A program made the translations under genes and the position numbers. This document shows, piece by piece, positions 1 to 64,000 of a stretch of 64,000 nt of DNA (positions within the stretch are counted from its first letter, which is position 1; the number at the start of each line of letters is the position of its first letter). The notes beneath the pieces are model-generated. The model saw nothing but the letters and a program-made list of their open reading frames with translations. It was not told the origin of the DNA and ran no database searches. Source of the DNA: Caecitellus pseudoparvulus (lineage: Eukaryota > Protista > Bigyra: Bicosoecida); contig CBFFRQ010000057.1 of the NCBI GenBank assembly GCA_965644315.1, forward strand, positions 558,001 through 622,000. Reading direction: 5' to 3'.

Positions 1-960
1 TGGCAGAGTTCATTGCCCGGCGTCGCTGTGCCAGTGGGGGCGCCCCCCTGTCCTTGACCAGCCTGCGCGAGGGTGCAGCAATGTGCATGGATGCATGGAG
101 AATGGAGGCCCTGAAGGTTGCACACAGTCCTCAAGTGCCGTTGACTGTGCCGGAAGGCAGTCCCAAGGCCCCCTCGGGCGGCAGGCTTGTTCGTGCCAAA
201 GAGCTGGTGCCCGCGCTGGCCATGCTTTCACCGTCACCGCCCAGGAGGCGGGTGGGCAACGCTGGCTTCTCGTGGCAGGCAGGGAGTGTAACGTCTAGAG
301 CGCCAGTCAGGCCGGGCAAGGACGAATGTGGAGCGCCTCAACTGCCTTGTGATGTGGGTGCCACGGCGGACGTCACCCAGAACTCAGACATTTCCTGGGC
401 AGTAAGCTCGACACGCAGCAGTAGGTGCTTGTCTTCTTGCTCTCATATCTCCAATGTGATGCAGGGGCATGACAAGGAGGACGTTGACTCCCCAGGAAGC
501 CCGGCCTTGATGTTCTTGTAGCCGTGGCCTCTCTGCGCGCTGGTGCGATTGGCAATGTGTCGATGTGCAGCATGCGCATGCAGGCAATGCACTTTGTCCA
601 GAGCGAGCGTGTGCGTACATCTGAGACTCTGTGGCTGGGAATGAGGGGTGCTTCGCCGGCGTTGCCTGTCTTCTTGAACGCGTTGAAAGCAAGGCTGCGC
701 TGATGCATGCCTGAGCACAGCACGTAATCGTGACTGTGGAACAATTCGCAAGCTCATGGTGGCAATTGGATTTCCCACACAGGCGGCGCTAGTGTCCGAG
801 CATCCCTTCCGCATGGTTGCAGGCCGACTCCCACCCCATCGCCGAGCCAGCCATAGTCCGCAGCATCACTGCCTCCTGCGACAGCGAGCATCTGCCGAGG
901 CTCGCCCAGCTCCGGCTGACCAGGAGCACTCGCCCAACCACCCCGTACAGCAGCCTCTCC

Positions 961-3900
961 ATGTCTCTTGTTTCGTTTGCAGACACCCTAGGCAAGGGGG
1001 GTGAGTGCTCGCTGGCGTTGGGCCGCTCAACGGCAGCTGCCAAGTCCACGCCTGCCTTGAACGCCTGCACACGCCACCATTGCCCACGCAGACACTCGTG
1101 CACGGCTGAAAGTAATTGGGGAAATCGTAGGGCACTTCGAGCAGCATGACATTTTCATGGTGAGCCTGCCCGTGGGGTGCAGCCCTTGCCTGCGTCAAGT
1201 GCATTTCCCCGCCTGAGAAAGCACAGGATGGAGATTGCCATGACCTCCTGCTGCGCCTATGCGAGTCAGTCAACGACAACAACCCCAAGGTTGCATCAGG
1301 TGCAGTGTCATCCCTCCAACTAGCTGTTGAGCAGGTAAGCAAGGCGCAGGTCTGCCTGCTCCATTTTCCGCACACACGCTTCGGATTCACACACCCCGCT
1401 CCTCTCAGCTGGGGGCAGAAGTGGCACCCTTGAAGAACACTATGATTGATGCACTACTTACAGCCACCGGAAGCCAGAGAGAAACCGTCCGTGATGGGTC
1501 CTTGGAAGTCCTCATCTCGCTCATGCTGGCTCTCGGCATTCCCAGTGTGGTGGACGCCCGCTTCCGTGACCTGCACCGCTCTTCCAACATGAACTTGAGG
1601 GAGCAGCTGGCAGTGCTTTATGCCCGCATGTTGTTTGACGTCGTGCCCACGCTGGGAGATGGCCCCGCTGGGAACTTCGACTTCGGGCTTGTGCAGCGGC
1701 AGTGCGTGTCTCTTCTCTCGGACGGGGCATCGCGTGTGCGCGAGGCTGCGCTGGACGCCTTGGCCGTCATGACTGCCATGTACGGAGACGATATTGTGCA
1801 GCAGTTGCAAGGGGCGGGCGTCCGGCAGAGCCACTTGCAGACTGTGCAGCAGCGCGCAGCCGAGCTGCGGGAGGGCGAGGAGGAGGACGTTGCTCAGCCC
1901 GCCGCTGCTGCCGCTGCAGCAGCCTCCGCACCCCAGTTCCAACACGCCACGCTCCCCCCTGCAGCTTACGGACGCGCAGACCCCACTCCAGATTCCGAGC
2001 ACCCCTCCTCCACTGGTCGACGCGCCTTTCATGGGCTGGCGTCAGGCGCAGCGGATGGCGCCGTCTCGCCAGTTGAGGTGCCCCCTGCCGGCAGGGGACA
2101 CTTTGCCACACTGGGCGGCACCGGCGGTGCATTGGCGGCCTCGACTTCCGCAGCAGAGGGCGCCACTGCCGGCGCTGCGGAAGCTGTCTTGTCACAGCAG
2201 CACTGTGGGCCTTTCTGGCGCCCGGGCGTGCTGGGCTTCAGCACTGAGTTGGTGGGCACTGCCAAGCCCCTGGCCCTTACGCGCCCCGCCCAGCTACAGG
2301 ACATCCTGGACACAGCAGGCAGCACCCTGGCCAGCATCAGCCTGGACTGGAAGGCCCGCCTCAAGTCCCTGGAAGCGTTGCGCGGCCTGGTGTCGGGGGG
2401 CGTGCACCGCCATGAGACGCTGGGTCCGATGCTCCTGGCGGGCATCCGCGCAATGCGGGCATCCCTGGGCGTGCAAACTGGCGATCTCCGCTCTTCCATT
2501 GTGAAAGCGGCCTGCCTCACCATCGCAGAGCTGTCAGCTGCGTACACAGCGGAGTTCGAGGGCGTGGCTGAGGCACTTGTCGCGCCCTTGCTCAAGGGGG
2601 TAGTGGTCACGAAGGAAGTCATCAGCCACTCCTGCCACGCCGCCCTGGCTTCCCTTCTGCACAACACGGTGTCAGGCTTCCCCCGTGTCGTGCCTCGCCT
2701 GGTAACTGGCGTGGGTGCCCGCCACCACGAGAAGCGCCGCCGCGCGGGGACGTACCTGGCGCAGATCCTGCGGGGCTGGTCCACACCGTGTCTGGCCCGC
2801 CACACTCACGCACTGGCGGCCGCCATCGCCGCTCTGGCTGAGGACGCAGACGGGGAAGCGCGCGCCTGCGGTCGCATCGCCTTCTGGTCCTTCTTGGAGC
2901 ACTTCCCCGACCAAGGCGACGCTGTGCTGGGGTCTCTCACTGCTGCGACTCAAGAGTACGTGCAAGGTGCGCATGACGAGGCCGTGAGAGCTGCCGCAGC
3001 AGCATTGCGGGAGCCCGTCGTCCCGCTTCCCGGGCAGTCTGCCACTTCTGGCACGTGGCGTGCCAAGGGCGCTGCTGGCGGAGCACCTGCTAGGGGCAGT
3101 CGCCCCCCGACTAGGGGCGGGCTGTCAGCAACGCTGGGTGGCGCGCCCCCCCCCCGCGCAGCAACCGCCCGGAACCTGCTTCAGGGAGGCACGTTCAGCT
3201 CCTCTAGCAGTCGAGCCAGCAGTGCCTCCAGGGAGGCCCAGCCTGCCGTGCCGTCCGCCCGTGCCCCCTCTGCACCCAAGCCAACAGCCGAGCCCTACAC
3301 CGTGCCACCCAGGGCTCCCGTGTATAGCGCCCCTGCACCTTCAGCACAGCTGTCCAAGCAAGCCAGCGCCCCGTCCCTCCTTGAAGCGACGGCAGGCCAG
3401 TCTTTAAGCCCAGCTGCCGCGGGCAGTCCGCGGGCTGCAAGCAGCGAAGCTCTCCGAGTAGCTCGGAGCGGCAGCGCGGACAAGGCAGCTGCCCTGGCGA
3501 CTCTCTTGCAAGCAATCGAAGGGGGTGAAGCAGCTTCGCTTCCTGCTCAAGATACTGGCCTTGTGCTGGCAGGTCTCCTGTCCTCCTCAGACTCAGGGCT
3601 TGCATCGCAGGCAGCGAGTGTGTTGCAGGCGTGGGTCAGGGCTGCACCGGAAGCTGCAGCAGGCGTGCTGTGTGTGAGCGACGGAGCTCCCTCAGCGACA
3701 CTGCAGCAGATCCTCGCAGGGGTACTGAAGCGGCAGTCTCGCGGCGAGGAGGGCTTTGCGTCCGTGTTGCCTGCTTTGCAGTCCTCGGTGGGTGTCCGCG
3801 TCATTCTGCCTGCGCTGCTGTCCTTGGCGGCGCTGGACCCCACAGGCCTGGCATCCCCTGCACTGCAAGGCGTTACAGACATCGCTGCCAGTGCAGAAGG

Positions 3901-5803
3901 GCAGGCGTTCTTTGGCGTGGGGGGGGCGGGCGTTCCTGCGGCCCCGCGAAAGGAGGCGGCCTCCCACCTGGGCGCCACGGTGCGGCAGCTCAGCAAGGTC
4001 CTGGCAGGAGCACAGGCAGCAGGCGAAGCTGGTGAGCGGTCCACTGCGGCCCTAGCGTCTTCGGTCCTTGCCCCCCTGCGTTCGCTTCTGGCAGACTTGT
4101 TCAACCTGTCTCCCCGCCCCTTCTCGGCAGCGGTGTCACGTCTCCCGCCTCCAGCCCAGACAGCCATCAGTTCCTTCCTTGCATCCTCTTGTCCCGCCCT
4201 CCCACAAGCCCTCTTGGCTCACTCCCGCACTGCCTCAGCTGCCGCATTCGTCCAGGGTGCGCACGACCTTGCAGCCGACGTGTTCAGGCCAACAGCCCCC
4301 GCACCCGCACCCGCACCAGCTCCTGCCCCAGCTCCTGCCCCAGATCCCGCACCAGCAGCGATCGGTGCCCAGCGGATTCCCCCCTCCACGAATGGTCCAC
4401 ATGTTGCGAGTTCTGTCCCCGACATTTCACCTGTGCAATCAGCGGGGCCAGGGCCTGCGCTTGGTCGCAGTCTGAGTGGTTTCCACGCCCAGCTCGGCCC
4501 CGCTGGTGCATCGCACAGTGGAGCCGGGCACGTTTTGTCACCTTCCCCCGTCGTCACAACATCGACAGCCAAGCGAGGTGTGGTGCGCGGCAGTGGACGG
4601 GCCAGCCCACCAAGTTTCGGCCCCCCACGAGGCAGTCAGCGAGAACAAGCAGCAGCCCCGCTCGCGATGCCGGCAGCCAGCCCACCCCCACCATCGATAG
4701 GTACTAGGTCTCACGTTCCTCCTCAAGGCATGCCCACTTCTTCACCTCAGCGCCAAGCCACGCAGGGGTCGCATCAGGCGGGGACTCGGCGCGAACCTGG
4801 CAGCGGGCAGACCCCTCCTCACTCGCCCGTGAGCAGGGCAGCAGCGGCAGACAGAGGCCACTTTAAAGGGCAGGCGTCAGTGCACTCGTCAAGCGCGCGG
4901 AAGCCCCATACAGCGGATGGGTACCTCCCAGCTGGACCCAGCGCATCGCAAGGTGATGCTGGCGCCAGGCCCAGCACTGCAGTCCTGTGCCAGGCAGCTT
5001 CCGTGGCAGGCAGCGCGGCGAAACAGCGAAGGATGACTGCGCTGGGGGAGCTGGCAAAACTGGCTGCTTCCACAACTTCCAGTGCCGACCAGGAGTGGGC
5101 GACACACCACACGGACATCGTGTCTGCATTGCTTGCGGTGATCGCTGGAGCCAGCGCCGGGCCCGAGGCCTTCACTGCTGCCGATTGCCACTCCGCCTTG
5201 GCAGCCTTGCGGCGCATGGCGCGGAGCAGGCCTCGGTACGCTGTGGAGCACTTTCAAGGCGCCCTGCAGCACCTCGTTGCGGTGGGAGCCTTTGCGCCCC
5301 TTCCGCGTGATGTCCTGGCAGCCGCGCACCGGACGGCAGCGGAGCTGGCTCAGGCGGTGGCACAGCAAGAATCCTCCGTCACCCTCTCCTGCCTCGTGGA
5401 CGTGTTGTGTGCATTCGAACGGGGCACGGGAGAAGCCACTTCAGGCGGTGATCACGGCGCAAGCGTGGCCAAGGCGGTGGCAGGACTGAAGGTGCTTCGT
5501 TCCCTAGTTGCAGCATCACCCGCTGTCGTCACACGGGCTGCGCTCCTGAACACGGCAACTTCCCCAGTGTTCCTGTCAGGGGTGCGCAATGCTTTCTTAT
5601 CCACAGCCAGTGAGTTGCGCAAGAACCTCACCCTCACCTTGGCAGACATCGCCCTGGCCTTGGGCACGGAGGCCCATCCCACCGACTCTGGCTTGAGGTG
5701 CTGCCCAGCCCTGGATGGGGCGCTGCAGGCGTACCTGACTGCATCCCAGGTCAAGCTTGTGCGCATCTACATCCACAAGCACGCCTCAGCTAAAGGAAAA
5801 TGA
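961..5803 (+). CDS. CLASP: CLASP family microtubule-associated TOG/HEAT-repeat protein (spliced; introns at about 1001-1090, 1160-1226, 1335-1408)
   Basis: Spliced N-terminus reads MSLVSFADTLGKGDTRARLKV...VNDNNPKVAS (TOG1-like). The TOG2 signature is WKARLKSLEALRGLV...DLRSSIVKAACLTIAELS...LAEDADGEARACGR. An S/P/R-rich linker and a C-terminal helical domain follow. Introns 1160-1226 and 1335-1408 were checked to keep frame into ORF 1421..5803. Confidence 0.85.
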
Positions 5804-5832
5804 TGCCCAATGCAAGGTGTTCAGTCGCAAGC

Positions 5833-8800
5833 TCACGAGTTTGCGCCAGCAGCGTCCAGGTCGACTTTGCCGGCCACTGCCGCAGCCATGGCTGCAGCAC
5901 GGGCTGCTCGCCTGCTGTTGCTGCTATACGTGCGTCTCGCGCTACCAAACACGCCATCTGCGAGCGAGGCTGTGCCTTTGCGCAGGACAGGCGTCACGGC
6001 CTCCCGGCTGCTGCTCCGGCCGCCAGCGCTGGGGGTGGTTGTGGTGCTGTGGCTTTGCCTGATTGCTGACCGATTGGCGGATCCAGCGGTACTGCTTGCA
6101 GAGGAAGGGGGCGACACCAAGGCAAGCCAAGCTGCTCGACCACGTGCAGCGGAGGATGCCTTCGACCTTGACACGGGCTGCAGAGCTGGCGTGGGCACAG
6201 AGAGGGGGGAAGTGTGAGTGGCAGTGCGCCTCGAGATCTTGGCTGGCGTGCCACTGGAAGCCCCTGGCGAGTGACCCACTTCCCGCACAGGGGACGAGGC
6301 ATCCTCTTGACTCGACAAGTGAACAGCCAGCTGCGTAGCGTGGCGGGCACGGCTGCTGCCACGAGAGGGAAAGGGCACCGGCCCAGGTCGACGTCTGCCC
6401 GGACTGGATTCCCCTCTGCCATGTGGCCGCTTGGGTCCCCTGCGCCTCCCCGCATCGGAGGGCACCACCACAGGCGCAGGACTATCGGCCGCCCCCTTTT
6501 CAGGTGATCCACTGCTCGGAGAGGCTCCCCGGGTCTCCACGCCACGTGCGGTGGCGTTCGCCTTGGGCGCAGCTGGGGATGGCAATGCTACGTCTGCGTG
6601 TCCTGGTGAAGGGGATTCAGCTGCTTGACTGGTGGCAGAGATTGGTAAGGTTGCTGCCACAACTGGATGCTTGGCAGGGGCGCCCGGACCCGGGCTGCGA
6701 GTGGGTTCCGGTCGCTCGGAGACAGGCGCCCTCACGGGTGCGGCAACAGGCACGGCCACAGGCATCGCAGAGTCGGAGGCAGGAAGGCCAGTCGGCTCGG
6801 AGAAGGACGTGGAAAGAACGACACTTCTAACTGGTGAAGAATTAGCAGCTTCACTGCTTTGTTGCAATTGCGGCTGGCTTGGCTCTGGCGCCTTGCTGGT
6901 TTTCGGAGTGTTTGCCTGTGGGCAGGCATTGGGCTTGGCCTGCTGAGCAGACGGTTGAGCACGTTCTCTGCTCAGCCACGCGGGCTCACTTTGCGATGGC
7001 ACCAACGCAGCCTCGCGAGTACCAAGCCAGGCTTGCGAAGAGGTCATAGCTCTTGCTTCGCATACGTCAGAATCGACGTTTGTGGTACCAGACTCGCATT
7101 CGGAGGCGGGGGCCGGAGTGGGTGCTGGTTCCACTTCAAGCCCTTTCACCACGCCAGCTATACGTGTGAGGACTTCTTCAGTCAGAACACCCGCAGAGCT
7201 TTGCAGGCGCACGAAGGATTTCAACGTGGTGGCCAACGCCAAGGAGGCATCGCCAGGGCAACGCTGAGCCCGAAGCGCCTGTGACGTGGCACCCAACACA
7301 TGAGCCGAGACATCTGCGGAGTGCTTGGTTGTACATGAAATCAACAGTGCAAGGTAAGCCCCAGCTACGACATCTTGGGCCGACACGCCCTGCGACGCTG
7401 CGCTGCTTGCGTCAGCACTTTGCGCAGGGGACGCGGGCATGTCATCCAGCATGTGTCGGAGCTGTGCATACCGTGCAGCGAAAGGCTCCACAAGGAGGGA
7501 AACCCACCGAGCACCAGGCGACGAAATGCCGCCGGGAGTGGCGCTGCTGTGTCCTGCGTGCACGGGTGGTGTCACAGACAGGCTGCCCCCATCCGGGCCA
7601 AATGCCAACGCAGACTGCAGAGGCGGGCACTGCTCTACCAAGTTCGTGACTGCCACCGCACATGTGATGAGCACGTCGAAGGCGTCGGATCGCTTGGCAG
7701 TAGCCCCAGGCTTGGAGCCGTGATCCCCAGAAGCGGGCAAGGTGGCCGCGCTGGCGGTCGCTAAGGCAGTCATGACCGTTGCTAAACCCGGCCAGCGACG
7801 ACCCAGGGCGCCTTCATCAGGGGACACGTGCAGCATTGAGAGCTCGCCCTGGCCAGGCGTGTCCGGGCCACGTGCTCGAGGCTTGCGCAGGACCGCCGGA
7901 GCAGCGGAGGCGATGGCCCGCGCTGCTACGGGGTTCTCGTTGGCCATGTTCACAAGCACGCGCATAGCATGCAGTGCCAGGCCCGTAGAGGCACGAAAGG
8001 CACTAGTTGAAGAGCCTGAGCGGTGCAGCTGGTAGGGGATAGCCAAGATCAAGGATGCGAGGGGCAAGTTCTGGGTCAGAGCCACTGGGGCGGACACCTC
8101 AGAAATGCTGTGCGTCTGCCCTGGAGGCACCCACTCACAGGCACCTGGGGCGCTGGTGCTTTGTACCATGGACATTTGACTTGCCTCACCGTCCTGCAAC
8201 AGCTGTTCCAGGCAGCACAGCAGCAGCACAGCAGCGGCAGGGGTGCTGGGTGAGTCCTGGCCGCCGTCTAGCAGGAGGAGCTTCAACAGGCGCCGCAGGA
8301 CAGCAGCCAGCACCGCCACACCGCGCACGCCCATGACGACCTTGCGAGCAGCGCGCACCGCAGAGACGTATGAAGATGCCACTGCCGTGACTTGCGCTGG
8401 GCCTGTCTGGCTTTGAGCGGCGCCGGACGTCGCCCTGGCAGCAGCCTGCAGGTGCCTGTCAGGCACGTCCAGCACAGCTAGACAGCGCAGCAGCGACAAG
8501 AGGAGGAGTTGGGTGACCAGTGGCCAACTCAGCTCACTGCCCGCCTGTGGGGACAGGTGGCTGGACAGAGCAGCGTCCATGCCGCCAACTGACACAGGCA
8601 CGGCGACTGAGGGGTCCACTGGACCTGCCTCTCGTCTGCGGTGCTGAGGAGGCTGTGTCCGGGTCCAGAATGCCGCCCATGCATCCTTCAGCTGCTGATC
8701 AGCCTCGCGCGCAGGCGCTGGACCTTGCTGGCAGCCTCCGGCTCGAGATGGGCTACCGTGAGCGGCGCTGGCCGGGCGTGCTCGCTTGCGGAAGCGACTT

Positions 8801-9522
8801 AGCCGAGGCCTCGGCTGGGTCTTCGCGCATTCTGCAGCGTTGGGTTCGTTTGCGCGCTCCGAAGAGGCAGGTTGCTCTTCCCCATCCTCCTGCCATGTGC
8901 GTGCTGTGATGACTGCGTCCCGGGTGGCGAGCAGCAGCAGGCGAATGAAGGCCCGTGTGCAGTGCTGCACGGCCATGGGGCTGCAAGTGACACAGTAGCT
9001 GATGACTGCGAGGGCGCGGACATCGCTTGGCTGCAGTGGCTGCACGTGCTTCCAAGTGGACCCACCTCGACCACGCAAGGCCTGGGAGGCGGCCCGGACA
9101 ACCATGCTCAAGGAGTCCGCACGCCGCATCAGCCCTGGCGCCTCCCGGCACAGCAGCTGCCGGGCAAGGGAGGGGAGAGATCCAGGGCCCTGCCTGCCAC
9201 CAGTCAAATTATCGCACGCAAACCGGAGGTCGTCCAGGGCAGCTGCGTGCTTCCCGCTGGCCTGCAGCAAAGCTGCACCGGCTGCGGGCATGTCCGTAGC
9301 TGCGGCTTCCGGTTGCTGGCCTTCACCTGCAGCGCTCAATATTCCATGCAGCGTGCCACCAACGAGACTGGAGTAGCCCCTTCTGGCTTGTTGGGGCGCA
9401 TTCTGTGCTGTACTTTGCCCTCGAGCTGAAGTGTCGGGTTCAATTTCCGCAGGGTGCGCGGGCCTCGCGACGGCTCTTCCTGGCGACCGCGCGTGCCGGG
9501 AGTACGTCTGCAGGGAAGCCAT
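5833..9522 (-). CDS. WAPL: WAPL (wings apart-like) cohesin release factor
   Basis: N-terminal TYSR motif. WAPL-domain landmarks in order: LDDLRFACDNL, AMRVLVNMANENP, FDVLITCAVAVTNLVEQCP, VVAGAYLALLISC. A long disordered C-terminal tail follows. Confidence 0.72.
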   Translation of the reverse strand: MASLQTYSRHARSPGRAVARPAHPAEIEPDTSARGQSTAQNAPQQARRGYSSLVGGTLHGILSAAGEGQQPEAAATDMPAAGAALLQASGKHAAALDDLRFACDNLTGGRQGPGSLPSLARQLLCREAPGLMRRADSLSMVVRAASQALRGRGGSTWKHVQPLQPSDVRALAVISYCVTCSPMAVQHCTRAFIRLLLLATRDAVITARTWQEDGEEQPASSERANEPNAAECAKTQPRPRLSRFRKRARPASAAHGSPSRAGGCQQGPAPAREADQQLKDAWAAFWTRTQPPQHRRREAGPVDPSVAVPVSVGGMDAALSSHLSPQAGSELSWPLVTQLLLLSLLRCLAVLDVPDRHLQAAARATSGAAQSQTGPAQVTAVASSYVSAVRAARKVVMGVRGVAVLAAVLRRLLKLLLLDGGQDSPSTPAAAVLLLCCLEQLLQDGEASQMSMVQSTSAPGACEWVPPGQTHSISEVSAPVALTQNLPLASLILAIPYQLHRSGSSTSAFRASTGLALHAMRVLVNMANENPVAARAIASAAPAVLRKPRARGPDTPGQGELSMLHVSPDEGALGRRWPGLATVMTALATASAATLPASGDHGSKPGATAKRSDAFDVLITCAVAVTNLVEQCPPLQSALAFGPDGGSLSVTPPVHAGHSSATPGGISSPGARWVSLLVEPFAARYAQLRHMLDDMPASPAQSADASSAASQGVSAQDVVAGAYLALLISCTTKHSADVSAHVLGATSQALRAQRCPGDASLALATTLKSFVRLQSSAGVLTEEVLTRIAGVVKGLEVEPAPTPAPASECESGTTNVDSDVCEARAMTSSQAWLGTREAALVPSQSEPAWLSRERAQPSAQQAKPNACPQANTPKTSKAPEPSQPQLQQSSEAANSSPVRSVVLSTSFSEPTGLPASDSAMPVAVPVAAPVRAPVSERPEPTRSPGPGAPAKHPVVAATLPISATSQAAESPSPGHADVALPSPAAPKANATARGVETRGASPSSGSPEKGAADSPAPVVVPSDAGRRRGPKRPHGRGESSPGRRRPGPVPFPSRGSSRARHATQLAVHLSSQEDASSPVREVGHSPGASSGTPAKISRRTATHTSPLSVPTPALQPVSRSKASSAARGRAAWLALVSPPSSASSTAGSANRSAIRQSHSTTTTPSAGGRSSSREAVTPVLRKGTASLADGVFGSARRTYSSNSRRAARAAAMAAAVAGKVDLDAAGANS

Positions 9523-9832
9523 AGGTGCCTGAACACACACGAATCCTACCTCTCGACCTGCACGTGAATTGCGCGATTCCCCAGGGGCGATGGTCGATTC
9601 AAATGGTCTGCGCAGGTGTTGCGCACTTGCGAGGCAGCCTCTTGCCAGGGCAACGGAACTCTAAGGAGGCGGCAAGGCCTTCATGCATCAATGGAGCAAT
9701 GGAAGGGCAGACGTTTCACTCAGGCGAGGTCATTCTTATCCGCTGGATCTTACACTATTGGGTGTGGGGTGAGGTTTGGCCCGCAGATGAGAGTGTCAAG
9801 AGTTGCTGGCTTCACTGGACATGGTACTGGCT

Positions 9833-11010
9833 TCAGGCTGCGCCTTCCAGCAAGTCCAGGATAGCAGGCGTGACAGAAGCACGCCGGAGACCCCGAGCCA
9901 GCAAAAAGTACTCCGCTGAGTCGGACCTGCTTGAGGCAGGCTTGAGCCTTTTGACGCGTTTGAACGTGCGTTGCAGGGCGTTCATGAAGGACACGTCACG
10001 AGCGCCCTGCCGCAGCTTCACGAGCAGGCTGCCATCACGGCGCAGGTGGGCAAAGGCAAACTTCACTGCTGTTGCCCCCAAGTCTGCCTGCAGACTGTGG
10101 TCCTCTCGAGAACTGCCCGTGAACGAGTGTGCCATGTCGGAAAGCACGACGTCGGCTTGGCCGCCCCGAAGGTACTGCGCCACAAGCGCCTGAACTACAG
10201 GTCTAGTAAAGTCACCAACAACCCGCAGTACACCTGGGAGGGCTGCCATGGCCAGCAAGTCCACGCTGATGACCCTGGAGCGTGCTACGCAGCGTGGAGC
10301 GCGTGGAAGCTGCGGGCCAATACCTACGAAAGGCTGCTTCAGCGCCTCAGGTTTCACACGTATGGAGTGAGAAGTATTGAAAGATAACGGGTTCAGGACA
10401 GAGGCCCGCCTTTTGGACTGGCTTTCCGCACTATGTTGCTGGTGTGCCTGCATGGCGGCCTGCACCTGGGCTTGCACCGGGTCAGGTGGGCTGTCCGCTT
10501 GGGGCGCTGACTCAGCAAGCACTTTGCGGGCGCGAACAGCTAGGACCTCCCATTCCGGCGGCAGCGGGTCTGCTGGCACTCGGATGCTCGGCAGCTCTTC
10601 AGCGCCACTGCGCACGAGCGATGCCGCCACTTGTGCCCAACCCCCAGGGGCACCGCCAAGATCCAGAACATGCATGCCTGGCTTCAAGAATCGATGCTGC
10701 TCATTGATTTCCTTCAGTTTGAAAGCAGCCCTTGACCGGTAGCCTTCGTCCAGTGCCTGAGGCAAGAGCAGCAGGCCTGCGGAATCCGCTTCGCTCAAAC
10801 CACTGGCTGCCTCCGCACCTGCTTCACGTATGTATCCTGCCTATGGCGTCGAAGCCATGCAGCAGAGGAAGTGGAAAAGAAAGAAGTCACGAGGTTTGAG
10901 CTGAGGTGTCTCTGCGCCCTGCAGCGTGCGATTCGCTGCCCAACCCGGCTGCGCATGTTGCGAGTTGCCTGGCTTCGCAAGGCTTGTCTCGCTGCTGCGG
11001 GTGCGGCCAT
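9833..11010 (-). CDS. MRM2: RlmE/FtsJ family rRNA 2'-O-methyltransferase, probably mitochondrial MRM2 (spliced)
   Basis: SSAAWLRRHRQDTYVKQ | intron | ALDEGYRSRAAFKLKEI..VLDLGGAPGGWAQV..VLSDMA..LLVKL..KPASSRSDSAEYFLL gives the K-D-K-E tetrad. The Arg/Ala-rich N-terminus resembles a presequence. A long insertion lies after the SAM-binding motif. Confidence 0.88.
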
Positions 11011-11255
11011 CCTGAGTCGGGCTGCAGCAATCCAGAGAGCAAGGTGCACCCAAGATTTTCTTAGAACCACGAGAGGACACCCTCCCCCCACAGCATCTGT
11101 GGAAGTGCAGTTTTGCTCCCTCTGCGACGCTGCAGAGAGTTTCTGTGCCTTGCTCAAAATCATCGAGGTACCCGTATACGAAGTCAGGCCGAGCCGGGGC
11201 TCAGGCCGTGAACTAGCTTCTACAGTAGGCTGTCTGGTTTCTGGCCTTCTCCAGC

Positions 11256-14200
11256 ATGGTGGCAGAAGGCCTCCAAGCCTCTGAAGGCTCCATGCCCGAC
11301 CAACAGAGGGCGCAGACCTTGGGCATTGAGTGGAACCCTGACTCCGCAGACGACCAAGGAGGGCACGGGCTTTATGCTGTAGAGGAGGGCGATGAAGATG
11401 CAAGTGCACCCGCGCCACCCATGCCACTCCAACAGCGCCTGGCGCAAGCTGGCCAGCGCGTGCTGGCAAACCCAGTGTACACCGGTCTTATGCTGTTGCT
11501 TACTCTGTACGCGCTGTTCGGTAGCGACATCCGGATTCTAGCGTTTGAGAAGGATGCCGACGATACATTCTTCGCCTTGTCGGCGTTCACCTTCTTCGCC
11601 TTCTGCTTTGACTTGGTGCTGGCTTCGGCAGTGCGCTCCAAGCTCACACATGCCCCCGGTCGGTCTGCCAACGCCTGCCAGCGCCAGTGCAGAGTGAAGG
11701 GGTACTTCTTGTCCTTCTTCTTCTGGTTGGATTTCGTCGCTGCGCTGAGCGTTATCACGGAGATCCCCTGGATTTGGGAGCCTATCGGTGCGGCAATGCT
11801 CGCGTTTCGCCTGAAACGCATGCAACATTGGCCGTGCTCCATGCTCAATGCTGCGCAGGAGAAAGTTTGACCGAGGCGGATAACTTGTCTGCTGCTAGAG
11901 CTGGTCGTGTGACTCGGGCTGGCTCTCGTCTTGGGCGCATCATTCGCATGGTTCGCCTGGTGCGCCTCGGCAAGCTGTACAGCCTGTTTGTCGAGGCTTC
12001 GGCCCAAGGCTTGGCCGGGCCTGAAGCCAAAGGAAGTGGGCATGGGCTGCTGGGACACCCGAATGGTGGCCGTGCAGGGCGGGGCTTGGACACGACCCAA
12101 GTGCGCCAGAGCAAGCTTGGATTCCGCCTGTCTGAGTACACGACACGCAGAGTCATCGTGGGCGTGCTAGCAATGCTGCTACTGGTGCCGCTGCTAACGT
12201 ACGAAGAGACTGACTTCACAGAAGAGCTGGCAACAGAAGCACTTCACCGCTTCAACGTCCAGCGTGGGACAGGCTGGGAGGTTGCTGCCCGCCAGATGCG
12301 GTCCAGCTTGGGGCAATGGAGCACGGATGTCGGTGGCGGACCTCGCTTGGTACGGCTTTCCACTCAGCCCCTCCCCCCAGGAGACCCTGCCGTAGCACTG
12401 CAACTGGATGATGTTGGCTCGTACGACCACCTTCGCACAGGCATCGCTGGAGAAGAGCTGGTCTCCTTTCGCTTTGAGACTGCGGTGGGAGGAGCGGTGC
12501 CAACTGTGACGGAAGCGGCGTTTTCACGACGCCCCTTGCTGCAACTGGAGGCAGCATACTCCATCGGCTTGACCACGTTCATCATCGTGCTGCTCGCGCT
12601 GGGTTCGCTGTTGTTCACGTCCGATGCGCAGGCACTTGTGCTGCGGCCACTGGAAGGCATGGTGGCCTTTGTCGAAGGGTTGGCCACAAATCCCCTCACA
12701 AACATCACCTCCAAGGATAACACAGGGCTCTTCGAGACGAAAGTGTTGGAGAACTCCATTAAGAAGATTGCCGGGCTCATGCGGCTGGGGCTCGGCGACC
12801 ATGGCACACTGGTCGTTTCCCGCCACCTCAGCTCACGACCACCAGTCGACACTGCGGCAGCAGATGTCCTCACACGTGCCACGGCAGCGCAAGCCACCTT
12901 GGCGCCCAGCATTCCATCCAGTGCCGCCATCAGCCGCAGGCTCTCACGGTCACGCAGCCGGTCATACAGCTCAGCAGGCGGCGGCGGCGGGGTCTTGAAC
13001 CAGCTGGCTCCGTCGGCGCTTCGTGGACCTGAGGGTAACTCCCAACAGCAGCAAGTTGTGGGAGCAGGCTTCTTTGATCCACATGTCCCAGGCCGCACTG
13101 TGCGGGCCATCTTCATGCGGGTCCGCTTGCGTGACGCAGACGCGATCCGAACCGTCCTCGGGCGCCGTTTCATGCCCTTCCTGAATGCCATGGCAAACAT
13201 AGTGCATGACACGACCCTGGCGTGGGGTGGAGTACCCCACACCAACACCGCTGATGGATGGCAGTGCGTGTGGATCATCAACGACGAATGGGAGCACATG
13301 CAGGCTGCGGCAGCAGCTTCAGCCGCCGACACAGCACACAACCATGCTGTTGATATGATCTCAGTTGACTCCACTTCCCAGCCTGTGTCCGGCAGCCCCC
13401 AACACACTCCTCAGCAACCCACTCGCAGAATCTCCCTGAGAAGCTTTGCAGCAGGACAGGAACAATTAGGGCCGCGCACATCAACAGTGCCCGCCCCACC
13501 ATCCACCGCAGCAACAGACCGAGCCAGCGCCACGTACAGCGACAGTGACGGCAACGCCTCGCCACCGCCCAGGCCAGAGCGCCGACGCACGGTCGGAGGC
13601 ACGCCCGCTGCAATTGAAGCGCACGCTGCACGCTTCTTAGAGGCAGGCTCCCAACCCGGGAGAGCCACCGCCTCGCCTCAGCGGCGGAGGTCTCATCGAC
13701 GACACAGGGCCAGCACGGCCCTGGAGAGCTTCCGGTCTGTTGACTCTGGGCCCTCAGAAGGCGGCTCTCGCATCACTCTCCCCGAGCAAGCAGATGCGGC
13801 CCACGCTTTGGGCCAGCTCACCTTGAACAGTGCCAGTGGAGCGAGGCTGCGCCAGGGTGCTGACCTGCTGACCGTGCGGGAGAAGCTCAGCGCTGCAGGA
13901 CGAGTGGCAGACAAAGCCCTGGCTGCGGCGGCAAAGATTCAGGCTAGACTGCAGCGGTCACAGGGCCTGCGCAGCAGCTATGAATCGCAGAAGCTCCGCA
14001 CGATGCTGCCTGATTTTGAGCCTGTCCTAGACATTTCCTTGCACGTAGACTGGGCTGTACAGGGTGCGATCGGGACAGTGTCAAAAGTGGAGGTGGCGTA
14101 CTTGTCTCCCGCTAACTGCGTCACCAAACGCATGCAGACTGCTGCCATGGCATATGGGGCTCCGATCTTGCTCTCTCTCCCCCTGTTCCGCGTGCTCCCG

Positions 14201-14794
14201 ACGGCGACACAGAAGCTGTGTCGACGCCTGGACATGGTGAGCTTCACAGACCGAGTTCCAGACTTTCCACGACCTGGCGCCGCACCACCAGTGTCCCGTT
14301 CGGCACCCTTAGCACTGTACTCTTTCGATGCGTGGATGTGGAACACAAGCATCAAACGGGAAGCACAGCTGCTGTCGATGGGGCGATTGCTGAAGCACTG
14401 CAAGGATCCAGATGTGTTCAACCGCACTTTGCGGGGAGACTTGGCTGCCGTTGCGCGACGAATCTCCGTCTTGGGTGCTGCTGACATTATTGAGCACCCT
14501 GTGCTGTTCCAGGAGTATACCCAAGACCTCTTTCAAACTGACCCTGACCTGCGATCCCTTCGTGCGCCATTCGCCTCCTCCACATTTCAGACTCTGTACA
14601 GTGCAGGCCTGGCACTGTACATTGCAGGACGCTGGCAGGACGCAAGGGACAAGTTGGTTGACCTGCTAAGGCTGAAGCACTTGCCCCTTCCCGCGGGAGA
14701 TCGACCTACCCGCGCCCTGCTGGACTTCATGGCGCGCTTCGGCTTTCGAGCCCCACGTGGCTGGAAGGGATTCCGGCTGCTGGGGCCCCGTTGA
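11256..14794 (+). CDS. Ion-transport (voltage-sensor) domain fused to a class III nucleotide cyclase homology domain (Paramecium/Plasmodium AC-alpha type), catalytically degenerate; two introns near 11631-11687 and 11788-11858
   Basis: S1-S3 include LLTLYALFGSDIR and FFFWLDFVAALS. The S4 helix is RAGRVTRAGSRLGRIIRMVRLVRLGKLY. Two further TM helices and a HAMP-like linker follow, then cyclase motifs (LHVDWAVQGAIG, YLSP) and the family C-terminus (YIAGRWQDA...DRPTRALL...WKGFR). Confidence 0.85.
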
Positions 14795-15142
14795 ATGCAT
14801 CGGCCGCACACCTTTGCACAGAAGGCGGGAGGCAAAGTGCCTTCTTTCAGTGTGTTCTTTTCTCAGTGGTGGCTGTCAGCACCTGACTGCGCCTCGGTCT
14901 TGATCCGGCGCCCTAGCACAGCAAGAGTCGGAGCTTCCTCGACACGCAGCCAAAATATGTTCCAGCTTCCTTGTTTCAAGTCAGAACGAGAGCACTCTAG
15001 CATCGTCCGAGTGACTCCTGCCGTTGATTCGCAGATCACAGTGGCTCTGCACTCCAACGTGCGGCTTGGGGAGGCTGGTGTGGTCAACGGCTCGGTGCAA
15101 GTCTGACTGTGAACCCAGACGAGCCGCTGATACAAGCAGTAC

Positions 15143-18100
15143 ATGGCGGCGGAACGTCCAGATGCCCAGCTTGGGGCTAGTGGGTTGCCAAACTCGCAGC
15201 GCCAGCGACACCAGCGCGATGGCAGAAACCCAGCATCAGCACCCCGCGCCCCTGGCTCCATCCGGACTCTCTCTGACATCGAGAGCGAGGCTGCCTCAAC
15301 CGGTTCATCCATACGCCTCCCAGGTGCAGTAGCTGCCCAGCTTGGCTTCAGAGTGGATGGCCGCCATGTTCCCCTGGACCCAAGCTTGCACGCCAAACCT
15401 GGTGCAGGTCACCGTCGCATGCGACGTGGCTCCGCTACTTCCATGGGAAGCAGCATCACATTCGCAACGTACGGCAGCGCAGCATTTCTCGAATCAGAGG
15501 AACTAAGAGACCTTGATCAAGTTCCTGGGCACGTGCTGCCTGCAACGAGGCCAGCTTCAGCTGGGGCAAGCCCGCCCAGTCACCTGGCTGGTCCTTTTCC
15601 AGCAGTCCACGCATCTACATCGTCACCACCGCTGGTGTCCAATACCATGAGTGCTTTGGAGGATGCCGACTTTGTTCCATTGCCTGACTCCGACCAGGAA
15701 TCCGCATCCTCTCGATCAGGAAGCGAGAGCCATGAGGGAAGCGTGAGCACAGTCAATACTGAGCTCATCCCCGGATTTCGAGATGGGTCCCCTCGGCGAC
15801 AGAGTTTGGTGCGCGAGCAGCCCCCTCACAGAGACTGGCAAGCCCTGCAGCAAGGCTGGGCAGATCTTAAAGCCCGCCAATCTGAGCTTGAGCTTCAGAG
15901 GCAGGAGCTGGCTGAAGCGATGCAGCGGGCGGGGCACTCTTCGCCGAAGGCACCAAACACGATGGGCGGTCATGAAGGCGAATCTGCGCGCACCAAAAGC
16001 GTTCCCAACGCATGTGCAAGCACTCCCCAGAGCACCCTTGAACCACATCAGCAACCGAAGCAAATTGAGAAACTCACCACCATGCCGAAAGCAGAGCGAG
16101 CAATCGGTGAGGCAAAGCTCGCATCACTGCAGAGCGAGAAGGATGCGGCGGAGTCGGCGCTCGAGGCAGCTGTAACTGAGAAGGATGCGGTGGTGTCGGC
16201 GCTGGAGGCAGCTGTGACTGAGAAGGATGCGGCGGAGTCGGCGCTGGAGGCAGCTGTGACTGAGAAGGATGCGGCGGAGTCGGCGCTGGAGGCAGCTGTG
16301 ACTGAGAAGGATGCGGCGGTGTCGGCACTGGAGGCAGCTGTGACTGAGAAGGATGCGGCGGTGTCGGCACTGGAGGCAGCTGTGACTGAGAAGGATGCGG
16401 CGGTGTCGGCACTGGAGGCAGCTGTGACTGAGAAGGATGCGGCGGAGTCAGCACTGGCATCACTGCAGAGCGAGAAGGATGCGGCGGAGTCGGCGCTGGA
16501 GGCAGCTGTGACTGAGAAGGATGCGGCGGTGTCGGCACTGGAGGCAGCTGTGACTGAGAAGGATGCGGCGGAGTGGGCGCTGGAGGCAGCTGTGACTGAG
16601 AAGGATGCGGCGGAGTCGGCGCTGGCATCACTGCAGAGCGAGAAGGATGCGGCGGAGTCGGTGCTGGAGGCAGCTGTGACTGAGAAGGATGCGGCGGTGT
16701 CGGCACTGGAGGCAGCTGTGACTGAGAAGGATGCGGCGGAGTCAGCACTGGCATCACTGCAGAGCGAGAAGGATGCGGCGGAGTCGGCGCTGGAGGCAGC
16801 TGTGACTGAGAAGGATGCGGCGGTGTCGGCGCTGGAGGCAGCTGTGACTGAGAAGGATGCGGCGGAGTCGGCGCTGGAGGCAGCTGTGACTGAGAAGGAT
16901 GCGGCGGAGTCGGCACTGGCATCACTGCAGAGCGAGAAGGATGCGGCGGAGTCGGCACTGGAGGCAGCTGTAACTGAGAAGGATGCGGCGGTGTCGGCGC
17001 TGGAGGCAGCTGTGACTGAGAAGGATGCGGCGGAGTCGGCACTGGCATCACTGCAGAGCGAGAAGGATGCGGCGGAGTCGGCGCTGGAGGCAGCTGTGAC
17101 TGAGAAGGATGCGGCGGAGTCGGCGCTGGAGGCAGCTGTGACTGAGAAGGATGCGGCGGAGTGGGCGCTGGAGGCAGCTGTGACTGAGAAGGATGCGGCG
17201 GTGTCGGCACTGGGATCACTGCAGAGCGAGAAGGATGCGGCGGAGTCGGCACTGGAGGCAGCTGTGACTGAGAAGGATGCGGCGGAGTCGGCACTGGAGG
17301 CAGCTGTGACTGAGAAGGATGCGGCGGAGTCGGCACTGGCATCACTGCAGAGCGAGAAGGATGCGGCGGAGTCGGCGCTGGAGGCAGCTGTGACTGAGAA
17401 GGATGCGGCGGAGTCGGCGCTGGAGGCAGCTGTGACTGAGAAGGATGCGGCGGTGTCGGCGCTGGCATCACTGCAGAGCGAGAAGGATGCGGCGGAGTCG
17501 GCACTGGCATCACTGCAGAGCGAGAAGGATGCGGCGGAGTCGGCGCTGGAGGCAGCTGTGACTGAGAAGGATGCGGCGGTGTCGGCACTGGAGGCAGCTG
17601 TGACTGAGAAGGATGCGGCGGTGTCGGCGCTGGCATCACTGCAGAGCGAGAAGGATGCGGCGGAGTCGGCGCTGGAGGCAGCTGTGACTGAGAAGGATGC
17701 GGCGGTGTCGGCACTGGAGGCAGCTGTGACTGAGAAGGATGCGGCGGAGTCGGCGCTGGAGGCAGCTGTGACTGAGAAGGATGCGGCGGAGTCGGCGCTG
17801 GAGGCAGCTGTGACTGAGAAGGATGCGGCGGAGTCAGCACTGGCATCACTGCAGAGCGAGAAGGATGCGGCGGAGTCGGCGCTGGAGGCAGCTGTGACTG
17901 AGAAGGATGCGGCGGAGTCGGCGCTGGAGGCAGCTGTGACTGAGAAGGATGCGGCGGAGTCGGCGCTGGAGGCAGCTGTGACTGAGAAGGATGCGGCGGA
18001 GTCGGCGCTGGAGGCAGCTGTGACTGAGAAGGATGCGGCGGTGTCGGCACTGGAGGCAGCTGTAACTGAGAAGGATGCGGCGGAGTCGGCGCTGGCATCA

Positions 18101-21100
18101 CTGCAGAGCGAGAAGGATGCGGCGGAGTCGGCACTGGCATCACTGCAGAGCGAGAAGGATGCGGCGGAGTCGGCGCTGGAGGCAGCTGTGACTGAGAAGG
18201 ATGCGGCGGTGTCGGCACTGGAGGCAGCTGTGACTGAGAAGGATGCGGCGGAGTCGGCACTGGCATCACTGCAGAGCGAGAAGGATGCGGCGGAGTCGGT
18301 GCTGGAGGCAGCTGTGACTGAGAAGGATGCGGCGGTGTCGGCGCTGGCATCACTGCAGAGCGAGAAGGATGCGGCGGAGTCGGCGCTCGAGGCAGCTGTG
18401 ACTGAGAAGGATGCGGCGGAGTGGGCGCTGGAGGCAGCTGTGACTGAGAAGGATGCGGCGGAGTCGGCACTGGAGGCAGCTGTGACTGAGAAGGATGCGG
18501 CGGAGTCGGCACTGGAGGCAGCTGTGACTGAGAAGGATGCGGCGGAGTCAGCACTGGCATCACTGCAGAGCGAGAAGGATGCGGCGGAGTCGGCGCTGGA
18601 GGCAGCTGTGACTGAGAAGGATGCGGCGGAGTCGGCGCTGGAGGCAGCTGTGACTGAGAAGGATGCGGCGGAGTCGGCGCTGGCATCACTGCAGAGCGAG
18701 AAGGATGCGGCGGAGTCGGCGCTGGAGGCAGCTGTGACTGAGAAGGATGCGGCGGTGTCGGCGCTGGAGGCAGCTGTGACTGAGAAGGATGCGGCGGAGT
18801 CGGCGCTGGAGGCAGCTGTGACTGAGAAGGATGCGGCGGTGTCGGCGCTGGAGGCAGCTGTGACTGAGAAGGATGCGGCGGAGTCAGCACTGGCATCACT
18901 GCAGAGCGAGAAGGATGCGGCGGAGTCGGCGCTGGAGGCAGCTGTGACTGAGAAGGATGCGGCGGTGTCGGCACTGGCATCACTGCAGAGCGAGAAGGAT
19001 GCGGCGGTGTCGGCGCTGGAGGCAGCTGTGACTGAGAAGGATGCGGCGGAGTCGGCGCTGGAGGCAGCTGTGACTGAGAAGGATGCGGCGGAGTCGGCAC
19101 TGGCATCACTGCAGAGCGAGAAGGATGCGGCGGAGTCGGCGCTGGAGGCAGCTGTGACTGAGAAGGATGCGGCGGTGTCGGCGCTGGAGGCAGCTGTGAC
19201 TGAGAAGGATGCGGCGGAGTCGGCACTGGCATCACTGCAGAGCGAGAAGGATGCGGCGGAGTCGGCGCTGGAGGCAGCTGTGACTGAGAAGGATGCGGCG
19301 AAGTCGGCGCTGGAGGCAGCTGTGACTGAGAAGGATGCGGCGGTGTCGGCACTGGAGGCAGCTGTGACTGAGAAGGATGCGGCGGAGTCGGCACTGGCAT
19401 CACTGCAGAGCGAGAAGGATGCGGCGGAGTCAGCACTGGCATCACTGCAGAGCGAGAAGGATGCGGCGGAGTCGGCGCTGGAGGCAGCTGTGACTGAGAA
19501 GGATGCGGCGGTGTCGGCACTGGGATCACTGCAGAGCGAGAAGGATGCGGCGGAGTCGGCGCTGGAGGCAGCTGTGACTGAGAAGGATGCGGCGGAGTCG
19601 GCACTGGAGGCAGCTGTGACTGAGAAGGATGCGGCGGTGTCGGCGCTGGAGGCAGCTGTGACTGAGAAGGATGCGGCGGTGTCGGCACTGGGATCACTGC
19701 AGAGCGAGAAGGATGCGGCGGAGTCGGCGCTGGAGGCAGCTGTGACTGAGAAGGATGCGGCGGTGTCGGCACTGGCCTCACTGCAGAGCGAGAAGGATGC
19801 GGCGGAGTCAGCACTGGCATCACTGCAGAGCGAGAAGGATGCGGCGGAGTCGGCACTGGAGGCAGCTGTGACTGAGAAGGATGCGGCGGAGTCGGCGCTG
19901 GAGGCAGCTGTGACTGAGAAGGATGCGGCGGTGTCGGCGCTGGAGGCAGCTGTGACTGAGAAGGATGCGGCGGTGTCAGCGCTCGAGGCAGCTGTGACTG
20001 AGAAGGATGCGGCGGAGTCGGCACTGGAGGCAGCTGTGACTGAGAAGGATGCGGCGGAGTCGGCGCTCGAGGCAGCTGTGACTGAGAAGGATGCGGCGGA
20101 GTCGGCGCTGGCATCACTGCAGAGCGAGAAGGATGCGGCGGAGTCGGCGCTGGAGGCAGCTGTGACTGAGAAGGATGCGGCGGTGTCGGCACTGGGATCA
20201 CTGCAGAGCGAGAAGGATGCGGCGGAGTCGGCGCTGGAGGCAGCTGTGACTGAGAAGGATGCGGCGGAGTGGGCGCTGGAGGCAGCTGTGACTGAGAAGG
20301 ATGCGGCGGTGTCGGCGCTGGAGGCAGCTGTGACTGAGAAGGATGCGGCGGAGTCGGCGCTGGCATCACTGCAGAGCGAGAAGGATGCGGCGGAGTCGGC
20401 ACTGGAGGCAGCTGTGACTGAGAAGGATGCGGCGGAGTCGGCGCTGGCATCACTGCAGAGCGAGAAGGATGCGGCGGAGTCGGCACTGGAGGCAGCTGTG
20501 ACTGAGAAGGATGCGGCTGTGTCGGCGCTGGAGGCAGCTGTGACTGAGAAGGATGCGGCGGTGTCGGCGCTGGAGGCAGCTGTGACTGAGAAGGATGCGG
20601 CGGAGTCGGCGCTGGCATCACTGCAGAGCGAGAAGGATGCGGCGGAGTCGGCACTGGCATCACTGCAGAGCGAGAAGGATGCGGCGGAGTCGGCGCTGGA
20701 GGCAGCTGTGACTGAGAAGGATGCGGCTGTGTCGGCGCTGGAGGCAGCTGTGACTGAGAAGGATGCGGCGGTGTCGGCGCTGGAGGCAGCTGTGACTGAG
20801 AAGGATGCGGCTGGGGCAGCACTGGCATCACTGCAGAGCGCGAAAGATCAACTTGCACGGAATTATGATGCGTTGGAGGTGTCGTATGGCGATCTTCGAG
20901 AAGAGTTGGCTTCTCTTAGGTCACGTTTGGATGCTTCCAAGGACAGGGTGTTTCAGGCAGTACAGCTGAATGAGGTGCTTCAGGATCGTCTTCAAGTGCT
21001 AGAACAGCGATCGGGTCGGGCTGATCGTTTCAATGTTGGCACCCAAACTTCTGCTTTAAGTGCCCAAGGAGATGATGGTCCGGATGATATGTATCGCAGC

Positions 21101-23446
21101 TTGAGTCGGCAAGGGTCGGGAAGCCCAGTTGTTGGTCCAGAGGTTCACACCGACGACTCTGCTGGGTATAAGGATTTGTACTTTGCAATGCTCCAAGAAC
21201 TCCATGAGCTGAAAGAGAACCCACATATGCGATCAGGGCAGCATGTTGGCGCTGCGTTGAGTGCCCAGGCTGGCGCGTCTCACATTCAGAAGTTCCACAC
21301 ACCCACAAGACCGGAGCCACGTCGCCCACCCCCACATTCTCCACCAAGTCGCTCACCAGGTGCGGGGGCTGCCAAGACTTCACCAAATGATGGGGAAGAA
21401 GCGCTCGGAGCGCCCCATTTGAGCTGTTCTATCCACGCTGGCGAATCGGACTCCGCGAAGTCTTTGCCTCAAAGTGCAGCGAAGCCACCAAGTCCTCAGC
21501 GGCATTCTGCGAAAGGGTCGCACAGCGCTGACTCACTGGAAAGCGCTGAAGAGCCAGAGCATGGCATGCACCTTGCACCGTCAACTGTGGCAATGGAGGA
21601 TCAGGAGCGAGTACAACCGCGAACGGGGCGACGTAGCGTGCTGACACTGGACGCGAACCTCATTGATGAGTTTGCCCGGGATGTTTCAGAGACTGGGTCT
21701 GTCGGCGCACGGTCAGCTGTGTTCGGCGAGGGCGACGGTCTCCCTCTTGAGATGCTGCAGGTCATCTGGTCATTGTTCTTCCATTCTGTCTGCACAAGCA
21801 AAACTGTGCACCTTTCACACGGTCTCTCTGCGCGGGACTTTCAACAGCTCCTTCACGATGCCGGCGTGCCTTTCCTCGGAGCAGCGCGTGCAGCTCGAAG
21901 CTCTGAGGTTCAGGGGTGTTTACACACGGGCATTTCTATGGCACCAAATGTGACAGCAACAGTTCTGTCGATTGAGCTGAATGGGGGAAAGTGGGGGCGC
22001 GGGGAGCTTGCCCGGCATGGAGAATCGGTGAAGCAGTTACTGCACCAAGCTGCTGCTGCGGCAACGGAGGAGGGGAACATGGGGCAACAGCAGCAGCTCT
22101 CTCCAATTCTTCCGCCGGCCGATGGAGTGCATCCTCAGCCTGTTCATGCTGCACGAGTCGGAATCATCATGGAGCAGCGTCGTGCGGGGGGAGCAGACGC
22201 TGCCCGTCAGTTGTCGCCAATGGCCTCAAGAGCCTCGAGGGATATCATGCCCGGAGCCGCAAGCGCACCAGTGCACCATGCAGTCGCGGAGGGAGAGACC
22301 CCAGGCTCTAGAAGACTTCAGTTTACCGGGTTCTTGAGCGCTTTGCATGCCATCGCAGGCGAAGTGTATCCCGAGTACGAGGCTCGCTGTGTAGGGGCCA
22401 TGTCCCCGGGGTCTCATGGTGAAGGTGCTTTTTTCAACTCTCCATCCCCTCAAGCTGGTCGACATGATAGCGACACGGACACCGCGGTCTGGAAGCCTGG
22501 CTGCACTGCTGATGCCCGCAATGTTGCGTTGTGCAGGCTGTACTTGTGCTACCTGCTGCCGCTTGCCTTGCACAAGGGTCTAGCTCACGTACGGGAAGAA
22601 GTAGACGAGGAGAGCGACACCCAGGGCAGAGGACCAGATTGCCGCGTGCCTGAGCGCCCGCTTCGACCGCACGTGTCCGCGGACGGCAGCGTCCAGCACA
22701 CGGAGTTTGATGTCACGTGGTCTGGAAGCGTGTCTCAGTTTCTGATTGCTGACGTTATGGAGGACCAACACCTGCGAGAGGTGCTGGACTCAAACAAGGA
22801 ACCCATCTTGGCTGTCTTTAAGCACTTCTCTGATGTTCGCCTAGTGGGCGCTGGGCGGCGCAGTGAGTCACCGGGGATCACGCTGGAAGGAGTGCTCCGC
22901 ATGCTGAAAGGCTTTGAGGTGCTGTCCAAAGTGCCTATTCTTCAAGTCCAGCGGGTGTACGAAGTGTGCTTACTCAACACCCCAGTTGAAGGAGGCAGCG
23001 ATCCCAGGGTTGGGCACCAGCGAAGCGTCTTTTCCTGTTCTGCTCCGATCAGCAAGTATCTCTACTCAAGCTCTACCGCAGGCGTAGGGGCCTCTGTGCC
23101 GAACGCAGTGGCCATGGCACTGACATTGAAGGGGTTTCGACGATTCCTGTGTGGCTGTGCCCTGGTTGGAGGTGGTGTTTTGGTGCCAGTGTACGGCTTG
23201 CGTCAGGAGGAAGGGCGCTCATCCGGTGTCCGAAGTACGTACGCGACAGCCATGCGGATGAGCGCGGGGCAAGCAAGGCAAAGCGGTCCTTTGGTGGATA
23301 CAGGCAGCCATTGGCACCCCCTTCACATTGTGCTTCTTGCATTCTTAGACTGGCTTGACTGCCACAAAGCTGCAGGGTCTGGGCAAGCAGAGGTTGTCCC
23401 TCGCTTGCCCACTTTTCTGACCCGCATTCGCGGGACGAGCGTCTGA
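15143..23446 (+). CDS. Giant coiled-coil repeat protein (2767 aa) with a C-terminal degenerate EF-hand/p25-alpha-like region; probably cytoskeletal or flagellar-apparatus
   Basis: One uninterrupted ORF with a central 14-aa (two-heptad) repeat. C-terminal helical motifs LSARDFQQLLHDAGV, LQFTGFLSALHAIAGEVYP, ILAVFKHFS..ITLEGVLRMLKGFEV and LTLKGFRRFL resemble TPPP/EF-hand-like folds (weak call). Confidence 0.7.
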   Translation: MAAERPDAQLGASGLPNSQRQRHQRDGRNPASAPRAPGSIRTLSDIESEAASTGSSIRLPGAVAAQLGFRVDGRHVPLDPSLHAKPGAGHRRMRRGSATSMGSSITFATYGSAAFLESEELRDLDQVPGHVLPATRPASAGASPPSHLAGPFPAVHASTSSPPLVSNTMSALEDADFVPLPDSDQESASSRSGSESHEGSVSTVNTELIPGFRDGSPRRQSLVREQPPHRDWQALQQGWADLKARQSELELQRQELAEAMQRAGHSSPKAPNTMGGHEGESARTKSVPNACASTPQSTLEPHQQPKQIEKLTTMPKAERAIGEAKLASLQSEKDAAESALEAAVTEKDAVVSALEAAVTEKDAAESALEAAVTEKDAAESALEAAVTEKDAAVSALEAAVTEKDAAVSALEAAVTEKDAAVSALEAAVTEKDAAESALASLQSEKDAAESALEAAVTEKDAAVSALEAAVTEKDAAEWALEAAVTEKDAAESALASLQSEKDAAESVLEAAVTEKDAAVSALEAAVTEKDAAESALASLQSEKDAAESALEAAVTEKDAAVSALEAAVTEKDAAESALEAAVTEKDAAESALASLQSEKDAAESALEAAVTEKDAAVSALEAAVTEKDAAESALASLQSEKDAAESALEAAVTEKDAAESALEAAVTEKDAAEWALEAAVTEKDAAVSALGSLQSEKDAAESALEAAVTEKDAAESALEAAVTEKDAAESALASLQSEKDAAESALEAAVTEKDAAESALEAAVTEKDAAVSALASLQSEKDAAESALASLQSEKDAAESALEAAVTEKDAAVSALEAAVTEKDAAVSALASLQSEKDAAESALEAAVTEKDAAVSALEAAVTEKDAAESALEAAVTEKDAAESALEAAVTEKDAAESALASLQSEKDAAESALEAAVTEKDAAESALEAAVTEKDAAESALEAAVTEKDAAESALEAAVTEKDAAVSALEAAVTEKDAAESALASLQSEKDAAESALASLQSEKDAAESALEAAVTEKDAAVSALEAAVTEKDAAESALASLQSEKDAAESVLEAAVTEKDAAVSALASLQSEKDAAESALEAAVTEKDAAEWALEAAVTEKDAAESALEAAVTEKDAAESALEAAVTEKDAAESALASLQSEKDAAESALEAAVTEKDAAESALEAAVTEKDAAESALASLQSEKDAAESALEAAVTEKDAAVSALEAAVTEKDAAESALEAAVTEKDAAVSALEAAVTEKDAAESALASLQSEKDAAESALEAAVTEKDAAVSALASLQSEKDAAVSALEAAVTEKDAAESALEAAVTEKDAAESALASLQSEKDAAESALEAAVTEKDAAVSALEAAVTEKDAAESALASLQSEKDAAESALEAAVTEKDAAKSALEAAVTEKDAAVSALEAAVTEKDAAESALASLQSEKDAAESALASLQSEKDAAESALEAAVTEKDAAVSALGSLQSEKDAAESALEAAVTEKDAAESALEAAVTEKDAAVSALEAAVTEKDAAVSALGSLQSEKDAAESALEAAVTEKDAAVSALASLQSEKDAAESALASLQSEKDAAESALEAAVTEKDAAESALEAAVTEKDAAVSALEAAVTEKDAAVSALEAAVTEKDAAESALEAAVTEKDAAESALEAAVTEKDAAESALASLQSEKDAAESALEAAVTEKDAAVSALGSLQSEKDAAESALEAAVTEKDAAEWALEAAVTEKDAAVSALEAAVTEKDAAESALASLQSEKDAAESALEAAVTEKDAAESALASLQSEKDAAESALEAAVTEKDAAVSALEAAVTEKDAAVSALEAAVTEKDAAESALASLQSEKDAAESALASLQSEKDAAESALEAAVTEKDAAVSALEAAVTEKDAAVSALEAAVTEKDAAGAALASLQSAKDQLARNYDALEVSYGDLREELASLRSRLDASKDRVFQAVQLNEVLQDRLQVLEQRSGRADRFNVGTQTSALSAQGDDGPDDMYRSLSRQGSGSPVVGPEVHTDDSAGYKDLYFAMLQELHELKENPHMRSGQHVGAALSAQAGASHIQKFHTPTRPEPRRPPPHSPPSRSPGAGAAKTSPNDGEEALGAPHLSCSIHAGESDSAKSLPQSAAKPPSPQRHSAKGSHSADSLESAEEPEHGMHLAPSTVAMEDQERVQPRTGRRSVLTLDANLIDEFARDVSETGSVGARSAVFGEGDGLPLEMLQVIWSLFFHSVCTSKTVHLSHGLSARDFQQLLHDAGVPFLGAARAARSSEVQGCLHTGISMAPNVTATVLSIELNGGKWGRGELARHGESVKQLLHQAAAAATEEGNMGQQQQLSPILPPADGVHPQPVHAARVGIIMEQRRAGGADAARQLSPMASRASRDIMPGAASAPVHHAVAEGETPGSRRLQFTGFLSALHAIAGEVYPEYEARCVGAMSPGSHGEGAFFNSPSPQAGRHDSDTDTAVWKPGCTADARNVALCRLYLCYLLPLALHKGLAHVREEVDEESDTQGRGPDCRVPERPLRPHVSADGSVQHTEFDVTWSGSVSQFLIADVMEDQHLREVLDSNKEPILAVFKHFSDVRLVGAGRRSESPGITLEGVLRMLKGFEVLSKVPILQVQRVYEVCLLNTPVEGGSDPRVGHQRSVFSCSAPISKYLYSSSTAGVGASVPNAVAMALTLKGFRRFLCGCALVGGGVLVPVYGLRQEEGRSSGVRSTYATAMRMSAGQARQSGPLVDTGSHWHPLHIVLLAFLDWLDCHKAAGSGQAEVVPRLPTFLTRIRGTSV
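16121..20839 (+). repeat. Coding minisatellite: 112 units of 42 bp in two interspersed types (EKDAA[E/V]SALEAAVT and EKDAA[E/V]SALASLQS)
   Basis: GCATCACTGCAGAGC occurs at 16121 and at 20825, exactly 4704 = 112 x 42 bp apart. The unit core GAGAAGGATGCGGCGGAGTCGGC is visible throughout. Confidence 0.97.
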
Positions 23447-23486
23447 TGAACTGGCACGGAGAAATACACGAAAGGAAAGGAACTGT

Positions 23487-26400
23487 TCAAGACTCCAACT
23501 TGAACGTTTTATGCGACAAAGCCTCAAGCTGGGCAGTTGCATCTGCCGCATTGACGCCGCGGCTGCTCATGAACTTATGCGCCGCGCCGCCTGTGGGCGA
23601 GAGAAAGCTTGAGTGCATGCGGTCAGCCATTCCTGGTGGGCCACAAATCCAGCAGGCTGCAAGCCTTTCAAAACCACCACTACTGTCTGCTGCCCAGGAC
23701 GACAGGGCACCCATGGCATGATTCAGCGTCCGAGCTATGGTTTTGCTCGCGGCGCTGGAGTCCCTCAGCGACCCAGATGAACAGCAGAGCCACGTAACTC
23801 CACTGTTCGCAGTGAGAGCTTGAGACACATCAGCGTGGACTACATGCGGGAGCTCCAAAGTGTCAATGCTGACGTCACCGCTGAGGCGTGTAAAGTGCAC
23901 GTGCACTGAGATCCTATTGCCGCGGTCGCGTCGTGACGAGGCTGCAGCGAGGAAAGCCAAGAGCGGCAGGGCAACGGCTTCCGCCGGGTTTGAGGCAAGG
24001 ACGAGAAGATGCAAGTGGACCTCAGTGCTGAAGGGTGACTCGTGCTGGCCACCGAGCCTAGGCACTGCCAGCAGTGCAAATGCCAAGTCAACAAATGGTG
24101 CCAAGCCTGTTCCAGCCGCGATGGCGATTGCAAGTGCTGGACCCACTCCCGTTTCCAGGCCATTTACGGCGGCAACAAGCCCAAGTGGCGCGCCAGTGGG
24201 GCCTGCAATGCTTAAAGATGAGTGGGTCACGCCAGCCATGTCATGTAGGAAGCGAGAGCTGACCCCACGTGGAGCGGGGAAGCGCCGTACCCAAACCTGG
24301 ACACTGGGGTGGAGGAGGCTGTCCAAGCTAGGCTCATCGATGGCCGAGTACCAGGATGCCAGCGCAGCAGCGTCACATGACTGCATACTTTGCGTGAACA
24401 CCTGAGGCAGCCTCACTTGCGTGAAGGCTCGGCGGTGGGTCATGCCGTCGCCACTGGCTGCGTCTGAAACCTTCGGAATCAGCTGCCCTGTGCTCGGGTC
24501 AACATCAATAGATGCAGGCAAGTCTACGTACAGGTGCAAGCCAAAGGATGCCCAGTCAAGCAAGGGCTTCACATGCACTTGTTGACGAGACTCAGCCTGT
24601 TCCAGTGAAAATGCCACCACGGGCCTCTCACTTGAGAAGCCGCCAGCGCGGCTGGAAATATCATACCGGCGGCTGACACGCCACGGGTGGACTTTGCGCG
24701 CCTCCAGTTCACCCGCAGTGCCAACGACACTAGCCCGGCCTAGGCGAAGCCCTGCATGTGATGTCGGCGGTGTTGGACTGGGTGTGGCAGTCTCAGCTTC
24801 GGCAGGGTTCGCTGACACGGTTGTTGAGTCGTGGGAGGGCTTGACGCTTCCAGAGCGTGAAGAGAAGCAGCACCACAAGCAGGCGCGCTGGTGATCAGCG
24901 ACTCGCCTCGATTCGCCATGTGCTGTGCTGAGTGGTTCTGGGTGCTGTGCTTCAGCCAGGGATTCGCCTTCGGCTGCTGCAAGCGCGCGCATGCCAGTCT
25001 GGGACGTGTCGAGCACAGCCACAAGCATTGATGCAAGCATAGCACGGGCTCGATGTGAGTGCTTGTGGGATGGAATGCGAGGGTCCAGAGTGTCGACACC
25101 CACAAACGACTCTGTCACATCTTGTCCGACGGACTTGATGATGACGAAGGCTGACCCTGCATGCTGTTGTGCGAATTCAGCGACATCGTAGACACCTCCT
25201 CCAATGATCGTGAGCTTCTCATCATTGACAGCAACCTGTTCTTGGAATTCCTCGTACGTGATGACTGGGACCCCTTCATCTGTCAACACCCGCGTGGGTG
25301 CAGGGCTGCGCTTAAGCTGAGTGTCAACACGAAGACCGCCAGGCTCTGAACCCGGCGAAGGGCTGCGCAGGAGGGCAGCAGTGGGGATTCGGTCGGGAGA
25401 GCCGGGAGGCAAGGCTTTTCCCTCTTTGTGCAATGCAGTAAGGGACACCGGGCCCGTCGCTGCTTTGGGAAGGCTATCTGCAGCGCTGCTCCAAGCATGC
25501 AGCATCGCTTTCAAGCGCTCTGCCGCTTGTGCCGGGGAAAGTGTCCCGTCTTGCACCTTCTCGAATAAGGCTTGCAGCAGAGAGAGGGGCATGCTTGAAG
25601 GAGCACCTGGGGCTGCGACCGAGGTATGGCTTGGAGATGCGGCAGCGGCCGGGGACGGACACAAGCCAGCTTTGATTCCTCCTGCAGAGTGGGCATGCTG
25701 CTCCCCTTGCCGACTTGCAGCTTGTAACTTCGCAACCAGCCGAGCAGCAGTCAGGGCAGCTCTGCCATGCCTGTGCTGTGGAGTTCCCTGCTTGAGCCCC
25801 TTCCGAACTTGTAGCATTGATGAAGAGGGTTCCTTCTTTAGATCTGCCTGCGTCGCAGCTCGCTTGAGGGCTCGATCCAAGTCTGCCAGGGCGCCAGCTT
25901 TCTTGAGCTCTGCGATGACTGTCTGCTCGTCTCGCTGCCGCCGTGCTTCCAAAGCAAGGATCAGCAGGAAGAGAAGGCAGTACCAAGTGATGGGGACCCA
26001 AACATACTGTCCCCTTTCCCAGAATTGCACGCCCAAATACACCTGCGCACGGGGAGGGCTGGACGTCAATGCAACCGAAACACCGCAACAACAGCCAGGT
26101 CTGCGCTCGCAGGCACACTTACATTCGCGAGAGCAGTAGGAAACATGGCAAGCCCAAGCAGGACATGCCCTTGCTTGAAGCGCCTGAGGGTCCAAGTGGG
26201 AGTGGTGGTTGAGGTGAAGAACGCTTTGGCAGCTTGGCCGAGAGCGATCTGCAGCAGAGTTAGAAAGGCCAGGGTGATGCCGATGTACCCGTGGGGGGTG
26301 ATTGGGCGCCCCTGCGCTTCGGAGGTCGAGAAAGCAGCTGCAGCAGTTGGAATGGTTATCGTGCCAACAAGATTCATCACTGCATGGTGCAGGTCGATTG

Positions 26401-28613
26401 CAAAGGATTTCTTCCCTCCGGAGTACTCCATGAGTATGATCGACAAGGGAGTGACGACGCCCCATGCAACCGCCATCGTTACACCGTGAATGATGTAAGA
26501 GGTGTCGAACTCTTGCGCCGTGTCCAAGGATCCTGGCTGCACAACGTCAGCGCCCAACCCAGCAAACAAGTTCACCCGCGCACGGGCACGGTTGTTCACT
26601 CCATGGTACTGCAGGTTGGGACTATCCAAGCGGTACGCAAACACCATGGGCTGGAACACCTCCTGCATGCGGGCGGCATCGCCCTGCAAGGGCACAGCTT
26701 CGCCGGCAGCAATGGCAGCAAGGCTGTGTTGGAAGTAGGAGACGAGGGCTGCAGGGAGCTCGACACCGACGTCACTCGCGTCTGCAGGCACGGCTTTGCG
26801 CTGGATGGTAACTGAGAAGACATGCGCCCCCGAGTCTGTCCTGGATGGAGGGCTGCGAGATACTGGAGGTGTGGAGGTTGTGAGTGTATCTTCAAGATCG
26901 ACGGCATCCAAGTCAATGTAGCCGCCGGAAATTAGCACAGTGTCTGAGGCGTCAGAGTCCGGAGTCGGGGCAGAGTACGCTGTTGCAGCAGCATCAACCA
27001 CACGAGGGGAGCCTGGCAATAGGGTTCCAGTTGCGGGGTCAACCTCAACAAAGGCTCCAATCATATCAGAGCCAATCATCTGCGTGCCGAAACCGAAGGC
27101 GGCCCAGAAACCACTCCAGGCTCCGTTACCCACCTGACCCGCAGCGATGCGCACTCGAATGTTGAAGAGAATGAACTCTGGCGCAACCTGCAGTCTAACG
27201 CCCTCTGTGGATGCAGATTCGGCCAATGTCTTCGCTCCTTGCCTAGCAACGTCCATGTCGATAAGGTCTCCATTTCCTGCCGCAAACTCCCACCGCAAAG
27301 AGTAATCTTCGAGGAAGCCAAGTGCAGGCAGTGTCGTGTTTCGCCGACGCTGAACTCTCGCCGGGGAGGGCTCCCACAGGTTAATCTGCCGCCGTACTCG
27401 GCGATTCGCACCGTGGTGAACTGGCTCCCACCGGCTTGGATGCCATGCTGCAATGATGTCTTCAAAGCGAGGTGTCACTACAAGGCCTGCTGGTCGCGGA
27501 GCGCCAGCGCTCACCCAAGCGAAGTATGCGGCTAGGAAAGGGGGCGGGGAAATGACGTGATCCACAGCATCCCCGGTGTCGAGGAGACGGGAGTAGGACA
27601 TGGTGAAGGCTGTGGGCTGCCCTGGCGAGGTAGGCGGAGGGGTCTGAACCACAGCTGGGTCAAGAGTTCGGTTGGCCGCTGCTTCAGCTGCCGGGGCAAG
27701 GTATCCCCCTCCTTCGTCGTCAAGCAGGTCTTCCTGAGCATCACGCCTTGGAGGGCCTGTTGCGATTGGGTCTGTGTCGCTTGCCCATGACTGCACAGCA
27801 GAAAGCGGCGTGCAATTGGCTGGCGCCACAACACCCATGCGGCACTGTGTGTTGAGCAGGCGAACTCACGCGAACGATTGAAAAGTCCGAAGTGTTCACC
27901 ACAATGCGGCTGCAGAAAAGGTCACTACCAGCCATCCCCACCCCAAATCCAAACCCTGCCCAAACGCTGCGGGAAAGAAGGGGTCGCGTGCCAAAGCATG
28001 CGGCAAATGGCTCCGCAACGCAACCGAGCGCAGGTCTCGCCCTGCCGGCAAGGCAGAGTCGCGGGACGCACCCAGTGAAGCCAGGATCCCCAAGATGGGG
28101 TGTCTTCATGATCCAGCTGAAGCGAATGAACTCGGGGGCGGCAATGCGGGGGACGCTGCTCTCACCAGACGCCCAGCGTGTCGCGGCGTCCACGGCAGCG
28201 CTCAAGTCGTATACCTGTTTCCCTGCGTCGAGGAAACCCCAGCGGAGGGCATACTGGCCGCCTCCCAAATTAATGCCAGGTAGAGCATCTTGAGAAGGGT
28301 CAGAGGGCTGGCCAGCCATCGCACGGGCATGCCGAAACCACGTCGCAGTGCGCCCGCTCCAGCCATGTCTCAGAAACGCACGTGAAACCCAGGAGTGCCC
28401 CAGCCAAGCTTGCACCCACGAGGGATTTGCAAGGTCAACAGAGGGATGCTGCGTCAGGGGCTCATCTGCATGGTACCTAGACCCGGCTTCATTTCCATGC
28501 AGCAGCCCACCCACTGCGAGCAAGCACACAAACGCCACAACCAGCGCTGGTGGGAGCTGCACCAAACGAACCACGGCCGCCACGTGCTGGCTGCAGCGAT
28601 TGCAAGGCCCCAT
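23487..28613 (-). CDS. Multi-domain redox protein: signal/anchor - DOMON - DOMON - cytochrome b561 - cytochrome b5 - FAD/NAD(P)H ferredoxin-reductase-like domain (about 1620 aa; introns 27967-28071, 27791-27869, 26043-26122)
   Basis: DOMON1: WAGFGFGVGMAGSD...PVHHGANR. DOMON2: WAAFGFGTQMIGSD...LQYHGVNNR. b561 His residues in IIHG, DLHH, TPHG, QGHV. b5: GGVYDVAEFAQQHAGS..GQDVTESF..HKHSHRARAML. Reductase: RRAFT, GVSSRFL, IAGPTG, AIAAGTGLAPF, WICGPPGM. Three GT-AG introns join ORFs 27741..28664, 26066..27838 and 23487..26465 in frame. Confidence 0.85.
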
Positions 28614-28706
28614 GTCACGAGGTGAAACGTCTGCTGCTGGGCACCACCTATCTACGAAGAACAATTGTGCTGCTTTTCGAATTACCAGCCCCTCTTTCGT
28701 GCTGTA

Positions 28707-30605
28707 TTACAGGCCCAGCTCTGTGGGGGACACACCAGCGATGTGCAAGATGCGCTGAGCCGACACTGCCGCCTGCGCCGCAGATGTCGTCGTGATGACG
28801 TTGGCAGAGCTCAGCGTGGAGTACACCGACAGCAGGGTATCCCACCGGCTCCCCGTGCCTGACGGCGTCGGGCAGGCAATGACCGGCCACTTTGTGTTGC
28901 AAGCCACAATGGAGGCCAGCGTGCCTGCGCCTGCAGCGTCGACCGCCACGATGACCGTGGGGATGGTGCGCTCATGCACTGGCTTGAGCGGCTTCCCGTG
29001 CACGTCACGGGGCACGACCACACCTTCTTTGGGCGGGGCCGTGTCAATGCCGGCCAGGCCAAGGGAGGGGTCAGACTGCAGCCTCGCAATGCTGGCGCTC
29101 GCCGAGAAATCCTCCACAGCCTCCCCTTCAGCCACAGACTGCGGCCCTGAAGCATCGGGTGGGGGTGCCTCTAGCTCCGAGCCGTCTCCAAACAAGGTGC
29201 CGAACTTCAGCTTGCGAAGCTTGTTCAGGAGGCGGGCCACACTGCCAGGGGCGTTAGCTGCGCTAGGCCGAATCACGTGCACCTCTGACGCCACACCCTG
29301 GTTGCTCAAAGCCTCCGCGATGGCATTGGCGTGCTCCTCTGGCGTTGGGCCCGCATCTGCAGAGCTGGTGATGCCCGCTGCCGACGCGGACGCCTCAGCT
29401 GCTGCTGGGCCATCCGCAACTACCACCGTCCGGCCACGGCCGATGGAAGGGAAGGTGGCTCGCAAGGCTGCCACGATGGAAGGTTGCACACTTGTCGGTG
29501 TGTCTGGGAAGGCAAATGGCTGCCCCGTGATGAGTTCGTACAGCAGGGTGTAGCGGCGTGACAGCTCTGCCACGAGTTGCGTTGGCGCCTCGGGCAGCAC
29601 TGGGTCTCGGTATGGGTCGCAGTGCTGCCTGTACCACAGGCGGACGAACTCTTTATCGATGTTGTCGGGTTCCATTTTCATCGCGTGGCGCTCTGCGTAC
29701 GTGTCCAGCAGCCAGTACCGCGAACTGTCAGGCGTGTGCACCTCGTCGATGATGATGATCTCGCCATCGGACGCGATGCCGAACTCATACTTGGTATCAA
29801 CGAGAATCAAGCCAGCACTTGACGCAGTCTCTTGACCATACCGGAATAGCGCAAGGGCGTAGTCCCGACACTTCTCCCACACCTCCTGAGACAACCTGTA
29901 AGGCAAGGCGTGGTGCGGATTTTGAGCTGTGCATCTTGCCGACACACCCACGCTGTCACTGGCCAAAGGCGGGCGTTGCCAGGGTCTTGAAGGCACGTAC
30001 CACCCCTCTCCAACAATTTCCTTCGGACCTATTGGCCTGTCATGCTCGTCTTCTTTCGTCGTGGGCGTGATGATGGGCTCAGGCAGTTTGTCGTTCTTCC
30101 GCAGTCCCTGAGGCAGCTTGTTGCCACAGTACTCCAACGCCCCTGCCTTGTAGTGTGTCCACAACGAAGTGGAGGTGCTCCCTGTCATGTACGCTCGCAC
30201 GACGAACTCGATAGGCAAGGGGCGCGTCTTCCGTGCAATGGTCACATTGGGGTGTGGGACGTCCACGAGGTGGTTGGGGCAGATGTGCGCCGTGCGTGCG
30301 AACCACCAGGCTGCCACCGTGTTGAGCACTGCCCCTTTGAAAGGCACCTTGCACAGTACACGGTCAAAGGCAGACAGTCTGTCCGTGGTGACGATGATCA
30401 CCTTGTCCTCGTGGTGCAGGGTGTACACATCCCGCACCTTGCCGCGACGATACTGGCCCACACACAGGTGAGTGCCAGACAGCACCGAGCCGGCAACCAC
30501 AAACTTCGTGATGCGGTCTAAGTACTCGCTGGAGTTTGTCATGGCTGGGGGCACAAAGCCCTCGGAGGCGCCTGTACCCACGCCAGCACTCTCCTCAGCA
30601 GCCAT
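28707..30605 (-). CDS. purC: SAICAR synthetase (PurC/Ade1) with a C-terminal degenerate class II PurE (AIR carboxylase)-like domain; intron 29896-30000
   Basis: PurC motifs: GKVRDVY, TTDRLSAFDR, PIEFVVRAYMTGS, ITPTTK, LILVDTKYEFG, IDEVHTPDSSRYW, DKEFVRLW. The C-terminal IPTVIVAV...NTKWPVIACP resembles the PAICS AIRC domain. Confidence 0.92.
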   Translation of the reverse strand: MAAEESAGVGTGASEGFVPPAMTNSSEYLDRITKFVVAGSVLSGTHLCVGQYRRGKVRDVYTLHHEDKVIIVTTDRLSAFDRVLCKVPFKGAVLNTVAAWWFARTAHICPNHLVDVPHPNVTIARKTRPLPIEFVVRAYMTGSTSTSLWTHYKAGALEYCGNKLPQGLRKNDKLPEPIITPTTKEDEHDRPIGPKEIVGEGWYVPSRPWQRPPLASDSVGVSARCTAQNPHHALPYRLSQEVWEKCRDYALALFRYGQETASSAGLILVDTKYEFGIASDGEIIIIDEVHTPDSSRYWLLDTYAERHAMKMEPDNIDKEFVRLWYRQHCDPYRDPVLPEAPTQLVAELSRRYTLLYELITGQPFAFPDTPTSVQPSIVAALRATFPSIGRGRTVVVADGPAAAEASASAAGITSSADAGPTPEEHANAIAEALSNQGVASEVHVIRPSAANAPGSVARLLNKLRKLKFGTLFGDGSELEAPPPDASGPQSVAEGEAVEDFSASASIARLQSDPSLGLAGIDTAPPKEGVVVPRDVHGKPLKPVHERTIPTVIVAVDAAGAGTLASIVACNTKWPVIACPTPSGTGSRWDTLLSVYSTLSSANVITTTSAAQAAVSAQRILHIAGVSPTELGL

Positions 30606-31349
30606 GTGTATGCTGGCAGGAATGAATCCAAACGCTCAAGGGCTGGGGAATGTGCCACACAAGACCAGGGAGCAGCACAACAAGCGGCCGTGCTAGCTGA
30701 ATGGTGGAGTAGTTTTTCTGAATTGACGTGGACCTGTGTGGGTCTTGGGGGAAGAAAGGCCAGGCCGCGGGGACCGGAACCTGCGAGCCCCCCCTTGACA
30801 CCCCTCACAACTGCCATGCGTGTCAGCTGAGTGGCCGGGCACCGGGGAGAGCCACCGCAATGGCCGGGGAAAGCTCCTGCCAAGCGACGCATTCCGGAGA
30901 AGGGGAGCGACTGCCGTAGCCTTGCTTGCCGTCGCTGCGTGTTTCTCGTCCCATCTCGGGATTGCTGATTCGTCGCGCCGCACTTACACTCGCTCCAACG
31001 CTCTTGAGCAGCTGCTCAGCCAGCACAGGAGAAAGGACCGAGTGGAGGCCGGTTCAAGCATGGAAGTGTACGTTTCACGCAGACGACTGTCCATTGAAGC
31101 CAAGAGCTGCGCTTGACGAGCGCTGCACTCTCCCAACGCACTCGCGGAAGCAGAAGTTCGACGCCAGTGCCGACCCCCCCTCCAGCCCCCTTCCGACCTG
31201 TCAGTGCCGGCAGAGGCAATGCAGGGCACTAAGGACAGATGCCGCTCCTCTCCACTTCAAAACCAACAAACCTCCGCCAGTCGCTCCCCATCGCGAGCTG
31301 TGCAGACTTGCACAGTGTTTGGCGGAACGTCGCAAGCGATTCGTTCAAC

Positions 31350-34300
31350 ATGGCCCGTTCCGCAGCCGCATTTCTGGCTTTTGCAGCCGCCGCTGCCTCC
31401 ACTGCCCTTGCCCGTGAGTGTACCGGGGTCAGTTTGTTAGGTTTACACCCCTTTTGAGGCCTGGCGATGCACCACGTGGGCCACTCTCTCTTCTTGCAGA
31501 GGTGCCGTTCAACAAGGCTGAATGTACCCAGAGCCAGCCAAGTGACGTGGCTGTCTCCCTGAGCCCGAACGGCAAGTGGAGCTGTGGGAAGTTCTCTCTG
31601 GGAGGTGGCGGGAATTTCGTGACTGTGCTGAAGGTGCCGCCTGCCCTCGACGGCGTCCGATTGCAGGTGTGTGAGCCATTCCAGGCAGATTCCACAGGCG
31701 TTCCTCGAGTGGCACACCGCGCCACTTTAATTGTTACAGGTGTACTTCTGGAACGATGGACTTGGTGGCGCGCCTGGACAGGCATTCTGGACACAGGGAG
31801 GGGCAGACTTTCTGCGTATCATCGGCAGCCGAAATGGACAGAAGGACACCCACGACCTGGGCACTGTGTACGATGCCCCCCGGTATCCTGCTGCATCCGA
31901 CCCGGTGCCTCTGAGCTACCTCTCAGGATGGACGGATGGCTTTGAGAACGACGGCGTGTACGCCTACTACGGCGAGACCAGCCTCTGCACCGGCAACAGC
32001 TACCTGTATGCGAATCACCCTGGGGGCACTGGCAACTTCCAAGGCAAGTTCCTCTACCGCTTCGTGGCGGCAGACGCCACTGGACCCGCCGCCACCATCG
32101 TGCCGTCGTCCAGTGTGGACGTCACTGCCGCCAGCTTGACTGAGGGGGGCTTTGTGACGGTGTCCAACTGGATGTCGCCTGGCTCCAGCATCACGGTGTC
32201 TGTGGATGACGAGTACGTGTCGGCGGGGTACGCCCTGAAGGGCTTCGAGTGGAAGGTTCAAGTTGATATCACTGGCCCTGGAGTTGTTGGCGACAGTAAT
32301 TTGGACTGGCAGCTGCCGCTGCCCACTGGCTACACTGCGTGGGCCCATGCCGACAAGTCGTACAACAACTCGGGAGGTGTGGGTGACCTGACGACGGGAG
32401 ACGGGCAGGCGCTGTACTACGACTACAGCTCAAACTCACCGTTGGACAAGTATCCGCCTTTCGGTCCAGCCAACCCTGATGTGACGTATGGCATTAACAA
32501 CCTCGTGAGCCGGAAGTGGGACGTGCCGCTGGATGTGGCGGCGGCGCCTGGCGCTGGCTTCGGGCACCTGGTGCTGACCCTGCCAGCCATCCAAAACTTC
32601 ACAGGCAGCATCAACAAGCCGTATAGGTGGTCCGACCAGGATAGCCCCTTCTGGAACGTCAACGTCACCCTCGTGCGTGTGGAGCGGTACCCCATGCTGG
32701 ACAGCCTGACTGACCTGGAGCTGCGCAACTACGACACGACGACGGCCCTGGACCACAGTGTGCAGGACACACAGGACCAGCAGCCCTTCGCGATCTTCCG
32801 TGTGAGCACACAGAGCCCGCTGTGGTGGCGCTTCGGCGTGGAGCTGTCGGGTGTGGAGACGCTGAACGTCCCAAACAGCCCCACCGAGACCTACAAGGAG
32901 GCGCCCCGCCCCAACGTGGAGGTGCAGGTGGTGTCAGACTGGAGCGGCAAGCGCGCCAACGGCTGGGGCGCAGTGGGCTGGACCAACAACAACGGCGGCG
33001 GCCCGCAGCAGGCGTCGTACGAGATGGAGCAGTTCAGTGGGACTGACCCCGGGACATCATGGGCGTGGATGGTGAACCAGTACTGGCGCCAGGGCGGCGT
33101 GAACCAGCACCTCATGAGCACGCTGCCGCCTCTGACGCCTGTGGGCACGCTGTGGTTCCTGGTGCGCATTTCAGCCACCCGTGCCGTGGACGCGGCGGGC
33201 GCCCCCAGCACATGCAGCAGTGACAACATCCGCATCGCCTCTGCCTCTGCGACATTTGACTCTGTGGCGGACCAGTGCAGTGACTACCTGGCCTGCACCG
33301 CCGACGCCAACCCCAACGCTGGGCAGGCGAGCCTGTCTGCCAACGCCAACGCGCGCCGCTTCTCGACGTGTGTGCTGCGCGAGGTGGCAGGCCCTGGGGG
33401 GAAGGCGGCCCCCGCCACGAAGTGTGTGGAGTGCCGCACTGACGACCACTGTGCTGGTGGGCAGTACTGCCACCTGGACGACGGCCTGTGTGGTGGCGGC
33501 ACGTACTGTGACACGACGTCTGCGCCGCTGTTTGGTCTGTGCCGGAGCAAGTCGCCCAACGTGCTGGGCAAGCAGTGCCGCCCCAACCTGGTGACCACTG
33601 ACTCCAACTCGCCACCCGTAAGCAGCGCCGTGTCGACGTCTGTGGTGTACCCAGGTGCTACGTCAGACAACAGCGTGATCGGGACGCCCCAGCAGGTGTC
33701 AGGCGTGCCGCTGGGCCCCAACGAGCTGTTTGTGGTGCAGGGCACTGCTGGCACCAACTTCACTGCCACGGGTGGGTACTGCGGGGAGTTCCTGTATGCA
33801 CCTCGCGTGACTGTGGGCGGGTACGTGTCCACTCCCCAGCGCGCCCGTGCGACGCTGTGGGAGGGCTTCTGCTCCCACGAGCAGGTGTGCCTGGAGTGTG
33901 AGCCGGGGGCGTCTGGGCTGGCGACGAAGAGCTACAACGGCAAGGTGTGCCGGAACGGGTACTTGGTGACGGCGGGCGACCCCATCGCGCAGGGCGTGGG
34001 GGACAAGAACCAGGTGACTGTGACGGTGAATCCAGGTGGGGGTGATGGTCCTGCGGGGAACGGGACATCAGGGGGTGATGATGGTGGTGGCTCCTCTAAC
34101 TCGGCTTCGAGCGATGCTGGCACCTCTGACGAGGCCGCCCGTGCTGACGATCTTCTCGCTGCTCTGCTCGCCATTTTGATCATTGGCTTGGCCATCCTGT
34201 TGCTCATGGCCGCATTGTTCATGTACTCTTCCGCCCAGCGGTATCGCAAGTCTGCAGGGCTCGCCAGCCTCAGCTGCTTGGAGGTGCTGTGCTGCTGTGG

Positions 34301-34490
34301 TGTGTGCAGCGAAGCTTCACCAGGTGCTGCCCGCCGCCGCACTGTGTCAGGTGCTGCCTCTGGGACCCGGGCCAAGTCTTTGTCCACTGCATCGCCTTTG
34401 GCAGCTGCCACCTCTGTGGAGATGCAGGCCAGCTCTGACACCTCTCGTGCCGAGCGCGTAGCAGGAGCATCCCAGCCGAACCAGGCTTGA
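31350..34490 (+). CDS. Type I membrane surface glycoprotein, tandem copy A (signal peptide, beta-rich ectodomain, Cys-rich region, TM helix, Cys cluster); two 5' introns
   Basis: Signal-like MARSAAAFLAFAAAAASTALA, then GT-AG introns. Cys-rich CVECRTDDHCAGGQYC and CSHEQVCLECEPG. TM LLAALLAILIIGLAILLLMAALFMY followed by RYRK and LCCCGVC. Strong C/G-ending codon bias. Confidence 0.85.
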
Positions 34491-34814
34491 TGAGCGAGAG
34501 CAACGCAGCGCATCAATGCATATACAGATGTGCAGTCAGTCGCGCGTGGCGGCACCAGCACGGGTGCGCTCTTGTGAGTGGGCTACATCCAGAGCCGTTG
34601 GCGAGGCACTGCACGCCCGCTACCCCTCCCTCACCGACCACTGTGACGATGCCCCCGTGCATGTCAGACCGATCTAGATTTAAAACTGTGCGCATCGCGT
34701 AGCATCTGGCTCCTGCTGACTCGCGCTGGACCTCCCACGCTCGGCTGCGTGTTGAGCCGCGGCCGAGAAGGTTTCATAGATCACCCAGAATCCGCACCTG
34801 TGACTTTTCAAAGG

Positions 34815-37800
34815 ATGGCCCGCTTCGCAACCGCAGTCTTGGCCCTTGTAGCCGCTACTGCTGCCACTGGCCTTGCTCGTAAGGCTGAAAGAGCTGTGCT
34901 TTGCCTGGTCTCCTCGCATCAAATCGCGTCCGCACCGCGCAGAAGTTTTGTTCAACGTTATGGAGGACTGCGTTCCCATGCCACCATCCCAAAGCCCCAC
35001 AGCAGCCTCTTTGAGCCCCAACGGCAAGTGGAGCTGCTGGGACGTCTCGCTTGGAGCGAATGAAAACAGACCCTTTGTGCTAGAGGTGCCGCCTGCCCTC
35101 GACGGCGTCCGCTTCCAGGTGCGTGAGCCAGTCCAGGCGGATTCCGTAGGCGTTCCGTGGGCGGCACACCGCCACACCTTGACTGGTACAGGTGTATTTC
35201 TGGAACAGGGAGCGAGCTGGACAAATCGGTAGCCCCATCTGGACCCCGGCCGCCGCAGACTTTCTGCGCATCATCGGCAGCCGAAACGGACAGAAGGACA
35301 CCAACGAGCTGGGCACTGGGTACAGTGCGCCTCGATACCCTGCTGCATCCGACCCGGTGCCTCTCAGCTACATTCCAGGATGGACGCCCAACCTAAAAGA
35401 CAACGGCGTGTACGCCTACTACGGCGAGACCAGCCTCTGCACCGGCAGCAACTACCTGTACGTGTCCCACCCTGGCGGCACTGGCAACTTCCAAGGCAAG
35501 TTCCTCTACCGCTTCGTCGCGGCAGACGCCACTGGACCCGCCGCCACCATCGTGCCGTCGTCCAGTGTGGACGTCACTGCTGCCAGCTTGACTGAGGGGG
35601 GCTTCGTGATGGTGTCCAACTGGATGTCGCCGGGCTCCAGCATCACGGTGTCTGTGGATGACGAGTACGTGTCTGCGGGGTACGCCCTGAAGGGCTTCGA
35701 GTGGAAGGTTCAGGTGTCGGCAAGAGGGTTAGCATCTATGGCGACCCCAGACCTGGACTGGCAGCTGCCGCTGCCCACTGGCTACACTGCGTGGGCCCAC
35801 GCCGACAAGTCGTACAACAACTCGGGGGGCGTGGGTGACCTGACGACGGGAGACGGTCAGGCGCTGTACTACGACTACAGCTCAAACTCACCGGCGAACA
35901 CGTATCCGCCTTTCGGTCCGGCCAACCCTGATGTGACGTATGGCATTAACAACATCGTGAGTCGGAAGTGGGACGTGCCGCTGGATGTGGCGGCGGCACC
36001 TGGCCCTGGCTTCGGGCACCTGGTGCTGACCCTGCCAGCCTTCCAACAAGTCGCCGGCACCGCACGTGTCCCACCAACATGGAACTGGCAGTGGACACCC
36101 TTCTGGAACGTCAACGTTACCCTCGTGCGTGTGGAGCGGTACCCCATGCTGGACAGCCTGACTGACCTGGAGCTGCGCAACTACGACACGACGACAGCCC
36201 TGGGCCACAGTGTGCAGGACACGGAGAACCAGAAGCCCTTCGCGATCTTCCGTGTGAGCACACAGAGCCCGCTGTGGTGGCGCTTCGGTGTGGAGCTGTC
36301 GGGTGTCGTGACGGAGAACGTCCCAAACAGCCCCCCCACCGAGACCTACAAGGAGGCGCCCCGCCCCAACGTGGAGGTGCAGGTGGTGTCAGACTGGAGC
36401 GGCAAGCGTGCCAACGGCTGGGGCGCAGTGGGCTGGACCAACAACAACGGCGGCGGCCCACAGCAGGCGTCGTACGAGATGGAGCAGTTCAGTGGGACTG
36501 ACCCCGGGACATCATGGGCGTGGATGGTGAACCAGTACTGGCGCCAGAGCGGCGTGAACCAGCACCTCATGAGCACCCTGCCGCCTCTGACGCCTGTGGG
36601 CACGCTGTGGTTCCTGGTGCGCATTTCAGCCACCCGTGCCGTGGACGCGGCGGGCACCCCCAGCACATGCAGCAGCGACTACATCCGCATCGCCTCTGCC
36701 GCTGCGACATTTGACTCTGTGGCGGACCAGTGCAGTGACTACCTGGCCTGCACCGCCGACGCCAACCCCAACGCTGGGCAGGCGAGCCTGTCTGCCAACG
36801 CCAACGCGCGCCGCTTCTCGACGTGTGTGCTGCGCGAGGTGGCAGGCCCTGGAGGGAAGGCGGCCCCCGCCACGAAGTGTGTGGAGTGCCGCACTGACGA
36901 CCACTGTGCTGGCGGGCAGTACTGCCACCTGGACGACGGCCTGTGCGGTGGCGGCACGTACTGTGACACGACGTCTGCGCCGCTGTTTGGTCTGTGCCGT
37001 AGCAAGTCGCCCAACGTGCTGGGCAAGCAGTGCCGCCCCAACCTGGTGACCACTGACGCCGGCTCACCACCCGTGAGCAGCGCTGTGTCAACGTCTGTGG
37101 CGTATCCAGGTGCAACGCCAGACAATGGCGTGATCGGGACGCCCCAGCAGGTGTCAGGTGTGCCGCTGGGCCCCAACGAGCTGTTTGTGGTGCAGGGCAC
37201 TGCTGGCACCAACTTCACTGCCACGGGTGGGTACTGCGGGGAGTTCCTGTATGCACCTCGTGTGACTGTGGGCGGGTACGTGTCCACTCCCCAGCGCGCC
37301 CGTGCGACGCTGTGGGAGGGCTTCTGCTCCCACGAGCAGGTGTGCCTGGAGTGTGAGCCGGGGGCGTCTGGGCTGGCGACGAAGAGCTACAACGGCAAGG
37401 TGTGCCGGAACGGGTACTTGGTGACGGCGGGCGACCCCATCGCGCAGGGCGTGGGGGACAAGAACCAGGTGACTGTGACGGTGAACCCAGGAGGGGGTGA
37501 TGGTCCTGCGGGGAACGGGACATCAGGTGGTGATGATGGTGGTGGGACGGCGGCTGCGCAGGCTGTGCAGGCGCAAGAGAGCCAGTCAAACCTCCTAACT
37601 GGACAGCTTGTCGTTACTCTGATTGCTGGTGGTGTGTTGTCAAGCTATTTCTTTGCGTTTCTGTACGCATCCGCTCAGCGGTACCGAAAATCAGTGGGCT
37701 TGCCCAGCTTGTCCTGCACTGAGGTGCTGTGCTTCTGTGGTATGCTGAGTGAGACGGCACAGACCCGTGGATCATCTCTTCGAAGCACGGATGCAAGCAT

Positions 37801-37933
37801 GGGCCGAACAAAATCTCTTTCCACAGCGTCTCCTTTGACGTCTGCCAGCCCGAATGCTGACTCGCAGCAAGGCGGCTCAAGCTCCCAGCAGCAGCGCGCG
37901 TCAGCAGCTGCTCAAGGCGCCAGTCTTGCCTAG
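34815..37933 (+). CDS. Type I membrane surface glycoprotein, tandem copy B (paralog of 31350..34490)
   Basis: Signal-like MARFATAVLALVAATAATGLA and the same intron positions as copy A. The ectodomain is largely near-identical to copy A; the TM segment and tail are diverged. Confidence 0.85.
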
Positions 37934-38281
37934 ATGAACCGTGCAACAGCATATGTGAAGTGAGAGCAGCTTTTGGGGTTGGACCACATGCGCTTGAATG
38001 CATGGGAAGCTGGCCTGTGCGCCTCCTTTCATGGCTATGCCGAGCTCATTCCTCTGGTTGCCCCCTCCTCCTGACACAGGCGAGACCACGGATTTCTAGC
38101 GCACAATTTTCATCCACAAGTCATTATCCACTCCCGAGCTGCATATTTTTTGGGTTGATTCTCTCGTGGCATTGCTGGTTTAGGCCAGCGTGGAGGATCG
38201 CGCCTGAAGGAAAGTGCGCCAGTGACGAGGTTCTTCCAGTTCAGGTGGTCGGCCGAAACGCAGCTCAAGATGGCTTGTGCC

Positions 38282-39014
38282 ATGTGGTCTAGAGTGCCAG
38301 AGGCAGTGCAGGCTGGGGCTAGCAGCGCCGTGAAGGAAGCCCAGTACAAGGCAGTGTCGAAAGCAATGCGGTGCGTGGAGTTCCCCGGCGTGGTGGGCTC
38401 GCCAGGGTTGGCACGCGTACTCTGCAAGTGCCACAGGCAATTCTTTGCGAAGTACGATCTGAGTCCAGAGGGGAGGATGACAACCATTGCCTCTTATCTG
38501 AACCTGGCCTTCGGCTACATGCTGTTTGTGGGCTTCTACGTTGTGAGGGGTACGCCGCTGGCCCAGGCGGAGCAGGCGCTGGTGTTGTGCAGCATGCCTT
38601 TCCCGCGGCGAAACCTTCACAGACCAAGATGTTCTGGAAGTGGGACCATACCAAGGGCCGTTGATTGCATGCGGCCAAATTGCTTTCGGGAAAGGGGTCT
38701 GCGGAGCCGCTGCCGCTCAGCGATGCACCCAAGTTGTGGACGATGTCACGAAGATCGAGAACTACATCGCGTGTGACGAGGAGACTCGATCGGAAATAGT
38801 TGTGCCTGTCACACACCCTGTGACGGGAGACCTGCACAGCGTCTTGGACATCGATAGCGCTTCAGTCGCCGCTTTTGATGAAGTGGATCGGGCTTGTCTT
38901 GAGCGCATTGTGCAAGAGTTCGTCTTCCAGCCCTCCACTATGGCGGCAGCATCACAGGCGCCCCCCGCCAAGCGAAAGGCAACTGATTCTTCTGCTGGGG
39001 CAGCGTCGGCTTAG
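38282..39014 (+). CDS. msrC: GAF-domain free methionine-(R)-sulfoxide reductase (fRMsr/MsrC), spliced
   Basis: FVGFYVV | intron | LEVGPYQGPLIACGQIAFGKGVCG...YIACDEETRSEIVVPV...VLDIDS...FDEVDRACLERIV. The start could instead be the ATG at 38270. Confidence 0.88.
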
Positions 39015-39232
39015 CTGTCAGCCGTTCACAGTGGGGCGTGATGTGTGTCGGCTGAGGCTTGCGCAAGGCCAGCTGGCAAGCAATTCATACCTTCACGAAA
39101 CCAAGTGGAAGCGGCTTCCACACACGAAAGTGCACTTCACCATGTCCTCTCCTGCATCCCAAAGTTGAAGGCTGCGTCCGCCTTCCTTGGCTACTTTGTT
39201 GGACGGTCGCGTTTCACCTGCGTTTCAGCGAC

Positions 39233-41794
39233 ATGCAGCGACGCCCCCGTTCTTCGCAGCACGGTGCGCCGTACAGGGCTCCTGGTCGCCCTCGCTCGAG
39301 AGCAAAGTGTGTCCTTCAGTGTTCTCCATTTAAAGCACTGGCATGCTTTGTCATGTGCACGCTCTGTGTCGTTCTCGTGCGCTTCGCGGGGAGCTCTGGA
39401 TCTGGCGCTTCCCTACGCTCATCTCATGTCGGGCTCGTTCGCCACGTGGCCCAGATGTTCACGACTGGGGTGGACACTGCCTTCCATGACATGAGGCTTG
39501 CTGCAGGTGGATCGGCTGTCTTCCCTGGTCCCGCTGCAGCTGCCATCCTCAGGCAGGCCGATGAGCCTTGGGAGCTGCCTTTGGCTGGCCTGCCGTCGCG
39601 CTTCCAAGCAGGACCCGGCACGCTCTCAGTGGTGCTTCTGCTTGGAGGCGGATCCTTTCCGCTCCCTCATCAAGTACAGGGGGCTGGATATGCACCTGCC
39701 CCTGCGTTTCTTTGTGGTCGTGGCTCTGCAGCTTTCAACGTGAGCAATGGGCTAGCGGCATCTGATGCTGCGCTGCGGGCCATTGTGAAAGACCAGTCCC
39801 AGCCGCACCTCCAGCTGGCCAGGAGCTTGTGCAGTTTGGATACTCCGCTGGAGGTCATGCCGATAGCACCTACTGTCCAGGGCACTTTCACTGATGTGCT
39901 TGACGGGCTGCTGGCACTCGCGGTCGCCCGTCGCATTCGGTCGCGTGGCGGCTGCGGAGGGGGCGCCCCCCACAGCCTGTGCTCTGTGAATGGCACCCCT
40001 CTTGAAGATTTCGATGTGGAGGGGCTGTTCACTCGGCGGCCAGTTGCTCAGCATGCGCCCAGCGGGGAGCAGTCAGGCACGGCTCGCGCCACTGTCGTAC
40101 CAGGCACGTGGCAGTGGCACAGCGCCGTGAGGGATGCAGGGCCCTTGCTTTCGAGGGTTGGTAGAAGTTGGCAAGCAGAGGCCAACACCCGTGTGGAGAC
40201 AGTGGCTCTGCTCCTGGCGTTCTCAGATGCAGGGGATTTGAGCCTTGCCCGCCTGGCTGAGTTGCAGGCCGGCTTGGCAGGCATGGAAACCCGCATTGGG
40301 TACGCCTCGGGGTGTGCTGTGCCCGGTATGGGAGGGGGCCAGGATGAACACCCTGCCCATGCGCCTGTGCAGGGCTCAACGCCAGGGCCTGCTCGCAGCG
40401 ACCTGCAGGGTGCCTGGCGCCGCGCACCCCACAGTCTGCGCCTGCAGACTGCAGTGTGTGCGGGGCTGGCGGAGGATGCTGGACTGCATGCGCTGCGTCA
40501 GGCGTCTGAAGACACACATGGCGCCTTTGTCCCAGTTGTTCTGCCGTACTTGCAGGCACTGCTGCACTGGGGTGCGCTGCGCCATGGGCTGGGGGAGGTG
40601 GCTGCCGTGGCAGCCCGAGTGTGGCCAGCCCTGGCGGCAAGCAGTGGAGGGGCAAGCCCGCGTGCAGCGTTCCGCAGGTCCCTACAGCACCTGACTGCGT
40701 GGGTGCCTGGGTTGCTGCCCCTCCTGCACGCCGTGCTGCCGTTGGGCATGGCGGGGGATGTGTTGCCTGGCCACCATCCGGCTCCCGAGCCGAGCCTTCG
40801 CCTCCCCACAGCCTTACGTGTCTTCCACCTCCCAGGCGCCTCCACCGACGCTGTGTGGGACTCCCTGCAGGCGGCAGTGGCCTCAGCCCCCCTGCATGCT
40901 GTGTGGCTGCAGGTGGGGCGGGCCGGCCAGGTTGCCGGACTGGGCGCCCGCGCACCCGGCAACCTGGCCAGCTCCGCGCCGCCAGCCCACGTCAAGGAGC
41001 TGGATGCTATTGCCGCAGCAACATTCGTGGCTGCAGGGGACGCCATTGACATCACCACCGCCGCCACGGCCGAATACTTCCGTTGTGCTCACCCGTCTGC
41101 AGCCTGCCCGCTCGCTGGGCTACGCAGCGTGGCTAGCTGGGCGGCAGAGACACATTCCGCGCCCCCGTCTCCCGTCTCCAGAGTGCTACAGTGCAATGAC
41201 GTCGACGGGGCACGGCTGCCTGGCGGCGTGTCCCCGGCTTGGCCACACGCAGGCGCCTTCGCAGCCTGCTGCGGCAGCGGTGGGGCGGCGGACACAGCGG
41301 CTTCCTTCCAGTGCCCAGGCAGCGTCGGCGGCGCACTGCAGTGCCACCAGCTGAACGATGACTGGTGTGACTGCGCAGGGTGTGAGGATGAGCCGGGCAC
41401 GGCTGCCGCGGGGCCGCACCACACCGCCCCCTTCCACTGCCTGGCGGGGCGGGCCGCCGCTCACGACGGCGCACTGCCGCTGGCTCTGAACCCTGCCGGG
41501 TCTGCCTGGCGCCTGCCGTCTCTGCACCTTGCCAGCAAGGGGGGCGGGGCGGGCGCGCCTGGCCAGGCGCAGGCAGGCGCCCCGCGCGGCTCGGACGCCA
41601 TCCCTCGCAGCGCCGTGCAGGACGGCGTGTGTGACTGCGCGGGGTGTGAGGAGGAGGTGGAGGCCCCCTGCCCAGGGTGCGCCCCAACAGTGCAGTTTGC
41701 TGAGGTTGACGTGCACGCTGTGTGGAGGGGGCCGGGGCGTGCGTCGCGGCAGCGCAGCGGCTTCCTTGGCTGGCTGGGTGTGGGCGGTGGGTAG
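39233..41794 (+). CDS. Putative type II membrane protein with a C-terminal PRKCSH/glucosidase II beta-like (LDLa-like) Cys-rich domain
   Basis: Basic N-terminus followed by hydrophobic ALACFVMCTLCVVLV. C-terminal LNDDWCDCAGCEDEPGTAA...FHC...IPRSAVQDGVCDC. Confidence 0.62.
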   Translation: MQRRPRSSQHGAPYRAPGRPRSRAKCVLQCSPFKALACFVMCTLCVVLVRFAGSSGSGASLRSSHVGLVRHVAQMFTTGVDTAFHDMRLAAGGSAVFPGPAAAAILRQADEPWELPLAGLPSRFQAGPGTLSVVLLLGGGSFPLPHQVQGAGYAPAPAFLCGRGSAAFNVSNGLAASDAALRAIVKDQSQPHLQLARSLCSLDTPLEVMPIAPTVQGTFTDVLDGLLALAVARRIRSRGGCGGGAPHSLCSVNGTPLEDFDVEGLFTRRPVAQHAPSGEQSGTARATVVPGTWQWHSAVRDAGPLLSRVGRSWQAEANTRVETVALLLAFSDAGDLSLARLAELQAGLAGMETRIGYASGCAVPGMGGGQDEHPAHAPVQGSTPGPARSDLQGAWRRAPHSLRLQTAVCAGLAEDAGLHALRQASEDTHGAFVPVVLPYLQALLHWGALRHGLGEVAAVAARVWPALAASSGGASPRAAFRRSLQHLTAWVPGLLPLLHAVLPLGMAGDVLPGHHPAPEPSLRLPTALRVFHLPGASTDAVWDSLQAAVASAPLHAVWLQVGRAGQVAGLGARAPGNLASSAPPAHVKELDAIAAATFVAAGDAIDITTAATAEYFRCAHPSAACPLAGLRSVASWAAETHSAPPSPVSRVLQCNDVDGARLPGGVSPAWPHAGAFAACCGSGGAADTAASFQCPGSVGGALQCHQLNDDWCDCAGCEDEPGTAAAGPHHTAPFHCLAGRAAAHDGALPLALNPAGSAWRLPSLHLASKGGGAGAPGQAQAGAPRGSDAIPRSAVQDGVCDCAGCEEEVEAPCPGCAPTVQFAEVDVHAVWRGPGRASRQRSGFLGWLGVGGG

Positions 41795-41879
41795 CTGTCG
41801 GCCCACTGCCAGTGTAAATTCAAACCTGCTCGAACCACGCCCGCTTCAGTTCTGCACGTGCAGGCCCAGGGTGTTCACG

Positions 41880-43916
41880 ATGGCAGCCGCAGCGGGCGCT
41901 GGCGGCAGGCCCCGCAGCTTGTTTGCCAGGGCCAGCGAGAGCACCAGCGTCGTGCGGCATGCCGTCGACTTCATCATCGATCAAGCCGCAGGAGTGCTGT
42001 ACGAGAGGTACCTGGCAGAGCGTGCAGTTGACTATGCAGCGCAATGTGTGTGGCATGACATGGTGGCAACTGTGGACGTGATGCTGCTACGGCATGATCC
42101 GGGCGAGGCCGATGCTTCATCGCGGGCTCCAATTTCCGCACAGGCGCACAGTTTCGCTGCGCCACTCCCCAGCGTCACAGCGGGTGCTGGGCGCTGGAGC
42201 TGTGAGGAAGAGCCCGAGCCGTGCATAATCGACTCCTGGGCTCGGGGTGCGGTGCCGACCATCCGGCGGCCAGCAGCTGGCAACAGCTCCGAGACGGGCA
42301 AGGAGGAGGCAGGCAGGGAAGGCAAGGCGTCCTTGCCACAGCCCAGCAACTCGCAACGAGCAGGGCGCAGGGGCTCCTCTGAGGGGGCTGTTCCCACCAG
42401 CAAGACTGCCTCTGCGCAGGAGAGCAGGGATGCTTCCGGCCCTGGAGACCGCCCCTACTCGCCAGGCGCCGCCGACGCCGCCCTGCACTCAGAGCTGAAC
42501 ATCCCCGAGCGCCCCTCCTCCTCGCTGGGAGCCGTGCCACAGGCGACGTCGGAGGCGGCCATGGAGGCCACCCGCACAGCTGCCCTGCAGGCCCTCGCTC
42601 GGCGGGAGGCGGCAGCCGCTGCGAAGCAGGCAGCCGCGGAGCGCCAGGCAGCAGAGGCGGCAGACGCCGCGAAGCGCCTGGCGAAGGAGTTGAAGGGGCA
42701 CAGGTACACGACCGATGCGTACGGTGGCGTGATCGTCATGCAGTCTGTGGGGGGGGGCATGGGGGTGGGCCTGGGGGGGGCGGGTGATGTGCAGGTACGG
42801 GTGGAGGAGGAGGAGGAGGAGGGGGCGTTGCCCGCTGCTCTGCCCCCCCCAGGCGCCAGCGGCAGCCACGCGTATGCTCACCCATACCCTGCCGCGACGC
42901 TCCGAGGGCTGGCTGAGAGCAAGTCTGCCGCCTCGGCAGCTGCCAGCAGCAGCCAGAGCGACCCGTTCTACCGCGAGAGGCAGGTGGTGCAACCGCTGCT
43001 CGTGGATGACTCGGTGACTTTGACGCCTGGCGTGGAGGTGCGGGAGGGTGGGCGCAGTGCGCGCAGGGCTGCCGCCAGCGGAGACCCGTCCCACTTGACA
43101 GCAGCCGAGTTCGCTGCGCTGCGGGAGACGCTGCAGAGCACGCAGTCTGACCGCCGGGGCCTGGGCCACAGCCGCTTCTCCCACAGGCCACAAGGGCACA
43201 GTCGGGGGGCCAGTGTGGGCCGGGGAGACACACGCGCTTGCTCGGCACAGGGACCAGCCCTCGCTGCATCCCTACCGCATCTGGCCGAGGCACCGGCGAC
43301 GGGGGGGCTGCAGGCAGACCCACACGTCAAGGTGGACACCCCCACAGCCTCTGGCGCGCCGGCACAGGAGATTGAAGTGCAGGCCCAGTCGAGGAGGTCA
43401 GAGCAGCGCCTTGGTGGGGGCGGTGGGCCCACCGGCACCGCACGCCGCCCCACCAGCCGCGCCACACCCCAGGCGAGGCAGGCAGCGGTGGGCAAGGGCC
43501 GCACTCTGCCGAGAGACAGGTCTCCCCAGCGCACCAGCGCCCTGGCCGCCGCTGCCCGACGAGAGGCGGCCGAGGCGGCCCTGGCGCAAGGCACGGCCGC
43601 CTCAGCAGTGCGGGCGGCAGCGGCTGAGCGGGTGAGTGCCCTGGCACAGGCCATGGCGGCGACGTCTGTGGAGGCCGCACCGCGTGGCGTGCACAGCAGG
43701 GGTGGCGGGCGGCGCCGGAAGGGGCAGCTGCCTCTCGGTGTCTCGTACGAGGCAGTGAGCAGCCCCTCACGCCCCCCCGCGCCGGCGCTGGGGGCGGTCT
43801 CTCGCATCTCTGGCAGCACTCTGGCAGGGGCAGGTGCAGCTTCACTAGGCGGAAAACAACGGCCTGGTAGCAGGGTCGTGGCCAATCCCACCGCCCGGGC
43901 TGCGCTCGGGGTGTAG
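41880..43916 (+). CDS. Uncharacterised protein with a C2orf81/DUF4639-like N-terminal motif
   Basis: WSCEEEPEPCIIDSWARGAVP motif after a helical segment; YTTDAYGGVI motif. The remainder is low complexity. Confidence 0.55.
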   Translation: MAAAAGAGGRPRSLFARASESTSVVRHAVDFIIDQAAGVLYERYLAERAVDYAAQCVWHDMVATVDVMLLRHDPGEADASSRAPISAQAHSFAAPLPSVTAGAGRWSCEEEPEPCIIDSWARGAVPTIRRPAAGNSSETGKEEAGREGKASLPQPSNSQRAGRRGSSEGAVPTSKTASAQESRDASGPGDRPYSPGAADAALHSELNIPERPSSSLGAVPQATSEAAMEATRTAALQALARREAAAAAKQAAAERQAAEAADAAKRLAKELKGHRYTTDAYGGVIVMQSVGGGMGVGLGGAGDVQVRVEEEEEEGALPAALPPPGASGSHAYAHPYPAATLRGLAESKSAASAAASSSQSDPFYRERQVVQPLLVDDSVTLTPGVEVREGGRSARRAAASGDPSHLTAAEFAALRETLQSTQSDRRGLGHSRFSHRPQGHSRGASVGRGDTRACSAQGPALAASLPHLAEAPATGGLQADPHVKVDTPTASGAPAQEIEVQAQSRRSEQRLGGGGGPTGTARRPTSRATPQARQAAVGKGRTLPRDRSPQRTSALAAAARREAAEAALAQGTAASAVRAAAAERVSALAQAMAATSVEAAPRGVHSRGGGRRRKGQLPLGVSYEAVSSPSRPPAPALGAVSRISGSTLAGAGAASLGGKQRPGSRVVANPTARAALGV

Positions 43917-44018
43917 GCTCGGCGGCACAATCGCAGCTCAAGTGCACAATGCAAGCGGACAGTGTAGGGCGCCGCTGGCGTGCTGCCTGCCGTGGGTGGC
44001 ATGTGCAACAGCACGAAC

Positions 44019-45194
44019 ATGGCATACAAGAAGCAGGGCTCTGGGGCCCTTTCGCTCCCCTTCGCGCCCCAAAGCGTGCGTGCAGGGCGAGCCCAGAGCA
44101 AGGGGCAGGTGGCAACCCAGCGCCAGGCTCGCTTTCGCAGGTGTCGACGTCCGGATCTGGCCTGATTGCTGTTGGAAGCGCACAGTACTATGGAATAGTC
44201 GGAAATGGCATGCTGCACACGGTTGCTCCCAGTCATTCTGGCTTGCAGCCTCTTTGGAGTGCGATGGTGCCGGCTGGCGTGTACGAGGTGGCTTGGCTGC
44301 GAAACGCAGGCGAAACGCAGGTTGCCAGCGCGGCTGCAGACGGGAAGGTGCGACTCCACGACAGAAGACTCGCAGACGGACTTCCTTGCATGGAGTGGAA
44401 GGCTCACTCCATTGAGTCTGTGTCAGTTGATTGCGCTCCTCTGCGTGGCGGGTGCCTGGCCAGGTGAGTGTGCGGCTCGAGCAAGGTGGGGACGCTCACC
44501 GCCTGACAGCTCCCCCCTCCGCATGTCCCACAGTTGCGGCTGGGATGGGGCCTTGACACTTCTGTCGACACAGTTCCCTGCCCCAGTCTCTCGCTACAGC
44601 GTCGTGAGGCTGCCCAGCAACGCGGCAAGCCCGGGCGAAGCCAAGGCCAATTGCCTGCGCTGGAGCCCCAACGACGCCCACACAGCGCTGGCCTGCTGCT
44701 CAGCGGGCAAGGCTCACATCATGGATATAAGGTGTCGGCGGCTGTGGTCATGGGAAGCGCTGGAGCGAGGCGTGGAGGGCCTGGCGCTGGCCTGGCTGCC
44801 TGGCTGCACCACGGGCTTCGTCTTGGGCGGTTCGCTCGGCACGCTCGTACACTGCGACTTGCGCCACATTGACCGGCCAGTCTCACTGCACCGCGCACAC
44901 TCCCGTGGGATTCACGCCATCGCGTGTGCGCCAAGCACAAGCGGCACCCTCCTGGCCACCGCTTCCTTTGACACCAGCGTGAAGACGTGGGGCTTGCAGG
45001 ACAGTGCGCCCACACCTGGTGCGCCCAGTGCGGTGCCAGCCGGCTTGACGGACGTGGCATCCCCGGTGCTGGCCACGTACCGGCACCACACAGAGTTTGC
45101 CACTGGCGTGGCGTGGCTCCCAGCGCAGCAGGGTTTGGTGACGTGCGGGTGGGACAAACAACTGTACGTGCTGCCCGCAGGGCTGGGCGTTTGA
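44019..45194 (+). CDS. PEX7: Peroxisomal targeting signal 2 receptor (WD40), divergent, spliced
   Basis: LIAVGSAQYYGIVGNG, VYEVAW..VASAAADGKVRLHD, SCGWDG, LLATASFDTSVKTW, HHTEFATGVAW, VTCGWD. The GIVGNG and HHTEF motifs are PEX7-typical. The start position is inferred. Confidence 0.8.
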
Positions 45195-45384
45195 CGGCAA
45201 GTGCCGTGCCTCCTATACATGCCACGTGTCATGCGACATTTTTTGATGCAGCGTGCAGGCTGTTGCGTGGGGCACGGCATCCAAGCCTGTCTCCCATCCA
45301 CGAGGCGAACCTCTCGACCTGCTCACACACATCTATCGACAGGCAGCACAAGCCACTCAAATCCCGCCCTGTCGGCCATATTTT

Positions 45385-48300
45385 ATGGGGCATGTACAGA
45401 GTGAAAGGCAGTCTGGTGGCTGTGTGTTGTTGGCACACGTTGCCCTGTTGGCTGCGTTGGCGCCAGCGGAGCCATGCGACGGCACCGCTCGTTCGGCAAG
45501 GCCGCGTTGCTCGCATGTGCCGCTGTGACGGCTCCTGGGGGCCGGTCGCCGTGGTTCTTCTTCTACAGCGGACTTGCAATCCACGCATTGCCCTTGTTTG
45601 GCATTGCCGTCGTGTGCGGTGGCGTGCTGCAGCATCTTGGCTGCACAGGATCCGTGACACGGGGTGGGACTCTCAGCTTTGCCTGCGGCGTGGCCGGCAT
45701 CATTCAGCGCTCGACAGTGCCTAGCCTGGGGGTAACGGAGCTCTCCTGCATCCCTGATCGCATGCAGCCGTCCCAAGTACTGCTCGTGGCGCTGCAGGGG
45801 CTCATCTTGCTGGCCCTCGGAGGCGTGTGGTTATTGTGCGTCGCTGCGACAGGGCACTGCTCAGCTCCCTTGCGATGACTCACCCACTCTTGCTGCGCAG
45901 CGCCTCTTTGCGCATTCCCCCAGCGCTCCTGAGGTCCAACGGAATCAGCAAGCAAGAGACGGGCATTGTTTCATGGGGCATGCCTCTGGCCGGCGCCCTG
46001 GCGTTGCTGTCGCCCATCACTGCTGCCAGCGCAGCTTGCCTCGCCATTTCGGCTGCCGCTTGTGGTGGGGCAGGGGGAGTAGCACTCATCATCCCTCTCT
46101 TGTCCACATGCGCCAGTTCTGCCGTCCTGTGGACGTCTGCACATTGGAGCCCCAGCAAGGCGAACGGCACTGCCCGCTTCAGCGGTCGCGTGGACGCCAT
46201 CCTGCAAGTCGCTACGGATGTTGGAGCGGCCTTTGCGGCGGTCGCCGTGCGCAGCTCGGGCCGGCCAGCCGTGCTATGGGCACTGTTGCTCTTGTGTGTG
46301 CCCATGACCCACGCAGTGCTGCTGCTCACGTTTCCGAGCCATGTGAGTGCTCAACGCAGTCGCCCTGCTCTGAAGCTTCCATGGCAACCCCTCGTCCCCC
46401 ACCTTTGCGCAGAGCCACCCGGCAGCCCGACACGCCCGCAGTGCTGTAGCCTGTGCCTCTGCTGCAGCAGCACTGATTTTTTCTCTCGCAAGATGCTTTG
46501 ATGTGTTCCTGGAGCTGCCACCGGTGGCTGGCTCGGCAAGGGCTGCCGCCGCACTCATCGCTGCCGGCGCTGCAGGGCACCTGGCGCTGCAGATCGAACG
46601 AGGCCGGGACTCACACCTCCTCTTGCAGCCATTCAGTGCTTCGCGAACACCACACGACCTGCTTCTGTGGGTATCCAATGCGGCTCACGTGAAGAGCACG
46701 CACCCCCTCATCGCACCTGTGCGCCATGCACTTGTACGGCAGCTGCTGAAGCACAGCGAGGTGCAGGAGCAGCTGAACGGGGAGCAGATCAAGGCCATAC
46801 CGCTCCAGCACCTGACAGCCAGTGTCAGCGTACTTGCCCTCGGGTGGGGCCTGCGCCGGTGGCCACGCCACCCCCGCTTGAGCTTGGCAGCCGCCAGTAC
46901 CGAGCTGAAGGCCATCACCAGCGACAGCTTTTCCGCAGCGCTCTTCCCACGTGCAACACATGTAAAGGACCACCGCTTGCCGTGGCATGCTTCGGCGCAT
47001 GGTTTGTGCTGCAGTGCTCTGAAGCATGCCCACGTTGCCATGACCGCGGCAGGCAGCGGCGCGCTGGACACTGCGGTAGCTGCCGTCCGGGCTGCAGTCG
47101 TGACACGTGCCACTCTGGATTCATGGCACGGAGACCGCACAGCACTGTCCCATGTCACGCTACGGCGGCTTGGCGCCGGCTCCCAGCGGCGCTCACTGCG
47201 GGCTAGCACTGCGGCTCCCTCTGCCTTGCACTGCATGCTGGCTGCGCTGGAGGAAGCCCAAGCCGCGCAGAGTGACTGCCTGGCGGCTCTGGCATCTGCG
47301 TGGGACACGATGGTAACCCCCAGTTGGCAGGAGCGCCCTCAACTGGGGGAAGTTGTCACAGTGGCGCTGACGTTCTGGGCGTCAGGGCGGCTGGCCTGCG
47401 ACGCGTTCCAGGCAGCGCAAGCCGCCCTCCCGCACAGCAGGAGAGCCCAAGACAAGTACGCCACGTTCTTGAAGCTTGCCATTGGAGACGCGAGCCAGAG
47501 TGGCGTGTCAAGCGGGCGCGGCTCCGCTGGCTCTGCCCAACAGGGGGTGGTGCGCTCAGCTGCAAGCCTGTCCCCTGCTGCCTTCACAGTGGGGGCTCCT
47601 GCTCCTGAGCACATGACAGCACGCCCATACTTCATCGTCTGCTCTGCTCTGCCTGCCCAAGGCTTCCGCATGCAGCGAGTATCAGCGGCGACGGCACAGG
47701 CCCTGGGTCGCCACCAGTCCGACATGCGGGGCCAAGGGGTGGAGACCCTGTTCCCTGCGCCCCTTGATCAGGCCTTTGCCGCCGCGCTGACACGCACAAT
47801 TTGCGGTGTCATGGTCCGCAAAGGCGAAAGTGAAGAGCGATGGGCGGGGCTGCAGCTAGACACGCCCACTATGTGGCTGGTCAAGGCTGGGAAGACCGGG
47901 CTCGTGAACCCTGCCATCGTGACAGTGTCAGAGACGTTCACGTCTGCACACACAGCCTCCCTTGATGACATCGCCTTGCCTCAGTTCCTGCTGCGGCTCG
48001 ACTTCCCCCACGCCCCGTTCGGCATCGTGCAGCTTGGCGGGGCGTCGAAGAAGCCACTCGCGCAGCGCCCTGTGCTTCGGGCGAATTCCCCTGCGATTCA
48101 AGCGATGCCTGATGGAGACTCGGTAGCAGGCAAGCTGGTGGGTGATGGAGTCAGCACGGAGAGTAACTACATGCTGCTGGAGGAAGTGCTGTACGTCGCG
48201 GCTGGGCCGGCGGGCGGAACAGAAGGTGCTGTTTGCCCTGGCTTCATCGCGGGGGACCAAGAGCTGCAGTGCAGTGCTTGGGTGCGCAAGACCGAATTCT

Positions 48301-50456
48301 CTGCAGCTGATCTCGCGGGTGCAAAGCTAGAGCTCTCCCTGGTCACGTTCTCCTTGCCGTTGGCCGAAACTTCTGACGTGAAGGAGTTGCCTTCAGCGGG
48401 CCCCACACAGCCAGCCAGCTCGCCTCACAAGGTGCAGCAGACCACGAAAAAGGGGTTCTTGCATGGTGCAACACTGGATGGTGTGCTCTTGCTGCAGAAT
48501 GCGTTTCGTGGGGACGTGGACACCACGAGCCGCTCCGCTAATGAGCGGGACCGCACCATTCAAGGCATGATTGGAATGGCCATCACCATCTGCTGCCTCT
48601 GTGTGACAGCCTGCCTCATTGCTGCTATTGTGACCCAGACATCCATGGAGGGCTTCCGCACCTTGACAGCGGCCACCACGGGCGCCTTGCGGCGGCAGCT
48701 TCTGTCCAAGTGGCTGTACGGTGAAGGCCTCCAGGCCACAACAGCGCTGCGTTTCAACATTTCGATCGAGACCATAAATCTGACATTGAGCGATGTTGAT
48801 TGGATCCACGCCAGGCTTCAGGCAGTCGGAGCCAGCCTGCGAGCTGATGACGTGCAAGTGATGGACTTTGTGACTTCTGTGGCCCGGATGAATGGTAGCC
48901 TGGCCCCAGCGCCCCTGGAGAAGTATGCGCGATACGCTTTCAATGCTTCTGAGCCCTGGGAGTCGGCGCTCCGGGTGGAGCCGGCCGTCTTGCCTGAGTG
49001 GCAGCAGTGGGTACCGTTGCCGGCACAGTCAGGCAACCTCCTAGCCACGCCCACGACGGCCATGACACAGCTGTTGGTGAGCGCCGCAGAGCTTGCGCAC
49101 TCTGCGGCGCATGCTAACGAAACCTTGCTCGCCAGTGCCCAGGCCCTTCGAGCAACCCTTCGATCGTACATGCTTCCCGCACTCGCGGCTGCCTCAGCAT
49201 CCTGGGTGCACCTGCAGAATGCCTGGGCTATGGAGGGCTTGAGTGCTAGCTTTGGCCTTGGTGGCATCGCCGTGCTGGTCATGGCGAGCATTGTGTTCAT
49301 CGGCGGCGGAATGGGCCTTCGCCGCTTGCTCTTCGTGCACTGGGACAACGTCCGGGGTGCGTTGCGGGCGGTGCAGCTAATGAGGGTCTCAGAGTGTCAA
49401 GAGGTTGCTGCTCGAACGCAGTGGGCTTTCCAAGAATGTGCCGACCCTGGCAGCAGTCAGGCGGCCCCGACTTCCCCAGCTCCGCAACTTGAGCAACCAA
49501 CCACTATAGACGACAGCCGTGAGCTAGAAGCGACAGAAAGTGGTGCTGTGGAGAAGCTGAAGTCTTGGGGGGACCAGTGCAGTGGGGGACTCTTTTGTCG
49601 CATTGCCCAAGTGCTCTGCTGTGCGCTCGTGCCCGTGTACTTGACTTTCTTGTTCTTGATCGTGGGGGGTGAGCTGGTCAGGGGCCGTGCCGTGTCACTG
49701 GCAAAGCAAGACACTGTCAGACTCTTGCACCTCGCCCATGCCTCGGATGCATTCATTCTGCAGAGGGACGCTGTCTTAGACGCCCTGGAGCTGGGAGACT
49801 TGGCGGCGTTGGATCGCATTCAACCCGCTCAAACCCAAGCCTTGATAGAGATACAGGCAGTTGTGTCTGGGACTCAAGACCCCGCCTTTGGGTCGGCTCT
49901 CGAGGCGTTGCCCGTGGAAAGCCTATCCCTCAAACGCCTGACGCAGGATGGCTGCGTCGGGCACGCCGCGAGATGGCAGCAGTCTTGTGACACAGCCTTC
50001 AATGGCGTCGCAGCAGATGGTGGGCTGTTGCAGGTGCTTCTCAGGTACAACAGCCTGATCTCACAAGTTGCAGCAGACATCACATCCCACGCTGCAAGTG
50101 GGGGAGCGCGGCATGACTTGCCAGCAGCCGCACGAGCGCGCATTCAAGCAGTGTTCAAACTGGAGCAGCAGCTTGCCCGCGACGCCGAAGAAGCAGCAGC
50201 GGATGCAATCAGACAGAGCCGAGAGCACTCCTTGGCCCGAACTGCCCAGACGGTCTTGTTCTTGCTGCTGTTCACTGTGCTGATCTCTGTGTTTGCAACT
50301 GCGTTTTCAGTCCACAGCATTCGAGTCATGTCCAGCTCCTTGTCTGCCAGCCGCGCGATGCTGCTTGCCGTCCCACCGCACATCCTGGAGAACAACAAGC
50401 GCTTCAGGGCAGCGTATGAGAGTGTCATGGCTGACCAGGCGCTCTTGGCAGTTTGA
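45385..50456 (+). CDS. TmcB/TmcC-like multi-pass membrane protein with a degenerate PAS domain (5' exon structure uncertain)
   Basis: Multi-TM N-terminal exons (45474-46340). TPR-like KYATFLKLAIGD and PAS-like VSAATAQALGRHQSDMRGQGVETLFPAPL. Two TM-extracellular-TM modules, and a C-terminal RAMLLAVPPHIL typical of the family. Confidence 0.55.
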
Positions 50457-50786
50457 GCTGTGAAGGAGTGTCCACTTTGGACGGGAAGGCCAGCGGCGGG
50501 GGCTTGACCCCTGCAGCGGTGCCAAGGGTCCCCGCCACAGGACCTCCCCCCATGGGCCGAGCTAGAGGGGCGTGAATGCAGCGGTCCCCGCCCCACTCCA
50601 CAAACGCTGCGCCTGACCCGCACAGGTGCCCACATTCTGCCCCACACTTTGCCGTGGACTGTGCGCCGTTGCAGACAATTCAAGGCCCTCAAAACTTCTT
50701 TGCACTGCCCAATTCAGTGTGCCTTGCCTCTATTTCGCGGTGCCTCGAGACTGAAGCCCGAACTGAACTAGGCGCCCGCAGCATTC

Positions 50787-52865
50787 ATGGTTGGGGTGCA
50801 GGTGCACTGCACCTCTGCCTTGCCAGCCGCACCCATCACGCAGTATGGGAGGGGAGGTGGGAATGCCCTGAGGCGGATGATGCACAAGGGTTCATCTGGA
50901 TCATCAGGGGGGTCCTCTTCATCGTCCCGCTCAGGCTCTGGAGGCGGTGGGCAGCAGCCAGGTGGCAGTGGCCAGGGACCGTCTGGCTCTGGGCACGGCG
51001 CCGGCCCTCCGCCGCCAGCAGGCAGCAGCTCGCAAGCGCTTCCAGAGGCAAGCAAAGCGCCCGCGGCAACCTTGGCCCTGCGGGTCGTGTCAGCCATGGG
51101 CTTGAATCCCTCCGTGTATCCAAAGGCCCGTGTGCGAGTAAACGTCGCATCACCCTCCTCCTTGCAAGCACGCGCAGCCGTTGTGAGCAAGCTGCAGGGC
51201 AGCTCCACTCAAGGTGCCGCAGCTGCTGGGTCGGGGGGGGTTTCGACAGCTCTGCTGACTGGTGCTGTGGGCCTCGTGCTGGGCCCAGAGTGGACCCGCT
51301 CTGAGGTGTCTTTGTCAACTCCCGTGCAGAGAGAGCAGGGCAAGCCACTGCCTGTGGCCCACACATGTTCGGTTCCCGTCGCACCCCGCGATGTGGTCTT
51401 GGTGCAGGTGCGGGACACCGGTGGCACATCCCTGGGGCACACCATCCTGCTTCCTGAGTGGTTCGTGCAGCCTGACTCCGAGCTGTGCAGGCTCTGGGCA
51501 GCTGCCCTGCCAGGCGACGGGACCATGGGCACACCTGGCATGCCAACAGTGGCGGGGCCCTCTGGTACTCCCCTTATTGAGCGGCCGCTTGCATCCCCAC
51601 CCCAGGCAGCTGCCGCAGCAGGAACCCTGCGGATATCAGGCGTGCTGAGCAAGGGGGTCACGTCTAGCAAGGGAGACTTGGCCAGGGCTCTGCAGCGTTC
51701 TGAACAGTCAGAGGGTAAGGCAGCGACCTCCGCCGCAGCAAACGGGCTGGTTGCACGCGTGGTGGTGATGCCGCACTTCCACACCAAGTGGTGCGACCGC
51801 AAGCGCCAGGTGTGCACGGCAGGCGGCGACGTCAGAGAGCTGAACCGCCTCGGCGTGCTCGTGGCGGGCGTGAAGGAGGGCACGCCCATCAAGGTGCGAT
51901 GGTTCCGCAGCACTGGCCAGACCGGGGACGCCTCGACAGCCCCTGCTCCCGCTGCTGCTGCCCAAGGCGGTGGACCGCGCCCCCCACCTGCCGCCCCGCC
52001 TTCCATGCCAGGTCGCATGCACGAGGAGACAGGGCTGCAGTTCACCCGTGCGCCCATGCTGGCCCCTCCTGAGAAAGCCAACAGTGCGCATTGGTCCCCG
52101 GGCGCCGCGCCGTTGGATGCCCTGCCCCTGTTCGACGTGCCCAACGCGCCCACACTGCTAGCTGGGGACAAGGCAGGGAAAGCCAAAGCCGCAGCGCAGG
52201 ACGTGGCCCTCTTCCGCTCCAACAAGCCGGCAGCGGATGGTTCCACTCCCAACTCCTCCCTCTGCATTGCATGGCCCGCTGCAGTGTTGCCGGGCCATCC
52301 GCAGCTGCAGGGCAAGCTGGCGGGGGCCGCTTCACCCAGCTATGGCATTGTGCCGCCAGACCGCGTGCTGCACGACTCCCCTGCGAGTCTAGGGCTGCTG
52401 CAGGCAGAAGTCGCGGAAGTGAGGCGGGACGCGAGCCTGTACTTCCTTCGCCGTGCTGACGTCGGCTCGGCCATCATGGCGGTGGTGACGGCCGGCGGGG
52501 AGGAGGCCGTCAGCCAGGTGGTCGGACCTGTGCAACCTGCACCCCCCGCAGCGAGAGAGGTGTGGATTAGTGGGCAGCCTGCCGTCGGCAACACCCTGCA
52601 AGCTCACGTGTACTACGTGGGCGGGGAGCCTGGCCCCTGCCAGCTGTCGTGGATCACTGTGTCCGCGGAGGGCGACCGCACGACGACGGAGCCCCAGGAG
52701 GTGGACCTGTCTGTGGAACCAGAGGAGGGCGACCCTCGCCTGTGGAAAGTGCTGCCGGAGCATGTGGGCTGCATCTTCAAAGTGACGTGCGACCCCATTC
52801 GGTCTGACGGCGTGACGGGGGCCGGCTCCACGTCCCGCCCCACAGCAGAGGTGAGTGCCGAGTGA
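50787..52865 (+). CDS. Protein with C-terminal AIR9/A9-type Ig-like repeats and a possible N-terminal C2-like domain (start uncertain; ATG at 50877)
   Basis: YFLRRADVGSAIMAVV...GPVQPAPPAAREVWISGQPAVGNTLQAHVYYVGGEPG..LSW...EHVGCIFKVTCDPIRSDGVTG matches the A9 repeat pattern. Confidence 0.6.
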   Translation: MVGVQVHCTSALPAAPITQYGRGGGNALRRMMHKGSSGSSGGSSSSSRSGSGGGGQQPGGSGQGPSGSGHGAGPPPPAGSSSQALPEASKAPAATLALRVVSAMGLNPSVYPKARVRVNVASPSSLQARAAVVSKLQGSSTQGAAAAGSGGVSTALLTGAVGLVLGPEWTRSEVSLSTPVQREQGKPLPVAHTCSVPVAPRDVVLVQVRDTGGTSLGHTILLPEWFVQPDSELCRLWAAALPGDGTMGTPGMPTVAGPSGTPLIERPLASPPQAAAAAGTLRISGVLSKGVTSSKGDLARALQRSEQSEGKAATSAAANGLVARVVVMPHFHTKWCDRKRQVCTAGGDVRELNRLGVLVAGVKEGTPIKVRWFRSTGQTGDASTAPAPAAAAQGGGPRPPPAAPPSMPGRMHEETGLQFTRAPMLAPPEKANSAHWSPGAAPLDALPLFDVPNAPTLLAGDKAGKAKAAAQDVALFRSNKPAADGSTPNSSLCIAWPAAVLPGHPQLQGKLAGAASPSYGIVPPDRVLHDSPASLGLLQAEVAEVRRDASLYFLRRADVGSAIMAVVTAGGEEAVSQVVGPVQPAPPAAREVWISGQPAVGNTLQAHVYYVGGEPGPCQLSWITVSAEGDRTTTEPQEVDLSVEPEEGDPRLWKVLPEHVGCIFKVTCDPIRSDGVTGAGSTSRPTAEVSAE

Positions 52866-52895
52866 GTGGACAATGCATTGACGTGACCCTCCTGT

Positions 52896-53508
52896 CTACT
52901 GGGGGGCGCCTGGCTGGCGCACGACGATGTTGTGCTTGGTCTGCGAGGGGCAAGCAGAGCGGTGAGGGCGATGCTGCCGCTTGCATGTCAGCCACGCCGA
53001 CTCACCTGGAACTCCTGGCGTTCCTTTGTCTTGGACGTGAGAGCTTGCTCCAGCTGAGCGATGAGCTTCTCGATCTGGAGGAAGCAGGCGCCAGGGCGTG
53101 GTTTCAACGCGTCGATGCGCGGCAGCCAGCTCTGGCGTTTCAGCGCTGCCATGCACGCACCCCTTCCTTGTGCTCAGCGACGGCAGGCTTGACATCCACC
53201 ACCGTCTGTTCCAGCAGCATTTCACCTGCCATGCGATAACACCTCCTGCTGTCTGGGAGGGGGCCCAAGACGCCCAGAACCATCCTGTGAGGGGGTGGCA
53301 GGAGAGCGCCGTGGCGTTTCGTTTGTCAGGCGTCAACGGAAAGCAGCCTGTCCGTAGTCTTGCAAGGCACGCACTCGTGCTCACGCAGCTCCGCCTGCAA
53401 CTCTGCGATCTTGGAAATCAAAGATGTCTCATGGCTGCGCAGCGCCTTGAACTTCTCCACCACCTGGCGCTCGTCCAGCTTTCGCGGCTCGCCAGAGGCT
53501 GCTGCCAT
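52896..53508 (-). CDS. PFDN2: Prefoldin subunit 2 (four exons)
   Basis: Spliced product: FKALRSHETSLISKIAELQAELREH.. | VLGVLGPLPDSRRCYRMAGEMLLEQTVVDVKPAV | IEKLIAQLEQALTSKTKERQEFQ | TKHNIVVR. GT-AG junctions are visible. Confidence 0.88.
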
Positions 53509-53641
53509 GGTTCACTCTCCGAATGCTCAGCGCGATGACTCGCAGCGATGTGCCCTGCAGCCTGCAAGCCCTTGCCTTGACACGGTGAATATAGCCACGA
53601 TGCAAGGGAAGTGTTCGCGTTCCGTGCATTGGCGCAGGTCA

Positions 53642-56600
53642 TTATGCAGACTTCGGGTTCGCTGCCAGCATGCTGCTCAGGTCTGCCTGCTTGCCACCAG
53701 GCGGGGGAGGTGCCACAGCCGCACTCTTGGTCTTCGAGACTTCTTGGGCAGGTGTTTGTGGGGGGGCGGGCGTGGGTGCTGGCACTGGCGCTGGTGGGGC
53801 CTCGCCATGGATGACCCAAGGCTTCCCGTGCCCCTTTTCGCGGCTGCCGAGCTGCATCACTTTGCGCTGCACACTGGCGGCCGTGGTGCCCGGGAACGCG
53901 GAGCCTGGGCCGTCCAGCCACAGCTTCGAAATCTTGTCGGCAGGTCGAGGGTTGCTGCGCATGATGTCCTTGAGGCTGGCCTCAGCCTCTGCCTCCGCCG
54001 GGAACTCACTCACGCGGGAAGGCGGCGGCGGTGGCTGGGGTGACTCGCCCCGCAACACCCGCTGCAACACAGCCCGGCCGACGCCCCACATGCGCTCAGG
54101 AGCGAGGTTGGGGAAGGAGAACTGCCGAATGCTGCTGGTCGTGCCTGTGGGCGCCTGCTTGTACTGCACAACTTCGGAGGGAGGGGCGTACGCGGGCACC
54201 GACATGCACATGGGCTTCACCAGGGGGGCGATGACTGCTGCTGCCTTGTTTCCGTTGCTGGCGTGGGCATGCACGTCATGCACCACTCCGAACTGTAGAG
54301 CTTGCCTGCCGCCTGCCGAGCCGACACCCGCCCCATCGGCGGAGCTTGCGGCGGCGATGGTGGCTGCCAGACCCTCCAGGTTGCGCTGCCGCTTGCCGGG
54401 AGACAGGGGAGGTGACGCGCCTTCCCTGCCACGCTTCACACCTCCCATTGGCGGTTCGCTCGGTGGGCCAGCCGTGTCGTGTTCAGGCTGAGCCCCCGCC
54501 TCGTACTCTAGCTCTGTCTCGGGGCACAAGAAGGCTTCTGAGTAGTCGTACCCGGCCACCCTGTCGGGATTCTGTGGCGCAGCCAAGGGAGGAGCCTCGT
54601 CCTCCTCCTCGGACCCGTCTGAGTCGTTCACATCCTCCCCTTCCACATCGTCGTCACTCTCCCACTCTGCATCGCTGTCCACGGTGTACTCCATCAGTCG
54701 GGTGTCAGCCGCAAAAGGTCGGCGGGGACCCAGAGGCCCCACCCGTGCCATCACTGACGGCAGGCGCGGGTCCAGGAGGTAAGCTGGGCTGCCATCCTGC
54801 AACGTGGCGGGGCAGGCGCCGGGGGCAATGAGGGGGCGCATGGGCTGGTCACTGGACACGACGTCACGCCTGCTCCACGTTCCCCAGAACGACGGCCGGC
54901 GGTTCCCGTCGAAGTGCAGCAGCTTCGGCTTGCTGAAGTGGGCCGGGACCAGCAGAGTGAGGGAATCGCCTGGCAGCTTCACGGCGCCGTGTGTACCAGC
55001 ATCCGCCATGGCACTGCCGCCTGCCCAGGCATGGGGAATGGGTTCCTCCCCATCCACAGACCCCGCGGGAATGGTGGAAGGCGGCTGCCGGTGGTCATCT
55101 GCCGTGCCGCGCCCGGGGGCACCCGCCAGCACAGACTCCAGCTGGGCTTGTGTCGCTCGGAAGCGCTTGCGCCGCCATGCACGCGCCGCAGCACGACGTG
55201 TCGCAGCTGCCTTCTTGACGAACTCAGTCAGGAGCTTCTTGCTCTCCTGTGCTGCCTGTTCAGCTGCCAACTGCCCCACGCGGGCCATCTCAGCGTCCAG
55301 TGCCTCTGATTGCTTGGCTACTTCAGACGACGGCACCAACGGCTGCAGCGCCGATCCTGAGGCAGTGGAGGTTGTTGGGGGGGCAGCTGCCGTGACTCCA
55401 ATTGCTTCTGCTTCTGCCTTGGCCTTGGACTCCTTGCCCTTCGCGGGGCTGGCATGGAAAAAGGACGAGAAGAGCTGCTTGGAGGCCGCTGTGACGCCCT
55501 TCTTGGCCTCCTTGGCTGCCTCCTTGGCTGCGGCTTCCTCGACCTCCGCCAGGGCCTTGGCCTTGGCCTCCTTCACGCGAGCGACGGCCTCCTGGACGGC
55601 TGTGGCACACTGCTCGCGCTTGGCCTGCTCGGCACTCTGCCGGGACAGCACATCTGCCATGCAAGCAGTGATCTTCGCCGATGCTTGGGCCACTTTGGCT
55701 GGCACACCGCACAACTCGACAACCACCTTGCTCATGGCGCGCAGTGTCGCTGTGGCGGCCGAGAAGACGCTCGTCACCAGCTGGGCTCGCTTCTGGGCGA
55801 CCTTGTCCCCAGCTGTGGCAAGGGTCAGCAGGCGGCTCTGTGCCTTCCACAGGTGCAGCTGCACCGGGACCGTGGCCACCGGGGCAGTGCTGGGCAATGG
55901 CCCTGCCTTGGGCAACTTCACTGCCACGCTCGCCAGGCTCAAGGCGCTGTGCACCGCCTGCTTCACTTGTCCCTGTGTGAAGACATCCCCCAACTTGGGG
56001 CAACGCAGCGAGGCATGGACATGGCCCACCAAAACCTCCTCGCTCTGGCTGGACCCATGCCCGAGCAGCACTGCCACGCGGGACAGGCTCACATCGCGCA
56101 GGAGGGGGTCCGCCCCCGCCACCCTCGCCTCGCTGATCGCTTGCTGGGCCAAGTCTGTCTCCGCCAACAGTCCTGGCGCGCCCTCTCCGGCGCCGAACTC
56201 GCTCCTCAGGCTGTCCACAACCTGCCAGGCATTCGTGTGCCAGGTAGGCAAGCGATCATCCACCGGTTCTGCGGGTGCAGGCGCTTGTGGCTCTGGCATC
56301 GCGGCGGGTGGCGGCGGGTCCGCTCCCGGGGCCGGTCCGACGCTCCCTGTGTCACCAAGCACAGCCGGTGGCGTGATGTCGACTGGGAGTCCCAAGGCAA
56401 GCAGCACAGACCTGCGCATGAGCCACACTTTGCCCCCTGGCAGCTTGCGCTGCACCGCCGTGGCGGTGAGGGTCTTGCGCAAGGCCACTTTGGTACACGA
56501 CGGCAGTTGCAGCGCCAATTCGTCCACGAGGCGTTTCTTCGTCGCCTGTCGCCCATGTACAACGTTGCAGAAGATTGCCATATTGGCCGTGGGGATGTGC

Positions 56601-58009
56601 CACTGCACAGGTTCCGTCGCTGGCACCACCAGGGCAGCGCCTGGCTCCTCGGCGCTGCCTGCCTGGCTAGGCGTCGGGAGCTTCGTGGGTCTCCGTGACA
56701 CAGTAGGCGCCGGGAAAATGCTCACAATATGGCCATTTAAGGGTGTGCCCTCCGCGCTTTGAACACCATCACCACCCGTTGCTGCTGCGGCTGCTGCCTG
56801 GCGCGAGGGTGTCAGATCGGGGGAAGGGGTTCTGGGTGCGTCGCCCTGCTGCCCGGAAGCCTGGTGCTGATCAAGCGGCGCAGACGCCGACTCTAAACTG
56901 CACAGGCTCGCCGTGGCAGGCTCCTCTGGGCTATGAGGGGCGTGTGCGGCGACTCCATCGCCTTCCTCTGGCCCGCCCTCAAGCGAACTTGGCGGAGAGG
57001 CTGGGACTACAGGAGCGGCCTGTGTGGACGTGTCCACGGCGGCTGGGGAAGGCGGGGCGTCTCCTTGGACAGCTTCGCTCGCTTCGCCCGTCGCCGCTTC
57101 GGGTGCCGGAGGTGCGCCATGCGTGGGCAGGCTGGGCTGGCCGCTCAACACGTCAGGAGACAGCATTTCAAAGGCGCTGCCCGGCACGCCCGGCATGCCC
57201 TGCAGCGCAAACAGCACTCTTGCGTCTCGTAAGCCAAAGGCTGACTTGCCTGCAACGCTTTCAACCACGGGCGCACCCCGGGCCGCCAACATCTCGACAG
57301 CCTGCTCCACGCTCTCGGCAACCACGGGCTTGTCTGCCTCATCCTCGACAAGCACGCAGAACTGCAAGCCCGGCTGTGCTTCGCCAGACACACGCACTTC
57401 CAGAGTATACTGGGTTGCTCTGCCTGAGTGAGCATAGCTGGGCCCCGTCCAGATGGCTCTGCACGAGAGGTGCAGTGGGCTGTGTCGCAAGGCGGCCAGC
57501 CGGGAAACGGGAGTGCAAACTCACTTGAAGCCGGGTGGAAAGATCGACTTTTCCGTGACAAAAGGTGCGCCAATGCTGGGAAGATCACCCAGGCACACGA
57601 CATGCAAGTCATCGGCCAGCTTGGTGTTTGGCGCAAATGCTTGCAAGGCCTTCAAAAGGATAGCGCACCGGAGAAGTGAGAGAGCTGCAGCTGAAACAAG
57701 ACGGATGGGGCGAGCACTCACCTGCTGGGATTGCGCATAAATGGGGTTCGTTTGGCTGCCTTGCGTCATGACAGAGCTGTCAGGTGAGACAGAGGCTGCC
57801 TTGCTTTGCGTTCGACGTGCCGTGATCCCAGAGCTCAAAGCCGCTGCAGCTTGGGGGTCTGCACCCGAACTGGAGGACGACGCTGGGGCGCCTTGCGGCT
57901 GCTTGGGAGAGGTGTTCTTAGGCTTCACCTTCAGGAAGCTGAGAAGGCCCGTTTGCTTGGGCGTCTGCGGAGCCACGGCGGCTTCACGTGTGTCTGGCCG
58001 TTGTGGCAT
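53642..58009 (-). CDS. CHAF1A: Chromatin assembly factor 1 large subunit (p150/Cac1/FAS1)-like protein with an N-terminal FYR (FYRN/FYRC) domain; spliced
   Basis: CAF1A core: KLLHFDGNRRPSFWGTWS..PRRPFAAD..EYTVDSDAEWE..EGEDV, then an acidic ED tract. PIP-like QTGLLSFL and KQLFSSFF. FYR-like LHVVCLG...SIFPPGFK..YTLEV...FGLRDARVLFALQGMPG. Confidence 0.8.
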
Positions 58010-58537
58010 GGCATTTGAATGCTGACACAATCACGCACGCTGAGTGCCATGGGGCTTGAAGAGGGCTGCAGCTGCACAAAATCGCGGCTGAAGCGTTAAA
58101 TTGTTTGGATATACAAACAAACCTCCGCGGGGGGAGCTGTGCAACGAGCTGGGGAAACAAAGGCTGCACAACCCACAGCAACTCAAATTCCGCCACTGCA
58201 GTGGCTGCAGGGGAGGGTCGCCACGCGTTGAATCGGGGACGCAGGCAGGCCTGCAAGCATGTGGGCACTTTAGCAGTACGGTGTGCACTTGCTGTGAGTT
58301 TTGGAGTGGGGCGGTCCTCCACTGATCCCGCCTTGCGTGCGCAGTCGCTGGCTCTGCCTGGCGTGAGTGGCCCAACACGGCAAGCCTGGTGAGAAGGTGG
58401 GCACCGCGCACGCCCTCTCAGCAGAGAGTGGCAAAATCAAAGCCTGCTAAACCCCCTGAGTCTTCTCTCTCGCCGCTCACCGTGATACGCCGCCGCCCGA
58501 AGTTTCGACCAGAAGCTGCCGCTGCGGTGTGCGGAAA

Positions 58538-60541
58538 ATGGGGTGTGTGCACAGCACTGGAGTTGCGCCAGCGCCAGGCGTGGGAGTTGACGTTGGCGCA
58601 TCCAGCTCAGAGTCACCAGAGGTTGCGCATGGCGATGATCCTGTAGAGAGTGAGATCTCTGCAGCAGCGCCAACTCCAAGCCCACAAGACGCAGAGCACG
58701 GTCGGAGCGGTTTGTCCGAAGCCGCGGCGACCATGCGTGTGCAGGAGGCAGTCGCAGAGTCCAGCGCTCCCCGCTTGGGCCAGGCGACAAAGGGGGAGAC
58801 CGTGGACCCATCCCCATCTCACAGCACAGATGATGTGGGCAGTGCTGCGGCAGCTGCAGGCGGGCGTGCAGGCGCCCCCCGCACTGGCGATTCCTCCACA
58901 GACAAGGCTGCCGCGGGGAGGCGGCTGCCGCCCACCTCCCGCCGCTTCAAGTCGCGCGCAGTGCTGAGCGAGGAGGACGCAGACCCCCTCGTGTTTGACA
59001 CACAGTCGCGGCTGTGGATCCCCAGTCGGAAACACCTGCCCCCCAGCGCCTCCATGCGGCACATGGAGGCGCCTTCAGAGGAGCGCCAGGCGCTGCTCCG
59101 CACCCAGAGCAAGCTGGAGGTGGTGCAGGATGAGGCGGGGCGTAAGATCGTGAACCAGTACGCGCTGTTCGAGATCGTGGGCCGTGGCGCCTTCGGCAAG
59201 GTGCGGCGGTGCGTCAGCATCAACTCAGGCAACACGTACGCCGCCAAGGTCATGCGCAAGTCAGCCTTGAAGCGCAGGCGGGTGGGGCGCTTCTCCACGG
59301 CGCTGGCCCACGCCCAGCGCGAAGTGGCCCTGTGGAAGAAGATGCGCCACCCGCACCTCGTCTCCCTCCACGACGTCATCGACGACCCACAGCAGGACCG
59401 GCTGTACCTGGTGTCTGACTTCGTCAACGGCGGCAGCCTGCTGCCCCTGGCGCCCAAGCAGACCACATGGCCCGCCTTGCAGCCCCACGTCGTGCAGTAC
59501 TTTGCGGGGCAGCTGTTCGCGGCGCTGGCATACCTGCACTCCTGCGGCATCGCCCACCGCGACATCAAGCCCGAGAACATCCTAGTGCAGGCACAGACCT
59601 CCACTGCAGCTGTCATTCGGCCCTGGGCGCAGGTGCTGGCGCCTCCTGCGGCACCCGTCGTCGCAACGCCCCACGCCGAGTCAGGGGAGTGTGACTCGTC
59701 CGACAGTGAGGAGTTCCGCGCCACTGCCCCTGTCGTGCGCCTCAGCATGCGCACGCAGCAGAAACTGGACGACGCGGCGCCAGACAAGCTGGCGGCAGCT
59801 GTGTTGCGCAGCCAGGCCGGTGAGGGGGCGGACCCGCCCACAGTGGCGGCGGAGGCGGCGGCTGGGGCTGGTGTGGTTGGCACGCCGCCACGCCAGCCTG
59901 GGCCCATGGCCGCCCCACCCCTCACTGCCTTTACGCTGAAGCTGGCGGACTTCGGGCTGGCCCAGGTGTTTGACGACGGGGACGACCGCACCCGCAGCAC
60001 GGCAGGCACAGCCGCCTTCGTGGCGCCAGAGATGGTGTCGGAGGCGGGGCGCAAGGAGGGCTTCTCCGCCACCAAGGCGGACATGTGGGCTGTGGGCGTG
60101 ACCCTGTACATGGTGCTATTTGGGCGCATGCCCTTCGCGGGGGACACCCTGCCCGCACTGTACGAGGCAGTGCAGGGCACGGAGCCCCCCATGCCTCCCC
60201 CCTCCTTCAGCGGCCCACCCCCGCTCCCCGAAGCGCTGGACCTCCTGCGTGCCCTGCTGCAGAAGGACCCCGCCTTGCGTCCGAATGCTGATGAGTGTGT
60301 GCGGCACGCGTTCGTGGGGGGGGCGCAGGGGGCGGCAGCGGTGGCGGGGACTGCGGTGCAGGTCACGGAGGAGGAGGTGGCTACCGCCATCACCCCCCTC
60401 GTCACCATCCGGGGCGTAGTCAAGGCCAAGGTGGCGACGGGGGCCATCTTGCGAAAGGTGCGCCACCGCCTCTCGCTGGCCTTCACGTCCTCCTCCTCCT
60501 CCTCCGCGGAGATTCCGCCTGAAGAAGTGCAGCGTTTGTGA
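58538..60541 (+). CDS. CaMKK/GRIK/Sak1-like Ser/Thr protein kinase
   Basis: VNQYALFEIVGRGAFGKV, YAAKVM, REVALWKKMRHPHLVSLHDVIDDP..LYLV, HRDIKPENIL, DFG, TAGTAAFVAPE, DMWAVGVTLY. N-terminal MGCVHS. Confidence 0.88.
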   Translation: MGCVHSTGVAPAPGVGVDVGASSSESPEVAHGDDPVESEISAAAPTPSPQDAEHGRSGLSEAAATMRVQEAVAESSAPRLGQATKGETVDPSPSHSTDDVGSAAAAAGGRAGAPRTGDSSTDKAAAGRRLPPTSRRFKSRAVLSEEDADPLVFDTQSRLWIPSRKHLPPSASMRHMEAPSEERQALLRTQSKLEVVQDEAGRKIVNQYALFEIVGRGAFGKVRRCVSINSGNTYAAKVMRKSALKRRRVGRFSTALAHAQREVALWKKMRHPHLVSLHDVIDDPQQDRLYLVSDFVNGGSLLPLAPKQTTWPALQPHVVQYFAGQLFAALAYLHSCGIAHRDIKPENILVQAQTSTAAVIRPWAQVLAPPAAPVVATPHAESGECDSSDSEEFRATAPVVRLSMRTQQKLDDAAPDKLAAAVLRSQAGEGADPPTVAAEAAAGAGVVGTPPRQPGPMAAPPLTAFTLKLADFGLAQVFDDGDDRTRSTAGTAAFVAPEMVSEAGRKEGFSATKADMWAVGVTLYMVLFGRMPFAGDTLPALYEAVQGTEPPMPPPSFSGPPPLPEALDLLRALLQKDPALRPNADECVRHAFVGGAQGAAAVAGTAVQVTEEEVATAITPLVTIRGVVKAKVATGAILRKVRHRLSLAFTSSSSSSAEIPPEEVQRL

Positions 60542-60792
60542 GCATGGGCGTGTCGGGCTTGGCTGGCGTCAGGCAGAGCCTGGGGCAGGCCACACGAGGG
60601 TGGGCACCTGCCTGAACCCTGTCTGATTGTCGATGAATGCACGTTGTCAAGGAAGGCGGGATGGCCATGGAAGTTCGCAGGGGTGCAGGCCACCGCGCAC
60701 CAGCCGCTTGGCAGGCCAGTTGGCCCCTTCTCAGTTGGGCTACCCCCCCTCCATGCACTTGACGCAAAGCGACCGAATAGCCACGGGAATGA

Positions 60793-62106
<1,314 letters not shown>

Positions 62107-62178
62107 AGCCGCCGCAGACGCTGGCCGTGCCCCAATGCATTCCGTGTTCCGGTGCGGGCTTCCCTTGCCACTGAGCTC

Positions 62179-64000
62179 TCAACCGCGAGCGGGGGGGGTG
62201 CTGTGCCCTTGCTGCTCCTGGTCCTGCAGCCCTAAGGAGCCAAGCTCCCCGTCCGGCACCAGCCCCAGCCCCAGCGCACCCCCAAACCCACCGCCACCCT
62301 CCATGCGCCCAGGCGAGCCGGCAGCAGCAGCACTGCTGGAGCTGGACTTGTCTGCATGTGGGGGGGGCGTGGCACCCCACAGTCCCTCTGCCAGGGTGCC
62401 ACCTGGGGAATAGGCGCCCAGGGAGTCGCCGAAGGAATCCTTCATAGCTGCGCCAGCTGGCCCTGCATCAGTGACGCCCCGGGAGACGCCAGGCACAGGC
62501 ATGCCCTGCCCCTGCAGCGCCACCATGGAGCCCTGCAGGCCCGACAGCGGCGACCCGAAGCCCAGCGCTGCAGAGGTTGACAGCGCAGGCTCCCCACTGC
62601 TGGCTGGCGTCGCGTAGCTGGCGGAGAAGGTGCCCCAGGGGGCGGCGGAGCTGGCTGCGGCGTCGTCCCCAGGTGAGCTGCCCCACTGCATGGGCGCTGG
62701 CACCCCTGCAAACGGCACTGGCGGCTGTGGCTGCTGTGGAAACACGCTAGCGTGTGGCATCATGCCGTGCGTGGGGTGGGCCATGGGGAAGGGCATGCCG
62801 TGGGTGGGCATGGGCATGCCTGCCGCTGGGAAGGGCGCGGGCATGCCCATGCCAGGGTATCCCTGCCCCTGCATGGGGAAGGGCATGGGCATGCCAAATG
62901 GCCCACCTGCACTGCCGATGATGGTCTCCCCCTCCGGCTCCTCCTCCTCTGCGTCAGCTGAGCCAAGGCGGGAAGTGGCTTGGGGCGTCAACCCCGCCAC
63001 TGGCAGCTGGTCCCCCCGCACAATGCCTGTTGGGCGTGTGTTGCCAGCAATGGCAGCCACACGGCGGGGGCCGTGAGAGCCTGTCGTGCGCCTGCCCGTC
63101 GCCTCCACGTCCACAAGGCGCCTGCCGCTGACGTTGCGTGCGGAAGTGCGGCCTTGAGCTGGGCGGCCGCCCCGGCCCCGCCGTGGACGCCGGGAAGCAG
63201 ACCCTGCATGGGCTTGGGGCGCTTTGCCTCGTGGGGCAGGCTGGACACGGGCCGCCTCCGACTCCTCGCCCGCCTCCTCAGCCTTAGGAGAGACACCCTC
63301 CATGCCAGCTTCCAGCACCGCTGCCTGCTGAGGAGCTGATGGTGGCTGTGCCTCGGGCTGGCCTGGTCCGAAACGCATCACAGTGCGCGTAGAGACCGCC
63401 GCGTCAGTGCCCTGTGCATCTGCCGCACCACCCTCTGTCCCCCCCGATCCGCCTACCTGTGCCTTGGGCTTGACGAAGCCACCAGCCTTGCGGGGGCGCT
63501 TGGGACGCTGCTTCCCTCCAGATCGCTTGGAACCCTTGCGCTGGGCCGCGGCGGCAGCCACCAGGGCAGCAGTGGCCGGGGCTGTCGTGCCGGGCGCAGC
63601 GGGGCTGGAGGGTGCAGCAGGTGGGGGTGCACTGGCGGCGGAGGGTGCCTCTGCACCCTTGGCGCTGTCGTGCTGGGCAGCATCCTCGCCGCCGGATGCC
63701 ACGTAACGGCTGGAGCCCGGCGCGGCGTGCACCTCCACACCAGGCGTGTCGGCCAACACCCGAAGCAAGGCAGCCACCTTGCCGATGCGCTTGGCTGCGG
63801 CCAGCACAGCAGGCACGGCGGGGACGGCGGGGGCGTCCAGGGGCTGGGCCCGCCCCAGGGCCGGCACGAGCCCCTCCAGTCCGCCGAGGAACACCTTGCC
63901 AGGCGCAGAGCCTGGGAGGACCAGGGCATCGTAGCAGCCGGTGAGGGGCAGGAACCCACGCAGGTCTGCCTCCTCAGGCAATGCAACGTCTTCCCATGCC
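62179..64000 (-). CDS. 3' part of an unknown protein extending beyond the window; NLS-like basic patch and Met/Pro/Gly-rich low-complexity tail
   Basis: A 600-aa ORF is open to near the window edge, with KRPKRPRK and GMPMPFPMQGQGYPGMGMPAPF. No family recognised. Confidence 0.5.
   Translation of the reverse strand, partial: AWEDVALPEEADLRGFLPLTGCYDALVLPGSAPGKVFLGGLEGLVPALGRAQPLDAPAVPAVPAVLAAAKRIGKVAALLRVLADTPGVEVHAAPGSSRYVASGGEDAAQHDSAKGAEAPSAASAPPPAAPSSPAAPGTTAPATAALVAAAAAQRKGSKRSGGKQRPKRPRKAGGFVKPKAQVGGSGGTEGGAADAQGTDAAVSTRTVMRFGPGQPEAQPPSAPQQAAVLEAGMEGVSPKAEEAGEESEAARVQPAPRGKAPQAHAGSASRRPRRGRGGRPAQGRTSARNVSGRRLVDVEATGRRTTGSHGPRRVAAIAGNTRPTGIVRGDQLPVAGLTPQATSRLGSADAEEEEPEGETIIGSAGGPFGMPMPFPMQGQGYPGMGMPAPFPAAGMPMPTHGMPFPMAHPTHGMMPHASVFPQQPQPPVPFAGVPAPMQWGSSPGDDAAASSAAPWGTFSASYATPASSGEPALSTSAALGFGSPLSGLQGSMVALQGQGMPVPGVSRGVTDAGPAGAAMKDSFGDSLGAYSPGGTLAEGLWGATPPPHADKSSSSSAAAAGSPGRMEGGGGFGGALGLGLVPDGELGSLGLQDQEQQGHSTPPARG

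Follow-up and report, generated by a model that had tools for sequence, protein, structure and literature searches.

The window (the whole stretch of 64,000 nucleotides of DNA that was analyzed, from the marine single-celled eukaryote Caecitellus pseudoparvulus) contains a real gene on the minus strand, with four exons coding for 1620 aa. The joined model was used for checks of frame, motifs, and hydropathy only; searches and folds were run on single exons or natural frames. A preliminary description had joined three frames into a protein of about 1620 aa by removing canonical introns at 27791-27869 and 26043-26122. Both introns hold up (phase 0, with no stop), but on their own they yield 1655 aa, and the expected length is reached once a further intron at 27967-28071, which had not been named, is also removed. 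The features, in window coordinates and in the order of the gene, are as follows.

28072..28613, minus strand: exon 1, with the start codon, the N-terminal hydrophobic segment, and the beginning of DOMON1; homologous in both paralogs
28500..28556, minus strand: N-terminal hydrophobic segment (aa 20-38) after basic residues; hydropathy 2.4; the same in both paralogs
27380..28255, minus strand: DOMON1, approximate span across introns A and B; more divergent than DOMON2
27967..28071, minus strand: intron A, 105 nt, GT..AG, phase 2, in frame and without an in-frame stop
27870..27966, minus strand: exon 2, a DOMON1 strand with a candidate heme ligand Met (codon 27933-27935)
27791..27869, minus strand: intron B, 79 nt, GTGAGT..TGCAG, phase 0
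26123..27790, minus strand: exon 3, with the second half of DOMON1, DOMON2, and b561 helices 1 to 4
26555..27343, minus strand: DOMON2, heme ligands Met (27079) and His (26605)
25944..26518, minus strand: cytochrome b561 domain of five helices, His at 26488, 26389, 26293, and 26167
26043..26122, minus strand: intron C, 80 nt, GTAAGT..CGCAG, phase 0, linking the b561 part to the b5-reductase part
23487..26042, minus strand: exon 4, with the fifth helix, a long linker, cytochrome b5, a linker, the FNR-type reductase, and the stop
about 25947-26006, minus strand: fifth b561 helix, in exon 4, followed by RRQR (25932-25943)
25503..25580, minus strand: short helical, SHOCT-like motif in the linker, kept in three of three paralogs; Pfam E 0.039, under the cut-off
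25008..25280, minus strand: cytochrome b5, heme His 25163 (HAGS) and 25061 (the HS of HKHS)
24864..24881, minus strand: Cys-rich patch CLWCCF in the b5-reductase interval, kept in three of three paralogs
23490..24689, minus strand: FNR-family flavoreductase, with RAFT 24431, GVSS 24266, AGP 24206, GTGLAP 24113, FTR 23894, and CGP 23645

Two paralogs (C52 and C78) share the first two intron positions. Both have an intron of the same phase at the intron A site, where the C78 copy has an in-frame stop and so must be spliced, and both have a phase-0 intron at the place matching intron B. Intron C is absent from both, and their frames continue uninterrupted over this point; the residues joined by its removal align exactly with the two paralogs, one of which encodes DOMON2, b561, b5, and reductase in a single 1499-codon frame. 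Automatic gene callers cut the locus into three products. Sixteen short contigs from four RNA or RNA-like runs lie on the exons, including the gene's first and last bases (28317-28662 is covered in the exon 1 region), and none of the 16 crosses a splice junction. A 99%-identical allelic copy differs by 26 synonymous and 8 nonsynonymous changes.

The N-terminal hydrophobic segment would serve as a signal peptide or signal anchor that places the DOMON domains outside. Met and His ligands had been proposed for both of these domains, and the motifs concerned (GMAGSD and HHG in DOMON1 and QMIGSD and YHG in DOMON2) are all present. Among 87 relatives, the Met of DOMON2 is conserved in 84 and the His in 86. 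The Pfam match of this domain is weak (E 0.002), but family profiles confirm it, and its predicted fold matches the cytochrome domain of cellobiose dehydrogenase (E 1e-4) and the DOMON of dopamine beta-hydroxylase (Z 13.2). DOMON1 is spread over three exons and searches were done exon by exon, so that its support is piecewise: Pfam gave no match for it, exon 2 matched the family DOMON profile with an i-E of 5e-6 in a small local search, the profile hits to the domain were partial only, and DOMON2 matches DOMON1 of the C52 paralog (27%, E 1e-5). Its candidate ligands, Met 27935 and the His of HHG (27413-27418), suggest that DOMON1 may also bind heme. The fold and ligands of DOMON2, together with the motifs and partial profile hits of DOMON1, identify an N-terminal DOMON region with Met and His ligands.

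The membrane domain is a four-His cytochrome b561. Cytochrom_B561 was matched in Pfam at 29.7 bits (cut-off, 23), and the four His residues are conserved in 87, 87, 87, and 86 of the 87 relatives. The model matches Dcytb (Z 11.4, rmsd 2.5) and also plant b561; the helices match E. coli superoxide oxidase at Z 11.3, and NOX5 falls below the b561 structures in the fold ranking (Z 9.4 versus 11.4). The four His residues and the RRQR after the fifth helix are where the preliminary description had placed them, and the topology that it drew from them agrees with the computational tests: five helices with basic residues after the last one fit a b561 protein whose b5 and reductase domains would be cytosolic and whose DOMONs would lie outside. 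In plant b561 proteins, a Lys three residues before the second His is tied to ascorbate specificity; the residue at this position is Ile here and hydrophobic in most relatives. For the fourth His, 75 of the 87 relatives have R or K at the corresponding position, three residues ahead. The sequence signs for ascorbate as the donor are mixed.

On the cytosolic side, Cyt-b5 was matched in Pfam at 41.8 bits (cut-off, 23.7; E 1e-10), both of its heme His residues are invariant across 17 relatives, and the domain is acidic (14 D/E versus 7 K/R). Long disordered linkers separate the domains of this protein. The reductase is very divergent, with Phe replacing the usual Tyr of RxY. It had no match in Pfam or NCBIfam, and a single-sequence search against the PDB found none; it was placed by profiles and folding only. 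The model matches ferredoxin-NADP+ reductase (E 2e-10), and the family reductase profile, compared with solved structures, matches NADH-cytochrome b5 reductase (E 5e-37), nitrate reductase (E 1e-25), and CYB5R4 (E 4e-24). Fold, motifs, and profile agree on an FAD barrel plus an NAD(P)-binding domain with RxY[ST], GxxS, GxGxxP, and CG, and RxY/F[ST], GxxS, GP, GTG, and CG are kept over about 97 relatives. The motifs first read from the sequence, HAGS and HKHS in b5 and RxFT (RAFT), GxxS (GVSS), GTGLAP, and CGP in the reductase, are likewise all in place. The C-terminal aromatic residue over the flavin is missing; the last predicted strand reads TFKL, and most family members have Leu, Met, or Val at this position. 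The signs for NADH or NADPH are mixed: the FTR motif resembles the NADP-binding Ser-Arg of FNR, but the profile lies nearest to NADH enzymes. Alleles differ in the reductase by 7 synonymous versus 3 nonsynonymous changes. The C78 paralog has lost GxxS, and its flavin motifs have decayed.

The preliminary description allowed that similar architectures might exist in protists and fungi, and a family was found in both. Among the best 150 clusters of a profile search, 106 carry b561, b5, and reductase in one chain; 58 of these have an N-terminal heme peroxidase (An_peroxidase) and 48 do not, and 9 of the latter have two or more DOMONs. The profile included the lineage of the window protein, so that this protein's own score is circular, whereas the shared invariant residues are not. 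Alignments, profile search, and architectures agree that the window protein has, within a single chain, DOMON followed by b561, b5, and FNR, with the residues conserved in the family. The family has members in ciliates and bicosoecids as well as in a brown alga, a glaucophyte, chytrids, and Glomeromycota. Relatives built on the same chain were also found in transcriptomes of Bicosoecida sp. ms1, Protocruzia, and Fabrea and, with a peroxidase, of Platysulcus. In one relative (P0071), Pfam recognizes two DOMONs, b561, Cyt-b5, FAD_binding_6, and NAD_binding_1. The outer module varies (a peroxidase, or from 1 to 20 DOMONs, with one member having 20), and the two-DOMON layout is present in other lineages. 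The order b561-b5-FNR is fixed across distant eukaryotes, including ciliates, whose members have short linkers and include compact ones of about 700 aa, such as Stentor OMJ77414 and Blepharisma CAG9314975. Judged by sequence, the window protein is a divergent, linker-rich, peroxidase-less member of a (peroxidase or DOMON-n)-DOMON-b561-b5-FNR family. The profile search and the relatives' architectures rule out that its architecture is unique. In a FastTree tree, its lineage sits on a long branch with weak deep support, and we therefore claim neither an ancestry nor an order of peroxidase gain and loss. We found no description of the architecture or its function in the literature searched, in keeping with the earlier statement that no functional characterization was known, although an earlier mention in a domain-architecture figure is possible.

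Several known systems share parts of this arrangement. Like the CYBDOM proteins (Arabidopsis HYP1 and CRR; animal FRRS1/SDR2), the window protein has outer Met/His DOMONs followed by a five-helix, four-His b561 domain and would provide a trans-membrane electron path. According to PMC10784544 and PMC10784552, CYBDOM proteins draw on cytosolic ascorbate and end after b561, and the plant forms reduce extracellular Fe(III) and Cu(II), which speaks for outward transfer here as well; the window protein, in contrast, does not end there but adds a cytosolic b5 and FNR. Ferric reductases with one or two DOMONs have been published from Naegleria, Albugo, and Phytophthora, and in these, too, a single chain runs from outer DOMONs through a di-heme membrane domain to FAD and NAD(P)H domains in the cytosol (PMC3591440). 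They are the closest published functional analogue. They have a Ferric_reduct membrane domain and FRD-type flavin domains, with no b5 described, whereas the window protein has a b561 membrane domain and a reductase closest to cytochrome b5 reductase. Ferric_reduct (PF01794) had no match at this locus, and among 17 relatives FAD_binding_6 was found in 13, FAD_binding_8 in none, and NAD_binding_6 weakly in two. Membership in the FRD/NOX family is ruled out by the missing Ferric_reduct and FAD_binding_8 matches and by the ranking of the b561 fold above NOX5.

The commonest form of the family resembles DUOX in its outer animal-type peroxidase, its di-heme membrane domain, and its cytosolic flavin and NAD(P)H domains but has b561, DOMON, and b5 in place of FRD and EF hands. 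The window protein has no peroxidase domain, EF hands, or FRD domain. A peroxidase-DOMON member encoded elsewhere in the genome, on contig C69, keeps the distal QxxxHD and the proximal YRxGH motifs, and a second peroxidase-DOMON gene adjoins it; the proximal His kept in C69 is lacking in DUOX (PMC4420034). Cytochrome b5 reductase, NCB5OR (CYB5R4), and the b5-FAD module of nitrate reductase also pair b5 with an FNR-type domain; they deliver electrons on the cytosolic side, whereas the module studied here is tied to a trans-membrane b561. The genome also holds several b561 fusions without a reductase, a sugar-lactone-oxidase-like gene that falls under family cut-offs, and at least four ordinary FRE/NOX genes (four genes pass the Ferric_reduct cut-off), which rules out that the protein replaces a missing NOX.

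We favor, with reasonable though far from full confidence, outward NAD(P)H-driven trans-membrane electron transfer by this single 1620-aa membrane protein, in which electrons donated by intracellular NAD(P)H probably reach the exterior over five hemes. The membrane crossed may be the plasma, food-vacuole, or secretory membrane. By comparison with known families, cytosolic NAD(P)H would pass hydride to FAD, and the flavin, like that of cytochrome b5 reductase and of nitrate reductase, would then hand electrons one at a time to the b5 heme. In other b561 proteins, ascorbate binds at the basic cytosolic face; here, b5 on its long flexible linker may dock at that face. Electrons would then move over the two b561 hemes and the DOMON hemes to a one-electron acceptor outside, most likely either a partner heme protein or chelates of Fe(III) or Cu(II) set free from prey. 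With its own reductase, the protein would not depend on ascorbate and so would work in the manner of FRE/FRO metalloreductases on a b561 base. The path from NAD(P)H over FAD, b5, and b561 to DOMON that was first suggested fits all computational tests, although the protein is not a one-off. The peroxidase of the commonest form suggests peroxide chemistry more readily than metal uptake and counts against the metal reading. Other points counted against outward transfer were the divergence of the reductase, the at least four FRE/NOX genes in the genome, and the lack of an RNA contig across a junction.

Alternatively, the chain could be an oxidase, with superoxide or H2O2 formed from O2 at the outermost heme, either at the cell surface or in the food vacuole, which we consider unlikely. 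The fused peroxidase of relatives would then use superoxide or H2O2, as in DUOX, and the peroxidase-less form would feed separate peroxidases, such as the C69 peroxidase-DOMON protein, for prey killing or digestion. This would suit the An_peroxidase domain in 58 of the 106 full-chain clusters, as well as the conserved C69 motifs and the second peroxidase-DOMON gene beside the one on C69. In Cafeteria burkhardae, grazing cells express two peroxidases at high levels, although the paper assigns neither to this family (PMC7852580). The window protein itself lacks a peroxidase, however, and true NOX-like genes are present in the same genome. Moreover, six-coordinate Met/His DOMON hemes and bis-His b561 hemes are electron carriers and, to our knowledge, are not known as dedicated O2 reducers.

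Loose coupling of the two halves seems more doubtful. DOMON-b561 would then be an ordinary ascorbate-fed CYBDOM, and b5-FNR would separately regenerate ascorbate near the membrane, serve cytosolic acceptors, or be partly degenerate in this lineage. The basic residues on the cytosolic b561 face, the sugar-lactone-oxidase-like gene and reductase-less b561 fusions, the long disordered linkers, and the decayed C78 flavin motifs are consistent with such an arrangement. Against it stand the fixed b561-b5-FNR order in distant eukaryotes, with short linkers in ciliates, the Ile in place of the ascorbate-linked Lys, and the synonymous excess in the reductase. Inward or buffering flow, in which the protein would scavenge or sense outside reductants such as superoxide or Fe(II), its DOMON hemes taking up the electrons and relaying them in the direction of NAD(P)+ or oxygen, appears very improbable: the 20-DOMON member would suit a collector, and the b561 helices resemble superoxide oxidase, but that match is no better than those to other four-helix bundles, and flow to NAD(P)+ would be uphill, since b-type hemes are usually at a higher potential than NAD(P)H. 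We give almost no credence to a prediction artefact in which the b561 and b5-reductase parts are separate genes, despite the lack of RNA contigs over 26043-26122 and the three called products, because both paralogs are continuous here and the joined residues align exactly, the unspliced b561 would have no fifth helix, and the relatives known from transcripts are each encoded as one chain.

Electron export driven by NAD(P)H is attributed, in eukaryotes, to the FRE/NOX family. The cytochrome b561 proteins characterized in the works cited here use ascorbate. A b561 protein equipped with a b5-reductase would represent a second solution reached by convergence, and we suggest tentatively, with somewhat less than even confidence, that the family is a second, independently assembled, and hitherto undescribed eukaryotic class of trans-membrane oxidoreductases driven by NAD(P)H, standing beside FRE/NOX/DUOX, with a b561 base, a fused b5-reductase, and a swappable outer module. 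If so, this class would extend through stramenopiles, ciliates, glaucophytes, and early-diverging fungi as an unrecognized surface or phagosomal redox source in microbial eukaryotes, and the majority of its members, those with a peroxidase, would mimic DUOX while keeping a peroxidase that seems intact. In bacteria-eating protists, algae, chytrids, and mycorrhizal fungi, members of the family are candidates for the reduction of extracellular iron and for ROS production, and the compact ciliate members make the idea directly testable. As a minor observation, we speculate that the CLWCCF patch between b5 and the reductase might be a palmitoylation site.

The preliminary description had proposed a DOMON-DOMON-b561-b5-reductase chain for the window protein (23487-28613, minus strand, 1620 aa), and this chain was borne out by Pfam, fold models, the family profile, and conserved ligands. 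In Pfam, b561 and b5 passed and DOMON2 was weak; DOMON1 has both ligand motifs and gave partial profile matches only. Fold models covered exon 3 and the b5-reductase part separately, and the joined spliced frame served for the frame check. The exon 3 model (mean pLDDT, 83) resembles the DOMON that binds heme in cellobiose dehydrogenase and, for its b561 part, the structures of Dcytb and the Arabidopsis b561; four-helix designs scored as high structurally, so the b561 assignment rests on Pfam and the His pattern. Across 87 relatives, the DOMON heme ligands persist in 84 (Met) and 86 (His), and each of the four b561 His residues does so in 86 to 87. The b5-reductase model (mean pLDDT, 73; linker disordered) matched ferredoxin-NADP+ reductase (E = 2e-10), and NADH-cytochrome b5 reductase was nearest to the family reductase profile (E = 5e-37).

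The function that we infer for the window protein is a path that starts at NAD(P)H, runs through FAD, the b5 heme, two b561 hemes, and the DOMON hemes, and ends at an external acceptor, a reading that we consider fairly likely. Transfer from NAD(P)H through FAD to the b5 heme would have precedents in b5 reductase and nitrate reductase, and the b5 heme would then reduce the b561 hemes where an acidic b5 meets the basic cytosolic face of b561. These charges appear compatible with the b5-to-b561 step, for which we looked for a precedent and found none. Transfer from the b561 hemes through the DOMON hemes to the acceptor would resemble that in plant CYBDOMs (DOMON plus cytochrome b561), which carry out ascorbate-driven Fe(III) and Cu(II) reduction across the plasma membrane (PMC10784544, PMC10784552). 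The window protein exceeds the CYBDOM definition, and membership in the FRD superfamily (FRE, FRO, NOX, and DOMON-FRE) and in DUOX was rejected. It probably works like a FRE; the DOMON-bearing ferric reductases of stramenopiles and Naegleria are a published analogue (PMC3591440).

The window gene belongs, as a divergent member, to a family that is widespread in eukaryotes, (peroxidase or DOMON-n)-DOMON-b561-b5-FNR. Searched against representatives at 50% identity, a profile built on the shared module matched 606 clusters with E values below 1e-30. Among the best 150 of these, 106 are single chains that include the b561, b5, and reductase parts; a peroxidase is present in 58 and absent from 48, the latter count being possibly inflated by N-terminally incomplete entries that may be misassigned; nine of the 48 have at least two DOMONs (maximum, 20). 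The earlier suggestion of similar architectures in other protists or fungi thus held, with members in ciliates (Protocruzia, Stentor, Blepharisma, and Fabrea), the glaucophyte Cyanophora, several chytrids, Acaulospora, Cafeteria, Bicosoecida sp. ms1, Platysulcus, and the brown alga Discosporangium. The Bicosoecida sp. ms1 and Protocruzia members have two DOMONs and are transcriptome derived, so single mRNAs with this layout exist. Two clusters of the full-chain type are present in the ESM Atlas, one mostly ciliate and one peroxidase bearing. In a FastTree phylogeny of the cytosolic domains, the window lineage forms a long branch, and a peroxidase-bearing relative adjoins the clade of a Cafeteria roenbergensis protein. 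Multi-DOMON forms are scattered over several places, and P0071, a two-DOMON protein, is sister to a peroxidase form (support, 1.0), which suggests, with weak deep nodes, that the outer module may have been swapped repeatedly. Two further proteins stand out: the family member P0018 (4632 aa, JGI metagenome), in which 20 tandem DOMON domains precede b561-b5-FNR and which is possibly a long extracellular heme wire, and P0051 (1252 aa), a tandem array of approximately eleven cytochrome b5 domains.

A review of heme peroxidase families (PMC4420034) mentions no DOMON or cytochrome b fusions, and our search for the DOMON-b561-b5-FNR architecture, which covered the relevant literature incompletely, found no description; novelty is therefore probable, not proven. 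It is chiefly the family that is of interest, being a convergent and testable counterpart to FRE/NOX/DUOX, and less the window gene alone. The peroxidase-bearing layout, its commonest form, is probably the most interesting one and occurs in the same genome.

Animal-type heme peroxidase genes of the genome
L018:2924-7441 (contig C69), minus strand: fourth family gene, An_peroxidase-DOMON-b561-b5-FAD_binding_6 in one 1506-codon frame
L018:472-2508 (contig C69), minus strand: peroxidase-DOMON gene, co-oriented and directly downstream of the preceding gene
L028:4084-8001 (contig C89), minus strand: third peroxidase, fused to FG-GAP repeats and an UnbV/ASPIC domain

The first of these has a DUOX-like layout (peroxidase-DOMON-b561-b5-FNR), and its peroxidase has intact distal and proximal His motifs and an Ala at the usual heme-linking Asp position. 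The second apparently lacks the membrane and reductase part, and its product may be a partner for the wire proteins; that the wire serves ROS production for peroxidases is, in our judgment, unlikely. The genome also contains b561 fusions without a reductase (L019 to L022, comprising EGF-b561, Reeler-EGF-DOMON-b561, and a near-identical pair of Kelch-b561 loci) and at least four FRE/NOX genes; of the four FRD-family genes at L029 to L032, one carries an SH3 domain and another a Temptin_C domain.

A loosely coupled chain, fed by ascorbate or carrying a decaying reductase, is a still more doubtful alternative. The window reductase retains its flavin and nucleotide motifs, with Phe for Tyr in RxY, and lacks the terminal aromatic residue. 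An independent metagenome contig 99.1% identical to the gene shows 26 synonymous versus 8 nonsynonymous differences (7 versus 3 in the reductase part), a pattern that fits purifying selection. As to topology, the five b561 helices, with RRQR at their end, correspond to canonical helices 2 to 6, which begin outside and finish in the cytosol; by this analogy, the DOMONs are predicted to lie outside and the b5 and reductase inside. Inward electron flow is very improbable.

Separate genes are the least credible alternative, and we conclude that both the window gene and the chain of domains that it encodes are genuine. The two-intron model to which the 1620 aa were first attributed needed amendment: both introns are canonical and in phase 0, but those two alone yield 1655 aa. 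Splicing out a third one, at 27967-28071 (in frame; phase 2; 105 nt), shortens the product to 1620 aa and restores the DOMON strand ahead of GMAGSD. RNA contigs match exons 1, 3, and 4, and none crosses an exon junction. Two paralogs are approximately 45 to 50% identical to the window gene over exon 3 and 33% identical over exon 4.

Paralogs with the architecture of the window protein
L016 (contig C78, about 157200-162500), plus strand
L017 (contig C52, about 127200-132600), minus strand

In each paralog, introns occupy the first two window-gene sites, in identical phases and with unrelated sequences, and the first-site intron of the C78 paralog has a stop inside. The window gene's last intron (26043-26122) is absent from both: the C78 frame is unbroken from the third b561 helix through the reductase, and the C52 paralog has DOMON2, b561, b5, and reductase in a single 1499-codon frame. 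In the C78 paralog, the GxxS flavin motif is gone and QP stands in place of GP; the reductase of this copy may be altered.

The host genome (30.6 Mb; GC, about 60 to 70%; 18S rRNA, 1697 nt) is eukaryotic and intron poor, and seawater metagenomes also contain the window DNA. The host is probably a marine bicosoecid-like stramenopile, to which two features point: the position of the peroxidase-bearing relative beside the C. roenbergensis clade and the 18S rRNA length, which is known from Cafeteria. The stop of the upstream neighbor lies 94 nt from the window gene; this gene (28707-30605, minus strand) encodes a fusion of SAICAR synthetase with part of an AIR carboxylase domain and probably has introns. 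Its top relative, 91% identical, is labeled Symbiodinium sp. KB8, an assembly that we take to contain bicosoecid contamination, and the next ones are below 57%. Downstream is a convergent repeat-rich gene (15143-23446, plus strand), with 40 nt between the two stops, so the 3' ends probably overlap. Approximately 1600 residues of this 2767-aa ORF are near-perfect 14-residue coiled-coil repeats.
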